The notes: generated by a model from the sequence alone, not told the origin. A DNA stretch of 64,000 nt from Nitrososphaerota archaeon (GCA_041641305.1 JBEPYN010000002.1:192001-256000), one strand, 5' to 3'. Numbered from the stretch's first letter, positions 1 through 64,000 are shown. Made by a program: numbers and translations.

Positions 1-257
1 CCCAAGCACATCCAAAGAGGCTAATGATTCTACACATCCTCGCCGACGGGGAGAAATCTGTGGGCGAGCTTGTTGAACAGCTCGGCATCAACCAGTCAAC
101 CGTCTCCCAGCACCTCTCTTTCATGAAACGCACAGGCGTCGTCAAAAGCCGCCGCGCCGGCAACACAGTCTTCTACAGCCTCACCGACCCACGAATAGCA
201 GAAGCATGCAGCATAATTTCACAAGTTGTGCGAGAAAGATTCGCACCCAAACCTTAG
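1..257 (+). CDS. ArsR/SmtB-family HTH transcriptional regulator (5' partial)
   Basis: Frame is open from the window edge (QAHPKRLMIL...); motif SVGELVEQLGINQSTVSQHL...R.G..VFYSL. Confidence 0.85.
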   Translation, partial: QAHPKRLMILHILADGEKSVGELVEQLGINQSTVSQHLSFMKRTGVVKSRRAGNTVFYSLTDPRIAEACSIISQVVRERFAPKP

Positions 258-295
258 CGCGTCTTTTTTAACAACTTTATCCATTTTTCACCGGC

Positions 296-1699
296 TTGAG
301 CGGCGAAGTCGGCCTCATAGGTCTCGGGGTGATGGGTGAAAACCTCGCACGCAACATTGCCTCCAAAGGTTACAGCGTCACTGTTTACAACAGAACAAGG
401 GAGAAGACCGAGAAACTGGTTGAATCGGTGAAACACATTCTGGACATTAGACCATCTTTTAGCTTGGCCGAGCTCGTGTCCAAGCTGGAGAAACCACGCG
501 TCATTATTCTCATGGTTGAGGCGGGCAAAGCGGTTGACAGCGTTTTGGAGGAGCTTGTACCGTTGCTTAGTCCAGGCGATGTTGTCTGCGACTGTGGTAA
601 CTCCTTCTTCAGAGATACTGAGCGTCGTCAGAAGGCTGTCGCCGATAGGGGTGTGTTGTTGATGGGCGTGGGTGTCAGCGGAGGCGAGGAGGGTGCGCTG
701 AAAGGCCCTTCGATAATGGTCGGTGGACCGGTGGAAGGATACCGGGCCACTGAGAAGCTATGGAAAGCGATAGCCGCGAAAGCCGACGGCGAGCCATGCG
801 CAGGCTACATGGGCTCAGGCGGAGCGGGGCACTTCGTCAAAATGGTCCATAACGGCATCGAATACGCCCTGCTCCAGCTCATAGCAGAGACATACGACAT
901 CATGAGCAGAGGCCTCGGCAAATCAGCCGCCGAGATAGGCGAGACCTTCAGCAAATGGAGCAAGGGCCTTCTCTCTTCTTATCTGCTTGAGATAGCCTCG
1001 GACGCGTTGATGGTCAGGGATGAGGAGACAGGTCTTCCGCTTGTGGAGCTCGTTCTCGACAAGGCTGGGCAAAAGGGGACGGGGCGATGGACTGTGCAGA
1101 CCGCGGCCGAGCTGGGGGTGCCTACACCGTCTATTGACGCGGCGGTTGCGGCGCGGAACATCTCAGCCCTCAAAGAGCTACGGCAACTCGCTGCAAAGAA
1201 AACCGGGCCACTGGCAAGCAGGATAACCAGCATCAACATGGTGGAGATGCTTCACGACTCCTATCTCTGCTCAGCAATAGTCAGCTACATCCAAGGCTTC
1301 GCACTCATCAGCCACGGTTCCAAAACATACGGGTACGGAACAGTGCTCGAAGACGTCGCCAAGGTCTGGAGAAACGGATGCATCATACGAGCAGCCCTTC
1401 TCAAAAACTTCAGAGACGCATTCAAAGAAGAAGGAGCCGAAGACGAGTCACTGCTTTTCACCGACACCATACACCAGCTCATACACGACAGAGTCGAGCA
1501 ATGGAAACAGACACTCGCACACACGCACATAGCAGGCATCCCCACACCCGTCTACGACGCTTCACTCAACTACTACCTCTCCCTAACCTCCGAAAAACTC
1601 CCCGCAAACATCATCCAAGCACTCCGCGACAGATTCGGCAGCCACACCTACCAACGAATAGACAAACCAGGCGCCTACCACAGCAGCTGGAAACCGTAA
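296..1699 (+). CDS. gndA: 6-phosphogluconate dehydrogenase, decarboxylating (long NADP-type)
   Basis: GLGVMG Rossmann motif, GHFVKMVHNGIEY, LDKAGQKGTGRW, QALRDRFGSHTY. Confidence 0.95.
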   Translation: MSGEVGLIGLGVMGENLARNIASKGYSVTVYNRTREKTEKLVESVKHILDIRPSFSLAELVSKLEKPRVIILMVEAGKAVDSVLEELVPLLSPGDVVCDCGNSFFRDTERRQKAVADRGVLLMGVGVSGGEEGALKGPSIMVGGPVEGYRATEKLWKAIAAKADGEPCAGYMGSGGAGHFVKMVHNGIEYALLQLIAETYDIMSRGLGKSAAEIGETFSKWSKGLLSSYLLEIASDALMVRDEETGLPLVELVLDKAGQKGTGRWTVQTAAELGVPTPSIDAAVAARNISALKELRQLAAKKTGPLASRITSINMVEMLHDSYLCSAIVSYIQGFALISHGSKTYGYGTVLEDVAKVWRNGCIIRAALLKNFRDAFKEEGAEDESLLFTDTIHQLIHDRVEQWKQTLAHTHIAGIPTPVYDASLNYYLSLTSEKLPANIIQALRDRFGSHTYQRIDKPGAYHSSWKP

Positions 1700-1701
1700 A
1701 A

Positions 1702-1731
1702 GTTACCTAGGTAACCAGTTACCTAGGTAAC
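1702..1731. promoter_or_regulatory. Two tandem perfect 14-bp palindromes GTTACCTAGGTAAC (1702-1715, 1718-1731); probable operator
   Basis: Read directly; ends 1 bp before ATG at 1733. Confidence 0.6.
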
Positions 1732-1732
1732 C

Positions 1733-2707
1733 ATGCTGTTCGACCTAAAGCCTAAGGAGAGTCGCAGAGACCTTTTTGGGAGGGATGAGGAGTTCTCGGA
1801 ACTTGTGCGTCTTGTCGAAAGTGGTGTGTGGGTTGTTGTTTTGGGTAAGAGGATGACTGGGAAAACTTCTCTTGTGTAGACCTTGGCACGTGCAAAAAAT
1901 GGGCTTTATGTCAATTTGTTGGGTGCACGTGGACTGGACACAGTTGTGGAGAGGATTGCGTCGTCTGCCGGGCTTCATCTTCAAGAATTTGGCTTAGACT
2001 TGGGCTTGGTAAATGTTAAATGGAGTAACACGGCCTCCAATATCCTGGAAAGGATAGGAGATAAACCGCTTGTGCTCGACGAGGTTCAGGACGTTGCGTC
2101 AGCTCATTTTCTAAAAATATTGAAGAACGTGTGGGACTCTTATGGCCGGCTACGGATAGTTTTTACCGGGAGCTATGTGGGAATAATGCGCAACCTACTT
2201 GAGCCCTCTCCAAGTTCGCCTTTCTACGGGAGAAAACCGGCTGTGATTACTCTTACTCCATTTTCCAAGGAAAAGTCAACAGAGTTTTTGCGCAGAGGGT
2301 TTAGACAGGCAGGGATCACTCCGCGGGAAAGCGAGCTGGAAGAGGTTGTGGAGCAGCTTAACGGATACGTAGGCTGGCTCACCTACTATGGACATTTCAG
2401 ATGTATTCAGCGTAAAAGCCATCGTGAAGCCCTCGATGCAACCATTAATGAAGGAGAGAAAATCATGCTTGATGAGCTGCGGAATTTTCTGAGAAACAGG
2501 AGGAAAGAGCATTACATACGTGTTTTGAGGCTGGTGCGTTACGGCGCCAGATGGAGCGAGATCAAGTCGGCGACAGGCCTCAATAGTAAAGTCCTCGCCG
2601 ACGTTCTGAAAAACCTCAAATCAGCTATGCTGATAGATGAGGAAAACGGCGTCTACAGGATAAACGATTTCATAACACGGAAAGCTGTAAACAGGCTTCG
2701 CGTGTAG
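1733..2707 (+). pseudogene. Archaeal P-loop ATPase (ATPase_2-like, C-terminal wHTH) interrupted by an in-frame TAG at 1877-1879
   Basis: ATG 1733 gives MLFDLKPKESRRDLFGRDEE...GKRMTGKTSLV*TLARAK, in frame with ORF 1883-2707 (Walker B LVLDEVQ, FTGS, YGR). Confidence 0.85.
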
Positions 2708-2747
2708 GGAGCATTTAATACGGGGTTTCCCGGAGACTCTGTGGGTT

Positions 2748-4307
2748 ATGGTCGAGACTTTGGCTCACCGCGGAGAAGACATTGTGTACAGGGCCATTTC
2801 TCCCAGCGAGTTTTTCTACAAGAACAGGGACATCGCCGGCTTCAGCAGCCCAGCCAGAAGCCTCTACATGAGCATCCGCGAGCTTGTGGAGAACTCGTTG
2901 GACGCGGCGGAGGCGGGTCGCATACTCCCCGAGATACTTGTTGAGCTGAGCGAGGAGGATGCGGAGAGGAACATTTACCGTTTGAAGGTTGTGGACAATG
3001 GAATAGGTGTACCCGGCGACAAGATTCCCTCAGCGTTTGCGACGGTGCTCTACGGCAGCAAATACGGGTTCAAACAGTCGCGTGGAACCTTCGGCCTCGG
3101 CGGAACAATGGCCCTTCTCTATGGCCAGATCACGACAAACAAGCCGGCTAAAGTGATGTCCAGCACCGACGGCAAAACCCTCTACGTTTATGAGTTGATG
3201 ATAGACGTTGTGGAGAACAAACCTCGGATAATAAGCTCCGAGAAGAGGCCGAGTCCCGGAGGCTGGCGGGGCACTTCTGTCGAGTTTAGCCTCGAGGCTG
3301 ATTATCCGGGTGCACGGGCTAAAATCCTCGACTACATCAAGCACACGGCCATCGTCAACCCACACGCCACCCTCACATTTGTCGACAGCAGAGGCCGGTT
3401 ATACCATTATCCACGCATGGTTGAGAAGGTGCCTGAGCCGCCGCGGGAGACACTGCCTCATCCGGTGGGCGTGGATGTTGAGATGATGTCGCGCATGCTT
3501 GCTGAGACCAAGGCACGCAACCTCCTCACCTTCCTCACAACCTCTTTCCAGAAAATTGGGCCTAAAACCGCTAAAGAGGTTCTTGAACTGGCTGGGCTGA
3601 AGCCGGAGACCAGCCCGAGGAAATTGAGCCACGAGCAGGTCACAGCTTTGGTCAACGCATTCAAGAGCTACGACAAGTTTAGGCCACCTGACCCCACTCC
3701 GCTCAGCCCCGTTGGAAAAGACTTCCTCGAAGCAGGCATCAAGCGAATCTTCAACCCCGACTTCGTCTACGTCGTGCAGCGTGAGCCATCATCATATAGC
3801 GGCCATCCCTTCATCGTCGAGGCGGCCGTAGCATATGGCGGCACCATACCGGTTACAGAGACCATCATGCTCTTCCGCTTCGCCAACAAGATTCCGCTTC
3901 TCTATGATGAGAGGGCTGATGTTGCGTGGAAGGTTGTTGAGGAGAGGATTGACTGGTCTAACTACAAGGTGCCCAAGCCCGCGCCCCTAGCCGTGTTCAC
4001 AAGCATCTGCTCCACCAAGATACCCTACAAGACCGTCGGCAAAGAAGCCATAGCCGACAGGCCCGAGATAGAACGGGAGCTGACCATGGCGCTCCGCGAA
4101 TGCGGCCGCAACCTCAAACTTTACCTCTCACGCATAGAGAAACGAGAAGCCGCCGCCAAGCGCCTAAGCCTCTACACAAAATACCTCCCCATGATAGCAG
4201 AGTTCGCAGCCAAAACCGCCGGCACACGCAAACCCAACATAAAACCACTCCTCAAAAAACTCGGCATAACCCAACAAGAAGACACAGCAACCAAAACAGA
4301 AACATAG
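2748..4307 (+). CDS. top6B: DNA topoisomerase VI subunit B
   Basis: ISPSEFF, ELVENSLDA, DNGIG, QSRGTFGLG GHKL motifs; RFANKIPLLY. Confidence 0.95.
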   Translation: MVETLAHRGEDIVYRAISPSEFFYKNRDIAGFSSPARSLYMSIRELVENSLDAAEAGRILPEILVELSEEDAERNIYRLKVVDNGIGVPGDKIPSAFATVLYGSKYGFKQSRGTFGLGGTMALLYGQITTNKPAKVMSSTDGKTLYVYELMIDVVENKPRIISSEKRPSPGGWRGTSVEFSLEADYPGARAKILDYIKHTAIVNPHATLTFVDSRGRLYHYPRMVEKVPEPPRETLPHPVGVDVEMMSRMLAETKARNLLTFLTTSFQKIGPKTAKEVLELAGLKPETSPRKLSHEQVTALVNAFKSYDKFRPPDPTPLSPVGKDFLEAGIKRIFNPDFVYVVQREPSSYSGHPFIVEAAVAYGGTIPVTETIMLFRFANKIPLLYDERADVAWKVVEERIDWSNYKVPKPAPLAVFTSICSTKIPYKTVGKEAIADRPEIERELTMALRECGRNLKLYLSRIEKREAAAKRLSLYTKYLPMIAEFAAKTAGTRKPNIKPLLKKLGITQQEDTATKTET

Positions 4308-4544
4308 AAAAACGTTCATCTCAGCGTCATCTAGAACGTTATAGTAATGGGCCATTTCATGGACATAATCAATAATGCTGAGAGTCGCCACACCTATCGC
4401 GAAACAATACTGACATAAGAGCATCATAACCTACAAACAATGCATGCGAAAAATGTATTTCACTCCATTTACGTAGAGGTGAGCGAAGAACAATGTTTAT
4501 TCTCATTGGTGGCGGTTAAACGTCATGTGTTCAAAGTGGTCGGA

Positions 4545-5008
4545 ATGGAAAACCTAGAGAAGCTTTCCGAAAAGGTAGGTCCTCGAACATTCGTCGGTGT
4601 TCCGGAAAAACCCGGGGTTTATGTGGTTAGGTGGGTGGAAAATGGAAAACCGAGAGAGACACCCAGATTTAATGGCATAGATAAAAATGGAATAATTTAC
4701 ATAGGCCGTAGTAAGAACCTTAAATCCCGCATTCGGGAATTTTGGAGGGCGTTAAAAGAAGAAAAATCAGGTGATGAAGAGGGCCCCCATTCTGGGGGAA
4801 ACACGTATTCTTTTTCAAATTCGGAAAGGTAATCAAACGGAAAGACCTTGAGGTAAAGTGGCTTGTATTGAACAATGAAAAAGAAGCTAAGCATGTGGAG
4901 CATTGTCTCATTTACAAATATGTTAGACAATATTTTGACAGGACTCTCCTAAATCTCAATGCGCACCGATGGGGATCAGAAACTGAATGCAGGAAATATC
5001 GGTTATAA
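4545..5008 (+). pseudogene. GIY-YIG-like nuclease with a 1-nt frameshift near 4811-4815
   Basis: PGVY...IYIGRSKNLKSRI in the first frame; the -1 frame continues FGKVIKRKDLEVKW...EAKHVEHCLIYKY...LLNLN to TAA 5006-5008. Confidence 0.65.
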
Positions 5009-5120
5009 CAAGGTTGGTAGGTATTCTACAAAATGGGAGAGCCTTTTGCCTAGCCCCTCTCCAGAGTAACGCTATTGATTGTGAGGCCTTTTTAGGCCTG
5101 TGGTTGGCGAAGGGTTAAGA

Positions 5121-5235
5121 TTATATAGTTCCCGAGGAGTCTTCTTTGAGAGGAGTGAGATTATTGCTTCGCCGGTTTGCTTTCTGAACTCCTCTGTCGA
5201 CGTCTCCTCTACTGTGGGTTTTGTGGTGATGTGGG
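5121..5235 (+). promoter_or_regulatory. Putative leuA promoter and leader: TATA-like TTATATA (5121-5127), mini-ORF (M)RGVRLLLRRFAF* (5146/5155-5187), alternative pairing segments
   Basis: Consecutive Leu codons TTA TTG CTT; AGAGGAGT (5149-5156) complementary to ACTCCTCT (5188-5195) and CTCCTCT (5204-5210). Confidence 0.45.
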
Positions 5236-6759
5236 ATGGCGTGGCGTGATTTTCTCGAGCTGAAGTTACCGGGGAGAGTCTTTGTCTTTGACACGACGTT
5301 GCGTGATGGTGAGCAGACGGCTGGGGCTGCGTTGAGGCCTGCTGACAAGGTTAGGCTGGCTGAGGCGTTGGCAGATCTTGGGGTGGATGTTATCGAGGCA
5401 GGGTTTCCGCCTGTTTCGCTCGGCGAATCCTCGGCCATCAAGGAGATAACGGGCATGGGTCTCGGCGCCAAAGTCTGTGTGCTGTCGAGGTGTGAGAAAG
5501 CCGATATAGACGCCGCCGCAAAAGTGGATCCCGAGTGGATACACGTCTTCATAGCGACCTCCGACATCCATCTCCAGCACAAGCTCCGCCTCACCCGCGA
5601 ACAAGCATACGAAAAAGCCGTCTCAGCCGTAGAATACGCGAAATCATACGGCTTCACCGTACACTTCTCAGCCGAGGACGCGACACGTACAGAGCTGCCG
5701 TTTCTGCTACGTGTCTTCAGGGCAGTCGAGGATGCGGGTGCCGACAGCATCGACATTCCCGACACGGTGGGTACAGCAATACCGTTGGCCATGAAGAAGA
5801 TAGTCACGGAGGTCAAGAACACGGTCAAAGTCCCCGTCGCAGTCCACTGCCACGACGACTTCGGACTCGCGGTGGCGAACTCGTTGGCGGGTGTGGAGGC
5901 GGGTGCCGAGATTGTCCACGCAACCATCAACGGCATAGGCGAGAGAGCTGGAAACGCGAGCTTGGAGGAAATTGTCGCCGCTCTCAGGTTTCTCTACGGT
6001 GTCGAGACCGGAATAAAGTTTGAAAAAATCTTCAGAGTTTCACGGCTTGTGGAGAGGCTCATGGGCATAACTGTGCCAAAGAACAAGGCCATAGTCGGCG
6101 ACAACGCCTTCGCACATGAAAGCGGAATACATGTACACGGCGTCCTCGGCAACCCACGCACCTACGAACCCGTCATGCCTGAAGTCTTCGGAAGAAGACG
6201 CAGAATAGTTTTCGGCAAACACTCGGGAATACACGGGCTCGAAGCCTTCCTCAGAGAATACGGCTTCACCGTAGACCGTGAGAAGGTGTCGCAGATACTT
6301 AGGCGGATCAAGGAGTTCGCCGATTCTGGTGGAAAGGTTTCTGAGGAGATTGTTCTCAACTATGCGGAGGAGGTGTATGGCCGGCGGAGCCAGCAACGCT
6401 CCTATGTCAAAAACCTGTTCCTAATGCTGGCTGGAAACGTTTTCAAGGCTCAGGTTGACTTGATGGTTGCCGGCGAGCTTGTGACAGGAGACGGTGAAGG
6501 GTCATCAGCGGTAGAGGCGGCGTTAAATGCCGTGACAAACGCAGCACGGAGAATCGCAGACTTCGAGGTAATCGACTACAAGATACATTCACCGTTAACA
6601 GGCGGCCAAAGCTCCGAGGCAGAGGTCGTCCTTGGCGTCGGAGGTGTTGAATATGTTGGCCGAGGAATTGGCCCCGACCCTTCGCTAGCCGTTGTCTCGG
6701 CTCTCACGAGCGCGGTTCACCAGTTATTGTTTGAGCAAAGGAGGCTGGAGACAGAATGA
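5236..6759 (+). CDS. leuA: 2-isopropylmalate synthase / citramalate synthase family
   Basis: DTTLRDGEQ, HCHDDFGLA, GIGERAGNA, AHESGIH; ilv/leu context; CimA specificity not excluded. Confidence 0.85.
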   Translation: MAWRDFLELKLPGRVFVFDTTLRDGEQTAGAALRPADKVRLAEALADLGVDVIEAGFPPVSLGESSAIKEITGMGLGAKVCVLSRCEKADIDAAAKVDPEWIHVFIATSDIHLQHKLRLTREQAYEKAVSAVEYAKSYGFTVHFSAEDATRTELPFLLRVFRAVEDAGADSIDIPDTVGTAIPLAMKKIVTEVKNTVKVPVAVHCHDDFGLAVANSLAGVEAGAEIVHATINGIGERAGNASLEEIVAALRFLYGVETGIKFEKIFRVSRLVERLMGITVPKNKAIVGDNAFAHESGIHVHGVLGNPRTYEPVMPEVFGRRRRIVFGKHSGIHGLEAFLREYGFTVDREKVSQILRRIKEFADSGGKVSEEIVLNYAEEVYGRRSQQRSYVKNLFLMLAGNVFKAQVDLMVAGELVTGDGEGSSAVEAALNAVTNAARRIADFEVIDYKIHSPLTGGQSSEAEVVLGVGGVEYVGRGIGPDPSLAVVSALTSAVHQLLFEQRRLETE

Positions 6760-8486
6760 GGGCGGCTGACGCATTAGTCAAGATGATGGAGAAGAAAGGC
6801 GTGGAGTATGTCTTCGGCATACCCGGCGGAGCCAACATGCCCTTCTACGACGCTTTACGCGACTCCGACATCAAGAGTATATTGATGCGGCATGAGCAAC
6901 AGGCTGCTCACGCGGCGGAGGGCTATGGACGGGTTAAGCGGAGACCAGGGGTATGCAGCGGCACATCCGGCCCCGGAGCCACCAACCTGATAACAGGCCT
7001 CGTAGACGCCTACATGGACAGCTCACCCGTCGTCGCGATAACTGGCCAGGTTGTCCGAGCCTTCATGGGCACCGACGCCTTCCAAGAAGCAGACATCGTC
7101 GGCCTCGTCCTACCCCACATCAAATACGCCGTCACCGTCAAAGACCCGCAGAGAGTGCTTCAGGAATTCGTCAACGCCTACAACATTGCAGCACATCACC
7201 GACCCGGTCCCACGCTCCTCGACCTCCCCCGCGACGTCTTCATGGAGGAGGTGGAGGAAAACTATGACATCGAGCCCGAGCCGCTTTTCAAAAGGCCTTT
7301 GCCCGAGCCCGAAATAGAGTCCATCAAGCAGGCGGCGAAGCTGATAGCGGAGGCGGAGAAGCCCGTAATCTTGGTGGGAGGCGGCGCGGTCTACAGCATG
7401 GCTGGAAAAGAAATCCTGGAGCTGGCGGAGCACATCGCGGCACCAATAGTTACGACGACGATGGGAAAGGGAGCTGTTCCCGAGGACCACCCGCTCGTCC
7501 TTGGTGTCGTAGGCATGCATGGCAGAGTGGAGGCGGACCTCGCCATCGTCGAGTCAGACCTCGTCATATGCATCGGCTCAAGACTCTCAGACAGGGCCAT
7601 AGGCCCAGCAAAAGAGTTTGAGAAAAACCGGAAAACCATCCACATAGACATCGACGCCAGCGAGTTTGGAAAAAACGTTCGCCCAACCGTTTCTCTCCCA
7701 GGAGATGCGCGGAAAGTGTTGGGCGAGCTCGTCGAATACACCAAAGCCATCGTGGCACGCAGGCCCGAGTGCCAGTTGGCGAAAAAGCTGCGGGAAATCG
7801 GAGAAGCCTACGAGGAATACATGATGTCCATGGATGACGGCCATGTTCTACATTCTTGGAAAGTTGTCTCCCTGCTGACGGACGCGGTCCCACCCGACAC
7901 GATTGTAACCACAGGGGTTGGACAGCATCAGATGTGGGCCCAGCTTTTCTGGAAAAGCAGGGCGCCGGGAACATGGTTGACCAGCGGAGGCCTTGGAACC
8001 ATGGGGTTCGGCCTGCCAGCCGCTTTCGGCGCAAAAGCAGCAGCACCCGACAGAATTGTGATGAACCTCGACGGCGACGGCAGCTTCCTGATGACCTGCC
8101 AAACCCTCGCATGCGTATCCGATTATGAGTTGCCGGTGATTACGGTGATTTTTGACAACCGTTCCCTCGGGATGGTGAAGCAGTGGCAGGACATGTTCTA
8201 CAACAAACGGTACAAGGACGTCGAATACAATGACCGGACAGACCTTGTCAAGCTCTCCGAGGCTTTTGGCGTCGAGGCGGTTCGGGTTGAAAGCTATGAT
8301 GAGCTGTTGAAGGCTGTGATGCGGGCTGTGAGGACAAACTCGGCCCTAACAGTTGATGTGCCCGTTGACACCGGTGAGCTTGTTTTCCCGATGGTTCCGC
8401 CTGGAAGATGGCTGGAGGATGTGAAGCTACCGCCAGGGTTTGACCTCAGCCAGCGCATGGTGGCCGCGGGGAGAATGTCGACTTGA
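6756..8486 (+). CDS. ilvB: Acetolactate synthase large subunit
   Basis: FGIPGG, RHEQ, TSGPGATN, GTDAFQE, TPP motif GDGSF...N. Confidence 0.95.
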   Translation: MRAADALVKMMEKKGVEYVFGIPGGANMPFYDALRDSDIKSILMRHEQQAAHAAEGYGRVKRRPGVCSGTSGPGATNLITGLVDAYMDSSPVVAITGQVVRAFMGTDAFQEADIVGLVLPHIKYAVTVKDPQRVLQEFVNAYNIAAHHRPGPTLLDLPRDVFMEEVEENYDIEPEPLFKRPLPEPEIESIKQAAKLIAEAEKPVILVGGGAVYSMAGKEILELAEHIAAPIVTTTMGKGAVPEDHPLVLGVVGMHGRVEADLAIVESDLVICIGSRLSDRAIGPAKEFEKNRKTIHIDIDASEFGKNVRPTVSLPGDARKVLGELVEYTKAIVARRPECQLAKKLREIGEAYEEYMMSMDDGHVLHSWKVVSLLTDAVPPDTIVTTGVGQHQMWAQLFWKSRAPGTWLTSGGLGTMGFGLPAAFGAKAAAPDRIVMNLDGDGSFLMTCQTLACVSDYELPVITVIFDNRSLGMVKQWQDMFYNKRYKDVEYNDRTDLVKLSEAFGVEAVRVESYDELLKAVMRAVRTNSALTVDVPVDTGELVFPMVPPGRWLEDVKLPPGFDLSQRMVAAGRMST

Positions 8487-8722
8487 AGTTTCTCCTCTTC
8501 GTCGAGCTCGTCAACAGCCACGACGCAGTCGCCAAAATGATGCTGACAGTCAAGCAGGGCAACCTCTCCATAGAATCCATAAACATACACAAAAGCGGCG
8601 ACGACAAGCTCTCGGCAATCCTCATGCTCGAGGGTGAGGAAAACAAAGCCGAGTGGCTCGCCCACAAACTTCTCAACTTCCCCTACTACAGGTCAACCGC
8701 AATCCTCAAACAAATCAAATGA
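8483..8722 (+). CDS. Acetolactate synthase small regulatory (ACT) subunit
   Basis: 79 aa, ACT-like, overlaps the ilvB stop. Confidence 0.6.
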   Translation: MKFLLFVELVNSHDAVAKMMLTVKQGNLSIESINIHKSGDDKLSAILMLEGEENKAEWLAHKLLNFPYYRSTAILKQIK

Positions 8723-8971
8723 CAGTAACAGGGAGAGAGTGTATCAGATCGGCGGCAGCCTTAACGGTTGTATAACCTATCGGGCGCTTAAACACAGGCT
8801 GCCTTGCGGCTTATCCTCTATTCCTATTACGGCTTTCGAGGTCTTTCTCTGGCTTTGTCTGGGTGCTTCGCGGGTTTTGATGTTGGTTGTTTATAAAAGG
8901 TAAGGCCTACGGCCTACAGCTCGCTCGTCAGGAGTGGCATCCGTATTTTGGACCTGCAATATATTAGGAGC

Positions 8972-9186
8972 TATGGTGATTGGCTCAGGAAGGTCAACAA
9001 TGGAAGAAGGGATGATAAGTCGATATTCGGGGAAGAGCCCCTCTCAAAGAAGACGAGACGGATGAACATAAAGATGGTCCAGAAGGCATTCATATACAAC
9101 CTCCTTCTGAACGCGGCATAAACCCAAGACAGAGCAAGAGCAGCAGGAGGAGAGGGCATAGAACCAAGGGAATTATGCCACACTAC
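8972..9186 (+). mobile_element. IS5/IS903-group-like transposase C-terminal remnant with possible degenerate right terminal repeat
   Basis: 8972-9121 reads YGDWLRKVNNGRR...IFGEEPLSKK...KAFIYNLLL*, resembling the W..K..YG.R...FGE.L.SK...K..YN tail; GAATTATGCCACACTAC at 9170-9186 resembles IS903-type ends. Confidence 0.5.
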
Positions 9187-9261
9187 AAAGCAAATCAATA
9201 GAGAAGAGTACTCTCTGAAGAGGACTAAACGGCTATATCTAAGGATAAGCATGGAGATGTC

Positions 9262-10533
9262 ATGCCTTCGAGAGCGGCCCCCACCATTATCGTGGTTTTG
9301 CTTGTTGCGGTGGTTGTTTTAGGGCTTGTGACAGAGGGTGTGGAAGCAGTACATTTACGGAGGACTAGAACCGGGACAACGTCTCAAACAACTCGTTCGA
9401 CAACTTCTTCAACTACCTCGACAGCACATACAACCACCTATTCGACAACTATAACCTTTACAACAACTGTAACCCATACGGTAACCTATTCGACGACCAT
9501 AACTTATACAACGATTGAAACATATACAACGGCACCGACGACTGTGACAAGTACAGTAACCTCGACCTCCTCCACGTCTGACTACTCGGACACGTTTCCC
9601 GCCGTTAACCCACAGATACTTGGAAACTGTCCACCGGAAGTGCATGACAGGTATTTTGTAATCGGCCCGGACGGGAGAAAGTACAGGACATGGCATCCTG
9701 TCACTGTTCCGCTGGACCCGAACAACACGGCTAGAGGATACTGCACGTTTGCTCACGAGCATGGCGATAATCCTCTACAGGGTAGCTTCAATGATTTGCC
9801 GCCTTTTGGCTACGCGGCTAAAGTGGCTGGAATGGTGCAAGAGATAGCCGCTCACGCAGGGTTCAAGGTTTTCTATAAGCCGATGTCCGGTGATGGTCTT
9901 GGTAACAACGCAGAGTGGCGCATAGTTGTCCATCAGGGGACGGCTGGTGCGAGGAGGCTCACCGAGTCTTTCCACAGCATACAAATCGACATTGTCGACT
10001 CCGCGGGGAGGGTGACACGGGTTAGTTTGATGGCTCCGACTGGTGATTTGAACCCGAAGTGTGGACCACGTGTAGGTGATAGGATAATTCCCGACGAGGA
10101 ATGTGTGAGGAGGGGGCAGTACTACGAGGTTTGGTACTTCGCTGTCCGTGTAGGAACAGGTGACATCAACGGGGCAAGATTCTTCGCAGCGCCGGGCATA
10201 GGCGTATACAACCCCATGACATACTTTAGGGTAGGGGACCTGTCGAGGGTTTATCCGATATCCAGCGTTGTCGAAGGGCTTCCCATGGGAGACCCCCGAA
10301 GCTTTTTCCTCGGAAACCAGAGAGCTGTTGAGCATCCAGACTTCGGATGGGGCAATCCAGGCCCCTCACGGTTCTGGACAGACGCATACGGCCGAGAAGT
10401 AGCGGGCAACTGTGACGCCACAAGATGCATAATGCAGACAGTTCCCACAGGATACTATGCATGGTTTGACGACGACTCTGTCTTCGACTGGCCTTGGATA
10501 GACCTGCCGCTGGGCGCCCCCGGAGGAAACTAA
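9262..10533 (+). CDS. Secreted/membrane-anchored protein with Thr-rich linker and Cys/His-rich domain (WHP...CTFAHEHGDNP)
   Basis: N-terminal hydrophobic signal, ~70-aa Thr/Ser run, 423-aa ORF. Confidence 0.75.
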   Translation: MPSRAAPTIIVVLLVAVVVLGLVTEGVEAVHLRRTRTGTTSQTTRSTTSSTTSTAHTTTYSTTITFTTTVTHTVTYSTTITYTTIETYTTAPTTVTSTVTSTSSTSDYSDTFPAVNPQILGNCPPEVHDRYFVIGPDGRKYRTWHPVTVPLDPNNTARGYCTFAHEHGDNPLQGSFNDLPPFGYAAKVAGMVQEIAAHAGFKVFYKPMSGDGLGNNAEWRIVVHQGTAGARRLTESFHSIQIDIVDSAGRVTRVSLMAPTGDLNPKCGPRVGDRIIPDEECVRRGQYYEVWYFAVRVGTGDINGARFFAAPGIGVYNPMTYFRVGDLSRVYPISSVVEGLPMGDPRSFFLGNQRAVEHPDFGWGNPGPSRFWTDAYGREVAGNCDATRCIMQTVPTGYYAWFDDDSVFDWPWIDLPLGAPGGN

Positions 10534-10618
10534 ATCGGCCAGCATAGACTGCGGCTTACGCTGGTAAGATGACTTATCCACCCTGTCCACGATGCTGATG
10601 CGAAACATGGATAGAGCC

Positions 10619-10849
10619 CTACAAGCCCTTTGAGCGGTGGAGCGTTTCAAGCCCTGTCTCACCTCTCTTCTTTTTCCGCGCCACGACAACATCCACGTCG
10701 TACCTCTTACTTATCTTCTCGAAAGTTCTTCTATCCTCTCTTGAGAGCCTACCAGAGCCGTATTAGCACTCCTCAAGTGTAGCCTTCCCATCCTTTATGC
10801 ATACGAGGTCGACGGGCTTGCTTCTAGCAGCCCTGATGACAAACAAACC
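10619..10849 (-). pseudogene. Hjc-like Holliday junction resolvase (PD-(D/E)xK) remnant
   Basis: GLFVIRAARSKPVDLVCIKDGKATLEEC*YG...; the catalytic Lys position is TAA (10763-10765) and the N-terminus is missing. Confidence 0.7.
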
Positions 10850-10887
10850 AAATCAAATAAATATCCCTTTTTTCATGTGGATGAGTC

Positions 10888-11865
10888 ATGAAGGTGTACT
10901 ATGACAGCGACATCTCCCTCGAAGTGTTGAAGGGGAAAAAGATAGCGGTCATCGGCTATGGTAGCCAGGGCCGTGCACAGGCTTTGAACATGCGTGACTC
11001 GGGGCTTGACGTGGTTGTAGGCCTCCGTGAAGACGGCACGTCGTGGAAAAAAGCTGTCGAAGATGGTTTCAAGCCTCTGCCGATAGAGGAGGCGGCGAAA
11101 GCCGGCGACGTCATACACATCCTCATACCCGACCCCGAGCAGCCCATGCTCTACAGAGAGAAGATACAAAAGCATCTTTCGGCGGGGAAAACTCTCGGCT
11201 TCTCACACGGCTACAACATCCATTTCCGCCAAATCGTGCCACCATCCAACGTAGATGTGGTGTTGATGGCTCCCAAGTCACCGGGGCCGAGGATGCGTGA
11301 GCTCTATCTTCAGGGCAAGGGTGTGCCAGCTCTCGTCGGAGTGGGGCAGAATTATACGGGGCATGCTCTTGAGACGGCGTTGGCTATGGCGAAGGCGTGT
11401 GGATGTTCACGCGCCGGCGTGATTGAGACCACTTTCAAGGATGAGACGGAGACAGACTTGTTCGGTGAGCAGGCTGTTCTCGTTGGTGGTGTGGTTGAGC
11501 TTATCCGCAACGGTTTCGAGGTCTTGGTCGAGAACGGCTACCCAGCGGAGCTTGCATATTTCGAGGTTTTGAACGAGCTGAAGCTTATCGTCGACCTCAT
11601 CTACCAAGGCGGCATAACCCACATGCTGAAGGCTGTGTCCGACACCGCGAAGTACGGCGGTTTGACTGTGGGGCCCCAGATAGTTGATGACCATGTTAGG
11701 AAAAACATGGAGAAGGCTCTCGCAAGCATAAGGTCGGGCGAGTTTGTTGAAACATGGACAGGGAACCCGCGCAGCTACGAGATTCTCAACGACTTGATGA
11801 AGAAGATGGCGGACCACCAGATTGAGAAGGTTGGCGAAAAAATCAGGAAAATGGCGAACATCTAA
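10888..11865 (+). CDS. ilvC: Ketol-acid reductoisomerase
   Basis: [29 protein letters not shown]. Confidence 0.97.
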
Positions 11866-12356
11866 AGGCGTTTAACCCCCTTGTATAGGTAAACCATTTT
11901 TCCCTCTCTTTTTTCAGCCTCAGCGGGCATCAGTCCAGGTATGCTGAAGCCGTGTGAGACTATACGTGCTCCTCTGCTGAGAGCTGTTTCGAGACGGGGT
12001 TTTATGAGGCTGAGCACATCTCTTGTGAGGTAAAGCGTTATGACGTCTGCGTTAGGGAGCGGCACGGCTGTGAAGTCTTGTTTGACGACTTGCACCATTT
12101 CATCCAGCCGCATCAGCTTGGCTTTTCGCCTGATATGGTTGACTAAACGGGGCCGCAGCTCATAGCCTATGGCCCTTGCACCATATTCTTCGGCGGCCGT
12201 GAAAAGTATCCGGCCGTCGCCGCATCCGAGGTCTAGAACAGTCTCCCCCTCATCGACATCAGCCAGGTCAAGCATCCTCCTGACAACCGGATACGGTGTT
12301 GGGACGAAGGGGACGGGTTTTCTCAACACCCATCCCATCCCGCCTTCATTCGACAA
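11862..12356 (-). CDS. Class I SAM-dependent methyltransferase (protein-lysine MTase-like)
   Basis: PFVPTP...LDLGCGDGR motif. Confidence 0.8.
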
Positions 12357-12978
12357 TTATCCCGCGTGGTTTTGGTTTGAGATACTCGGGCATACGGGCC
12401 TCGTATTCGGCTATTTTGTCGACGTATTTTTCGAGGGTGAGCTGGATGTCGTCGAGGCCTTTTACGAGTCTTTCGCGTATGTGTGGCTCGATGTTGAAGT
12501 GTATGGTTTCTCCCTCGGCTTCTATGGTTTGGGTGCTGAGGTCTACGGCGAGAGTGAGCGGGCCTGTTTTGGCCTTGTTCCGCAGCTTCGTCACAGTTTC
12601 GTCGGGTAGCCTGATGCAGACGAGGCCGTTTTTGCTTGCGTTGGTGTAGAAGATGTCGCCGAAGCTTGAGGCGATGACGCATCTTATTCCAAAGTCTGTC
12701 AAGGCCCAGACAGCGTTTTCACGCGAGGAGCCGATGCCGAAGTTCCTTCCCGCCACAAGTATCCTGGCATCCCTGTACTCGGGCCTGTCGAGGACAAAGT
12801 CTCCCCTCAGCCTACCTGACTCGTCATAGCGCCATCGGTAGAACAGGTATTTGCCGAGACCTTTTCTCTCAATGACTTTCAGAAACTCGGCGGGGATAAT
12901 CTGGTCGGTGTCCACGTCGTCGGCCTCAAGCGGAGCCGCTTTACCAACCACACGGACAACAGGCTCAGGCATAACCAA
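12346..12978 (-). CDS. leuD: 3-isopropylmalate dehydratase small subunit
   Basis: DVDTDQIIP, NFGIGSSRE, SFGDIFY.N. Confidence 0.95.
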   Translation of the reverse strand: MVMPEPVVRVVGKAAPLEADDVDTDQIIPAEFLKVIERKGLGKYLFYRWRYDESGRLRGDFVLDRPEYRDARILVAGRNFGIGSSRENAVWALTDFGIRCVIASSFGDIFYTNASKNGLVCIRLPDETVTKLRNKAKTGPLTLAVDLSTQTIEAEGETIHFNIEPHIRERLVKGLDDIQLTLEKYVDKIAEYEARMPEYLKPKPRGIIVE

Positions 12979-13019
12979 TTCAACGACCGAATGATGATTA
13001 ATAAGTTTGAGCTATGGTT

Positions 13020-13910
13020 CTAAGAGAGCGCGGTATAGACCTCGATTGCCAGCTCCTCGGCCAATTTTCTGGCGGCATCGGCCACGTAGGGAGACACGAT
13101 AGCCAGCATCGGTTTAACACCCACTTCTCTTTCGTACAGCTGTGCCTTGCGCAGAAGCTCAGCGACATCGCCTCTGCTTATGCTTGATTTAACCTCAACA
13201 AGCAGATGAGTATCATCTTTTATGATTAGGTCTACTTCGACAATAGCGGGTCTGCCGTAGACCAGTCCCTCGTAGTCATACCTCGCCCATTTGTCGACGG
13301 TTCCCCCAAACACCCTCTCCACAATATTCTTCATCGCCTCTCTGAAAGAAGATTCAGCCATAAGTCCCCATCTGGCACCTAGGGCAACCAAAGCTCGGCC
13401 TAGCTCGGCTACCTGACTCTGTAAGGCTTTGATGGCCTTGCCGTGTTCTGCGACCTGTTCCTGTAGGGCTTTGATATCTTTGCTGAGTTCTGCGACCTGT
13501 TCCTGTAGGGCTTTGATATCTTTGCTATGTTCTGCGACTTGTTCTTGTAGAGCTTTGATGGCCTTGCCGTGTTCAGCAACTTGCTCCTGTAGGGCTTTGA
13601 TTGCTTTGCTGAGTTCTGCGACTTGTTCTTGTAGGGCTTTGATTGCTCTGGTGTTTTCCGCTACTTCTTGCTGTAGGGTTTGGATGGCTTTGCTATGCTC
13701 TGTAACCTGTTCCTGTAACGTTTTGATTTCTCTGCTGTGTTGAGCCACCTCCTCTTGAAGGGTTTTGATGGCTGCTGTGTTGTTGTCTATTCTCTCGAGT
13801 ACTTCCTTGAAGCCGATTAGGCCTGCTACCGCGTATCTGAACTCCTGGTCCTCTTTGAGCAGACGGAGGAACTCTTCCTTAATCGACACCGTTATAATCC
13901 GTGACACCAA
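13020..13910 (-). CDS. Coiled-coil repeat protein with C-terminal PD-(D/E)xK domain (DUF3782/DUF1626-like)
   Basis: LKEDQEFRYAVAGLIG N-terminus; LGARWG...E..FRE; EVDLII...LVEVKS. Confidence 0.85.
   Translation of the reverse strand: MVSRIITVSIKEEFLRLLKEDQEFRYAVAGLIGFKEVLERIDNNTAAIKTLQEEVAQHSREIKTLQEQVTEHSKAIQTLQQEVAENTRAIKALQEQVAELSKAIKALQEQVAEHGKAIKALQEQVAEHSKDIKALQEQVAELSKDIKALQEQVAEHGKAIKALQSQVAELGRALVALGARWGLMAESSFREAMKNIVERVFGGTVDKWARYDYEGLVYGRPAIVEVDLIIKDDTHLLVEVKSSISRGDVAELLRKAQLYEREVGVKPMLAIVSPYVADAARKLAEELAIEVYTALS
13410..13770 (-). repeat. 42-bp intragenic tandem repeat (~8 copies, IKALQEQVAEHSK-type 14-aa unit)
   Basis: Repeated ttctgcgacctgttcctgtagggctttgat variants; boundaries approximate. 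Confidence 0.9.
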
Positions 13911-14000
13911 ACCCTATAAACTTGTCTGGGCAGTGTTTTACTGCGGCGGAACTGGTTTTCTGAACTGTTTATAAAAGGGTTTTGTTGTTTTTGTGTAGCC

Positions 14001-17000
14001 ATGATGAATGTGTTGGATGTAGATGATATACTTAGCGGTATCAGGGGAGCTGTTAGCGTGGCGCAGAGTGAGGAGGATGTTAGGCTGCGTGTTTCGGGTA
14101 TTATTGAGGAGAAGATTTTGAAGCTTCTTGGGATTACTCAGGTTGGTAGGTATGAGTATACACTTGTTTCGGGTGTTAGGGTTGATGCGTTGTATGGGCA
14201 TGTTTTGATTGAGTACAAGGCTCCCGGTAAGCTTTCGAGTAGGTCTGATGTGGCTAATGCGAAGGAGCAGTTGATAAGGTATGTTGTGGAGGAGGCGGGT
14301 GTTGAGGATAGGTATAGGAATTTTCTTGGTGTTATTATTAGTGATAGGATTGCTTTTCTGAGGTATAATCCGCGGGCCCCGGGTGATAAGTGGGTTTTGC
14401 GGGGGCCTTATGATATTAACCGTGAGACTGTGGTTAAGCTTGTTGAGGCGTTGCGTGGTCTTCAGAGGAAGAGTCTTGGTGTCGAGTCGCTTGTTAGGGA
14501 TTTTGGGCCTCAGTCGGATGTTGCTAAGAGGATGGTGAAGCTTCTGTATGAGCGGTTGAGGGGTAGCAATTCGGCGAAGGTTAGGGTTCTTTTTGAGGAC
14601 TGGTTTAGGCTTTTCTCTCAGACTACTGGTTACTCGGCGGAGAGGCTTAGGGAGTTGAAGGAGTTGGTTGATAGGTATGGTTTTAAGGGTAAGGTTGATT
14701 ATGATTCGCTGCTTTTCTGTCTCCATACTTATTATGCTTTTGTGATGAAGTTGTTGGCTGCGGAGATTGCTTATTTGTATGGTTCTGGTAAGTGGTTGAA
14801 GTCGTATGTTGGTGAGTTGGAGAACGCGTATCTTCAGGGTGGGGTTGACTCGCTGCGGCAGGTTTTGAGGGAGCTTGAGGAGGGCGGGGTTTTCACCAAG
14901 TTGTTGAATATTGTTAACTTTGTTGAGGGTGATTATTTTTCATGGTATTTGGATGTTTTGGATAAGGATTTGGGGGATGCTGTTGCGGAGGTTGCGAGGA
15001 GGTTGTCGGATTATGAGCCTGCTACTCCTCAGCTTGAGCCTGAGTCTGCTCGTGACTTGTTGAAGCGGTTGTATGAGTCTCTTATTCCGCGTGATGTTCG
15101 TCATAAGCTGGGTGAGTTTTATACGCCTGATTGGTTGGCTGAGCTTGTTTTGGATGAGGTTGGGTTGACGGTTGAGCGGTTTGAGGAGCTTGGTGCTGAG
15201 AATTCTTTGAGGCCTCTTGAGCTGCGTGTTTTGGACCCTGCGTGTGGTTCTGGGACGTTTCTGGTGCTTTATCTGCGTAGGTTGAGGGAGTATGCTGAGG
15301 AGCATTATATGGTGGACCAACTTGTTGATTATGTTTTGCGTAATGTTGTTGGGTTTGATTTAAATCCTTTGGCAGTTTTGGCCGCTCGGACCAATTATCT
15401 GCTGACGATAGGGGATTTGCTGACGCATGCCAAGGGGACTGTTGAGATTCCTGTGTATTTGGCGGATTCTATCATGGTTGAATCTAAGAGTGATCTTCGT
15501 GGTCAGGTTTATGTTTTGAGGTCGGCTGCGGGTGTTTTTGAGATTCCTAAGGCTGTTGTTGATGGTGGTTTTCTTTCGGATGTTTTGAATGATGTTAAGA
15601 TGGCTGTGGCGAATAGGTATACTGTGGGCGAGTTTAAAGGTTTTGTGTGTTCGAAGTATGGGTTTTCTGATGTTGATGTGGATGTTTTGGGGAAGTTGTT
15701 TGATGTGTTTCTTAGGCTGGAGAAGGAGGGGAAGAATCATGTCTGGGTGTCGATTGTGAGGAATGCTTTTGCACCGATTCTGAAGGGGAGGTTTGACTAT
15801 GTGGTCGGTAATCCGCCGTGGGTTGCATGGGAGAATCTACCTGCTGCATATAGGGAGGTAACCTCCGATATCTGGGGGAAATATGGACTTGTTAGCCGTG
15901 GTGCTGGTCGGTTTAAGCGTGATTTGTCTATGTTGTTTCTTGTGAGGTGTTTTGATCTCTATTTACGGGATGGTGGGGTTTTGGGTTTTCTTCTGCCGTT
16001 TACTCTGTTTAAGACGCAGGCGGGGGCGGGGTTTAGAGAGTTTGTAGCCAAGTGGCAGGTTAAGAAGATTCATGATTTGGTTACTCTTTATCCGTTTGAG
16101 GGGGCTGTTAATAGGTCGGCTGCTATCGTGGTGGCCAAAATTAGGGAACATGCGGGACAACATGCCTATCCTCATGTCATTTGGAATACACGTGACAATA
16201 GACCGGTTCCTCCTGATTCTACGTTTGGAGACGTTTTTAGGATGACAGACAGGCATGAAGCGCTTATGGCTCCGTTAATTGAAAATAATCCTGGCTCTCC
16301 GTGGGCCCAATCAACTCCATTAGTAATGGAGGCTATGAGAAAAATCTTGGGGCGTTCAGAATATCGAGCATACGAAGGGGTCTTATTTGCTTTGAATCAG
16401 GTATATTGTGTCAGGATTTTAGAAAAAGATAAAGATGGTTTGCTTCTGATAACCAATCCAGAGGAAAGCGGTCAAAAGAAAACAGTTAAAACTATACACG
16501 CAAAAATAGAGCCAGACCTTGTCTATCCCATTATAAGGGGGCGTGACGTAAAAAGATGGTGCGTAAACTACAAGGGGCTATACACTATCATACCCCACAA
16601 AACTGACGGACAACCAATCTCTCATCATGAGATGAAAAAACGTTTTCCAAAAACTTGGGATTACTTTTATACTTTTTTTAACGAGTTGATAAATAGAAAA
16701 GGAGGATTTTTAGACCAAAAAATGAAGCCTTATAGAACCTTGAAGTTAGAATCAGCTGAGAAAAAAACCGTACCCTTCTATTATGTAATGAACAAAGTTG
16801 ACGCTGCCTTCTCCCCTTACAAGGTTGTCTGGAAGGCCATCTTTGGTGCAATAACGGGAAAAGCTGTTGATTTTGCATGTTCAGTTGTTTTCACAATTAA
16901 AGACACACTTCTAGGAGAACGCCCAGTAATCCCAGAGCATTCACTGATGTTGGTTCCATTAAAATCAAAAGAAGAGGCATATTACCTAGCAGGAGTTTTA

Positions 17001-17630
17001 AACTCAACCCCACTAAAACTAGTTATAGCATCATATACATTCGAGCTGGGCGGATACACACATATATTGGATTTTCTGAGAATCCCAACGTACAACGGAG
17101 CTCCACTACAAAAAACAATCGCGGCAATTAGCGAAAAAGCACACGAAATAACTAAAAAGATTAACGAGAAAAAGCACGACCTTACACATGAACTGAACGA
17201 AATAGAAGAACAGCTGGATAAAGCGGTTGCTGAGCTTTATGGTTTGTCTGATGTAGAGCTTGCGGATATTAAGCGGTTTTTCGCAATCCTCGCCGGCGAA
17301 GAAATCTCCGAGGAAGAGACCGTTGAAGAGGAGGAGGCGGAGCTGAGCATAACTTTCCCCAAAACCGTCCTAACACCCAACCAACCCGAAACAATAACCA
17401 TCCACATTACCAACCCCGACAGCCAACCCCTCACAATAACCCTCAACCTCCCAGACAACCAAACAACAACAATCACCACAAACAACCAAGAACACACAGA
17501 AGACATCCCCATAAACCCCCTCCCACCAGGCACATACACACTCACCTACACCATACAAACAAACAACCAAACAATCAAACAAGACACAGTAGAAATAACC
17601 GTCACACAGCCAAGGAGGTTCAGAACATAA
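14001..17630 (+). CDS. Fused type IIG restriction-modification enzyme (PD-(D/E)xK nuclease + N6-adenine MTase + TRD) with extra C-terminal beta-rich domain
   Basis: RVDALYGHVLIEYK nuclease motif; GEFYTP; DPACGSGTF (motif I); GNPPW (motif IV); 1209 aa. Confidence 0.9.
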   Translation: MMNVLDVDDILSGIRGAVSVAQSEEDVRLRVSGIIEEKILKLLGITQVGRYEYTLVSGVRVDALYGHVLIEYKAPGKLSSRSDVANAKEQLIRYVVEEAGVEDRYRNFLGVIISDRIAFLRYNPRAPGDKWVLRGPYDINRETVVKLVEALRGLQRKSLGVESLVRDFGPQSDVAKRMVKLLYERLRGSNSAKVRVLFEDWFRLFSQTTGYSAERLRELKELVDRYGFKGKVDYDSLLFCLHTYYAFVMKLLAAEIAYLYGSGKWLKSYVGELENAYLQGGVDSLRQVLRELEEGGVFTKLLNIVNFVEGDYFSWYLDVLDKDLGDAVAEVARRLSDYEPATPQLEPESARDLLKRLYESLIPRDVRHKLGEFYTPDWLAELVLDEVGLTVERFEELGAENSLRPLELRVLDPACGSGTFLVLYLRRLREYAEEHYMVDQLVDYVLRNVVGFDLNPLAVLAARTNYLLTIGDLLTHAKGTVEIPVYLADSIMVESKSDLRGQVYVLRSAAGVFEIPKAVVDGGFLSDVLNDVKMAVANRYTVGEFKGFVCSKYGFSDVDVDVLGKLFDVFLRLEKEGKNHVWVSIVRNAFAPILKGRFDYVVGNPPWVAWENLPAAYREVTSDIWGKYGLVSRGAGRFKRDLSMLFLVRCFDLYLRDGGVLGFLLPFTLFKTQAGAGFREFVAKWQVKKIHDLVTLYPFEGAVNRSAAIVVAKIREHAGQHAYPHVIWNTRDNRPVPPDSTFGDVFRMTDRHEALMAPLIENNPGSPWAQSTPLVMEAMRKILGRSEYRAYEGVLFALNQVYCVRILEKDKDGLLLITNPEESGQKKTVKTIHAKIEPDLVYPIIRGRDVKRWCVNYKGLYTIIPHKTDGQPISHHEMKKRFPKTWDYFYTFFNELINRKGGFLDQKMKPYRTLKLESAEKKTVPFYYVMNKVDAAFSPYKVVWKAIFGAITGKAVDFACSVVFTIKDTLLGERPVIPEHSLMLVPLKSKEEAYYLAGVLNSTPLKLVIASYTFELGGYTHILDFLRIPTYNGAPLQKTIAAISEKAHEITKKINEKKHDLTHELNEIEEQLDKAVAELYGLSDVELADIKRFFAILAGEEISEEETVEEEEAELSITFPKTVLTPNQPETITIHITNPDSQPLTITLNLPDNQTTTITTNNQEHTEDIPINPLPPGTYTLTYTIQTNNQTIKQDTVEITVTQPRRFRT

Positions 17631-19076
17631 ATGAGCTCCCACGACCTCTACAGAAAAATCCAAATCTTCCTCGGAGACCTCGCAACAAACAAACACCTCG
17701 CATCAACCAAAGAATACAACATGCTCCCCCGATACGTCGTCGAATACCTCGTCAGCGAATTCATAAAAACACACGGCCCAACAAACTACGCACCAAAACT
17801 ATCCGAATACATCGCAAACCACTACCGAGAAGCACGGGAAAAAGACAAAGTCCTCCACGAAACCATGAACGGAAACACAGTCCACCTCATAGACGAAATC
17901 AAAGTCGAAACAGACGTAACCATAGAAAACTACCGAACACACCTCATGAACCTAGGAATAAAAGACGCCATGATAGCCAAACCAGTAATAGACAGCTACG
18001 AAAACCTCCTCGTCACAGGGATGTGGGGAGAAGCAAAAATCCAATACAACCCCGAAATAGTTCCCCGCAACATAAAAGGCGAACCACTCCTCACGCCCAT
18101 AATCATCACAGAATTCAAACCATTCCAAAGCCCGGTAACAGACCCAACAATCCTAAAAGACGCAAGACAAGCATTCACCTTCGACGAATGGCTCGACACA
18201 CTCATAAACACCATAGGCCTCAACCACGAAAGATACAGCAAACGCCAAAAACTCATCCTACTCTCCCGCCTAACACCACTCGTCGAAAACAACACCCACA
18301 TAATAGAACTCGGCCCAAGAGCAACAGGCAAAACATACCTCTACAGAAACACAACATACTACACAAGAATATTCTCAGGAGGAAACATCTCCCCCGCAGT
18401 CCTCTTCTACCACATAGCAAGACGAAGCCTCGGAGAAATAGCCGTAAAAGACACAGTCATATTCGACGAAATAAGCAAAATCAAATTCAACAACCCCGAC
18501 GAAATGATGGGAAAACTCAAAGACTACATGGAAAGCGGCCACTACGAAAGAGGCCCCAAAAAAGCATACAGCACATGCTCCCTCGTATTCATGGGCAACA
18601 TAACAGTCGAAACAAGAGGAACAGCCTACGCACCCATAGAAGAATTCACATACGTCCTCCCAGAAGCCATGCGAGACAGCGCATTCATAGACAGACTCAA
18701 CGCCATAATCCCCGGCTGGGAACTCCCAAAAATAAGCCACTCAGCCCTCCACCTAAGCAGAGGATACGGAATAGCCAGCGACTACTACGCCGAAGCCCTC
18801 CACGAACTCCGCAAACAAAACTACCAACACATCATACAACAAGAAACACAGCTCATAGGCAACTACACAATAAGAGACGAAAAATCAGTCCTAAAAATAG
18901 CCAGCGCCCTCCTCAAACTCCTCACACCCAACGCCGACAGAGACGGAATAGCCCGCGACGAACTCAAACAAATAATGGACATAGCCGTAGAATACCGCAA
19001 CCAAGTAAGAGAATGGCTACGCATCCTCCAGCCCGGCGAATACCCCAAAGAAAAACTACACTACAAAACATCCTAA
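17631..19076 (+). CDS. brxL: BrxL-like AAA+ ATPase (BREX-associated), lacking the C-terminal Lon protease domain
   Basis: LPRYVVEYL, ELGPRATGKT (Walker A), VIFDEI (Walker B), LKDYMESG, DSAFIDRL..IPGWE; only 481 aa. Confidence 0.85.
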   Translation: MSSHDLYRKIQIFLGDLATNKHLASTKEYNMLPRYVVEYLVSEFIKTHGPTNYAPKLSEYIANHYREAREKDKVLHETMNGNTVHLIDEIKVETDVTIENYRTHLMNLGIKDAMIAKPVIDSYENLLVTGMWGEAKIQYNPEIVPRNIKGEPLLTPIIITEFKPFQSPVTDPTILKDARQAFTFDEWLDTLINTIGLNHERYSKRQKLILLSRLTPLVENNTHIIELGPRATGKTYLYRNTTYYTRIFSGGNISPAVLFYHIARRSLGEIAVKDTVIFDEISKIKFNNPDEMMGKLKDYMESGHYERGPKKAYSTCSLVFMGNITVETRGTAYAPIEEFTYVLPEAMRDSAFIDRLNAIIPGWELPKISHSALHLSRGYGIASDYYAEALHELRKQNYQHIIQQETQLIGNYTIRDEKSVLKIASALLKLLTPNADRDGIARDELKQIMDIAVEYRNQVREWLRILQPGEYPKEKLHYKTS

Positions 19077-19419
19077 ACACCACCCCTAATCCTCAAATCA
19101 TCCCTCAACACGACGCCATGTTTCAAAGCCTCCACCCCAACGGGTTCCGCTTCTCCACAAGCCGTTTAAACTCCGAAACCGTAAGCGGAATGACTTGGAA
19201 TCCCGGCGGCGGGTCGAGGGTTTCCAGCCTTTTGAGCGGGTTGCCGCCGAAAACATCGGACACGAGGACTATGTCGACGTCGCTCCATAGGTTGAAATCT
19301 CCTCGGGCGTAGGAACCTACGAGAAACGCCGAAACCTCGAAGCCAAGCGACGAAACCCAGCTCCTCGCCAACTCAATCACAGCCTCCCGCCGCTCTCTCC
19401 GCCGCCTAACGATTTCCAA
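19073..19419 (-). pseudogene. MNT (minimal nucleotidyltransferase) antitoxin, frameshifted near the C-terminus
   Basis: GSYARGDFNLWSDVD; after NPL a shifted frame gives VEALKHGVVLRDDL...*. Confidence 0.75.
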
Positions 19420-19560
19420 ACCCTAACCACCCAGCCCAGTATCCTCTCCGCCCACATCATAGTCAGCGGGAACCCCCTCAAACCATGCATCAGGATAACA
19501 TGTGGGAACGTATAATTGTCAAGAGCCTTAGCCTCATCCAGCAAACCAGTCAAATCATTT
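19377..19560 (-). pseudogene. HEPN toxin remnant
   Basis: Frameshifted pieces EAKALDNY / YVPTCYPDAWFEGVP / WAERILGWV...W, overlapping the MNT start; right boundary approximate. Confidence 0.65.
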
Positions 19561-19616
19561 GCGGAAGCCTGATATAAGCTTCAAAAATTTTTAAGACATT
19601 TCCCACCGTTCTAGGC

Positions 19617-20546
19617 ATGGGTTCCGTGGCAGTTGCAGTCGAGGGGCTTGTGAAGCGTTACGGTGAAGTGACCGCTGTTGACAGTGTTTCCTTCAAGGTG
19701 TATGGCGGCGAGATTTTTTCTCTTCTTGGCCCCAACGGCGCCGGAAAAACAACCACAGTCGAGATTCTCGAATGCCTGAGGACGCCGACAGCCGGCGACG
19801 CCTTCATCAAAGACCTTAGCGTGAAAAACCCTGACGACGTGAAAAAGATTAAGCAAATCATCGGCGTGCTTCCACAGGACTTCAACGCCGTCGACAACCT
19901 ATCCGTGCTGGAAAACGTCCAGCTCGCCGCAGTCGCGAAAAAAGCCGACAACATACGTGAGGTTCTCGAGCAGCTGGGGCTGTGGGAAATCAGGAACAGG
20001 ATGTTCTCGAAGCTATCGGGCGGATTGAAGAGACGAGTCGGCATAGCCATGGCATTGGTTGGAAATCCAGAGATAGTTTTCCTCGACGAACCAACCACAG
20101 GCTTCGACCCAGAGGCCCGACGCGAGACATGGCTCTACATAAAAAACATCAAAAAAACTGGGGCCACCGTTATTCTGACCACTCATTACATGGAGGAGGC
20201 GGAGAGGCTCAGCGACCATGTAGCCGTGATGGTCCGTGGGAAGATAGCGGTCGAGGGAAAGGTGCGTGAGCTTGTCGCCGAGCACGGGGGAAGAACACGT
20301 CTCATCTTCGACTTTCTCGAGCCGGAGGCCGCGCAACTTCTACAAGGAAACGGATACATGGTGGAGCAGGCCGCTGGGGGAAGGGTGGTTGTTAAGGTTG
20401 AGAAGGAATCGGATGTGTTTGATGTTGTGGCTCTGCTGAAAAGAAACGGGTTCAACGCGTATCCCGAGGTTAGGCAACCGGGGCTGGAGGATGTTTTTCT
20501 CTCGGTCATAGGCTCGAGGCTCTCGGAGACGGGTGAGCTGGTTTGA
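19617..20546 (+). CDS. ABC-2 type exporter ATP-binding subunit
   Basis: GPNGAGKTT, LSGG, FLDEPT, TTHYMEE. Confidence 0.95.
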   Translation: MGSVAVAVEGLVKRYGEVTAVDSVSFKVYGGEIFSLLGPNGAGKTTTVEILECLRTPTAGDAFIKDLSVKNPDDVKKIKQIIGVLPQDFNAVDNLSVLENVQLAAVAKKADNIREVLEQLGLWEIRNRMFSKLSGGLKRRVGIAMALVGNPEIVFLDEPTTGFDPEARRETWLYIKNIKKTGATVILTTHYMEEAERLSDHVAVMVRGKIAVEGKVRELVAEHGGRTRLIFDFLEPEAAQLLQGNGYMVEQAAGGRVVVKVEKESDVFDVVALLKRNGFNAYPEVRQPGLEDVFLSVIGSRLSETGELV

Positions 20547-21787
20547 CCACGGTTCCAAAAATTGTTTACCTGTTGTTCAAATCTTGGATGAGGGATAAGG
20601 CAAGCCTCTTCTTCGGCTTCGCCCTGCCCATCATGTTTCTGCTCGTCTTCGGCACAATCTTCGGCGGGCCTACGCAGCCCAACTACAGCCTCTACATACG
20701 GAACCTTGACGTGGACCAGCAGGGCAACCCAGAGCCACTCGCCGACGCATTCATCCAAGCCCTGAACGCTAGCGGTGTCTTCGACATCAAGCTCCTCAAG
20801 CCTGAAGAACCCGCACCCAAACCCACAGGCTTCGCAGCAATACGAATACTCACGATACCGAAGGGGTTCACCGCATCACTTCTAAACAACACCATAGCAA
20901 CCCGGATAGAAATCACCGCCGACACTTTACAGAGATTGATAGAAATGGCCGGTGAAAACATATCCCCCGAAGCGCGGGCAAACATAACTCAAGGCTTCAA
21001 CGCGATGAACCAGGTAAAACAGTTCTTCAAAACAGAGAAAAAACCCATAATCCTCGAGGGAAGCCCCGACGACAAAATACTCCAACCAATAGAGGGCATA
21101 ATCAACACCGTAGCCGACAGGTTTGAGCTGGCTCTTCTCAACGCCTCCTCCACAATCGAGATAGACACAGTCTACAGTGAGGTAAGGCGGCTTAGCTCCG
21201 TGGACTATTACGTGCCGGGGTTGGTGGCGGCGTTTATCATGACCAACGGGTTGATCGGTGTCTCCTCTTTCACGTCTGAGCTGAGGCGAAACGGTGTGAT
21301 GAAGCTGCTTGCATCCACTCCTGTTTCACGGACTGCGTGGATGATTTCCATCATAACTGTGCAAACCATAGTAGCCCTCATCTTGACCGCTGTAATGATT
21401 GCCGTGGGCTTGGCTGTTTTCCGGCTGACAATAATCCCCGCCCCCTTCAGCATCATTATCATCTTGCTTGGCGCCTTTGCTTTCACAGGCTTCGGAACAT
21501 TTATTGGCGGAGTGTTGAAGACGCCTGACGCTGTGACGGCTCTCGGAAACTCTCTGGCTTTTCCCATGATGTTTCTCTCAGGCGCTTTCTGGCCCCTCGA
21601 GATAATGCCGGAGTTCATGCAGCAGATTGCACGGTTCACGCCTCTCTACTACTTCCACGTCGCGTTGCGGGAATCGCTGGTAATCGGCTCGGTCTCCACA
21701 GCTCTCCTGCCCACAGCAATATTGGCAGCACTGGCATGCGTCGGCATGGCTCTGGCCGCCTACGCGACCAAGTGGAAAGACTTCTAG
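20543..21787 (+). CDS. ABC-2 type exporter permease
   Basis: N-terminal TM, large loop, multiple C-terminal TMs, FLSGAFWP. Confidence 0.9.
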   Translation: MTTVPKIVYLLFKSWMRDKASLFFGFALPIMFLLVFGTIFGGPTQPNYSLYIRNLDVDQQGNPEPLADAFIQALNASGVFDIKLLKPEEPAPKPTGFAAIRILTIPKGFTASLLNNTIATRIEITADTLQRLIEMAGENISPEARANITQGFNAMNQVKQFFKTEKKPIILEGSPDDKILQPIEGIINTVADRFELALLNASSTIEIDTVYSEVRRLSSVDYYVPGLVAAFIMTNGLIGVSSFTSELRRNGVMKLLASTPVSRTAWMISIITVQTIVALILTAVMIAVGLAVFRLTIIPAPFSIIIILLGAFAFTGFGTFIGGVLKTPDAVTALGNSLAFPMMFLSGAFWPLEIMPEFMQQIARFTPLYYFHVALRESLVIGSVSTALLPTAILAALACVGMALAAYATKWKDF

Positions 21788-22662
21788 CCAAACTCTTCGA
21801 CGAGAACAGGGACAACCCTGTCCCTCAGCACCTTGGCCGCATCAACCGGGTCGTCTCCTAGGGGATGGCCAAAGCAGATGTGTGATACCCCTGCTCTAAG
21901 AAGCTTGGCCGCCTTCTCCACGAGCGTGTCCACGTCACCGTAGATAGCCAGGTTTTCGGCCATCTTTTCTCCAGCGCCGGGTTCACTGGCCAGCAGGTCT
22001 CTGTATTCTATGCCCGCGGCGGCCAGCATGGGAGAATCGCCGACCAGCTCGGGAACATAGCTCCACAGCGCTTCGAGCAGTTTGTCGGTGTCTTCGCCTA
22101 TGTAGGTGAAGGGCCTCGCTATCAGGGGCAGGTTTCTTCGACCTGTTTCGTCGATTATGTTTCGGAGCTGCTGTGCGTATCTTGGGTTGGCTAGGTTGTC
22201 CACCACTATGCCTTTCACACAATCCAGCGTGGCGGCGGCCCTCACCAGCCGCGGCCCACTCGTCCCAACATAGACCTCAGGCTCCGAGGAAAATCTCCAA
22301 CTTATGCGGCTGTACTCGTCGACTATCATTCGCACCTTTTCAACCACTTCATTTATCGTGGCACGTTTCTCAGCCATGTAAGCTCCCCTCGAAACGCCGA
22401 GAACAGCTCCGGGGGCCAAGGTGTTCAGGTAGGCGAGGAACCGTGCGTTGACCACTGGATTGTATAGGTTGGCGGGAACGGTGACAGGGCCCACTCGGAT
22501 GTGTTTGAGATGGGGCGCGACTGCTGTGGAGAGGCTCCAAGCAGGTCTCCATGGAAGATGTTCATAGAAGTGTAGAGAGTAGAAATTGTCCCCGTCTATG
22601 GTCTTGGCTACGGCGAGACACGTATCAAAATCCTTGTCTCCCTCGAGAGCCACGCTGAACAA
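21784..22662 (-). CDS. Luciferase-like (LLM, Mer-like) flavin/F420-dependent oxidoreductase
   Basis: RVGPVT...NP, VYVGTSGPR, CFGHPLG; start estimated at TTG 22662 to avoid overlap with the divergent gene. Confidence 0.7.
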   Translation of the reverse strand: MFSVALEGDKDFDTCLAVAKTIDGDNFYSLHFYEHLPWRPAWSLSTAVAPHLKHIRVGPVTVPANLYNPVVNARFLAYLNTLAPGAVLGVSRGAYMAEKRATINEVVEKVRMIVDEYSRISWRFSSEPEVYVGTSGPRLVRAAATLDCVKGIVVDNLANPRYAQQLRNIIDETGRRNLPLIARPFTYIGEDTDKLLEALWSYVPELVGDSPMLAAAGIEYRDLLASEPGAGEKMAENLAIYGDVDTLVEKAAKLLRAGVSHICFGHPLGDDPVDAAKVLRDRVVPVLVEEFG

Positions 22663-22728
22663 AGCCTTCTGGAGAAGTAAGGTCTGCGAAATACAAACAT
22701 TTACAAACGACAAGCACTGTAGAGGTTC

Positions 22729-23682
22729 ATGGAGTTCGTAGACGTGGTCGGCGCTGGGAGGATAGGCCATGGCATAGCTCTATGCGTTGCGATGCATGGT
22801 TTCAGGGTTAGGCTCAGGGATGTTAAGCAGCGAACGCCTGACGAGAGGGAGATGCTGCGAGAAAAAATTTTAAGCCAGATTAGGGAGAGCCTGAAACTCT
22901 TTGAGGAATGTGAATTTATTCACGAACCTGTTGACGAGGTGGTTAATCGGATAAATTTTGTCGGCGGATACGTTGGTCTCGAGGATGCTTTTCATGTTGT
23001 TGAGGCTGTTCCCGAAGACGCTGCCGTGAAGAAACAGGTTTATGGTCTGGTTTGTGAACGGCTTGGCAGCGATGCTTTACTGGCGTCGACGAGCAGCAGC
23101 ATGAGGCCATCAGCATTGGCAAAACACGTAAAACATCCGGAACGATTTCTCGTAACACATTGGATTAACCCCGCCGAGCTCATCCCCCTTGTCGAAGTCT
23201 CGCCATCTCCTCAAACATCACGGGAAACTGTGGAGGAGGCTGTCGAGTTTCTCCGTAGATGTGGCAAAAGGCCCGTGGTGTGCGGCGATAGCCCCGGCTA
23301 TGTCTCGGCTCGGCTGCAGGCTGCGTTGATGAATGAGGCTCTTAGGCTGGTTGAGGAGGGTGTGGCCTCACCGCGGGATGTTGATGAGGCGTTGATGGCT
23401 GGCATAGGGTTCAGGCTGTCGGTGCATGGGCTGCTTGAGTTCGTGGACTGGGGTGGCGTCGACATTCTCTACAAGGTTGACGAATATCTCGCCTCTGAGC
23501 TGAAAACAGAGCGTTTCAAACCACCAGCGCTGCTAAGGAAACTTGTCGAAGAAGGGCGTCTCGGCATGCATGTTGGGCGGGGAGTTTTCGACTATGAAGG
23601 CGTGAATGTTGAAAATCTAAAGCTGCGCCGCAAAAAAGCGATGGTTAAAAGATTGAAGCAGCTAAAGGATGAACAGGGTTGA
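22729..23682 (+). CDS. 3-hydroxyacyl-CoA dehydrogenase family
   Basis: GAGRIG, VEAVPED...K, HWINP, PGYV..RL. Confidence 0.9.
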   Translation: MEFVDVVGAGRIGHGIALCVAMHGFRVRLRDVKQRTPDEREMLREKILSQIRESLKLFEECEFIHEPVDEVVNRINFVGGYVGLEDAFHVVEAVPEDAAVKKQVYGLVCERLGSDALLASTSSSMRPSALAKHVKHPERFLVTHWINPAELIPLVEVSPSPQTSRETVEEAVEFLRRCGKRPVVCGDSPGYVSARLQAALMNEALRLVEEGVASPRDVDEALMAGIGFRLSVHGLLEFVDWGGVDILYKVDEYLASELKTERFKPPALLRKLVEEGRLGMHVGRGVFDYEGVNVENLKLRRKKAMVKRLKQLKDEQG

Positions 23683-25040
23683 AGACTAAGATAGCTTGTA
23701 CACTGGGGCCTTCGCTTCGAGAGGTTACGGATATAGAGAAAGCCATATCACTCGGTTGCCGTATCTACCGCATAAACTTTAGCCACGGAAACTCTGCTCT
23801 CTGGCGACAGTTGGCAGAAAACGCACGCGAGGCCGCGGAAAAACATGGTGAGGAAATTGTGTTGATAGGTGATTTACGCGGGCCCTCTATCAGGGTTTCA
23901 GGTTTCGAGAAAAGCATCATTCTCCGCGTAGGTGAGAGAACAAAGTTTTCTCTGGACGGGCCGCTCAGCCTCCCTTATCCACGTTTCTTCCAAACAGTTG
24001 ACATAGGCGACACACTCGTCTTCGACGACGGCCGAGGCATGCTCAAGGTTGTCGCAAAAGATGAAACATCCATCGAGGCCGAAGCCATCAGACCGGCCAC
24101 AATTTCTCCCAACAAATCCATAGTCATTAGGGGAAAGGAGGTTCAGGTGTCTGATTATCTGGAGACATGTAGAGAACAGCTTGAGGATGCTGCTGACATG
24201 AGGCTCGACTATGTTGGTTTGAGTTTCGTGACGAAAGCTGCTGATGTCGATGCGGTGAAAACGTTTCTGCTTGAGAAGGGTGTGGCGACGGGTGTGATAG
24301 CTAAGATTGAGACACCTTCAGGTGTGAAAAATGTTGATGAAATAAGTGAGAGAAGCGACGCTGTGTTGATTGCGCGGGGGGACCTCGGTATGCATTTTCA
24401 TCTCGAGTATGTGCCACGTCTCCAGAAAACAATCATCGACGCGGCCTATTATGCATGTAAACCAGTCATAGTCGCCACCCAGCTTCTCGGCTCCATGGTG
24501 AACGAGCCTGTTCCATCGCGGAGCGAAATCGTTGACGTGATGACTTGTGTGGAGGATGGGGTGGATGTGTTGATGCTTACCGCGGAGACAGCCGTGGGCC
24601 ATTATCCGCTTGAGTCTATACAGTGGCTGGCAAACATCGCGGAAACCTATGAGAAGGGGATTGAGCCGAGGCGAACTCTATCACCCGACGCCGACGTGGT
24701 TGACCGGTTTGCATTAGCCGTCGTACACCTCGCCGAATCACTGGCTGCGAAGATAGCGATTTTCACGATGAACGGAAACATGGCGCGGCGCATAGCGCGT
24801 TTCAAGCCCGTGTCCGGAATAATTGCGGCGACGCCTAACAAGGATGTGGTTCCGCGGTTGATGCTGCTGTGGGGGGTTACACCGCTTGTTTTGGAGGCTC
24901 AGAGCTATGCGGAGGGGTTGGAGCTGTTGGAGAAGAAACTGGAGGAGGAGAAGCTGGCCGAGCCGGGAGACACCTACGTGCTTACCTACGGGTTAGTGAA
25001 AGAGCCTGTTCACATAGTCAAGATGAAAAAATTCACGTAA
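23679..25040 (+). CDS. pyk: Pyruvate kinase
   Basis: TKIACTLGP, RINFSHG, AKIET, IARGDLG, ATQLL. Confidence 0.95.
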   Translation: MKTKIACTLGPSLREVTDIEKAISLGCRIYRINFSHGNSALWRQLAENAREAAEKHGEEIVLIGDLRGPSIRVSGFEKSIILRVGERTKFSLDGPLSLPYPRFFQTVDIGDTLVFDDGRGMLKVVAKDETSIEAEAIRPATISPNKSIVIRGKEVQVSDYLETCREQLEDAADMRLDYVGLSFVTKAADVDAVKTFLLEKGVATGVIAKIETPSGVKNVDEISERSDAVLIARGDLGMHFHLEYVPRLQKTIIDAAYYACKPVIVATQLLGSMVNEPVPSRSEIVDVMTCVEDGVDVLMLTAETAVGHYPLESIQWLANIAETYEKGIEPRRTLSPDADVVDRFALAVVHLAESLAAKIAIFTMNGNMARRIARFKPVSGIIAATPNKDVVPRLMLLWGVTPLVLEAQSYAEGLELLEKKLEEEKLAEPGDTYVLTYGLVKEPVHIVKMKKFT

Positions 25041-25042
25041 GG

Positions 25043-26044
25043 TTATTTTGTTTCTTGCAGGTCTTCGATGCCTTTCTCGGTGATTTTGAAGTATGCCTCG
25101 GCTGTGGGCGGGTGGTAGGGGCTGTCGATTATGCGGGCGAGTCGTGTGTTGTTGGCGGCTCTTCTGATGAAGATGCGGTATGTGCTGCTGTGGGCGAGGA
25201 CGTGTCCTCCGCTGGGTTTGTTGGGGTCGCCGAAGAACTGGTCAGGGTTGGCCTGCACCTGATTAGTAACCACGACAGCGATGTTGTGAACCTGAGCCGT
25301 CCTAAGCAGCCTGTGCAACAGGTCGTTCAACCGCTGCTGCCTCTCAGCCAACGTCCCGCGGCCGATAAACTCCGCCCTAAAATGCGAGATAATCGAGTCG
25401 ATTATCACAAGCCGTGCCTTGTATTTCTCCACGTAGCGTCCGAGCTCCTTCACCGTCAGCTGTAGATGGCTCGAGTTGTAGACGCTTGCGAAGATAACGT
25501 TCTCGAGTATTTTCTGTGGGTCGAGACCACGTGCCTCTGCTATCTGGCTTATCCTCTCAGGCCTGAAGGTTGCCTCCGTGTCGATGTAGATGGCCGAGCC
25601 CTCGAGCCCTCCTTGTTCACGGGGTAGCTGAGCCATGACACACAATGTGTGGGAGACCTGTGTTTTTCCGCTGCCGAACTCTCCTATAAGCTCCGTGATG
25701 GCCTGCGTCTCCACACCGCCTCCCAGCATCGCGTCGAGGGCCCGCGAACCCGTGGTAAGCCTCTGCATGGATTTCCGCCTCTCCAAAACCTCTGTCGCGG
25801 GGACAAACTCTTTGTCGAGAAAACCGCTCTCGATGAGGAGCAGACGGGCCTTGAGGCAGAGCTCCTCAGCCTTCTCGGCGCTGATACCCAGCTCGACAAG
25901 CTCCCGTGGAGTGGCTGCCGCGAGGTCGAGAACAGAGGTTATGCCCGCGGAGTTAAGCTTCTCCTCCGTAGCCTTCCCAACACCCTCAATACTCTGCAAA
26001 TCGAAAATATCTATCTCCTTCTCGGCGGAGGATTTCTTGGTCAT
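25043..26044 (-). CDS. radA: Archaeal recombinase RadA
   Basis: GEFGSGKTQ, FRPERI, GRGTLAERQQ, N-terminal HhH. Confidence 0.97.
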   Translation of the reverse strand: MTKKSSAEKEIDIFDLQSIEGVGKATEEKLNSAGITSVLDLAAATPRELVELGISAEKAEELCLKARLLLIESGFLDKEFVPATEVLERRKSMQRLTTGSRALDAMLGGGVETQAITELIGEFGSGKTQVSHTLCVMAQLPREQGGLEGSAIYIDTEATFRPERISQIAEARGLDPQKILENVIFASVYNSSHLQLTVKELGRYVEKYKARLVIIDSIISHFRAEFIGRGTLAERQQRLNDLLHRLLRTAQVHNIAVVVTNQVQANPDQFFGDPNKPSGGHVLAHSSTYRIFIRRAANNTRLARIIDSPYHPPTAEAYFKITEKGIEDLQETK

Positions 26045-26111
26045 GCGTCTGTTTTCATAGAAGGTGGTCTGGTATAAAAAAGATGGTGCTGGTTTGTGAA
26101 GGGGGAGGGGG

Positions 26112-26738
26112 TCACGGTTTCTCAGCCGTCGCCAGACGGGGGCCGAGTGCTTTCCGGAGCGTTTTCACCAGCCCGTGGCTCAGGGGGACGAGGTAGGCGG
26201 CCGAGATGGCGTTAAAGAGTGCGGTCAAACCTGTTATCAGAAGGGCCACGGCTAGGTCTGTCTCGGCCACGAAACCCACCGCCGAGAGTGCTCTTTTCCC
26301 AAACGGCAGATAAATCTGAGGAAACAGCAGATAATACAGTGCGAAGGTAACGGGAGCCATAACACCAGCCCTAACAAGCACACCGCCAACCGTCGACAAA
26401 ACAACGGCTCCCCGGCCAAGCCTCCTCGCAGCCCAAAGCCCGGCATATACACCGAGAAACATCGCCAAAACAGCTGTAAGCTTCATCAGCTGAGGAATAG
26501 GAGGCGGAGCAAACACGCCTGCGGCGGTTATCACCAAGGCATACCAGTGCGCCAACGCTGTCACAAGCCCGTATTTCCAGCCGAGCAGCAGAAACGACAG
26601 CATGTCCGGTATCTCGGCGAGGTCGAAACGTAGAAAAGGCAAAAGCGGAAAAGGCATGCTCGCAGGAGCCAACCCCATTACATAAGCCAACGCCGCCAAA
26701 GAAGCTGCCAAAGCCAACTTTTGTCTACTGTTCATCAA
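26112..26738 (-). CDS. ECF transporter S component (RibU-like)
   Basis: PFLRFDLAEIP motif, about 6 TMs. Confidence 0.75.
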   Translation of the reverse strand: MMNSRQKLALAASLAALAYVMGLAPASMPFPLLPFLRFDLAEIPDMLSFLLLGWKYGLVTALAHWYALVITAAGVFAPPPIPQLMKLTAVLAMFLGVYAGLWAARRLGRGAVVLSTVGGVLVRAGVMAPVTFALYYLLFPQIYLPFGKRALSAVGFVAETDLAVALLITGLTALFNAISAAYLVPLSHGLVKTLRKALGPRLATAEKP

Positions 26739-26805
26739 GCTATGAAGTTTTTTAGTCTTATATAAATTTGCTTTTAGTAATCGCTATTTTTACTTTTAAG
26801 TCAAA

Positions 26806-27129
26806 CTATTTGCTCGTTGAGGTTATATCTTTTCCAAAAAGCGTTATTTTTCTGAAGAGTTCCGGATGTTTGGGCGCAACCACTCTAGAGCGGCCGACCT
26901 CGTAAATCGTGACTAAACCTGCTTCTTGGAGGGTTTTGACATGCTTGTATGTGATGGCGTAACGTGTTTTGATGAGCCTTGCGATGCCTCTGATGTGTAG
27001 AGGCCGCTGACTGCTGGACACGAGGCTCAGTATCCGTAGACGCACAGGGTTGGAGAGAGCCATGAAAAGCCTGGAAAGCTTCTCAATCTCTTCACTAGGA
27101 ACAACTTGAGCAGCCACACATGAAAGCAT
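26806..27129 (-). CDS. ArsR-family wHTH regulator
   Basis: ALSNPVRLRIL...YKHVKTLQEAGLV. Confidence 0.85.
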   Translation of the reverse strand: MLSCVAAQVVPSEEIEKLSRLFMALSNPVRLRILSLVSSSQRPLHIRGIARLIKTRYAITYKHVKTLQEAGLVTIYEVGRSRVVAPKHPELFRKITLFGKDITSTSK

Positions 27130-27269
27130 ATTTACCTACATGTAAACATTTGCATCCCCATCATCAACACTCATCCAAAGGCAGGGTCGGCGGTGACGCG
27201 GCAGAGGTTTGCATGTTTCTTGGGATGTGTTGTGATATTTATATGGTGCATGATGTGTTTTCTTGATGA

Positions 27270-29450
27270 ATGAGCGTTAAGGAGCTGCGGCTTCGTGTAG
27301 CCGAGGCTAAGCAGCGTGATGTAGGATATGGAATCGCCCGTATAGATAGGTCGGTGGGCGCCGAGGCAGGGCTCTCGACAGGTGACATTATCGAGATACG
27401 TGGAAAGAAGCTCACCGCCGCGACAGTTTGGCTGGGCTACATGGAGGATGAGAAGGAGAAGGACATCATCAGGATAGATGGCCACATAAGAAACAACGCA
27501 GGCGTCTCCCTCAACGACTACGTCATAGTGAGAAAAGCGAACGTGAAAGAGGCCCAGCTCGTCGTCCTCGCGCCCTACAACACCTCCATCAAGGCTGATG
27601 AAAATTTCACAAAACTTGTGAAAAGCAGGCTCATAGAATATCCCGTCGTCCACCGCAACATCATCCCCGTACTCTTCTTCGGCAACCTCTTCACATTCGC
27701 AGTTGTGCAGATGAGGCCTACGGGGGTTGCGAAGATAACGCCGAGAACCAAGCTCGTGATACAGAGCAGGGTTGTGCAGGAGAAAACCCTGCGCACAAGC
27801 ATCACATACGAGGACATAGGTGGGCTGCAGGAACAGATACAGCGGGTTAGGGAGATGATTGAGCTTCCGCTCCGCTTCCCCGAGCTGTTCCAGAAGCTCG
27901 GAATAGACCCGCCTAAAGGTGTGCTGCTCTATGGGCCACCTGGCTGCGGAAAAACACTCTTAGCGAAGGCGGTTGCGACCGAGGCGGAGGCAAACTTCAT
28001 CCTCATCAACGGCCCCGAGATAATGAACAAGTACTATGGCGAAACCGAGGCTAGGCTGCGTGAAATCTTCCGCAAAGCCGAGGAAGAGGCGCCCAGCATA
28101 ATCTTCATCGACGAGATTGACGCGATAGCTCCCAAGAGGAGCGAGGTAACGGGCGAGGTTGAGAAGAGAGTTGTGGCCCAGCTGCTTGCGTTGATGGATG
28201 GTTTGGAGGGCCGCGGCTCCGTAATCGTCATCGGTGCAACAAACAGGCCAAACGCGCTCGACCCCGCGCTGAGAAGACCCGGAAGATTCGACAGAGAGAT
28301 TGAGATAGGCATCCCTGACAAGAGAGGCCGCATCGAGATACTTACCATACACACACGTGGAATGCCACTCGCAAAAGACGTTCAAATAGAGAAGCTCGGC
28401 GAAATGACCCGCGGATACACGGGAGCAGACCTTGCGGCACTATGCCGCGAAGCCGCCATGAAAGCTATCAGAAGAATCCTGCCCAGCATAGACTTCTCCA
28501 GCGAAAGAATCTCACCGGAGATTTTGAACAGCCTCGAGGTAACCATGAAAGATTTTCTCGACGCATACAAGGAGATAACGCCGAGTGCTTTGAGAGAGGT
28601 TGAGATTGAGACGCCGACGGTGAGGTGGGAGGACGTCGGGGGGCTTGAGCAGGTGAAGCAGAAGCTAATCGAGATGGTGGAGTGGCCTCTCAAGTATCCG
28701 GAGAAGTTTGAGAAGCTCGGCATCAAACCTCCCAGAGGCGTGCTGCTCTACGGGCCTCCAGGCTGCGGAAAAACACTTCTCGCAAAAGCAGTAGCCACCG
28801 AGAGCGAGGCAAACTTCATCACCATCAAGGGCCCTGAAATATTCTCCAAATGGGTCGGCGAATCAGAGAAAGCCATCCGTGAAATTTTCCGCAAAGCACG
28901 TCAAGCGGCTCCGGCTGTGATTTTCTTCGACGAGATTGAGGCGATAGCTCCGCGGAAAGACTTGGCCGAGGACAGCTCCGGTGTGACCAACCGTGTCGCC
29001 AGCCAGCTGCTCGCCGAAATAGACGGCATAGAGGAGCTTAATGACATCGTTGTCATAGGTGCGACAAACAGGCCCGACATGCTTGACCCCGCGCTCCTGA
29101 GGCCGGGCAGGTTTGACAGGCTTCTCCTTATACCGCCGCCAGACGAAAAAGCGAGGGCCGAAATCTTCTACATCTACACACGTAAAATGCCTCTCGCCGA
29201 CGATGTAAACATCGAGGTCCTCGCCAGCCGCTGCGAAGGATACTCCGGCGCAGACATAGAGTCTGTATGCAAGGAAGCGGCTCTCGCGGCCCTGCGACGC
29301 GACATCAACGCCGACAAAGTTACCAAAAGAGACTTCGAAGAAGCGCTAATGAACGTCAAGCCGAGCATAACTCCGCAGATGATGAAGGAGTATGAGAAAG
29401 TGGGTGACATGCTTAGGTCGTCTGAGAAGCCTCTGATGATGATAGGCTGA
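27270..29450 (+). CDS. cdc48: Cdc48/VAT AAA+ ATPase
   Basis: N domain plus two AAA modules (GPPGCGKT x2, LDPALxRPGRFD x2). Confidence 0.97.
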
Positions 29451-29456
29451 GCATCC

Positions 29457-29675
29457 TTGTCAAAATATGGCGAGGTTCTTGAGACGCTGCGGAGAATGGG
29501 CGGCAAAGCTATGCTGCAGAACCTGTTGGACGAGATGAAGAGGCATCAGTCCAAGCTCTCTACCATGGAGCTGCTACAGATGCTGATGAAGCTGGAGATA
29601 CACGGCAAAGTCCGCGTCTCAACCCTTGATGAGGAGAGGAAAGTCGTCGAGCTACTCGCCGAAGAAAGCGTCTAA
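29457..29675 (+). CDS. Small hypothetical protein, possible wHTH
   Basis: 72-aa ORF directly after cdc48; LMKLEIHGKVRV. Confidence 0.6.
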   Translation: MSKYGEVLETLRRMGGKAMLQNLLDEMKRHQSKLSTMELLQMLMKLEIHGKVRVSTLDEERKVVELLAEESV

Positions 29676-30686
29676 ACTGCTCGACCGCTTGGACAACGTC
29701 TGCCGCAGCTCAGTCAACGCTTTTCCCACACGCTCCCGTGAAAAATCAAACTCCCCGACAAGAAGCTCCGTCACCATATCCTCTGACGGCTCCCGCCAAT
29801 TCAGCACATAGTCATCAGTCACCTTCGGATGCAGGAAAAGCTGCCTAACAGCCTGTATATCGAACTCGACCTCCACCACACCGGCCTCCACAGCCTTCTC
29901 CAGCGAGCCATACTCCTTCACAATCTTCAACGCCGTCTTAGGGCCAACACCCTTGACCTGCGGAGAATAATCCGTCCCCACCAAAAGACCTATGTCTATC
30001 AGCTGCTCCCTCGTCAACCCAAGTGATGCAAGCAGCTTATCGAGATAGATTATCTCCGGCACCACCTCAACATACTCTTTCCGCCCAGGGAGTTTTCTCC
30101 GCCCCACGATGGAGAGGTTTCTGACAAGACGTGGAGAGCCGAAGAGAAGCGAATCCATGTCTTGGGAGCCGGCGGCGTAGACAGAGCCTTTGGCTGCCAT
30201 GTAAGCCGCCTGGGCCTCACCCTCCGACGGAGCCATCACATAGGGAACGCCCATGGCCCGTAGAAGGTCGGCGGCGCTCTCCACCATGTATTTCTCTAGG
30301 CTCGCGGCACGCTGAGCATAGCGTCGAGCCGCCTCTAAATCTCCCTCGGCCAAAGCCTCCTCATACAGCCTCCCAGCCTCTTCACGAGCGATCGCCCTCT
30401 TCTCAATCGTTCGGTACTTTTCCTCTGGGGGCCTACCGTCGAAAACATAGACGGGCAGCAGCCCCTCTTCAAGAAAGTTGATGGTTCTGAAGAAGAGGCC
30501 GCTCAAGTGGCTTGTAACCCTGCCTCGTCTATCCATCAGAGGCCTTCCATCGGGGCCACGGATGGTTGCGAGAAACTGGTAGAGAATGTTGTATGCGTCA
30601 AACGCGATGGCCTTACCCGACAACCTCTTCAAAGAAGTCTGCTCAACAGCCTCACTCGGAATGATGTCCCCAATCTTTACACCCAT
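29652..30686 (-). CDS. fen1: Flap endonuclease 1
   Basis: DAYNILYQFL, VFDG, SEGEAQA, SQDMD, C-terminal PIP-like SSLDAFF. Confidence 0.97.
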   Translation of the reverse strand: MGVKIGDIIPSEAVEQTSLKRLSGKAIAFDAYNILYQFLATIRGPDGRPLMDRRGRVTSHLSGLFFRTINFLEEGLLPVYVFDGRPPEEKYRTIEKRAIAREEAGRLYEEALAEGDLEAARRYAQRAASLEKYMVESAADLLRAMGVPYVMAPSEGEAQAAYMAAKGSVYAAGSQDMDSLLFGSPRLVRNLSIVGRRKLPGRKEYVEVVPEIIYLDKLLASLGLTREQLIDIGLLVGTDYSPQVKGVGPKTALKIVKEYGSLEKAVEAGVVEVEFDIQAVRQLFLHPKVTDDYVLNWREPSEDMVTELLVGEFDFSRERVGKALTELRQTLSKRSSSLDAFFGE

Positions 30687-30752
30687 CCCAGATAAACCAT
30701 TTCACAGATGATTGATAAACATAAATGAGACAGATAATCAACTAATCTGGTC

Positions 30753-31706
30753 ATGCGGGTTATTGTATACGCGGCGATACTTTTCCTAGTTGGATTAGGA
30801 TTGTTAAACGCTGCACAGACGCAGTCAGTCATCACCACAACAACCACGAGAGTTGTGACGATCAGTCCCACAACATACACAACGGTGATAACAGTCTCAG
30901 CCACAACAATTGTAGTGACCGTGGAAATTCCCGGCTACACAGTGTATGTCGCGGTCTATGAGCCAGACCAGACACGCACAATCACATTCACGGCACAGAG
31001 CCCGCCCAGCGTGGTCACAATCGCGTTCCCCGGAACAACGATAGCTTTTCCCGGCACAACATTCACCACTGTAGTCAACACACAGTCATACGCCACGACA
31101 AGGGTCTATGAAAGTGGTGGAACAATTGTCACCCGAACAGGATACGATATAGTAGAAGTTGCCACAATGGGTTTCACCGTGACTGTGCCAGCCTACGGAG
31201 TATTTGTAGAGAGATGCGGCACCATAACGATTACTGAAATTCTTACGTATGTTCTCGAATCTGTGCCCGCTACCATGAGACTTGGGATACAGGGTCTCAC
31301 GACAACAATACAGGGGACCACGACAACCTTCACTATACAGGGAGATATTCCGACCATTGATATGACAACAACCTACACAGAGGTGAGAAGCGGCACAACA
31401 TACACCGAGACAGAGACGCACACCGGAACCACATTCGCCACCACAGAGACTATCTCACAGACCGCAACCACGCAAACAATCGTCAGGCCCGGAACAACAA
31501 TCACCGAAACAATCACAACAGTGATAACTCTTCAGCAACAGACCACGCCAACACAAACAACAACGGTCCAGCAAACAACGCCACAGACAACAACGGCTCA
31601 AACACAGGCCCAAACAGGGCTGTCGGCAGCGGATATAGTGATACCGGTCGCGATAATAGTGGTTCTGCTGGCGGTTGTGGTTTTCGCTTTAAGACTCCGT
31701 CGATGA
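30753..31706 (+). CDS. Thr-rich cell-surface protein
   Basis: Signal peptide, very Thr-rich body, C-terminal TM followed by RLRR. Confidence 0.8.
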   Translation: MRVIVYAAILFLVGLGLLNAAQTQSVITTTTTRVVTISPTTYTTVITVSATTIVVTVEIPGYTVYVAVYEPDQTRTITFTAQSPPSVVTIAFPGTTIAFPGTTFTTVVNTQSYATTRVYESGGTIVTRTGYDIVEVATMGFTVTVPAYGVFVERCGTITITEILTYVLESVPATMRLGIQGLTTTIQGTTTTFTIQGDIPTIDMTTTYTEVRSGTTYTETETHTGTTFATTETISQTATTQTIVRPGTTITETITTVITLQQQTTPTQTTTVQQTTPQTTTAQTQAQTGLSAADIVIPVAIIVVLLAVVVFALRLRR

Positions 31707-31973
31707 GAGCTCCGCGGCCTGTGTCGCCTCTTCCTCCGCAGCCGCTGCCTGCTGCTTCTTCAGCTCAAGCTTCTTCAACGTCACCAAATAGCCGGCGATA
31801 CGGTTGGACAGCTTCTTCGAGAAACGCCCCTCCAAAACCTCTCTAACCAGCTTCTTGTTCTCCTCGAAGCTTGTAGAGACACGGTCGCCGTAGAGCTCGT
31901 TCACCGTCTTGGCCAAGGTCTTCACCTTACGCGTCCTAACCTTACCCAGAACAGCTTCACCTAAACCACCCAC
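31689..31973 (-). CDS. rps17e: 30S ribosomal protein S17e
   Basis: GKVRTRKVK...FEENKKLV...SKKLSNRIAGY. Confidence 0.95.
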   Translation of the reverse strand: MGGLGEAVLGKVRTRKVKTLAKTVNELYGDRVSTSFEENKKLVREVLEGRFSKKLSNRIAGYLVTLKKLELKKQQAAAAEEEATQAAELSSTES

Positions 31974-32093
31974 AGCAAATCCGGCGATTTAAAGCTAAAG
32001 CCGCAGCTCCTCCATCACCCAACCCGAAACAAGTTCCACACCAATCTATGCCGCAGGGTGTGTGATGTTTTGATATAGTGGCGGGTTTGTTGT

Positions 32094-33125
32094 TTGGCTG
32101 GGTTGAGTCGGGTGGTGGATGTTTTGCTTGTTTCTCCGACGGCGAGTGGGTTGGGAGGGGTGGCTAGGCATGTTTCTGGACTGGCTGCGAGGCTTGAGGC
32201 GGCCGGCTACCGGGTGGCCGTGGTCTCCTCCGAGAACACCCCTATTGTTAAAGTTAAGGGTTTGAAGAACCCTACTTTCATGTTATCCTCCATGTTTTCT
32301 GCTCTTTTCCGCAGGGCCTCTGTTGTCCACGCCCACAACGTGCCATCATGTCTCGCGATGAGAACGGCTTCTGCGGCTAGAAGGGTTTTGACCATGCATG
32401 GGGCTTATGCCGAGCAGGTGGGTTTTTTGCATGGCTCGTTGGTGGGCTGGGTTGCTTCACGGCTTGAGAAAACGGCTTTGAAATGGGCTGATGCGGTGAC
32501 CGCTGTTTCGAGGAAGACGGCTGAGTTTTATCGCTTGAGAGGCGTTGATGTGGTCTATATCCCTAACGCCGTAGACGTGGGGCTGCATGTCGAGGGAATT
32601 AGGCTTGGTCATCCTCAGGTTGTTTATGTTGGACGGTTGTCGCGTGAGAAAAACGTGGCCATGCTTGTGGAGGCTGCCCGCCGTTTGCAGGAGGCGAGGT
32701 TCGTGATCGTCGGCGACGGGCCTGAGAAGCCTTTTCTCGAGAAAGCTGCTCAGAATCTTTCCAACGTGGTTTTCACGGGAGCGGTTGAACATGAGAAGGC
32801 CCTGGGCTACATCGCCGGCTCCGACATCCTCGTCTTGCCATCGGTTGCAGAAGGTATGAGCACTGTTCTTCTCGAGGCGATGGCGCTGAAGACACCTGTC
32901 GTGGCTACAGCTGTTGGCGGGAACACGGAGCTTATCCAACATGGTGAAACAGGGTTGTTAGTCGACGCCGGCGACCCCGACCAACTCATAGAAGCAATAG
33001 CACATCTTCTAAACAACCCCGCCGAAGCGAAGCGTCTCGCAGAGAAAGCTTACCAAAACGTGGTTAACCAATTTTCCTGGGACGCGGTTTTTCCACAGTA
33101 TCTCAGGGTGTATGGGCTTGGATAA
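32094..33125 (+). CDS. GT4 glycosyltransferase
   Basis: GGVA, YVGRLSREK, EGMSTVLLEA (EX7E). Confidence 0.93.
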   Translation: MAGLSRVVDVLLVSPTASGLGGVARHVSGLAARLEAAGYRVAVVSSENTPIVKVKGLKNPTFMLSSMFSALFRRASVVHAHNVPSCLAMRTASAARRVLTMHGAYAEQVGFLHGSLVGWVASRLEKTALKWADAVTAVSRKTAEFYRLRGVDVVYIPNAVDVGLHVEGIRLGHPQVVYVGRLSREKNVAMLVEAARRLQEARFVIVGDGPEKPFLEKAAQNLSNVVFTGAVEHEKALGYIAGSDILVLPSVAEGMSTVLLEAMALKTPVVATAVGGNTELIQHGETGLLVDAGDPDQLIEAIAHLLNNPAEAKRLAEKAYQNVVNQFSWDAVFPQYLRVYGLG

Positions 33126-34032
33126 CGTGATGGTCACCGGTGGAGCCGGGTTCATCGGCGGCGTCCTTGTAAAGCATTTGCTGGAAAACGGGGTCCGTGT
33201 AAAGGTGGTCGACGACTTTTCGACGGGAAAATGGGAAAATCTCCCAACCTCCCCTGACCTGAAAGTGTTTGTCCACGACGTCGCGGCTCGACATGGGTTG
33301 GCCGAGTTTTTTGACAAGGTTGATGCCGTGGTTCATCTGGCAGCCATTCCATCGGTGCCCGCGTGTGAAAAGAATGTTCAGAGAGCGTTTGAGGTCAACG
33401 TCATGGGTCTGGAGAATGTTCTGGAGACATGTGTGAAGAGAGGTGTGAGTAAACTTGTTTTCACTTCTTCTGCGGCGGTTTACGGCGACGCCGAAGGCGT
33501 GTTGAGAGAGGACGCTGAGACACGGCCTTTTTCTGTCTATGGTTGGACAAAGCTAATCGGCGAAGAGATGCTCAGAAGCTTCGGCGAAAAACATGGCGTC
33601 GAGGCGGTGGCTCTACGGGTCTTCAACGTGTATGGGAGAAACAGCACGTCAGGGTTTCTCGGCGTCGTCGACCAATTCATAGCAGACGCAGCGTCAGGCA
33701 AACCCTTACACATACATGGAGACGGTGGACAGGTGCGGGACTTCATCCACGTAAACGACGTAGCCAAGGCAATACTCCTCGCTCTCGAAAAAACGCTGAA
33801 AAAATTTGAAACCATCAACATCGGCACAGGCCAGCCAACATCCATCAAGAGCCTCGCCGAAAAAGTTTTGACGGCCTTCGGACGCAGAGCTTCAGACATA
33901 GTATATGAACCAGCCCGCAGGGGCGACATCAGATACAGCGTCGCAGACATCTCCAAAGCACATCAGCTGCTTGGCTTCAGCCCCAAAACAACGCTGGACA
34001 CATACCTGGCGTCACGCGCCCCAGTACGTTGA
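33112..34032 (+). CDS. NAD-dependent nucleotide-sugar epimerase/dehydratase
   Basis: TGGAGFIG, SSAAVYG, YGWTK (YxxxK). Confidence 0.93.
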   Translation: MGLDNVMVTGGAGFIGGVLVKHLLENGVRVKVVDDFSTGKWENLPTSPDLKVFVHDVAARHGLAEFFDKVDAVVHLAAIPSVPACEKNVQRAFEVNVMGLENVLETCVKRGVSKLVFTSSAAVYGDAEGVLREDAETRPFSVYGWTKLIGEEMLRSFGEKHGVEAVALRVFNVYGRNSTSGFLGVVDQFIADAASGKPLHIHGDGGQVRDFIHVNDVAKAILLALEKTLKKFETINIGTGQPTSIKSLAEKVLTAFGRRASDIVYEPARRGDIRYSVADISKAHQLLGFSPKTTLDTYLASRAPVR

Positions 34033-34187
34033 TGCCATGACATAGTTGATTGGGGGCATAGCCAGAGTAAACAGTTTGTTGTGTCTTGTTTGGGGAGAAG
34101 ACATCAATACGCATGTTTTTCGGGATAGGTGTTTCAGATAAAAGCCATGTCTTTAAATTCTGGCCCGCTGCTCCACGGCCGTGGACG

Positions 34188-35171
34188 ATGTTGCGTGAGC
34201 AGCTTACACGTGATAAGCTTTTCAAAATGCTGCGTAAAATGATTGAGATTAGGTTGTTTGAGGAGCGTGTGGAGAAGCTTTATCGTGAGGGGCGGATTAT
34301 TGGGCCGACCCATCTATACTTTGGTCAGGAGGCTGTCGCCGTCGGTGTCATAGAGGCTCTGGACAAGGATGATGTGGTTATCTCAACCTACCGAGGGCAT
34401 GGACATGGGATAGCGCGTGGAGTTCCGATGAAAGCCATCCTCGGCGAGATATTGGGAAAAGCAGTTGGGACATGCAAGGGTTTGGGAGGCTCTATGCATG
34501 CACCCATCTCTGTGGAGCACAACATTCCGCTGGCCACAGCCATCGTGGGAAGCGGCATACCAATTGCCGTGGGCGTCGGCCTCGCCTTCAAGTACAGGGA
34601 GAAGAACAACGTCGCAACGGTCTTCTTTGGCGACGGCGCAGTCAACACAGGCGCTTTCCATGAGGCGCTCAACCTCGCGGCCGTTTGGAAGCTTCCCGTC
34701 CTGTTTGTCTGCGAAAACAACCTCTACGCCATGTACACATCGCTCAAAAACGTTCTCGCCGCCGAGAGCATAGCCGCGAGGGCCTCAAGCTACGGCATCC
34801 CATCCTACGTTGCGTTCGGCAACGACGTCCTCGAGGTCTATGAAACGACGTCTAAGGCTTTGGAGAAGATAAGAAACCAGTCAGGCCCAGCGTTTATAGA
34901 GTGTAGAACCTATAGGCAGAAGGGCCACGGCGGATACGACTTCGGCACATGGTATAGGGCTAAGGAGGAGATTGAGGAGTGGCTGCGCCGCGACCCGATA
35001 AACATGCTCGCTGAGAGGATGAAGGCCAACGGCCTCATTACCGACGAGGACCGGAAGAAAATAGAGGAGGAAGTGGCGGCGGAGCTCGACAAAGTCGTCG
35101 AGGAGGTGCTCAACTCACCCGTCTATGACTTCGAGAAACTTTCCTCGCTTGTTTACGCCAACCCGCCTTAG
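34188..35171 (+). CDS. 2-oxoacid/acetoin dehydrogenase E1 alpha
   Basis: GQEA, YRGHGH, GGSMH, GDGA...ENN TPP motif; start estimated at ATG 34188. Confidence 0.93.
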   Translation: MLREQLTRDKLFKMLRKMIEIRLFEERVEKLYREGRIIGPTHLYFGQEAVAVGVIEALDKDDVVISTYRGHGHGIARGVPMKAILGEILGKAVGTCKGLGGSMHAPISVEHNIPLATAIVGSGIPIAVGVGLAFKYREKNNVATVFFGDGAVNTGAFHEALNLAAVWKLPVLFVCENNLYAMYTSLKNVLAAESIAARASSYGIPSYVAFGNDVLEVYETTSKALEKIRNQSGPAFIECRTYRQKGHGGYDFGTWYRAKEEIEEWLRRDPINMLAERMKANGLITDEDRKKIEEEVAAELDKVVEEVLNSPVYDFEKLSSLVYANPP

Positions 35172-36179
35172 GTGAGTGGTTTGACGATGCGTGAGCTTAC
35201 CTATGTGGAGGCGTTGAACGAGGCGTTGCGTGAGGAGATGCGGCGTGACGACTCGGTCATAGTCTTCGGTGAAGAGGTGGCGGCGGCCGGCGGCGTCTAC
35301 AAAGTGACGAAAGACCTTTTGAAAGAGTTTGGGCCGAAAAGAGTGATGGACACCCCGATATCGGAGATAGCTATCGTGGGTGCGGCTATTGGAGCGGCGT
35401 TGAACGGTCTCAGGCCCGTGGCTGAGATAATGTTTTTCGACTTCGTCGGCATAGCTTTTGACCAGCTTGTCACACATGCTTCGAAGATGCGTTTCATGAG
35501 CGGTGGACAAGTTAAGCTCCCTCTCGTCGTCAGAACTCAGTACAGTCTGGGAAGGTCTTATGGCAGCCAGCATACACAGTTTTTGGCGGCGTCGCTTCTG
35601 CAGGCCCCGGGCCTCAAGATAGTTGCTCCCGCTACCCCCTATGACGCTAAGGGGTTGCTCAAATCCTCGATAAGGGATGATGACCCTGTGTTGTTCGTGG
35701 AGAGCGGCGCCCTTTACGTGAACAAAAGCTACTACGGCTACAAAGGCCCTGTTCCCGAGGAAGAATACCTGATACCTATTGGGAGAGCCGACGTCAAACG
35801 TGTTGGCGACGACGTTACCATAGTCGCTGTCTCACGAACCGTGTCCGAAGCCATGGCCGCCGCAAGCCAGCTCGAGGAAAAAGGCATCAAAGCCGAGGTC
35901 GTCGACCTCAGAACAATAATGCCGATGGACTATGAGACGATAATTAACTCAGTCAAGAAAACCAACAGACTGGTTATTGCGGAGGATAGTGTGAAGACGG
36001 GAGGGATATCAGCCGAGGTGGCGAGCCATGTCTGCGAATATGCTTTCGAGTATCTCGAGGCGCCTATTGTGAGGATTAACTCGCCGCCTATGCCTGCTCC
36101 TCAGGCGTATGAGCTGGAGAAGAAATTCATGGTGTCTGCTGAGAAGATTGTGGACGCCGTTACAAGGCTTGTGAAGTAG
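35172..36179 (+). CDS. 2-oxoacid/acetoin dehydrogenase E1 beta
   Basis: DTPISE, RPVAEIMF, DAKGLL, EVVDLRT. Confidence 0.93.
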   Translation: MSGLTMRELTYVEALNEALREEMRRDDSVIVFGEEVAAAGGVYKVTKDLLKEFGPKRVMDTPISEIAIVGAAIGAALNGLRPVAEIMFFDFVGIAFDQLVTHASKMRFMSGGQVKLPLVVRTQYSLGRSYGSQHTQFLAASLLQAPGLKIVAPATPYDAKGLLKSSIRDDDPVLFVESGALYVNKSYYGYKGPVPEEEYLIPIGRADVKRVGDDVTIVAVSRTVSEAMAAASQLEEKGIKAEVVDLRTIMPMDYETIINSVKKTNRLVIAEDSVKTGGISAEVASHVCEYAFEYLEAPIVRINSPPMPAPQAYELEKKFMVSAEKIVDAVTRLVK

Positions 36180-36183
36180 AGCA

Positions 36184-36432
36184 TTATTTGTCCACTTCTA
36201 TTTCAGCGATTGTTTCACCTACTTTCACTTCTTCGCCGACGTTGTGCAGTATTTTCGTTAATACGCCGTCTACCTCCGAAGTTATCTCGACGGCTGCTTT
36301 CTCGGTCTCCACGATAGCCACCACTTCTCCCCTACTCACACGGTCACCCACCTTCTTAACCCACTCACTTATCCGCCCAGACTCCATCGCCACATCAATA
36401 CGTGGAAGAACAACCTTGTAAACACCGGTCAT
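36184..36432 (-). CDS. Stand-alone lipoyl-carrier domain
   Basis: WVKKVGD...ETEKAAVEI...G.L..I; about 82 aa. Confidence 0.85.
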   Translation of the reverse strand: MTGVYKVVLPRIDVAMESGRISEWVKKVGDRVSRGEVVAIVETEKAAVEITSEVDGVLTKILHNVGEEVKVGETIAEIEVDK

Positions 36433-36552
36433 GAATGGCCTCATCCACATCTGCTTATAAACCATGTATGTTGCAGCGGGGTGAGAGGTTTAGGGGTTTT
36501 GTGGATGCGGCTTAAAATATAACTGCAGGATTTCTAGCACTAGGGATGGGGC

Positions 36553-37236
36553 ATGGTTCTGTCTGCCAAGATTTTCGAGATTAAGCAGCCGACTTCTTTC
36601 GATGAGATAGCGGCTAAGCTGCGTGATTTCAGGGTTGTTGAGCATCAGAAGCATGGTGATGTTGATTTTGAGCTTGTGACGGATGTTTCGAAGCTGGATT
36701 TGAGGGATGGGATGCTTTTCGGCCTTTTCTCACGTGATAAGGTGATTTATGTCAACCAGCGGGGCGAGGTTAAGCCCGTTCTCAAAACTATACAGGCCAC
36801 AGTCTTCTTCCACAATCAGAACAACAAAACCTATCTCACGGTTGTGCAGAACAAGCACTTCGCCAACTATGTCGCCAGCGTCCTGTCGCACCATCTTTTC
36901 CTCAACTACCGCAGCATAGTCGAGGCGCGGATACCTTCGGAGAACCTGCAGAGATACCATGAGGCAAACCCCGAGGCTACTAAGGTGATTTTCTTCGACA
37001 GCCTCGACTATCCCGGCGTGGATAAGGTGGCCCTCTACGGCCCCTCGCTAATCTCCACAGGAAAGTATGAAGAGTATCTGGCTCACGGCAAGATCTGGTA
37101 TCTTGTCTTCTCGGTGAAGGGCTCCAACGCCGTTTTGGGTGTGACGAGGAACTGTGTGGTAGTCTCCTTCTCACGGATGTCTGAGGCCCAGTTCATCGAA
37201 TATGTTGTAGCGAATGTTTTTCCTCTCATGGGTTAG
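36553..37236 (+). CDS. Hypothetical protein
   Basis: 227-aa ORF with typical codon usage; no motif recognised. Confidence 0.7.
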   Translation: MVLSAKIFEIKQPTSFDEIAAKLRDFRVVEHQKHGDVDFELVTDVSKLDLRDGMLFGLFSRDKVIYVNQRGEVKPVLKTIQATVFFHNQNNKTYLTVVQNKHFANYVASVLSHHLFLNYRSIVEARIPSENLQRYHEANPEATKVIFFDSLDYPGVDKVALYGPSLISTGKYEEYLAHGKIWYLVFSVKGSNAVLGVTRNCVVVSFSRMSEAQFIEYVVANVFPLMG

Positions 37237-37976
37237 ATTGCGGCGGCTGCCGCGGCTTCCGAGAGCTTTGTGTAAACTCTTTCCATGATGTGTGATGCGA
37301 GGGGCTCTGCTTTCGCGGGGTTGATTACGTAGAGTGTGAGGCGGAGTGTTACGTATGGGTCTTCTATCTTCTCGACGCGGACTTCGGGCGCTCTGTTGGG
37401 CGCCGCCTCTGCTTTGGCGATGTCTGTCCCGGTCTTAAGCAGGATTAGCTTGGCGTCTGGGATGCTTATTCTTCTGCCGTCAATCTTTATCCTCACAAAC
37501 AGCACACCTGCTCCCGATTTGGTGAAGTTGACTATTTTCTCGGAGAGCAATCTATCGTTGGGTATGTATAGTTTCCTGAGGTCTGAGGTTGTCAGAATTA
37601 TGTGTGTTGCCTTGACCTCAGTTACTCGTGCGACGCGGCCACCTATCGATACATAGTCGCCCTCACGTAGTACGCCGACGGCTTTCATGATGTCGCCGAG
37701 GGCCATGAGCTTGAGGGGCCTGAAGCATAGCGCGGTGAATAAAACTAGGCCCGCTCCAGCCGCGGCCGCCACCCATGTATCAGCCTGCTGAACAACCTTC
37801 GCCACCGCAATCAGGTAAGCCGAGACAAGGGCCCCAACCCGCAGCGCTCCACCAATCCGCTGAGACACAAGGTCGACGAGAGGCGCGAAAAACATTCTCA
37901 GCAGAAGAAAAAGTCCTACTGCCGAGGCTATCCAGAGAACCGTCTCCAAAATCGACGTGAGCTGGAGCTGTATCAT
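37233..37976 (-). CDS. MscS-family mechanosensitive channel
   Basis: 3 TMs, GDYVSIG...IPN..L...I.NFT. Confidence 0.8.
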   Translation of the reverse strand: MIQLQLTSILETVLWIASAVGLFLLLRMFFAPLVDLVSQRIGGALRVGALVSAYLIAVAKVVQQADTWVAAAAGAGLVLFTALCFRPLKLMALGDIMKAVGVLREGDYVSIGGRVARVTEVKATHIILTTSDLRKLYIPNDRLLSEKIVNFTKSGAGVLFVRIKIDGRRISIPDAKLILLKTGTDIAKAEAAPNRAPEVRVEKIEDPYVTLRLTLYVINPAKAEPLASHIMERVYTKLSEAAAAAAI

Positions 37977-38068
37977 GCGGTGGCCGTCGTGTAAGGGCCT
38001 GTTTTACGTTTTGCAAAGATGAGGGGAATTTAGTGTGCTGTGGTTGCTACGGAGCAGTTACCACGGTC

Positions 38069-38293
38069 TTACTTGTACATGTTTTCGAAGAGCTCGAGGC
38101 TGGGGTCCCGTCCCAGTTCAGAGGTTTTGATGAGCTTCGCGGTCGGTGACTTGGCTTTCTTGATGACGTAGACCACGGGTGTGCAGTATGGGCAGCGTGT
38201 GTCGGGGCCCTTCGTAAGCTTCTCCTTCTCAAAGACCCTGCCGCATTTTACGCACTGGTAAAGTGGCCGCGACTCGTAGAGCGGTTCCCCCAT
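38069..38293 (-). CDS. rpoP: RNA polymerase subunit P (Rpo12)
   Basis: Y.CVKCG...RCPYC zinc ribbon with basic tail. Confidence 0.7.
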   Translation of the reverse strand: MGEPLYESRPLYQCVKCGRVFEKEKLTKGPDTRCPYCTPVVYVIKKAKSPTAKLIKTSELGRDPSLELFENMYK

Positions 38294-38375
38294 CCGTCTG
38301 CACCTGCTACCCATGTCTTGTTTCCTGTAATTAAGTGTTCTCGCGTGATTTGCGGAAACGTATTTTAGCTTATAG

Positions 38376-40019
38376 TTGCTGTGGCTGGTTAGATTGAGGA
38401 GTTACGGGTTTTACGGAGTTGTATTCGTTTCGGGAGCGGTTGCGATGAGCTTGGAGATGGCTGCCAGCCGTCTTCTCGCGCCTGTTTTCGGCAACACGAT
38501 ATTTGTCTGGGGGAGCTTGATTGGAGTTGTTCTCGCGTCGCTGGCAATAGGATACAGACTGGGCGGTGTGCTGGCTGACCGTAGGCCGAGCATCAACATG
38601 CTTGCGGCGATAGCGTTTACCGGCGGGCTGCTCACCTTCGCCATACCCTTCTTCTCCCCCATGGTCCTCGAAGCAGCCGCAGCAGCCCGTCTCGACGAAA
38701 AAACTGGGCCACTCATAGCAACGGCCATTCTCCTCGCGCCTCCTACAATTCCCATGGGGATGGTTTCACCATACGCCGTCAAGCTTCTGGCTCAGACACG
38801 TGGGAAAGTAGGTGTCTCGGCTGGAGACATTTACTCGCTCTCGACGGTCGGCAGCATCGCCGGCACCTTCCTAACAGTCTTTGCGCTTCTCCCCAGCCTC
38901 GACGTCAGAACAGTTGTATTGGGGAGCGGCGCAGCACTCATGATAACTGCGGCGCTCTATCTCTCCAAGACGGTGAAGATATTCACGGCGCTGCTTCTGC
39001 TCATCGCGTTGACGCCCGTGGGCTACTTCGCACAGGGCTTGACCGCCGCCGGTGGAGAAGTTCTCTACAGCCGTGAAACCCTCTACAACAGCCTCGCAGT
39101 CGTCAAACAAGGCGACATAGTCACCCTCTACCTGAACGGGTTACCGCACAGCACCACCTCGGAGACAGACCCCGCTAAACTCATCTTCCCCTACACCCGC
39201 TTCTTCGAACTCGGCCTCGCCCTCAAACCAGACGCAGAAAAAACCCTCTTCATAGGAGGCGGAGGACTCAGCGGCCCAAAATACTTTCTCAAAAACTATC
39301 CAGATGTCAGAGTTGACGTTGTGGAGATAGATTCCGACGTCGTCGAGACAGCGCGGAGATTTTTCCACGTCCCCGAGGACAGTCGGCTGAGAATCTTCGT
39401 CGACGACGCACGGATGTTTCTCACAAAAACCGATGAGAAATACGATGTCTTCATAATGGATGCATACTCGAAAACCTATGTCCCGTTCCACCTAATGACT
39501 ATCGAGTTTTACCAGCTTCTCCGCCAGAAAATGACAGACGACGGGGTCTTGGTCGCCAACCTGATAGCGTCTCTCACCGGCGACACGTCGGAGATATTCT
39601 GGGCTCAGTACCGCACCGTTTCACAGGTTTTCCCCAAGCTCTACGTCTTCAAAGCCTCCGAAAGCGGTGGAAGCTTTGTCCAAAACCTGATACTGGTAGC
39701 CTGCGCATCTACAACATGTGACTTGGAACAGGCCGTCACACGTGTCAAGGACGAGTGGCTTGCTGAAAAAATCATGTCAAACAGGTGGACAACCATACCC
39801 GCTCTCGAGGAATACCCCGTTCTCACCGACTCATACGCACCCGTGGAGAGGATGATCAACCCCATAACAGGAAAACCCTACTCAATTGAGCTGGAGGATG
39901 CTGGAGTAACGCCGGCCACTCTAACCTACGTGGGCAGCAACGCCCTCTCACTAGCAACAATCATTCTAGCCATCTTCATTTGGCTCTTCGCCCTCGTTCA
40001 ACGCGTCATCCAGTTGTGA
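38376..40019 (+). CDS. Fused membrane domain / spermidine synthase-like protein
   Basis: N-terminal TMs (E..ASRLLAP.FG), IGGGG, VEID, DDAR, IMDAY. Confidence 0.85.
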   Translation: MLWLVRLRSYGFYGVVFVSGAVAMSLEMAASRLLAPVFGNTIFVWGSLIGVVLASLAIGYRLGGVLADRRPSINMLAAIAFTGGLLTFAIPFFSPMVLEAAAAARLDEKTGPLIATAILLAPPTIPMGMVSPYAVKLLAQTRGKVGVSAGDIYSLSTVGSIAGTFLTVFALLPSLDVRTVVLGSGAALMITAALYLSKTVKIFTALLLLIALTPVGYFAQGLTAAGGEVLYSRETLYNSLAVVKQGDIVTLYLNGLPHSTTSETDPAKLIFPYTRFFELGLALKPDAEKTLFIGGGGLSGPKYFLKNYPDVRVDVVEIDSDVVETARRFFHVPEDSRLRIFVDDARMFLTKTDEKYDVFIMDAYSKTYVPFHLMTIEFYQLLRQKMTDDGVLVANLIASLTGDTSEIFWAQYRTVSQVFPKLYVFKASESGGSFVQNLILVACASTTCDLEQAVTRVKDEWLAEKIMSNRWTTIPALEEYPVLTDSYAPVERMINPITGKPYSIELEDAGVTPATLTYVGSNALSLATIILAIFIWLFALVQRVIQL

Positions 40020-40040
40020 ATATGTTTAAAAACCTGGCTC

Positions 40041-40700
40041 ATGTTTTTTCTCATGTTGTTATTCGCCGACAGGGTTGACGCGGGGCAGAAGCTTGCAAAA
40101 TATCTGAAGAGGCTCTATCAGGGAACGTGTGTGGTTCTCGGGATTCCGCGTGGTGGCGTGGTTATTGGGTATGAGGTGGCTAAGGAGCTGAAGTGTCCGC
40201 TTGACGTGGTTATCACCCGTAAGATTGGTGTGCCCGGTCAGCCTGAGCTAGCAGTCGGCGCGGTCGCCGAAGATGGAACAGTTTTCGTAGACGAGGAAAT
40301 AGCCGCAATCGTGGGTGTTTCGCGTGAGTATGTGGAGAAGAAGGCCTTGGAGGAGATGTGGGAGGTTCGGCGAAGGGCCATGCTCTACAGAGGCGGAAAA
40401 CCCATGCAGCCGCTCATAGACATGAGGGTTGTAATCGTCGACGACGGCCTCGCAACAGGGCTAACAATGAAGGCCGCCGTCCACATGGCCCGTAACCAAC
40501 GCGCCGGAAAAGTCGTAGTGGCCGTCCCCGTCGCACCCCCAGAAACAGTTGAAAAACTCAAGAAAATAGCCGACGACGTTGTCGTCCTCGAGACGCCCAC
40601 AAACTTCTTCGCCATCGGCCAGTTCTATGAAAGGTTTGACCAGCTCAGCGACGAAGAGGTTTTAGAAATCCTGCGTAAAGCCTCTATGGAGGTGGGATAG
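40041..40700 (+). CDS. Phosphoribosyltransferase-family protein
   Basis: FADRVDAG, IPRGG, VDDGLATG. Confidence 0.9.
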   Translation: MFFLMLLFADRVDAGQKLAKYLKRLYQGTCVVLGIPRGGVVIGYEVAKELKCPLDVVITRKIGVPGQPELAVGAVAEDGTVFVDEEIAAIVGVSREYVEKKALEEMWEVRRRAMLYRGGKPMQPLIDMRVVIVDDGLATGLTMKAAVHMARNQRAGKVVVAVPVAPPETVEKLKKIADDVVVLETPTNFFAIGQFYERFDQLSDEEVLEILRKASMEVG

Positions 40701-40702
40701 AG

Positions 40703-40933
40703 TTGCAGCAGGATCTTGTAACGGGTTGGACAACTTTTCTAGGCCTCCTGCTGATAATCGTCGGCGCAGCCCTGATAGCCATCCCCTTCCTCACACGCTA
40801 CCTAGGCGACCTCGAGAAAATCCACCCACTTCTATTGATAGGGGTAAAGCTAGACGGCCTATACATCGGGACCTCGCCAATACTGATCATAGCCTTGGTG
40901 ATATTATTTATGCTGCTGAGGAACTATCTCTAA
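40703..40933 (+). CDS. Small two-TM membrane protein
   Basis: Two hydrophobic segments; operon spacing. Confidence 0.6.
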   Translation: MQQDLVTGWTTFLGLLLIIVGAALIAIPFLTRYLGDLEKIHPLLLIGVKLDGLYIGTSPILIIALVILFMLLRNYL

Positions 40934-41361
40934 CTCTCTTTGCCCTGCTGAATGCTTTTGGCGGCTTGTTCGAGGAGTTTGATGCCCTTGGGTGTGATGG
41001 CGCGGCCTTTTCTGGGAATCGTCGAGACGAGCTCTGCTTTCTCCAGCTGCTGCATTATTTTCCTCACAACTGCTCCGCCGCCCTTGGCGAAGTAGGGCGA
41101 GGCCATGCCTACACGATGCCGCCCCCCATAAAATTTCCTCATCCGTGACACGCCCAAAGGGCCGTAAAGATATAGTTTACGTAGAATAGACGCAGCCCTC
41201 ACAAACCACCAGTCAGGGTTACGGGGAGGCTCCTCCCGCGCAACCGAGGTTTTGACGAACATGGCCCACGGCGGCGGAGTGACCACCTGGTTATTCTTGA
41301 GATATGCAGCTACACGGTTTATCAGCTTCTCCGGCTCAACTGCACGCACCACGTCGACCAA
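40930..41361 (-). CDS. rps19e: 30S ribosomal protein S19e
   Basis: PPWAMFVKT...DWWFVRAASILRK...YGG. Confidence 0.97.
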   Translation of the reverse strand: MVDVVRAVEPEKLINRVAAYLKNNQVVTPPPWAMFVKTSVAREEPPRNPDWWFVRAASILRKLYLYGPLGVSRMRKFYGGRHRVGMASPYFAKGGGAVVRKIMQQLEKAELVSTIPRKGRAITPKGIKLLEQAAKSIQQGKES

Positions 41362-41453
41362 CTCTAACTCAACAGCATACTCCGTCCCTATTTGAACTTA
41401 AAGAGCCATAATTATGTCTCAACGCCTAGATCCGTAATGTCAAGAATCTCTGC

Positions 41454-41804
41454 TCAAACAATCCCCTCCTTTTGGGTTAGTTTGGCGGGTTTCGATGTTT
41501 TTCGGCGCTTTAAGGCGTAGAACCTTCTCGTGTGGCCGCAGGTTTTGCAGCGTACGACAACGTGGGTTGCACGTTTTCCTCTAACCCTCACGGAGAAGGT
41601 GGAGGGTCCTGTCCAAGGTGTTCCACATTTTCTGCAGAAGCGTCTTCTTAGCTGAGGTGGTAGACGCAGCCTTGTTTTCTGCGCGACCCGCATCGCAAGC
41701 CTTACCGCTTCAACGGCTTTCTCACCACCATCCGGGTAAATAGTCTCAGCGAAGTCAAGAATCTTTTTCACAAGCCTAAGGACCCTCTGCCTATCCCTTC
41801 TCAA
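41454..41804 (-). CDS. rnp4: RNase P protein component 4 (Rpp21)
   Basis: RRFCRKC...VVRCKTCG..RRF; adjacent to rps19e. Confidence 0.9.
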   Translation of the reverse strand: MRRDRQRVLRLVKKILDFAETIYPDGGEKAVEAVRLAMRVAQKTRLRLPPQLRRRFCRKCGTPWTGPSTFSVRVRGKRATHVVVRCKTCGHTRRFYALKRRKTSKPAKLTQKEGIV

Positions 41805-42205
41805 CCGCGCCCAACAATATAGATGCCCATTGTTATGTTTTTAATGGCTATAGTGGGTGGGGCGTTGAACTATTGACATAATGGAGTCTCCTTTAGGCAT
41901 TTTGAATCCTTGGAGGTGGCTTAGAAAAAGTTCTGCGAAGATATTTCATGTGGGGTAGAGCTGCTTTCATCCCCAATTTACAGGCGAGCGGAAAATCCTG
42001 CCACAGCCTTTGAACCCGTTAAACAAGCAAAAATCTACGACCCGGCGCAAAAGTGGCCGTAGGCCTCTGAATATCAAAACTGTCACATCGGCAAAGCATA
42101 GAACAGTTGGTTGAGATGCTGGAAAAACCTTTATGAGTTGTTGGATGTGTATGTGGGTTAGTTTGGTTAATGCTTTTTTGGATGTTTTTGTTTGTTCTGT
42201 ATGTG

Positions 42206-43096
42206 GTGTTTTATACTTTTGAGGATGTTGTGAGGGTTTTGCAGGTTTTTCAGGAGATGCCTTCTGCGGTTAGTGAGGAGTTGCGGGGTTGGAGGTGGCG
42301 TGAGCCTCCGCTTCTTTCTCCGTATAGTGTTCGGGTTAATGCTTCTGATCTTTCTTTTGGATGTGATTCGGGTCGGTTGGCTTATCTTCGTCATGTTGCG
42401 GGGGTTAGGGAGAGGGCTGGTGAGGAGCTGTTTTTGGGTTCTGCTGTGCATAGTGCGGTTGTGGAGGCTTCGACTGCGGCTAAGGGGATTCTTTATCATA
42501 GGAGGCCGGAGAGTGGCCGTGTTTTGTATGAGTTGATGATGGATATGGGTGAGGATATTCGTGGGAGGCGTGTTTTCAGGGGGTTTGAGAGGGTGTTTGA
42601 CTCGTTGTGGAGCTCTGCGTGTTTGACCTATTCTTCTTGTCTGGATCGTGTTTTGTCTCTTTCGCGTCATCTTGGCTGGGATGGTGTTGTTTACAGGGTT
42701 GTGCCGTGGGTTTGTGAGTTTCCTGTGGACGGTAGACCTTTGGGCCTTAACCGTGCCATCAGGATTGATGCCTTGATTCCGCCCTCGATTTTGGTGGAGT
42801 TTAAGACGCGGCGTCCTTCGCGTCTTCATGAGGTTGCTTTGGCGGGTTATGCCTTGTCTTTTGAGGCTCAGTTTAGGGTTCCGGTGAATCATGCCTTGCT
42901 TCTTTACGTGGATGTGAAGAGGGATGGTTCTTACAAGGTTTATGAGCATTTTGTTCATGTGGATGATGAGTTGAGGCTGGAGTTTGTTGAACGGCGTGAC
43001 CTGTATTGCCGGGTTGTTGCGGAGGGGGTTGACCCCGGTCTTCCACCTGAGTGTGACAGATACTGTCCATATCTGAAATTCTGCCGTTCTGCATAG
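42206..43096 (+). CDS. csa1: CRISPR-associated Cas4-family protein Csa1 (type I-A)
   Basis: VSEELRGW.W..PPL.P, RIDA...VEFK, AGYAL..E, C-terminal C...CPY..C; start estimated at GTG 42206. Confidence 0.9.
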   Translation: MFYTFEDVVRVLQVFQEMPSAVSEELRGWRWREPPLLSPYSVRVNASDLSFGCDSGRLAYLRHVAGVRERAGEELFLGSAVHSAVVEASTAAKGILYHRRPESGRVLYELMMDMGEDIRGRRVFRGFERVFDSLWSSACLTYSSCLDRVLSLSRHLGWDGVVYRVVPWVCEFPVDGRPLGLNRAIRIDALIPPSILVEFKTRRPSRLHEVALAGYALSFEAQFRVPVNHALLLYVDVKRDGSYKVYEHFVHVDDELRLEFVERRDLYCRVVAEGVDPGLPPECDRYCPYLKFCRSA

Positions 43097-43175
43097 TGGG
43101 CGAGAGCCAGCGCCTCAGCAAACTAATTCAAACCACCTTTTTTCAACATTTTCGCAAAACCAAACAAGTGAAACG

Positions 43176-43538
43176 CTTTCAATTCCCTCTTGCGGGATCA
43201 GAGGAGAATAAGCTGTTGCGGGAGACTTTGCACGACTATGAGCAGCTTTCAATTCCCTCTTGCGGGATCAGATGAGAATTGGCGGGCAGGCGGGCGGGCG
43301 GGCAAAGTTTCACTTTCAATTCCCTCTTGCGGGATCAGTGCATATTCCACTAAACACTGTAAAAAATCTTCCCCGACGATAAGCTTTCAATTCCCTCTTG
43401 CGGGATCAGACTGACATGATGTAGCCTTTTCTAAGTGTCCTGGGCCTTTCAATTCCCTCTTGCGGGATCAGTTGTCTTGCATCCCGTAAAAACTCCCTAA
43501 CTTTTTTTGTGACTTTCAATTCCCTCTTGCGGGATCAG
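43176..43538 (-). CRISPR. CRISPR array: 6 identical 26-bp repeats (+ strand CTTTCAATTCCCTCTTGCGGGATCAG), 5 spacers of 44, 41, 45, 36 and 41 bp
   Basis: Repeats start at 43176, 43246, 43313, 43384, 43446, 43513; the minus-strand repeat ends ATTGAAAG (archaeal crRNA handle). Confidence 0.98.
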
Positions 43539-43700
43539 TGTGCGTTTTTCCCTTGTTTTTTGAATCTCTGCGGCGTTTTGTCGCCGCTTGTTTTCAAGCT
43601 ATAATTGTTTAGGTGTTCTATTTAGGTTTACCCCACCAAATACACCATAAAACCTTATAAACAATGCACCAAACATGCGGCAAACTTCTACAGGTGTTAT
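43539..43700 (-). promoter_or_regulatory. Probable CRISPR leader
   Basis: AT-rich non-coding stretch on the side predicted from repeat orientation; boundary approximate. Confidence 0.6.
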
Positions 43701-43790
43701 GTGCCGAGGTTAGGCATAAGCTCACCAAGCCGGGAAGAAAAATAAAGCAGCTACGGGCCCTTCCCACAACATTTCAATCAAGGTTAACGC

Positions 43791-44384
43791 TCACACTGTT
43801 CCTCTTCTGATGGGCAGAACGTCGAGGTTGGCTTTCAGGAGCGCATCTACTGGATGCACGCCGTTTGCTATGTTGCAGAGGAGCGCTAAAGCCAGCTGGC
43901 TTCCCAACCTGTTTTTAGGCACCTTAATGCCCAGAAGGTTTAGCGTCTCATCGAGCTCACGCTGCCTACTCTCAGGCCTTCCAGCGAAATTGATGTCTTC
44001 TTGCTCGAAGATCCACGCCAAAGCATAGAGAATGTACTCCAAATCATACCCGGGAAGATCATTAACGACATGTCTAAACCTCTCGACAACATCTGCAATG
44101 TTCGCGCCTTGCCAAACCTTCACGATAGCTTTTAGGACCTGCATGGCTTTCGTCCTGTCGGCACATATTTTACCGTAGAAATCTATGGCGAAGTGGGCGT
44201 GCTTGGGAGTGTATGACCTGATACGTGGCTCAAGCTGGTAAACAGTTCTCACCTTGAAGTCGCGTTCAGATTTGCTGTCCTCGGTTTTGAGCAGTATCCA
44301 TCCGTTGCTGAGCTTGACAACCTCAAGTATTCTCCTTCTATTCCTGCCTCTGCCAAAATATTCGCCAACCGACAGCGTGGTCAA
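43791..44384 (-). CDS. Hypothetical protein translationally coupled to the DNA MTase (candidate restriction/effector)
   Basis: 197 aa; 4-bp overlap with the MTase stop. Confidence 0.7.
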   Translation of the reverse strand: MTTLSVGEYFGRGRNRRRILEVVKLSNGWILLKTEDSKSERDFKVRTVYQLEPRIRSYTPKHAHFAIDFYGKICADRTKAMQVLKAIVKVWQGANIADVVERFRHVVNDLPGYDLEYILYALAWIFEQEDINFAGRPESRQRELDETLNLLGIKVPKNRLGSQLALALLCNIANGVHPVDALLKANLDVLPIRRGTV

Positions 44385-45358
44385 ATCTTCGTTAACCAGC
44401 CGCTCAACGACAATCTGCCGCGTTCTTCCTCGTTTTCAGGCCTTCTGAAGATGTAGAGATGTTCATGAGCTATTTTGTGGAAACCATACTGTTCAAAATT
44501 TTTTCCACGCCATTTTTCACGCGTCGTCTTCATTTTGTGCTGCAGCTTGATTATATCCTCTGCCAGAACAAACCCGGTTTGCAGGAATTTCATCATCACG
44601 TAAGTGGAAATGGGTACGTAGTGTTTGTGTTTTCTCGTGTCTCCGATGAGTATTGCACAGTGTCGCCCCGGTTTCAGAACGCGGTAGGATTCACGGGCTA
44701 TCTGCATTATTTTTCCCAGATAGTCTTCGAGCTTTCTGTATGCTGAGAGGTCACCTTCAGGTCTTTTGTGGGAGTAGGGTATGATGTTCCAGTATGGTGG
44801 ATGCGTCGCTATCAGATCTATGCTCTCGTCCTCGATGACGTCGAGGTTGGCTGCGTCTCCCTGATATACTCTTATCTCGGTCCGCCTGTCGCCGTCAAGC
44901 TGCTGGAACTCGAAGTTGAGCCTGTCCAGCGCGAGTATGCAAGCTTCATAGTTGATGTCGACGCCTATCGCGTTTCGCCCCAAGAGTTTTGCCTCGACCA
45001 ACGTGGTTCCCGAGCCGCACATCTGGTCCAGCACAAGCTCGCCGGGCTTGGTGTATTTTAGAATCAGGTTTCTCGGGACATAGGGGCTCCAGTTTCCCCT
45101 GTAGTCACCGGAGTGTGTGGCCCAGTCGCCGCGGTCCGGGAAACTCCAGACGGTCGTAGTCTCGAGATTGTATGATGCCGGTGGACTGTAGGAAGTGATT
45201 CTATGGGGTTTCCCTATCTCTATCCTTACATCCTCCACCTCAACATAGCCTTTCTCAGCCACATAGCGGCGATAATCCTCCCAAGTGACCGGCCTCATGC
45301 TAGTCAACACAAACTGTGAAGAACCTGTGTCCAACAGCACCCCACACGTACCGCTCAC
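44381..45358 (-). CDS. Amino (N4-C/N6-A) DNA methyltransferase with THPPY motif IV
   Basis: DQMCGSGTT (motif I), ATHPPY, ESYRVLKPG...IGD, HEHL.IFR. Confidence 0.85.
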   Translation of the reverse strand: MSGTCGVLLDTGSSQFVLTSMRPVTWEDYRRYVAEKGYVEVEDVRIEIGKPHRITSYSPPASYNLETTTVWSFPDRGDWATHSGDYRGNWSPYVPRNLILKYTKPGELVLDQMCGSGTTLVEAKLLGRNAIGVDINYEACILALDRLNFEFQQLDGDRRTEIRVYQGDAANLDVIEDESIDLIATHPPYWNIIPYSHKRPEGDLSAYRKLEDYLGKIMQIARESYRVLKPGRHCAILIGDTRKHKHYVPISTYVMMKFLQTGFVLAEDIIKLQHKMKTTREKWRGKNFEQYGFHKIAHEHLYIFRRPENEEERGRLSLSGWLTKI

Positions 45359-45413
45359 TTCACCCTCTTAAGCCTTTACAGAACATAGCTCACCGCGTCA
45401 AGGTGCAAGTGGC

Positions 45414-45710
45414 TCATGGTTTGAAGGCATATTTCTGCTCAAGGACATGGTATAGGTTTTCGTCACACACGAATGTGAAAGTGGGGATGCCTACGATTTT
45501 TATCTTCCCGTCGATGATGAGCGTGGGCACGGCGCGGACACGATACCTTTTCACAAGATCCTCCACAGCGTTGTAGTTTTTTGACAGGTCATAAACCGTG
45601 AAGCTGCAGCCTGCACATTTGCCCAGCTCAACCATAGCCCGCACTCTCCTGCACAGAGGACAGTCCGAGACAAACAGCTCAAGCCTATGAGGTACACTCA
45701 ACACGTTCAT
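45414..45710 (-). CDS. Glutaredoxin/thioredoxin-like protein
   Basis: CPLC, AVPTLIIDG. Confidence 0.8.
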   Translation of the reverse strand: MNVLSVPHRLELFVSDCPLCRRVRAMVELGKCAGCSFTVYDLSKNYNAVEDLVKRYRVRAVPTLIIDGKIKIVGIPTFTFVCDENLYHVLEQKYAFKP

Positions 45711-45720
45711 TCAAAATATT

Positions 45721-46350
45721 TTAACGTTGCCTGTCCCCCAGTTTTGCGAGTATTTTTTCCCAGTCGATTCTCGTTATTAGGTAGATGAGGAACATGGCGG
45801 CTGCTGCTGACGCCGCTGCTAGCATGATTGTCTGGAGGGGGTTTAGCTGCCCTGCTGTGCATTCGATTATTGTGCATGCGAGGGAGCTCCAGTAAAGGGC
45901 GGTGTAGGCTGCTATGGTTGTTATGAGGAGTTTGCCGGCGAAGACTGTGGGGAGGAAGAGTTTGCTGCTGTAGTTGGCTATTGCGAGGAGGATGTAGATG
46001 ATGTCGTCGGGGAGAGGTGTGGCGGCTGCGGCGAGGACGGCGAACCAGCCGTGACGTGCGACAAGCTGCTCAAGAGGCTGAATCCTTCTCCTCGTCTCGT
46101 CGCTTATCAACACACGGCCGCCTTTGAAGAACCTGAAGAGAACAAGCTTCGCCGACGCCGCCCCAGCCGCGCTGGCCAAAGCCGTCGGCAACGGGTCAAG
46201 CTTCCCAGCCATCACGGCGATGATGATGGGGGGAATGTATGGCCCCGAGACGAATGGGAGGAGGCTTCCAAGAAAGCTCGCGGCGAGGACGCCGACATAG
46301 CCATACGCCGTCAACCCCTCCCAGAAAGCCTGCGAGAAAATGTCCATCAA
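45721..46350 (-). CDS. DedA/VTT-family membrane protein
   Basis: Multi-TM; ATPLPDD motif. Confidence 0.8.
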   Translation of the reverse strand: MMDIFSQAFWEGLTAYGYVGVLAASFLGSLLPFVSGPYIPPIIIAVMAGKLDPLPTALASAAGAASAKLVLFRFFKGGRVLISDETRRRIQPLEQLVARHGWFAVLAAAATPLPDDIIYILLAIANYSSKLFLPTVFAGKLLITTIAAYTALYWSSLACTIIECTAGQLNPLQTIMLAAASAAAAMFLIYLITRIDWEKILAKLGDRQR

Positions 46351-46422
46351 AGTTTTGTGATGCAGGTTTGCTTTAACCCTTTTTCCCGCCGTTAAGGTTG
46401 TTAAGATGTTTGGATTGGATGT

Positions 46423-47760
46423 TTGTTGTTGCGTGTCATTGGGTTGCGTGGCGTCGGAGATGTTGCGGCCGCGTTGAGAAGTGGGTTATCCGCTGTTGAG
46501 CCAGGTGCTTTGATACGGCGTGCGGTGAAGCGGCGTGGCGGACATCTACACATCGCGGGGCATTTGGTTGAGCTGAGACGGTTCCACGACTTCGTCATAG
46601 TCGGTGGAGGAAAGGCTGCGGAGGGAATGGCGGCCGAGATGCTGCGTCTCCTCAACGGATTAGATGTGAGAGGTGTGGTCGTTGTCCCACGTGGATACAG
46701 GTTGAGACGGCGTCTCACCCCACTTGAGGTCCTCCAAGCAAGCCACCCCCTACCGGATAGCTCCAGCGAGGAGGCGGGAAAACGGATACTCGAAACAGTA
46801 TCATCATGCAGCAGAGACTCGCTCGTCTTTGTTCTCGTCTCAGGCGGTTTCTCAGCGTTGGCAGCCGTGCCCGCCGAAGGTGTATCGCTACAGGACAAGC
46901 TTGAGACGACTTCTGCGCTGCTGAGAGCCGGAGCTTCCATCGATGAGTTGAACACGGTGAGGAAGCATCTCTCAGCATTCAAGGGTGGATGGCTTGCGAA
47001 AAACCTTAGATGCAGGGCCTTCACCCTCATACTCTCCGACGTTGTCGGCGACCGTGTCGACGTGATAGGCTCGGGGCCAACGGCGCCAGACCCTACAACC
47101 TACCAAGACGCCCTCGATGTTTTAAGGAAACATGGTGTCAAGGTGCCTGAGAATGTTTGGCGACGGCTGCGTCTCGGCGCCGAGGGAGTATATTCTGAGA
47201 CGCCTAAGCCCGGTGACCCATGTTTCAGACATGTTGTGAACGTGGTTGTCGGCGGCTGTATAGACGCTGTGAAAGCAGCTGCGGCGGAGATGCGGCGTAG
47301 AGGTTACAGGGTTGTTGCGTTGACGAGCGGCGTGGTGGGGGAGGCGAGAAACGTTGCAAACATCTTCGCGGCAGTGGCCCATGATGTTGTGAAACACGGC
47401 ATCCCCCATCCTCCGCCCTTCGCGCTGGTGGCAGGCGGTGAAACAACCGTTACCGTCCGAGGCCCTGGCAGAGGAGGCCGCAACCAGGAGCTGGTCCTGG
47501 CCACCCTACATCTCTTGAGAGATGTGCCGAGGTTTGTTTTTGCATCACTTGGCACGGACGGGGTTGACGGCGTAACCGATGCAGCAGGCGCAGCCGCAAC
47601 CCATCAGTCCCTCAGAAACGCGGCCCAAAAAGGGCTGGACCCCATCCATTACCTCGAGAACAACGACTCCTACACATTTTTCTCAAAAGCGGGTGGGCTG
47701 ATTCTCACGGGGCCCACAGGCACAAATGTAGGCGACCTGATGATTCTCGCCATCAGGTAG
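46423..47760 (+). CDS. Glycerate 2-kinase (MOFRL family)
   Basis: GGGKAA, SGGFSAL, SDVVGD, GGETTV, GGRNQE, TDGVDG, TGTNVGD. Confidence 0.93.
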   Translation: MLLRVIGLRGVGDVAAALRSGLSAVEPGALIRRAVKRRGGHLHIAGHLVELRRFHDFVIVGGGKAAEGMAAEMLRLLNGLDVRGVVVVPRGYRLRRRLTPLEVLQASHPLPDSSSEEAGKRILETVSSCSRDSLVFVLVSGGFSALAAVPAEGVSLQDKLETTSALLRAGASIDELNTVRKHLSAFKGGWLAKNLRCRAFTLILSDVVGDRVDVIGSGPTAPDPTTYQDALDVLRKHGVKVPENVWRRLRLGAEGVYSETPKPGDPCFRHVVNVVVGGCIDAVKAAAAEMRRRGYRVVALTSGVVGEARNVANIFAAVAHDVVKHGIPHPPPFALVAGGETTVTVRGPGRGGRNQELVLATLHLLRDVPRFVFASLGTDGVDGVTDAAGAAATHQSLRNAAQKGLDPIHYLENNDSYTFFSKAGGLILTGPTGTNVGDLMILAIR

Positions 47761-48790
47761 AGAAGACCCAGGAGAGGTCTGGCTTGTGTTTTCGTTCGCC
47801 GACTCTTTCGTGTAGGTAGTGGCTGATGAGGGGCAGGGCTATGGTTGCGTCGCAGAAACACTGGACAGCGGAGCCTTCGGATGTCTCTTTTCCCCAGCTT
47901 TTACCTTCCTCGAGCGTGGCCCCGGATAAGCCGCCCCAGTGAGGGTTGTCGGTTGTTATCTGGACGGCGTAGCGGTGTGGCCTCGTCGCCAACGGATCTC
48001 CTCTCTCGAGTATGTCAACCGCGACGGCTGATAGCTGGATGAAGTCTTTGGGCACACCTCCTCCGATGAAGACAGCTGCACTATCGCGCTGCCTGCCACG
48101 AATCCTGACAAGCTGCTCATAGTCTTTGAAGTGGTCGAGGACGAGTGTAAATCGGGGTCTGCGGTTTTTGTTGATGATGTATGCGACGCCGTATGCGCTG
48201 TCTTCGATGGCTGGGCTGAAGACGGGCACGCCTGCTCTGTATGCTGCTTGGACTATTCCGTGGATGTTGCGTTGGTCGAGCCATTTGCCGAAGAGGTGGA
48301 GGAACTCAGCTGAGGACATGGGTTTAGTGTTGTCGAGGGTCAGCATGAAGTCGGCGATCATCTCCTCCATCTTGATGTAGTCCTTTTCTTTGACGAAGAC
48401 GTCGTGGAACCTGTAGATGCGGAGTCGGCGGAGGAGGTCGTCATCAATGTATGATGTGCCTGTGTAGTAGTTGAAGCCCATGGCGGCTATAAGGTCCTCG
48501 GAGATGTTGGCCCCCGTCGACACAACAACATCCACAAACCTTTTCTCAATGAGCCATTTGATGATTTTCCACTGGCCTGTTGTGCTGAGGGAGCCTGCGT
48601 ATCCGAGCATGATGACCGTGTCTTTTGCTTGTGCGGCTTTCGCCCATATCTCCGCCGCTAATGCGAGGTTTCTTCCCTGAAACCCTGTCAGCTTCATCTG
48701 GTCGAGGAGCTGGGCGATGGTTTTGTCGCCGACCTCGACTGCCTGAAGAGGTGTGTGAAGGAGCTGCGCTATCCGTGCCTCATGCTGCAT
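47753..48790 (-). CDS. dys: Deoxyhypusine synthase
   Basis: TGFQG, IGGGVPKD, GGLSGATLEEGKSWGK, DATIALP; true start likely MQHEAR at 48790. Confidence 0.92.
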   Translation of the reverse strand: MQHEARIAQLLHTPLQAVEVGDKTIAQLLDQMKLTGFQGRNLALAAEIWAKAAQAKDTVIMLGYAGSLSTTGQWKIIKWLIEKRFVDVVVSTGANISEDLIAAMGFNYYTGTSYIDDDLLRRLRIYRFHDVFVKEKDYIKMEEMIADFMLTLDNTKPMSSAEFLHLFGKWLDQRNIHGIVQAAYRAGVPVFSPAIEDSAYGVAYIINKNRRPRFTLVLDHFKDYEQLVRIRGRQRDSAAVFIGGGVPKDFIQLSAVAVDILERGDPLATRPHRYAVQITTDNPHWGGLSGATLEEGKSWGKETSEGSAVQCFCDATIALPLISHYLHERVGERKHKPDLSWVFST

Positions 48791-48812
48791 GTTTGATTGG
48801 TTGTTTGGTTTG

Positions 48813-49388
48813 TTAAAGGTTTTGTGTTTTTTGGCGTGCGAGCTGAACTGCTTTGTCCGCTGCTGCTTCGGGGTCGCTGGTGTAGTGGGCTGCGTTGATT
48901 TTTCTGTGGTCGAGGTGTCCGTCGGGATGCATTTGCGCGAGTATGTCTGATGGGTAGCCTGTTTCGGTGAGGATGATGAGTGGGATGCGGTAGATGTATG
49001 CGAGATGTGCTTCGATGATTGTTCCTGAGCCGCCTCCGAGGATGACGAAGCTGTCGCTGCTTCTGACGAGGCCGATGCTGCGTGCTTGGTAGGTTTGGCC
49101 GCTGCGGAAGACGATTGTGTTGTAGGGGTTGTATCGTGGATGGCTTTTGTCGATGAACTCATCCTCGTAGGGGATGACACCAACCGTTATCCCACCTCTT
49201 CGCACAAACTCTTCACACACAACACGCATCAAGCCCCCGTCACCACCAGTCAACAAAACAACCTCATTTCTGTAGTCACCAAGCCGCGCAGCAAACCTCC
49301 TCGCTTTCGCAACAGCCCCTGGCAAAGGCTCACGGTCACTTGAACAACCCACACCAATCTGCAGCACAGCCAACCAGCCGACAACCAC
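48813..49388 (-). CDS. LOG/SLOG-family protein
   Basis: LLTGG.GGLM...G.TVG, GG.GT..E. Confidence 0.8.
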   Translation of the reverse strand: MVVGWLAVLQIGVGCSSDREPLPGAVAKARRFAARLGDYRNEVVLLTGGDGGLMRVVCEEFVRRGGITVGVIPYEDEFIDKSHPRYNPYNTIVFRSGQTYQARSIGLVRSSDSFVILGGGSGTIIEAHLAYIYRIPLIILTETGYPSDILAQMHPDGHLDHRKINAAHYTSDPEAAADKAVQLARQKTQNL

Positions 49389-49419
49389 TATATATCCGAT
49401 AACAGGAACCGCGCGTTTA

Positions 49420-49533
49420 TGCGGGGGGTGGGATTTGAACCCACGAACCCCTTCGGGACAGGAGCCTCAGTCCTGCGCCGCTGGCTTTACCCAGCTGTGG
49501 GTGGGTAATTTGACCAGGCTTGGCGACCCCCGC
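49420..49533 (-). tRNA. tRNA-Leu(GAG) with a 29-nt D-arm intron (about 49481-49509)
   Basis: Acceptor GCGGGGG/CCCCCGC, anticodon arm CAGGA-CTGAGGC-TCCTG, long variable arm, GTTCAAATCC; insert with TTACCCA/TGGGTAA hairpin. Confidence 0.9.
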
Positions 49534-49566
49534 TGTGTTGAATAGCTTGTTCTCGGTATTTGTGTT

Positions 49567-50385
49567 TTATCGGGGGAGGATAGTTATGATCCGAGGGTTT
49601 TCGAGGAGTTTGAGGAGTGAGGAGGGTGTTGCCGATACATCTGCGCCATATACGGCGGTTGCTGTGGTGATGTTTTGTTCTCCTTCTCCGGTGAGCCATT
49701 CGCGTTCGGTTGGGGATTTGTCGAGGTAGCCGAACCATTTGACGATCTGTGCGTCAACGCCGCGGATGAGTGAGAGCATGTCGTCGGGTGGTAGCGGGTC
49801 TCTGAAGACGACGTAGCCTGTTACGGGTGTGTTGGGTGAGCTTGACTGTCTCTGCTGTATCCAAGCAGCCTCGGCCCTCCATTCGCGGCCGTATCCTATC
49901 CTGCCTCTCAGCCCCGTCGCATAAATTGTGCCATCGGGGTCGATTTCGAGGTTGAGCTCGGGCAGTGCGTTGGTGGGGTAGGGCTGCAGCGACGCAGGGC
50001 CTCCTACAGAGACGCCTGTGTCGGGGTTGTATATGCTTCCATGGCATGGGCACTGGAACTGTCGTTTCTCGGGGAAGTAGTCGTAGAGACACCATAGATG
50101 TACGCAGACTTTGCTGTATGCTTTGAGGTCGCCTGATGGAAGGTGGACGAGGATAAATTGTCTGAAGGGGTCGGAGTCGACGGTTGGGTCACCTGTGGCT
50201 GGGAACGGGAAAGTGAGCTTTGAGTTGACGGGAAAATCTTTCAGGTTGATCAGCCTCTGCCGGATTTGTCCAGATGCTGCCTCGGGCCTGAACAGGAAGC
50301 CTCCCCACGAGAGGAAGGGTGCCAATGTGATGAGAAGAGAGGAGCCCAGAGTGGCCTTCAGAAGAGTTCTACGGCGCTCAGCCAT
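49567..50385 (-). CDS. Rieske 2Fe-2S protein with Tat-like signal and C-terminal extension
   Basis: ERRRTLLK, CVHLWC, CPCHGS.Y. Confidence 0.9.
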   Translation of the reverse strand: MAERRRTLLKATLGSSLLITLAPFLSWGGFLFRPEAASGQIRQRLINLKDFPVNSKLTFPFPATGDPTVDSDPFRQFILVHLPSGDLKAYSKVCVHLWCLYDYFPEKRQFQCPCHGSIYNPDTGVSVGGPASLQPYPTNALPELNLEIDPDGTIYATGLRGRIGYGREWRAEAAWIQQRQSSSPNTPVTGYVVFRDPLPPDDMLSLIRGVDAQIVKWFGYLDKSPTEREWLTGEGEQNITTATAVYGADVSATPSSLLKLLENPRIITILPR

Positions 50386-50820
50386 GTTTGATGTTTGCCC
50401 CAGTTCTAATTTAAGGATTTACGTCTCATGGGGCAGGTGCCGAGAGAAACCTGGACACAGCTGTCTGCAGCCTTTTCGCACAAACAGTATGGCCAGTACT
50501 CCGGCGAGCACCACCATGCTGAGCAGGTTGATTATCGACGATGTGACAAGCCCCGGCGTTACAAACACCTGTATAGATGTGGGCATGAGTTTCACGGAGT
50601 AGGCTGCGGCAGCTTTCTCACCTAGTGCAACGGTGTCGCCAACCTATTCAAACAAGTATGCTGATGAAACGGATGTTCTCGAGAGTGTGCTGAGGTGGAT
50701 TGTGATTCATCGGTTGTTGGTTTTTTGCTGCTATTTGGGTGGATTTGGTTGTCTTTTTGACGGTTTTTATGGTTAAATAATGCTTTTTTGTCAAATGTAG
50801 TCACCGCGGTGTGATAAATA

Positions 50821-52086
50821 ATGGCTAAGCTCGTCGCCGAGTATTTGCCTGTTCCGAGGCAGGAGGGGACTGAGTTTTGGAACAGGACGAGGATTGAGCA
50901 TATCAGGCAGTTGGCTAGGTTTGGGGAGCCTGTCTGGGTATGGGATAAGGCTAAGTATTCTTCGCGGCGGCTTCTCGACAGGCTGTTTTTCAGGGCCGAG
51001 CTCGAGGAAAATGAGGACGGCTCATTCGAGCCCGTGGAAGACATAGATACATCGGTCTTCATGGCGGGCGGCGGAATCTCTCTCACCACACCCATCTACC
51101 TCGGCGACATGAGCTTCGGAGCCCTCAGCGGCATCCCCAACATCGCCCTCGCCCGTGCCGCGGATTTGACGGGTATCTTGACGGGGACGGGGGAGGGTGG
51201 TCTTCATCCCGAGGTGAGGAAGTGTAGGAGAATTACTGTGCAGTGGGCTTCTGCACGCTTTGGTGTGGATATCGATGTTCTCAACACCGGTATGGGCATT
51301 GTTATCAAGATTGGGCAGGGTGCTAAGCCCGGCATAGGAGGCCACCTGCCCGGAGTGAAGGTGTCACGTCTCATCTCAGAGACAAGACGCATACCCGTGG
51401 GTGTCGACGCCATCTCCCCAGCGCCACATCATGACATCTACTCCATCGAGGACCTTGGTCAACGGATTATGGCGTTGAAGCAGGCGACGGGCAAGCCTGT
51501 CTTCGTCAAGGTCGGTGTGACGAACTACATCGGCTACATCGCTTGTGGGGTTGCGCGGATGGGTGCGGATGGGATTATTATGGATGGGCAGGGTGCTGGG
51601 ACGGGTGCGACGCCCGCTGTTGTGAGGAATAATGTTGGGCTGCCTGTTGAGATAGCTGTTCCTGTGGTTGATGATATGCTTAGGCGCGAGGGACTGCGTG
51701 AAGACTTCTCCGTGGTTGCCGCGGGCCGTGTGAGCAGCGCCGAGGACACCGCGAAACTGATTGCGTTGGGCGCGGACCTTGTCTCACTCGGAACAGCCTC
51801 GCTTATTGCGATGGGCTGCATCATGGTGCACAAATGCCACCTCGGCTTCTGCCCCGCTGTGCTGACAAACAAAATCGAGGACAACCCGGTGAAGCTGCTG
51901 TCACTCGAAACAGCGACCAACTGGGTTGTGAACATGGTGAAGGGCTGGACGGCTGAGCTTAGGCTCATACTCGCGAGGCTGGGTATGAAGAGCCTGGCGG
52001 AGCTGCGTGGACGGAGGGATTTGCTGGTCGCACGCGGGGTCGAGCGGGATCAGCTCAGCATAATGGGGGTGAAGCCGCTTGCTTAG
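50821..52086 (+). CDS. Glutamate synthase FMN-binding subunit (archaeal split GltB)
   Basis: [45 protein letters not shown]....C....C cluster. Confidence 0.93.
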
Positions 52087-53035
52087 AGGATGGACAGAGG
52101 CCCGTGTAAAACATCTGCAGGAGATGGCCGGCGTCGTGGGCAAGCAGCCCGCGGAGCCGCCGATAGTGAGCATGGGCAGCACGGGGCCGCCATACGTCGA
52201 AGAACCCTACTTCATCCGCGACCACATAGTAACAGATGGGGCGCAGGTCACGAGACCCAGCATAGACCCCTACCGCGAACCCGTCGAAACACACGTCTAC
52301 CTCTGCGGAGGAGTGGTCAGGCTTTCGATGCCGATAGTTGTTAAGCTCGGCCCCCATCTCTCAAACGGCTTCAGAGAAGGTGTTGTCCGTGCATGCTATT
52401 GCATGGGTGTGTTGGCGATGGTTGACAAACCCACAGGCCTCGAGAAATATGGGGAAGGGCTTCTCATAGACCACGCATACGTCGGCGACAGAGTTTACGC
52501 AGGCTGCTACGGTGAACCAAGTCGATGCAGAAAATCCGGTAAACCTTTCTTCGCTCATGTAAGAGCCGCGACGGATTTTTCCTGGCTCGGTTCTGTTTTG
52601 GCGCATGTTTCAGGGGTTGTTGTTGACGAGGATTTGGGTGGAGATGACGAGGTTGAGGTTGTTGTCTCGCTGTTGGACAGGGAGCTTCGGAGGCTTGGTT
52701 TCCGCAACTCCGTGAGCTTGGTCGCTGGTGGATGGAGCGTGAGAGGAGCCGACGACGTGTTCAAGCTCGTGGCCCTCGGAGCGGACGCCGTCATGCTCTC
52801 CACATGCGTCGAAAAAGCCCTCGAACCACTTCTCACACACGACGCCTACCACGTGCAGGAAAAGATGGAAAACCTACTCCTCGGACTTCAACGAGAAATT
52901 AAGCTGCTCGCGGGAGCGGCCGGCGTCTCAAACATCTTCAATACCTTGGTGGGTAACAGAGAGCTGCTAAGAGCTGTTGAGCTGCCCCGGGAAATAAGAA
53001 CACTTCTCAGTATCAAGTTGGCCGGCGAGGGGTAA
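52079..53035 (+). CDS. Degenerate glutamate synthase FMN-domain paralogue
   Basis: [30 protein letters not shown]; lacks GQGAKPG and the Cys cluster. Confidence 0.75.
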
Positions 53036-53037
53036 GA

Positions 53038-55083
53038 ATGGAGACGAGGCGGGAGATATCTGCATGCGGGATACTCGGCGTTCTACGTAGAAGGGATGCT
53101 GAGAAGGTGAGGGCTGAGGAAGCGGTTTCGTCGATTGAATGCGTGCGGTTCCGGGGAAGCAGATACGGCGCAGGCTTCGCCGCCTACAACCTCGACGGCA
53201 ACAACGGAATGCATAAACTCAAAATATTCATAGACTCTGAAAACACGCTTTCACATGTAAAGAAGGTTCTCAAGACACGTGTTGACGGCGGATTCTATGA
53301 GCTGGGGTTCGACAGCTTCTCGACAAGTAGGTTCGCATCGTGGAGCGCCTACGTGGAGACAGCCGAGGAAACGTTGAGGAAACTTGTCGACAGTATCAAC
53401 TACGAGCTCTGGAACGCGGGGATGCGTGGAAGAGTTTATTCGTGGGGCAGGTTTGCCGAGGTCTTCAAAGGCGTCGGATACCCTGTGGACGTCTCCAACA
53501 TGTATGGCTTGACTGAGAAAAACCTCGAGGCGGATATGTGGATAGCTCATACACGGCAGCCCACCAACTCTCCAGGCGTCTACCCCATTTGGTCACATCC
53601 ATTCGCGAGCCAAGAATGGGCGATAGCGCACAACGGGGACATCAGCAGCTTCGGCGCAAACATGGAGTTCATCAAGTTCCGCGGCTACCGGAGCTTCGTC
53701 GGAACAGACAGCGAGCTCATAGCCTATCTCCTCGACTACCTCACCAACATACAGCAACTATCCATCATCAAAGCAGCTCAGATACTCGTTAACGGGTTTG
53801 AAGACGACCTTGACAGAGTGGATGAATATGTTCGCATGCGTGGAGCAGGCCTCGACGGCCCATTCAGCGCGGTCGCGGGATACTGCGACGGCGAAGACGT
53901 CTACATGCTCGCCTTGGCTGACAGGTCAAAATTCAGGCCGCTCGTAGTCGGCTACGACGAGAAGAGAATCTATATCGCGAGTGAGGAGGCGGAGATACGG
54001 CAGAATTCTCCCGACGCGGTTGTGTGGCCCGTTAAGCCAGGCGGAATTTTCCTCGCCTCTTTGAAGAAAGGCATAGTCTTGTCCGGGAGAGAGAACATCC
54101 GCTACTATTATCAGCCAAGAACAGAGAAGCCGCCGCATGCTGGCACGATTGTCAACGCAGCGGGATTAGATTATCGACGCGTCAACAGAATAATTGCCGA
54201 GTTTTTTGCAAAAGGTGTGGAAAAAGTGGATGTTGTTAACGTAAATGGGCATAGGTACCTCGGGGTCAACGTGCCTGCTGGCCGTGTTCTCAACATCTAT
54301 GGCACGGCGGGAAACTGTGTGGCCAACTTCAACAGAGGAGGCTTGATAACGGTTTACGGGAATGCGGAGGATGATGTCGCGGATGCGATGGTTGGCGGCC
54401 GTGTAGTCATTCATGGGAACGCGGGCGACGTTTTGGCGCAGGCTTTCCAAGCAGGTGAAATCTTCGTTCGGGGAAGCGCGGGCAACAGGGTGGCTATCCA
54501 GATGCGTGAATTCCGTGAACACAGGCCCTATCTCATAATCGGCGGGAGGGTTGATGACTATCTCGGCGAATACATGGCGGGTGGTGTTGTAGCGGTTCTG
54601 GGTGTGGACAGCTTTGACAGCGACGAATGCTTGGTTGGACGGTGTGTGGCCACGGGGATGGTCGGCGGCGTCATCTACGTCAGAGGCCGTGTCGATAGAT
54701 GGCGGATAGGGCTGCAGCCCCCGAGAGAAGACGTCAAGAGATACCTCCGCGGCCTCCTGCTCGAAGGCCAAATAGACCAGCCAACATACACAAAACTCAT
54801 CACACTAGAGAAGCTAACCATCCAAGACCTCCGCGAAAACCTCCCACCCGAACCCTTCAAACGTATATCAAAACTCTACACCTCAAAATACTACAGAGAG
54901 CATCTCGTGTCCTATCGCTGGCTCGGCGAAGCAGACTTGAAGCCTCTCGGCAACGTTCTCCAACGTTTCTGCAGGGAGTTTGGCCTCGGAGAGGATGTGT
55001 ATCAACGGTTGCTCGAGGAGAAATACACCGTCATAAGGGTGGCTGGAGGGGCCTCAGACATCCTGTTGCCCGAGGAAGGCTAA
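53038..55083 (+). CDS. Glutamate synthase class-II glutamine amidotransferase + GXGXG domain subunit
   Basis: ACGI, AHTRQPTN, HPF, HNGDI, TDSE; GEYMAGG, TGMVGG. Confidence 0.9.
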   Translation: METRREISACGILGVLRRRDAEKVRAEEAVSSIECVRFRGSRYGAGFAAYNLDGNNGMHKLKIFIDSENTLSHVKKVLKTRVDGGFYELGFDSFSTSRFASWSAYVETAEETLRKLVDSINYELWNAGMRGRVYSWGRFAEVFKGVGYPVDVSNMYGLTEKNLEADMWIAHTRQPTNSPGVYPIWSHPFASQEWAIAHNGDISSFGANMEFIKFRGYRSFVGTDSELIAYLLDYLTNIQQLSIIKAAQILVNGFEDDLDRVDEYVRMRGAGLDGPFSAVAGYCDGEDVYMLALADRSKFRPLVVGYDEKRIYIASEEAEIRQNSPDAVVWPVKPGGIFLASLKKGIVLSGRENIRYYYQPRTEKPPHAGTIVNAAGLDYRRVNRIIAEFFAKGVEKVDVVNVNGHRYLGVNVPAGRVLNIYGTAGNCVANFNRGGLITVYGNAEDDVADAMVGGRVVIHGNAGDVLAQAFQAGEIFVRGSAGNRVAIQMREFREHRPYLIIGGRVDDYLGEYMAGGVVAVLGVDSFDSDECLVGRCVATGMVGGVIYVRGRVDRWRIGLQPPREDVKRYLRGLLLEGQIDQPTYTKLITLEKLTIQDLRENLPPEPFKRISKLYTSKYYREHLVSYRWLGEADLKPLGNVLQRFCREFGLGEDVYQRLLEEKYTVIRVAGGASDILLPEEG

Positions 55084-55448
55084 ACCTCGAGAAGTTTGGC
55101 CAAAGCCTCGACGGTCGTTATCCCGAAGCGTCTAAGCACACGCAACCGTCTATGATAGCTCTCGTCAACCTCGTAACCCATCTGCCTCAGCAGCCGAGAA
55201 ACCCTCTTCATACTCCTTATACCCTCGCTGTCAAAATCGAGAAGCAGAATGATTTTACGCGGCCGAGGCATCCTATCCAACTCTCCCCAAAACCTGCTAA
55301 CATGAATAATCCTACCAAGAAACCCAGCGGCGCGCAGAGCCCTCTCATCCCTAACACCCTCCACAAGAACAACAACGTCTTCGACTGCTTCCGCTACAAG
55401 ATTCTCGAGTGTTTTTCGAAATTCTTCATAATGCATTTCGTCGAGCAT
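55080..55448 (-). CDS. Small TOPRIM-domain protein
   Basis: VLVEG.RD, LLDFDSEG. Confidence 0.85.
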   Translation of the reverse strand: MLDEMHYEEFRKTLENLVAEAVEDVVVLVEGVRDERALRAAGFLGRIIHVSRFWGELDRMPRPRKIILLLDFDSEGIRSMKRVSRLLRQMGYEVDESYHRRLRVLRRFGITTVEALAKLLEV

Positions 55449-55642
55449 GATGAGACGCCGTCCAACAAGATGCTCATCAGATGATTAATTTTAGTTTTCT
55501 AACTTTTGGAAAGTGTAAGTTTTTGCATATGAGTTGGCCAAAAATGGCTTGAAAATCGCGTGTTGATACATACGAGCGTATTACCTTTAGTTATAACATG
55601 TCAAGTCACCAGCTGGGAGCAAATGGAGGTGATGGGAAGGAG

Positions 55643-55789
55643 ATGAAGGTTGTAACGGTGCATTTGCCCGAGCCGTATCTACAAGCCATCGACGAGTTGG
55701 TGAAACGCAGACTCTATCCCAACCGGGCAGAGGCCATACGCATGGCCCTAAGAGACTTCATCCGCACGGAGGTACAGATAAGTGAGTAG
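55643..55789 (+). CDS. Ribbon-helix-helix regulator, CdrS-like
   Basis: MKVVTVHLP...IDELV...YPNRAEAIR; overlaps the ftsZ start. Confidence 0.8.
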   Translation: MKVVTVHLPEPYLQAIDELVKRRLYPNRAEAIRMALRDFIRTEVQISE

Positions 55790-56867
55790 CGTAGAAGAAC
55801 TCACACAGGCGACAGAGGAGATAAGAATCAAGCTAATCGGAGTAGGCGGAGCAGGATGCAACACAGTCAACAGGCTTAACGCGCTCGGCCTGACAGGCGT
55901 ATACACAATAGCCGCGAACACAGACCTGCAGCATCTCGACATGGTGAGAGCCGACAAGAAGATTTTACTCGGCAAATCGGTTACACGGCTCCGTGGCGCA
56001 GGAGGCGACCCAATCCGCGGAAGAAAAGCCGCTGAAGAATCGGAGGAGGAGATCCGAAGGGCCCTCGAGGGAGCTGACATCGTCTTCCTCGCGGCAGGGC
56101 TTGGAGGTGGAACAGGAACAGGTGCGGCGCCGGTTGTCGCACGCATAGCACGTGAAGAAGGCGCGACGGTGGTCGGTGTAGTCTCTCTTCCCTTTGTTTT
56201 CGAGGGCATGGTGAGGAAAAGAATTGCTCAGGCAGGTCTTGAGGAGCTGAAAAACTACACAAACACATCGGTCGTCGTCGACAACAACAAGCTCCTCGAC
56301 CTCTATCCACAGCACAACCTGCGGAGAGCTTTCAGCCTCGCCGACGAAGTCATCAGCAACATGATACAGAGCATAACCGAGTCCATCGCCAAACCCGGCC
56401 TCATAAACATCGACTACGAAGACTTCAAGACAGTAGTTAGCAGAGGCAAGCTGGCATCGCTGGGAGTAGGCCGCTCCTCCACCCCCAACAGAGCCGAGGA
56501 AGCCACGTTCAACGCGCTCCAGTCCCCGCTCCTCGACGCATCCTACGAAGGCCTCTCAGGCGCCATAGTCCACGTCTGCGGCGGAGAAGACATGCAGCTC
56601 GCGGAAGCTGCGCGGCCGGCAGAGATTGTCTCGGAACTGATGGGTGATGACGGGTTGGTGATATGGGGTGCGCGGATAGACGACACCCTCAGCTCAACGA
56701 TGCAGGTCTCGCTGATACTCACAGGCCTCTCCTCAACCGAGCAAGTCGTAGAAATCAACGAGATAACCCCCGCAAGCGTCGACCAGCGGATCAGCGACGA
56801 AAACGGAGAAGAAATAGACAGGATACTGGAGCAGCTGGGCATCAAGCCCGTCTCCCAGATCCCATAA
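55782..56867 (+). CDS. ftsZ: Cell division protein FtsZ
   Basis: GVGGAG.N, GLGGGTGTG, INIDYED. Confidence 0.96.
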   Translation: MSSVEELTQATEEIRIKLIGVGGAGCNTVNRLNALGLTGVYTIAANTDLQHLDMVRADKKILLGKSVTRLRGAGGDPIRGRKAAEESEEEIRRALEGADIVFLAAGLGGGTGTGAAPVVARIAREEGATVVGVVSLPFVFEGMVRKRIAQAGLEELKNYTNTSVVVDNNKLLDLYPQHNLRRAFSLADEVISNMIQSITESIAKPGLINIDYEDFKTVVSRGKLASLGVGRSSTPNRAEEATFNALQSPLLDASYEGLSGAIVHVCGGEDMQLAEAARPAEIVSELMGDDGLVIWGARIDDTLSSTMQVSLILTGLSSTEQVVEINEITPASVDQRISDENGEEIDRILEQLGIKPVSQIP

Positions 56868-56902
56868 AACAAAAAACCACCTTTTTATCATTTTATTCTC
56901 TG

Positions 56903-57676
56903 TTGAAGAGAAGGGTTGAGCAGAGTGTTTTAGGGCTTTTGACGAGTCGCCGCTCTATACGCCGTTTCCGCAAGTCTTCGATGAGTGAGGAGGTCCTCGG
57001 CATGATTGTGGAGAGTGGGCAGATGGCTCCATCCTATTTCCAAGCATATTCAATCATCTGGCTCAGGTCTGAGCAGTTGGTTGACGCCGTGCATGATGTC
57101 TGTGGCTCCGAGGCCATCAAACAGGCTTCCGCGGTTCTCCTCATATGCTTGGATTTTAACAGGCTAAGCGTTTTAGCGGAAACAGTTTCCTCGGAGAATT
57201 TCCTCAAGCTTGACACATATCCAGCCGAGACGCTGTTATCTGTTTTTGAGCTGGGGCTGGTTGTCGAGAACATGGTTATCGCCTCCGAGGCCCTTGGCTA
57301 CGGCACGCTGCTGCTTGACTGCGGCATATTCGAGTGCGAGAGATTATCAGCCTTGCTGAAGCTGCCGACTGGAGTGGTCCCCATAGTTCTTCTCTTGATA
57401 GGTGAAAAAGATGAAACGCCTCCGCCTCGGCCTAGGTGGCCTCTCCAAAACATTCTCCACATCGACGGCTACAAACCAGTAACAAGCGAAGAGGCGCGAA
57501 AATACATCGCAACAGCCGACCAAATCCTCTCAAGCGAAAGCTATCTCAAAAAATATGCAAACTTCTCGGGAACCTATCCCGAATACCTCGCCGAGCAGCT
57601 GCGCGCAAACAAGGAGATCAAACAGTCATACGCCGCTCTCTCATCTTTTCTGAGAAAACAGGGGGTAAAAGTTTAG
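56903..57676 (+). CDS. Nitroreductase-family (NfsA-like) protein
   Basis: SRRSIRRF, APS..Q, AxEALGYG, PRPR; start estimated. Confidence 0.8.
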   Translation: MKRRVEQSVLGLLTSRRSIRRFRKSSMSEEVLGMIVESGQMAPSYFQAYSIIWLRSEQLVDAVHDVCGSEAIKQASAVLLICLDFNRLSVLAETVSSENFLKLDTYPAETLLSVFELGLVVENMVIASEALGYGTLLLDCGIFECERLSALLKLPTGVVPIVLLLIGEKDETPPPRPRWPLQNILHIDGYKPVTSEEARKYIATADQILSSESYLKKYANFSGTYPEYLAEQLRANKEIKQSYAALSSFLRKQGVKV

Positions 57677-57715
57677 CCAGAGTCGTTTAAATTCTCCGCA
57701 AACCGAGAACCGCCG

Positions 57716-58777
57716 ATGAGCTTAGAGGAAGAGGTCATATCCATCATATCCGAATACGTGGAGCCTATAGAGGAAGCGGTTGAGAAGCTCACACCAAAAA
57801 TATTTGACACAGGCTTTCTCGTTAAGGAGTTTGGTGAACCTGTTTACCGCTACAGCCCCGAGTCTTTTACCGAGGGGCTGGCGAAACCGTTTTGGGAGCT
57901 TTTCAGGAGAGGTGGCAAGAGATGGAGGCCGGCTCTTGCTGTGATAGTCTATGAGGCGCTGGGCGGCAGGGACCCGGGCATCTACACCTTGGCCGCTGTT
58001 CCCGAAATCATCCACAACGCCACCCTGATAGTTGACGACGTCGAGGACGGCAGCCTCATGAGAAGAGGAGAGCCATGCATCCACCGCATCTACGGCATAG
58101 ACATCGCCATCAACGCAGGCAATGCCTACTACTACATCCCAGTATACATGGCCGCAAAAAAGCTGCCCAAAACAGTTGCCACACTCTTTCTCGAGAAATA
58201 CCTTGAGACGATGACAAGGCTCAGCCTCGGCCAAACCATGGACATCGTCTGGCACAGAGGCCTTGTCTCAGACATCACCGAGGAGCATTATCTCCAGATG
58301 GCGGCGTTCAAGACAGGTGCTTTGTCACGGTTCGCCGTAGAGCTTGCAGCCATATACGCCGAACGCCAAGACCTTCTCGATGAGCTCGGGTTATTCGGCG
58401 AAGTCGTCGGAACAGCTTTCCAGATACAGGACGATTACCTCAACATCTTCGGCGAAGAAGCCAAATACGGCAAGGAGATAGGCGGCGACATCACCGAGGG
58501 CAAATACACCCTGATGACCGTGTATGCTCTTGCGCATCTACCCGCCGAGAAAGCCTCACGGCTCAGACAAATACTTCAGAAGCACACATCCGACAGACAA
58601 GAGCTCGAGGAAGCGATAAGGCTCATCAGAGAATCCGGCGCAGACAAGTATGCACGTGAGGTTATGCGGCGAAGCGTTCAAGAGGCATGGAACAGAGTTG
58701 AGCCTCTTCTTCCCGAGACACCTGCAAAAACAAAGCTCAAAAAACTCGCCACATTCCTCATAGAGAGAACCCTCTAA
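57716..58777 (+). CDS. Polyprenyl (geranylgeranyl) diphosphate synthase
   Basis: GGKRWRP, LIVDDVED...RRG, FQIQDD, DITEGK. Confidence 0.93.
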   Translation: MSLEEEVISIISEYVEPIEEAVEKLTPKIFDTGFLVKEFGEPVYRYSPESFTEGLAKPFWELFRRGGKRWRPALAVIVYEALGGRDPGIYTLAAVPEIIHNATLIVDDVEDGSLMRRGEPCIHRIYGIDIAINAGNAYYYIPVYMAAKKLPKTVATLFLEKYLETMTRLSLGQTMDIVWHRGLVSDITEEHYLQMAAFKTGALSRFAVELAAIYAERQDLLDELGLFGEVVGTAFQIQDDYLNIFGEEAKYGKEIGGDITEGKYTLMTVYALAHLPAEKASRLRQILQKHTSDRQELEEAIRLIRESGADKYAREVMRRSVQEAWNRVEPLLPETPAKTKLKKLATFLIERTL

Positions 58778-58809
58778 AAACACATAAGCAGGCTGCGACA
58801 ACGAGTGCC

Positions 58810-59298
58810 GTGAGCGTTAAGATAGAGGTTGTTAGTGTTGAGATTCCCGAGGGCTGCAACGTGGTCTTCGGCGTCTCGCACTTCATCAAAACCGTTGAAG
58901 ACATTTACGAGGCGGTTGTTAACACCGTTCCTGGCGCTAAGTTTGGGCTTGCGTTTATGGAGGCGAGCGGCGAATGCCTCGTCCGACATGAGGGAACTGA
59001 CCCGGAGCTGCGGAGACACGCCGCCGAAACCATGCTCAAAATAGGCTGCGGCCACGCCTTCATCCTCTTCATAAAAGGCTTCTACCCCATCAACATCATG
59101 CAGCGGCTCAAAGACGTGCCCGAGGTATGCACAATCCTCGCCGCGACAGCCAACCCCCTCCAGATAATAGTCGCCGAGACGGAGCAGGGCCGCGGAGTCC
59201 TCGGAGTAGTCGACGGACACAAGCCAAAAGGCATCGAAGACGAGAAGCACATCGAAGCCCGCAAACAATTCCTAAGAAAAATAGGCTACAAGCTATAG
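58810..59298 (+). CDS. Adenosine-specific kinase family (COG1839-like)
   Basis: SHFIKTVED, FMEASG, ATANP, GVVDG, GYKL. Confidence 0.85.
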   Translation: MSVKIEVVSVEIPEGCNVVFGVSHFIKTVEDIYEAVVNTVPGAKFGLAFMEASGECLVRHEGTDPELRRHAAETMLKIGCGHAFILFIKGFYPINIMQRLKDVPEVCTILAATANPLQIIVAETEQGRGVLGVVDGHKPKGIEDEKHIEARKQFLRKIGYKL

Positions 59299-59819
59299 AT
59301 TTTCACCAATTTTTTCACCATTCGCCTGTAACGCGGCATATCATCAAATATCCACGAGTTTATTCCATTCATTCTGATAGGCTTTGTCTCCAACACCTCT
59401 CTAACCTCCTCTTCCGTGAAAGCTTTTATGTAGTGGCTGGGTTTTTTGAGAAGAAGAATTCTACGATACTCTATTTCGTGAAGATGTGTTATGGGAGTGC
59501 CGGGTGTTTTCTCTAGCTGGTCGAGGAGATGCTTGACGTCGTCTAGGTTGATGCTACTTTGTTTTCCTCTTCTGACCCATTCCCTGACACAAGCGTTGAA
59601 CATTCCAATCACATCGTCAACATATGGCCTGCCGCCGTTGTAATATAGCAGAACAATCGGGTGATTAAGCCAGCCGCGTAACCCGTCTCTGAGAAGACCA
59701 GCCTTCCTCAGAAAAATATTCAGAATCTGCTTGGCCTCTACACGCTGTTTACCCAGACGCAGGTCGTCGAGAACTGCGGCCGACCTACTCCAATCGACAT
59801 AGGGCCTAAAAATCTGCAT
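59286..59819 (-). CDS. Pyrimidine-dimer DNA glycosylase / T4 endonuclease V-like protein
   Basis: MQIFRPY...LDDLRLGKQRVEAKQIL...GW.NHP. Confidence 0.8.
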   Translation of the reverse strand: MQIFRPYVDWSRSAAVLDDLRLGKQRVEAKQILNIFLRKAGLLRDGLRGWLNHPIVLLYYNGGRPYVDDVIGMFNACVREWVRRGKQSSINLDDVKHLLDQLEKTPGTPITHLHEIEYRRILLLKKPSHYIKAFTEEEVREVLETKPIRMNGINSWIFDDMPRYRRMVKKLVKIYSL

Positions 59820-60696
59820 AACCGATCGTCAAAATTTCTGGGAAAAACGTGATGATTTTCTGGTTAACGAGCGCGAGCCAGAGAAGTCCGCCCAACGTGG
59901 TGTTGATGTATGGGAGAAACCAGTAGACACGGTTTATGTCGCGTCCAAATACCAGAACAGATAGCGGCACCGTGGGGTAGATAAGAGCCAAAAAGCTTAG
60001 AGGATGAAATCCCGTGAGAGTTACGGCTAGATATGCTAGACCACCCCAGAAAACCGTCACGAGGATCAGCGCCTTTTTTCTGCCCATGACGACGGCCGTG
60101 GTCCTGATTCCCACAGAGCGGTCGAACTCTATATCTGGAATCGCTGAGAAAATATGCATAGCAGCTATGTGTAGAAATCCTGCTAAGAGTATTAGTGGGT
60201 CGGGCAGACGACCTGAGGCGATATAGTGGCCGAATACGCCGGGCATGATGTAGAGATAGTTAGACGCGAAGTCTAGAAAGGGTCTACTCTTGAAACGTAT
60301 AGGTGGCGCGCTGTAGAAAATCGACAGAAACAAAAACCCGCCAAAGAGGATACGCGCCATGTTATCTTGAATAAGCATCAGCCCAAAGCTAATGCCAAGC
60401 ACGCCGAGAAGCATTTTCCGCAACCTAATCCTGTCCTCGCCCATGACTCGGATCTCCTTCAGATCTTTCTTGGGGTTAATGGCGTCAGTTTCCACATCAA
60501 AATAGTCGTTAACACCATAAATCAGTATGTTTGCGGGGACGAAGAAGTAGATGAGGTAAATGTAGTATTCGGGGCGGAGAAAGTCGCTGAACCCTGATGC
60601 GCCGAGAGTGTAGCCCACGACATATGGCCCCGCGGAGTAAATCCAGAAGCGGAATCGCGAAATTTTGAGCACTTTCTTGACAGTTTCTAGGGCCAT
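59806..60696 (-). CDS. UbiA-family prenyltransferase, lycopene elongase (LyeJ/CrtEb-like)
   Basis: SRFRFWIY, YGVNDYFD.ETD.INPKK, YSAPP.RFK, HIFSAIPDI..D; crt context. Confidence 0.85.
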   Translation of the reverse strand: MALETVKKVLKISRFRFWIYSAGPYVVGYTLGASGFSDFLRPEYYIYLIYFFVPANILIYGVNDYFDVETDAINPKKDLKEIRVMGEDRIRLRKMLLGVLGISFGLMLIQDNMARILFGGFLFLSIFYSAPPIRFKSRPFLDFASNYLYIMPGVFGHYIASGRLPDPLILLAGFLHIAAMHIFSAIPDIEFDRSVGIRTTAVVMGRKKALILVTVFWGGLAYLAVTLTGFHPLSFLALIYPTVPLSVLVFGRDINRVYWFLPYINTTLGGLLWLALVNQKIITFFPEILTIGYADF

Positions 60697-61571
60697 GTGA
60701 GTTCACCGGGGATAATTTTGTGCCGTAAAGCCATGACAAAATTGAGGTTGGCCCTGTAAACCACCCTCCTCTTTCTTGGTTTAATCTTACGCAGAAAAAC
60801 CATCCAAGGATTTCTGTAAATAATCTTCGCGGTCCACTTGTACATGTCAGCAGCCGTCTTAATCGGTATAAGAAAACGGTAGGGAATGTATCTATAGCCT
60901 TGTTCAGCGAACCGCTGCCACTCAAGATAACGCTCGATCTGCCGCCGGATAAACTTTGCAAAATTCTCCTGTTTTCCGCAGAAACGCGACGGCTCAAAAT
61001 CTTCAATCCCATACATCCTCATCTCCTCATAGGGTAGATACTGGCGGCCCAGCTCATAGTCTTCGCGAATATCTCTTATGAAGTTGATGTACTGCATAGC
61101 TCGGCCGAGAAACCTTGCGTAGATATAGGACTCTTCCGGCAAGTCTAGGATTTTAGCCATAAAGAGGCCAACAACCTCTGCGGAGCCATACATGTAGACG
61201 CAGAGCTCATCAAGTGTGTAGTATGTTTTGCGGTAAAGGTCTGACTGCATAGCGTCAAGAAAAGCTGTTACCCATTCCTGCTCGAATTTCTTCCGGTTGG
61301 CGAGTTCTATGAACTCGGTGATGACGATGTCTGATGATGGATATCCAGCTGCAGCTCTCTCATACTCTTCTCTGAAGGTATAAAATCCCTCAATATCCTG
61401 CGGGATTGTGTCCACATAGTTGTCTGCTTTTCGCAGGAATGCGTAGAGTTTGAATACGTCTACTTTGACGTTGGTGGGGAAGAAGAGAGTACTGTTGAAA
61501 TAGGTTGTGCTCCCTCTTTGGAATAGGTTGAGAAAGGGTTTCGCGACGGGCGGAGGGTTTGGAGAAAACAT
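60687..61571 (-). CDS. crtB: Phytoene synthase
   Basis: LYAFLRKADNYVD, YMYGSAEVVG, QYINFIRDIRED. Confidence 0.9.
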   Translation of the reverse strand: MFSPNPPPVAKPFLNLFQRGSTTYFNSTLFFPTNVKVDVFKLYAFLRKADNYVDTIPQDIEGFYTFREEYERAAAGYPSSDIVITEFIELANRKKFEQEWVTAFLDAMQSDLYRKTYYTLDELCVYMYGSAEVVGLFMAKILDLPEESYIYARFLGRAMQYINFIRDIREDYELGRQYLPYEEMRMYGIEDFEPSRFCGKQENFAKFIRRQIERYLEWQRFAEQGYRYIPYRFLIPIKTAADMYKWTAKIIYRNPWMVFLRKIKPRKRRVVYRANLNFVMALRHKIIPGELTWP

Positions 61572-63041
61572 TTACATCATCTCCTTTCGCAGTTTGTTGC
61601 GAATAATTTCGGCGGATATCAGAACCATCGGTACACCTATTCCCGGGTGAGTATATTGGCCGCTGTAGTAAAGGTTCTTTACTTTTTTGCTTCTGTGCCG
61701 AGGTCGCCAGAAAGCTGTTTGGCTAAGTGTGTGGGCGAGTCCTAGCGCCGAGCCCTTGTATGCGTTATAACGTGTTGAGAAGTCTCTTATGCTGAAGAAT
61801 TGTTTCAAAACGATGTTTTCACGGATGTTTTCGCCTGTTTTCTGCTCGAGGTCACGGAGAACGTTGTTGAAGAGGACTTCGCGTTTATTGTCGTCATCTT
61901 CTATTCCGTAGGCAACCGGTATCAGTATAAAGACCGCTTCTCCTCCTGCCGGTGCAGCTGTATCATCTATCTTCGATGGAACATGCACATAGTAGGAAGC
62001 ATATTCAGGCCATTTTGCATATCGTGGATCGAATATTTGATAGAAGTTTTCGCCCCAGTCTTTTTCGAGGAAGATGTTGTGCGGAATAAGGTTTTTGATT
62101 TTTTTGTCAACTCCAACGTACGCGATAAGAGCTGATGGGGTGAACATGCGTTTGTTCCAGTAGTTGGCGTCATAGGTGCGGTAACGTGGCTCGAGAACCT
62201 TGGTCTCGAAATTTGCGTAGTCGGCGTTGACCACGACAGCGTCAACATTTATTGAAAATCCGTTTGCGTGGACACGTTCGGCTCTTGAGTTTTTCACCTC
62301 GATTTTTTTAACCTCATGGCCGAGGAGAAACTCCACACCTTCCTGCTTCGCGAGCCTGTATAATGTGTCGACAACCTGTCTAATACCGTGCTCAGGCATG
62401 TAGACGCCTTGGACAAGTTTGACGTAGTTGAGTATGGCGTAGAAAGCCGGTGCCTTGGCTGGAGGTGTTCCGATGAATCCGATGGAGTAGAGAAGCAATT
62501 TACGGGCCTTATCGGATTGGAACCATTTTTTGACATATGATTCGACGGATTCAAATATGTTGATTTTGATGCCTTGGGCAAGTATCTCCGGGTTGATGAA
62601 GCTGAGGGGTGAGTCGAGGTCGAGGTAGAGGGTTTTGGATATGCTTTGGTAGAGCTCTTCGCATTTCGTAAGAAACCTTCGGAGCTTTTCACCCCCGTTT
62701 GGCTCAAGGTGGTCGAATAGAAGGATGTTTTCCTCAAGCTCTGCCGATATATCGAGCCTAACTCCGTCATCGAAGTAGACCCGGTACCCTGGATCAAGCT
62801 TCAGAAGGTTGTAGAAGTCAGAGGTTTTTTTGCCAAAATGGCTATAGAAACGGTCGAATATTTCCGGCATCAGATACCAGGTGGGGCCCATGTCGAAGGT
62901 GAACCCGTCGCGGCTGAACACTCCCGCTCTTCCGCCGACATTCTCGTTTTTCTCGACAACAGCAACCTCATGACCGTCCCTAGCCAACAGAGCCGCTGCC
63001 GCAAGCCCGCCGACGCCAGCGCCTATGACCGCGATTCTCAA
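61572..63041 (-). CDS. crtI: Phytoene desaturase family
   Basis: IGAGVGGL, GGRA, FDMGPTWY, PGIGVPMVLISA. Confidence 0.9.
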   Translation of the reverse strand: MRIAVIGAGVGGLAAAALLARDGHEVAVVEKNENVGGRAGVFSRDGFTFDMGPTWYLMPEIFDRFYSHFGKKTSDFYNLLKLDPGYRVYFDDGVRLDISAELEENILLFDHLEPNGGEKLRRFLTKCEELYQSISKTLYLDLDSPLSFINPEILAQGIKINIFESVESYVKKWFQSDKARKLLLYSIGFIGTPPAKAPAFYAILNYVKLVQGVYMPEHGIRQVVDTLYRLAKQEGVEFLLGHEVKKIEVKNSRAERVHANGFSINVDAVVVNADYANFETKVLEPRYRTYDANYWNKRMFTPSALIAYVGVDKKIKNLIPHNIFLEKDWGENFYQIFDPRYAKWPEYASYYVHVPSKIDDTAAPAGGEAVFILIPVAYGIEDDDNKREVLFNNVLRDLEQKTGENIRENIVLKQFFSIRDFSTRYNAYKGSALGLAHTLSQTAFWRPRHRSKKVKNLYYSGQYTHPGIGVPMVLISAEIIRNKLRKEMM

Positions 63042-63269
63042 CCCGGCTTTAGCATCGGTCCATTACTATAAAATTCTAATCCTGTTACAAGGAAATATCA
63101 GAACGGGTATTGTCATCACCGTTCAGAAATACCCGCTCTCATCACGTCTAGAATGTTTTTACACCCGCTTTTAAATAAATTCCACATCGTTTTTGCATGG
63201 ACGTGAGTAGTCTATTTAAAGGTAACAAAAATCAACATAAAAAAGCCACCCCGACAAATCAACCGCCGG

Positions 63270-63566
63270 GTGAATACACGTAAAATGCCTGATAAACATG
63301 AGCTTGTTCTGACCCGGCTTGTTCTCGATGTGCTAAAGCCCCATAAACCCGGGATGGTCGAGTTCGCGCAGGCTTTGACGGGGCTCAAGGGTGTGACGAG
63401 GGTGGAGGTATCCATCATAGAGGTTGACGCAGACACCGAAACCGTCAAACTAACCATAGAAGGCAACAACATCAGCTACGAGCAGATCGCCAACGCCGTC
63501 AAACAACTCGGCGCCGCAGTACACAGCGTAGACCAAGTAACCTACGCACAGCCAGGCAAACAATAA
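63270..63566 (+). CDS. DUF211-family archaeal protein
   Basis: RLVLDVLKPH.P...EG..I...G.AVHSVD. Confidence 0.85.
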   Translation: MNTRKMPDKHELVLTRLVLDVLKPHKPGMVEFAQALTGLKGVTRVEVSIIEVDADTETVKLTIEGNNISYEQIANAVKQLGAAVHSVDQVTYAQPGKQ

Positions 63567-63597
63567 ACATAAAAACCATTCAGCACAAAAATACATC

Positions 63598-63670
63598 AGC
63601 CCCGTCGTCTAGCGGCCAAGGATGCGGGCCTTTGGAGCCCGCGACGTGGGTTCAAATCCCACCGGGGCTA
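63598..63670 (+). tRNA. tRNA-Gln(TTG)
   Basis: AGCCCCG...CGGGGCT acceptor, anticodon arm CGGGC-CTTTGGA-GCCCG, GTTCAAATCC. Confidence 0.95.
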
Positions 63671-63774
63671 ATCTTGACAAAAAAATGGATGGCTATGCAG
63701 CTGCGAATAGGCAACATCCTTTCCCTCTCAAGATATGCAGCTAACGTTGTAGAGCGGATGTGATTTGCAGGTTT

Positions 63775-64000
63775 TCAGTTGATTTCGACAAGCTCGTCCG
63801 CAGGTATGAACCTGCTGTACCAGCTTCGGTATTTTTCGGGAGTTGTTATGTGGAGCTGAATAGGCGCCTCAAGCTGCTTATAGACCTCAACCATCATTTC
63901 ATACTTTCTCGACAAATCATCTGTTACGACGAGGATGTCTATGTCGCTTGCGGCTGTGTATCGGCCGCGGACAACTGAGCCGAAGACAAACACTCTAACA
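63775..64000 (-). CDS. MNT nucleotidyltransferase (5' partial)
   Basis: VFGSVVRG...SDIDILV. Confidence 0.85.
   Translation of the reverse strand, partial: VRVFVFGSVVRGRYTAASDIDILVVTDDLSRKYEMMVEVYKQLEAPIQLHITTPEKYRSWYSRFIPADELVEIN

What the first reader, a model, noticed from the sequence alone, without database searches (positions are those of the whole stretch)
14001..19076. Two-gene candidate defence system: type IIG RM enzyme with an extra beta-sandwich tail plus protease-less BrxL
Seen: a 1209-aa nuclease-MTase-TRD fusion (D..EYK, DPACGSG, NPPW) whose TAA is followed with zero gap by the ATG of a 481-aa BrxL-type AAA+ ATPase. After an acidic linker (EEISEEETVEEEEAE) the enzyme carries about 95 extra residues with an Ig-like beta-strand pattern (ITIHITNP...LPPGTYTLTYTI). 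Known: BrxL normally occurs in BREX loci with BrxC/PglY and PglZ, and in type 1 BREX it has a Lon protease domain; type IIG enzymes usually act alone. No pglZ, brxC, brxA or brxB is visible in this window. Inference: a minimal RM-BrxL hybrid in which the tail recruits the BrxL DNA-binding ring to the restriction enzyme, possibly formed by collapse of a BREX-like operon.
Basis: partly seen in the sequence, partly recalled or inferred. Interest (0 to 1): 0.8.

Follow-up and report, generated by a model that had tools for sequence, protein, structure and literature searches.

The report
Restriction enzyme paired with BrxL ATPase
A single-protein restriction-and-methylation enzyme and a short BrxL ring ATPase, otherwise reported only from the larger BREX anti-virus system, form a mobile two-gene cassette found in many archaea; the enzyme's extra tail domain occurs only when BrxL follows it, so the two probably work together in a way I could not find described.

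Summary
Positions 14001-17630 encode a 1209-aa nuclease-methyltransferase-TRD enzyme. It matches a type IIG profile over its full length and carries the TspDTI-subfamily motifs D..EYK, DPACGSG and NPPW. Its TAA abuts the ATG of a 481-aa protease-less BrxL (TIGR02688). The genome (99% complete) has no PglZ, BrxC, BrxA or BrxB.

The pair is not a local accident. The same enzyme family directly precedes a short BrxL in Caldarchaeum, Bathyarchaeia, Korarchaeota, Pyrobaculum, Aenigmatarchaeota, ANME-1, Thermoplasmata and Thermotogaceae. In 80 metagenome loci, all 21 enzymes with the tail were followed by BrxL. About 38 tail-less relatives had none, and one carried a BrxL remnant.

The tail folds as an Ig-like sandwich. 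A complex model supports its binding to the BrxL N-terminus (score 0.68, best control 0.00).

"Collapse of a BREX operon" is not supported. The cassette is old, horizontally spread and sits at another site in a sister genome, and its target-recognition domain (TRD) is swapped between strains.

I found no paper describing the pair. This scan has flagged it before on other DNA.

Best reading: a two-component, ATP-assisted restriction system. Separately, codon third positions are 91% G/T in the 5' part and 91% A/C in the 3' part; this is unexplained.

The parts
13963..14000 (+). Upstream end of the mobile cassette, with a TATA-like box (TTTATAAA, 13969-13976) about 25 nt before the ATG. This suggests a leaderless or short-leader transcript.
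   Evidence: Sequence read. Nucleotide homology to the sister cassette in L002 starts at 13963. The promoter function is inferred.
14001..17630 (+). Type IIG (IIC/IIL) restriction-modification enzyme, 1209 aa: nuclease, helical domain, gamma-class N6-adenine methyltransferase, TRD, acidic linker and Ig-like tail.
   Evidence: PADLOC PDLC03630 scores 1216 bits over residues 11-1098.
14178..14219 (+). PD-(D/E)XK nuclease motif (D62 ... E71-Y-K73).
   Evidence: D62, E71 and K73 are invariant or nearly invariant in alignments A2 and A5. The spacing matches D66/E75/E77 of TspDTI (PMC3384240).
15234..15254 (+). SAM-binding motif I, DPACGSG.
   Evidence: invariant in A2. It is the same motif as in the TspDTI subfamily.
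15810..15821 (+). Methyltransferase catalytic motif IV, NPPW.
   Evidence: invariant in A2 and A5. It is the same motif as in the TspDTI subfamily.
16142..17217 (+). Target-recognition region, exchanged as a cassette between strains. It has normal codon composition and low G+C.
   Evidence: It cannot be aligned to L002, although the flanks are 82% and 89% identical. In an independent hot-spring run, a contig replaces 16525-17203 with 680 other letters (table 5).
17286..17627 (+). Acidic linker (aa 1100-1114), a 7-strand Ig-like beta-sandwich and a basic C-terminal peptide (PRRFRT). This is the proposed BrxL-docking module.
17614..17619 (+). GGAGGT Shine-Dalgarno-like motif 12 nt before the brxL ATG; together with the abutting stop and start codons it suggests translational coupling.
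   Evidence: sequence. The function is inferred.
17631..19076 (+). Short, protease-less BrxL: N-terminal DNA-binding region plus an MCM-like AAA+ ATPase. Walker A GPRATGKT is at 18312-18335 and Walker B VIFDE at 18456-18470.
   Evidence: The Walker residues are invariant in A1 and A4.

Best explanation
This is a self-contained, horizontally mobile two-gene restriction system. Gene 1 is a single-chain type IIG enzyme of the TspDTI/Eco57I kind. It reads an asymmetric site through its swappable TRD, methylates host DNA and carries an intact PD-(D/E)XK nuclease. Gene 2 is a short BrxL, a DNA-encircling MCM-like AAA+ ATPase.

The enzyme's C-terminal add-on consists of an acidic linker, an Ig-like sandwich and a basic end peptide. 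It tethers BrxL by the BrxL N-terminal region. BrxL would then be loaded onto DNA where the enzyme has bound an unmodified site. There it would block replication, or move along the DNA to bring distant sites or enzyme molecules together and so make cleavage efficient.

Functionally this resembles the BrxX(PglX)-BrxL part of type 1 BREX, but with a nuclease-bearing enzyme and without PglZ, BrxC, BrxA or BrxB.

What is shown: gene identities, intact catalytic motifs, conserved adjacency, strict tail-BrxL co-occurrence, mobility and TRD exchange. What is supported only by a model: tail-BrxL binding. What is inferred: what BrxL does on DNA.
For: Identity and intact motifs.

Operon structure: TAA directly followed by ATG, with an internal SD-like motif. 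In relatives brxL starts -3 to +48 nt after the enzyme's stop.

Conserved pair:
- About 20 of 60 genome loci that hold a short BrxL have this enzyme family just upstream, across at least 7 archaeal lineages and Thermotogaceae.
- In a 400-genome sample of the phylum, 12 genomes hold a close homologue of the enzyme next to a BrxL match, some broken, split or cut by a contig end: G079, G095, G209, G266, G234, G108, G048, G087, G040, G097, G252, G400. The tail-less 1070-aa G032 has no BrxL.

Tail linked to BrxL:
- All 21 tailed enzymes in the metagenome loci are followed by BrxL. About 38 tail-less ones with at least 500 nt downstream have no intact BrxL.
- Six independent tail/no-tail contrasts on the enzyme-core tree all go the same way for BrxL; sign test p about 0.03.
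- Pairwise divergence of the tail tracks BrxL (r = 0.92) more closely than it tracks the enzyme's own N-terminal part (r = 0.84).

Complex model, tail against BrxL: ipSAE 0.68 (runs 0.65-0.71), best of 3 controls 0.00. That mark was reached by 58 of 80 solved complexes and 2 of 110 mismatched pairs. The runs share at least 56% of contacts and the partner pLDDT is at least 79. The interface is BrxL residues 3-22, 42, 50-51, 167-174 and 372-385 against the tail's C-terminal peptide and one sheet. I know of no solved complex like it.

Precedent from papers: BrxL-Strep pulls down BrxX in E. coli BREX (bioRxiv 10.1101/2024.04.12.589305). BrxL is a DNA-encircling ATPase needed for restriction but not for methylation (PMC10164562).

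No other BREX genes in this genome; PglZ in only 1-3 of 29 genomes with this kind of short BrxL.
Against: No experiment exists, and no RNA data could be found for this locus.

The tail-coding DNA is physically contiguous with brxL. A single deletion, or a recombination break in the TRD, can therefore remove or co-transfer both. This alone could explain part of the co-loss and the distance correlation.

The complex score is a model's confidence, obtained with my own 12-row alignments and one BrxL monomer. Compatibility with a BrxL hexamer or heptamer was not tested.

Characterised relatives of the enzyme (TspDTI, TsoI, Tth111II) cut DNA without a partner, so BrxL is not obviously needed for cleavage.

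Some loci carry unrelated genes between the two. In the ANME-1 locus L026 the enzyme lacks the sandwich although BrxL is nearby.

The codon usage of both genes is very unlike the host's, so the expression level is uncertain.
Confidence: 0.55

Rival explanations
1. BrxL controls or licenses the enzyme instead of acting on invader DNA. For example, it could hold the nuclease in check, or remodel or remove enzyme bound to host DNA. That would limit self-restriction by an enzyme that methylates only one strand and whose specificity is often swapped.
For: The same binding and co-occurrence evidence applies. TRD swapping is frequent, and each swap creates a window of danger for the host. Relatives such as TspDTI cut without a partner (PMC3384240).
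Against: In BREX, loss of BrxL abolishes defence rather than causing toxicity (PMC10164562; PMC12839542). Tail-less relatives exist without any BrxL, so the enzyme family does not need such a safety device.
Confidence: 0.2
2. These are two independent defence genes that merely travel together as a compact island. The tail would then serve the enzyme alone, for example in oligomerisation or DNA contact.
For: Defence genes cluster and move together. Short BrxL also occurs with quite different neighbours: a DUF1156 methylase set, a vWA/tubulin-like/RecQ set on a Thermus plasmid, or a 510-580-aa unknown protein. Contiguity could explain joint loss of the tail and BrxL.
Against: None of 21 tailed enzymes lacks BrxL, and no intact BrxL follows a tail-less enzyme of the close clade. 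Stop and start codons abut or overlap. The IIG-linked BrxLs form one clade. The complex model passes its controls.
Confidence: 0.15
3. This is a decayed remnant of a BREX operon, with BrxL left behind and no joint function.
For: BrxL has otherwise been described only in BREX types 1 and 4 (PMC12839542).
Against: The enzyme does not meet the PglX models and keeps its nuclease. Both genes are intact and their catalytic residues are conserved across phyla. The cassette is bounded exactly by its promoter and the brxL stop, and it sits at another site in a sister genome. The PglZ-linked BrxL lies outside the IIG-linked clade.
Confidence: 0.03

Closest known systems
TspDTI / TsoI / Tth111II-TthHB27I subfamily of the Thermus-family type IIS/IIC/IIG restriction-methyltransferases (PMC3384240)
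   Same: Single chain with the order nuclease, helical domain, methyltransferase, specificity domain. Identical SAM motif DPACGSG and catalytic motif NPPW. The nuclease residues sit at nearly the same positions (D62/E71/K73 here, D66/E75/E77 in TspDTI). The paper notes that uncharacterised homologues carry D-EXK, as this enzyme does.
   Different: This enzyme has an added acidic linker, an Ig-like sandwich and a basic end peptide, and it is always followed by brxL. The characterised Thermus enzymes work alone. The relationship was compared here by motifs only, not by sequence.
BrxX(PglX)-BrxL of type 1 BREX
   Same: A large site-specific N6-adenine methyltransferase related to type IIG enzymes is paired with a BrxL AAA+ ring. 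A BrxL-BrxX interaction was detected by pull-down in E. coli (bioRxiv 10.1101/2024.04.12.589305).
   Different: Here there is no PglZ, BrxC, BrxA or BrxB. The methyltransferase carries an intact nuclease. BrxL lacks the Lon-like (or HKD) C-terminal domain.
Short BrxL of type 4 BREX (PAPS reductase, BrxC, PglZ, BrxL)
   Same: The same domain set: N-terminal DNA-binding region plus an MCM-like ATPase with no C-terminal extension (PMC12839542). It falls under the TIGR02688 family.
   Different: The partner here is a restriction-modification enzyme rather than a phosphorothioation module with PglZ. The one PglZ-linked short BrxL in my sample (L030) falls outside the IIG-linked clade.
Type ISP restriction enzymes (LlaGI, LlaBIII), from my own knowledge
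   Same: A nuclease, an ATP motor, a methyltransferase and a TRD act as one unit. The motor links distant sites before cleavage. This is the functional analogy behind the proposed mechanism.
   Different: In type ISP enzymes the motor is an SF2 helicase-like domain within the same polypeptide. Here it would be a separate ring-forming AAA+ protein. No homology between the motors is implied.

Membership tests
Type IIG (IIC/IIL) single-chain restriction-modification enzyme | Full-length match to a type IIG nuclease-methyltransferase-TRD profile | tested here: met
   PADLOC PDLC03630 scores 1216 bits, residues 11-1098 against profile positions 12-1099 of 1100. Pfam Eco57I, N6_Mtase and MmeI_Mtase score above their cut-offs.
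Type IIG (IIC/IIL) single-chain restriction-modification enzyme | N-terminal PD-(D/E)XK nuclease catalytic residues present | tested here: met
   D62, E71 and K73 are conserved in 13 and in 12 homologues.
Type IIG (IIC/IIL) single-chain restriction-modification enzyme | Gamma-class N6-adenine methyltransferase motifs I and IV | tested here: met
   DPACGSG at aa 412-418 and NPPW at aa 604-607, both invariant.
Type IIG (IIC/IIL) single-chain restriction-modification enzyme | Cuts at a fixed distance from an asymmetric site and methylates that site, as one polypeptide acting alone | not testable with these tools
   This needs enzymology or methylome data. The obligatory BrxL neighbour suggests the enzyme may not act alone.
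TspDTI subfamily (Thermus-family IIS/IIC/IIG) | DPACGSG plus NPPW motifs and a D-EX(E/K) nuclease pattern at about residues 60-80 | tested here: met
   Motifs compared with the table and text of PMC3384240.
TspDTI subfamily (Thermus-family IIS/IIC/IIG) | Significant full-length sequence similarity to TspDTI, TsoI or TthHB27I | not tested
The PDLC03630 control search did not ring in the Thermus thermophilus control genome, which settles nothing.
BREX (any type) | PglZ present | tested here: not met
   No PF08665 match in the 99.3%-complete genome. PglZ was found in only 1-3 of 29 genomes with this kind of short BrxL.
BREX (any type) | BrxC/PglY ATPase present | tested here: not met
   No PF04465 (DUF499) or PF10923 match in the genome.
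BREX (any type) | PglX-type nuclease-less methyltransferase (or a PAPS reductase in type 4) | tested here: not met
   The NCBIfam BREX PglX models score 21-51 bits against cut-offs of 400-900, and the enzyme keeps a nuclease. PAPS reductase was not searched for.
BrxL family (TIGR02688, short form) | BrxL_N and BrxL_ATPase domains above the curated cut-offs | tested here: met
   TIGR02688 scores 469 bits (cut-off 329). PF13337 scores 358 bits and PF20442 scores 85 bits.
BrxL family (TIGR02688, short form) | Intact Walker A and Walker B motifs | tested here: met
   GPRATGKT at aa 228-235 and VIFDE at aa 276-280, invariant in A1 and A4. E280 corresponds to the Walker B residue mutated in the solved BrxL (PMC10164562).
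BrxL, type 1 BREX form (TIGR02653) | C-terminal Lon-like (or HKD) domain | tested here: not met
   TIGR02653 scores 304 bits against a cut-off of 628. The alignment to 8EMC stops at residue 459 of 679.

The most novel reading that the evidence does not exclude
The enzyme-plus-BrxL cassette is an autonomous, minimal, ATP-dependent restriction system. A dedicated Ig-like adaptor on the site-reading enzyme loads the BrxL ring onto unmodified DNA. It would be a two-protein sibling (or forerunner) of the BrxX-BrxL core of BREX. Thermostable and simple, it could be used to work out what BrxL actually does to invader DNA.
Probability: 0.45. Interest if true: 0.75.

Novelty: new variant of a known kind. 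Interest (0 to 1): 0.62.

Why it matters
How BREX stops phage is still open. BrxL is required for defence in several BREX systems, yet its action is unknown and it is hard to study inside a six-protein system.

The 2026 survey of BREX diversity states that BrxL is specific to BREX types 1 and 4 (PMC12839542). The data here show a large clade of short BrxLs wedded instead to a nuclease-active type IIG enzyme, in genomes without PglZ or BrxC.

If the pair works as one unit, it is a two-protein, thermostable model for BrxL function and for how a site-reading methyltransferase recruits it. It would also mean that current defence annotation, which calls a lone type IIG enzyme plus an orphan BrxL, mis-describes a common archaeal system.

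Tried and rejected
Gene context came instead from genome contigs, metagenome contigs and the genome search.
- No RNA holder was listed for the stretch, so expression and transcript structure could not be examined.
- Viral contigs hold only three distant BrxLs at 32% identity and no cassette.
- Plasmid records: enzyme relatives reach at most 31% identity and BrxL relatives at most 38%, none as this pair. The best short BrxL on a plasmid (Thermus oshimai) lies among vWA, tubulin-like, exonuclease and RecQ genes.
- The sequence search of solved structures found only a weak methyltransferase-domain match for the enzyme.
- Foldseek of the tail gave generic Ig-like/CARDB/FN3 folds.
- I found no convincing terminal direct or inverted repeats, and no integrase, flanking the cassette. 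How it moves is unknown.
- The PDLC03630 control search did not ring in the Thermus thermophilus control genome. Membership in the TspDTI subfamily therefore rests on motifs and the paper alone.
- Literature searches (BrxL with type IIG; BrxL with archaea and Lon-like; COG4930; TIGR02688; all BrxL papers) found no description of the pair. The library omits most subscription journals.
- 'Collapse of a BREX operon' was rejected (see the rival explanations).
- For the mirror-image codon skew I considered three explanations and none fits well. Convergent transcription does not explain why the sense effect stops at the TRD. A replication terminus in a small replicon would need a skew far larger than any I know of. 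Repeated single-strand exposure during recombination or DNA import at high temperature would need the same strand to be exposed each time.
Full report
**1. What is there**

The window holds two abutting + strand ORFs, 14001-17630 (1209 aa) and 17631-19076 (481 aa). TAA at 17628-17630 is followed at once by ATG. A GGAGGT motif lies 12 nt upstream of that ATG, inside the first gene. A TATA-like box (TTTATAAA, 13969-13976) precedes the first ATG.

Gene 1 matches the PADLOC type IIG profile PDLC03630 end to end: 1216 bits, residues 11-1098 of a 1100-position model. It also matches Pfam Eco57I, N6_Mtase and MmeI_Mtase. Its motifs are RVDALYGHVLIEYK (D62, E71, K73), DPACGSG (412-418) and NPPW (604-607). 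These residues are invariant or nearly so in two alignments of homologues.

The TspDTI paper (PMC3384240) gives DPACGSG and NPPW as the marks of the TspDTI/TsoI/Tth111II subfamily. It places the catalytic residues at D66/E75/E77 and says that uncharacterised homologues have D-EXK. By motifs the enzyme therefore belongs there. I could not compare sequences directly.

Gene 2 meets NCBIfam TIGR02688 (469 bits, cut-off 329) and Pfam BrxL_N plus BrxL_ATPase. It aligns to residues 29-459 of the 679-aa solved Acinetobacter BrxL, so the Lon-like domain is missing. Walker A (GPRATGKT) and Walker B (VIFDE) are intact and invariant.

**2. Surroundings**

The neighbours are housekeeping genes. On one side are ketol-acid reductoisomerase, a small methyltransferase, an aconitase-C/LeuD-type subunit and a DUF3782/PDDEXK_10 gene. 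On the other side is an ABC transporter. G+C drops from about 0.53 to 0.36-0.48 inside the pair.

The genome (1.66 Mb, 99.3% complete) is Caldarchaeum-like by its nearest relatives. It has one BrxL and no PglZ, DUF499, BrxC_BrxD, BrxA or BrxB.

**3. The pair is conserved**

A scan of one genome per species with a BrxL alignment gave 60 loci. tblastn with gene 1 found a homologue just upstream of BrxL in about 20 of them. They come from:
- Ca. Caldarchaeum subterraneum
- Bathyarchaeia
- Methanodesulfokora
- other Thermoproteota, including the complete genome of Pyrobaculum oguniense TE7
- Aenigmatarchaeota
- ANME-1 and Alkanophaga
- Thermoplasmata
- two Thermotogaceae

In a 400-genome sample of the phylum, 12 genomes besides G000 hold a close homologue of the enzyme next to a BrxL match, some broken, split or cut by a contig end. 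The tail-less 1070-aa homologue in G032 has no BrxL in its genome. Of 29 genomes with this kind of short BrxL, only 1-3 have any PglZ.

On a BrxL tree, 18 IIG-linked BrxLs plus two at contig ends form one group (SH-aLRT 83). Its two sub-clades are well supported (99 and 100). Thermotogaceae nest among archaea, and the single PglZ-linked BrxL (L030) lies outside. The module is therefore old and spreads horizontally.

Some loci have unrelated genes inserted between the two. Examples are an RNase_H_2-like exonuclease, an SMC-like ATPase and proteins of unknown family.

**4. The tail**

The BrxL-linked enzymes are 1219-1263 aa. All share an acidic linker, a roughly 90-aa weakly conserved beta region and a basic motif. 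In most a short helix follows; this copy and L002 lack it and end at RRFRT.

AlphaFold2 on a 12-row alignment gives a 7-strand sandwich with mean pLDDT 79 and 85-89 in the core. Foldseek matches Ig-like/CARDB/FN3-type domains at E about 1e-4 and lists no PglZ chain.

A protein search shows two length classes among close homologues, about 1210-1260 aa and about 1123-1143 aa. I fetched 80 metagenome loci with an alignment of both classes.
- All 21 enzymes with 111 or more residues beyond position 1098 are followed by BrxL starting -3 to +48 nt after the stop.
- About 38 enzymes with 20 or fewer residues beyond 1098 and at least 500 nt of downstream sequence have no BrxL.
- One tail-less locus, L095, keeps only BrxL residues 442-481 right after the stop. 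That looks like a single deletion.

On a tree of the enzyme core (tail columns excluded), the tail-less forms are nested at several places inside the tailed clade. Six independent contrasts in tail state all go with BrxL state; sign test p about 0.03.

Across 25 cassettes, BrxL divergence correlates with tail divergence at r = 0.92, with the enzyme's N-terminal 700 residues at r = 0.88 and with the TRD at r = 0.53.

Caveat: the tail's DNA touches brxL. Single deletions, and recombination breaks in the TRD, would therefore produce some of this pattern without any functional link.

**5. Binding model**

I folded the tail (alignment A3) against BrxL (alignment A4). The score was ipSAE 0.68 (runs 0.65-0.71), and the best of 3 controls scored 0.00. 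In the tool's calibration that mark was reached by 58 of 80 solved complexes and by 2 of 110 mismatched pairs. The runs agree in at least 56% of contacts, and the partner pLDDT is at least 79.

The most confident contacts join the tail's last residues (RRFRT) and one sheet to BrxL residues 3-22, 42, 50-51, 167-174 and 372-385. This supports binding but does not show it. Only a BrxL monomer was used.

Independent precedent comes from E. coli BREX, where tagged BrxL pulls down BrxX (bioRxiv 10.1101/2024.04.12.589305).

**6. Mobility and specificity exchange**

A Ca. Caldarchaeum subterraneum MAG (L002) carries the same cassette.
- L002 6284-8470 matches window 13963-16142 at 82% identity.
- L002 9584-11440 matches window 17217-19070 at 89%.
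- The part between (window 16142-17217, the TRD) cannot be aligned.
- L002's flanks match window 5121-8720 and 2744-4270 in reverse orientation. There the cassette sits about 9 kb away and in the opposite orientation.

The unit that moved runs from just before the TATA box to the brxL stop. I found no terminal repeats or integrase.

In an independent hot-spring data set (X2), contigs bridge both junctions at the window's site. One contig replaces 16525-17203 with 680 other letters. TRD alleles therefore differ between near-identical strains.

**7. Mechanism**

The best reading is a two-component restriction system.
- The enzyme supplies site recognition, host methylation and the nuclease.
- Its tail tethers BrxL.
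- BrxL is a DNA-encircling, MCM-like ATPase needed for restriction but not for methylation in BREX (PMC10164562). It would be loaded at unmodified sites, where it either blocks replication or translocates to couple distant sites for cleavage.

The last step is inference. It borrows from type ISP enzymes (my own knowledge) and from the BREX translocase hypothesis.

The rivals, given with their evidence in their own sections, are: BrxL as a licensing or safety factor; two independent defence genes travelling together; and a BREX remnant.

**8. What is known**

The 2026 BREX survey states that BrxL is specific to BREX types 1 and 4 and does not mention type IIG or MmeI-like partners (PMC12839542). 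None of my other literature searches found the pair.

This scan has flagged the same pairing on other genomes (e1-2776353, e1-2617224, e1-3158660, e1-3158661). Its claims of recurrence and of tail-BrxL linkage were re-tested here on new data and hold.

I rate it a new variant of known kinds (type IIG restriction-modification plus the BREX component BrxL), of moderate-to-high interest.

**9. Seen in passing**

Codon third positions are 91% G or T across 14001-16142 and 91% A or C across 17217-19076. The TRD between them is ordinary.

The same polarity is seen in L002 and, more weakly, in the Bathyarchaeia cassettes L003 and L005. It is not seen in eight other cassettes. Independent assemblies carry the same sequence, so it is not an assembly artefact.

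About two dozen other ORFs in this genome show such skew. Among them are cas10, cas6, a RAMP gene, csx1-like, cas1 and csa1, but also a few housekeeping genes. I have no satisfying explanation.

Noticed in passing
window 14001-16142 and 17217-19076: Mirror-image codon bias. Third positions are 91% G/T in the 5' part of the enzyme gene (T 346, G 306, C 39, A 23). They are 91% A/C in the tail plus brxL (C 299, A 265, G 40, T 16). The TRD between is normal. The same polarity occurs in the sister cassette L002 and, partly, in the Bathyarchaeia cassettes L003 and L005; it is absent from eight other cassettes. Independent assemblies carry the same sequence. It looks like saturated strand-specific C>T and A>G change, but the cause is unexplained.
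   Followed up: partly
G000 C1:442-453 kb (L062), C1:832 kb (L065), window 42170-43096, and others listed: About two dozen other ORFs in this genome have extreme third-position G+T or A+C bias, in patches of either polarity. Many are CRISPR-Cas genes: Cas10, Cas6, a RAMP protein, a Cas_APE2256 protein, Cas1 and Csa1. A few are housekeeping-like: an AlaX-like protein, an Obg-like GTPase, NAD(P)HX dehydratase and a radical SAM protein.
   Followed up: partly
window 16142-17217; run X2 contig across 16525-17203: The target-recognition region is exchanged as a block. It cannot be aligned between this genome and L002 although the flanks are 82-89% identical. In a near-identical strain from another hot-spring study it is replaced by 680 other letters.
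   Followed up: yes
L002 6284-11440, compared with window 2744-8720: In a Ca. Caldarchaeum subterraneum MAG the same promoter-plus-two-gene cassette sits between the homologues of window 4270 and 5121, in the opposite orientation. No integrase or terminal repeats were seen, so the way it moves is unknown.
   Followed up: partly
window 13338-13814 (inside the - strand gene 13020-13910): The DUF3782/PDDEXK_10 coiled-coil gene contains 8-9 tandem copies of a 42-nt unit. A contig of run X3 skips 168 nt (four units) there, so the copy number varies between strains.
   Followed up: no
window 19123-19419 (- strand, 98-aa ORF): A small ORF lies just downstream of brxL. A contig of run X3 replaces 19133-19414 with 12 other letters, so this ORF is absent from that strain. 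Its family was not tested.
   Followed up: no
L025, L027, L034, L041, L057; L012, L032, L033, L046; L070 (Thermus oshimai plasmid): Short BrxL also occurs in other contexts without PglZ. One is a DUF1156 methylase, a protein of about 1090 aa, BrxL and two small proteins. Another is BrxL followed by a 510-580-aa protein of no known family. On a Thermus plasmid it lies among vWA, tubulin-like, 3'-5' exonuclease and giant RecQ genes. BrxL appears to be a module shared by several undescribed systems.
   Followed up: partly
L003 9995-11893, L005 9995-11932 (and P0020, P0036 and others, 632-647 aa): In Bathyarchaeia the IIG-linked BrxL carries an extra C-terminal stretch of about 160 aa with no Pfam match.
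   Followed up: no
L006 5674-8010; L016 6908-9992; L018 4096-4620; L049 8873-10004: Variable genes are inserted between the enzyme and brxL in some genomes. Examples are an RNase_H_2/PolB-exo-like exonuclease, an SMC-like ATPase, a DUF6084 protein and several proteins of unknown family.
   Followed up: partly
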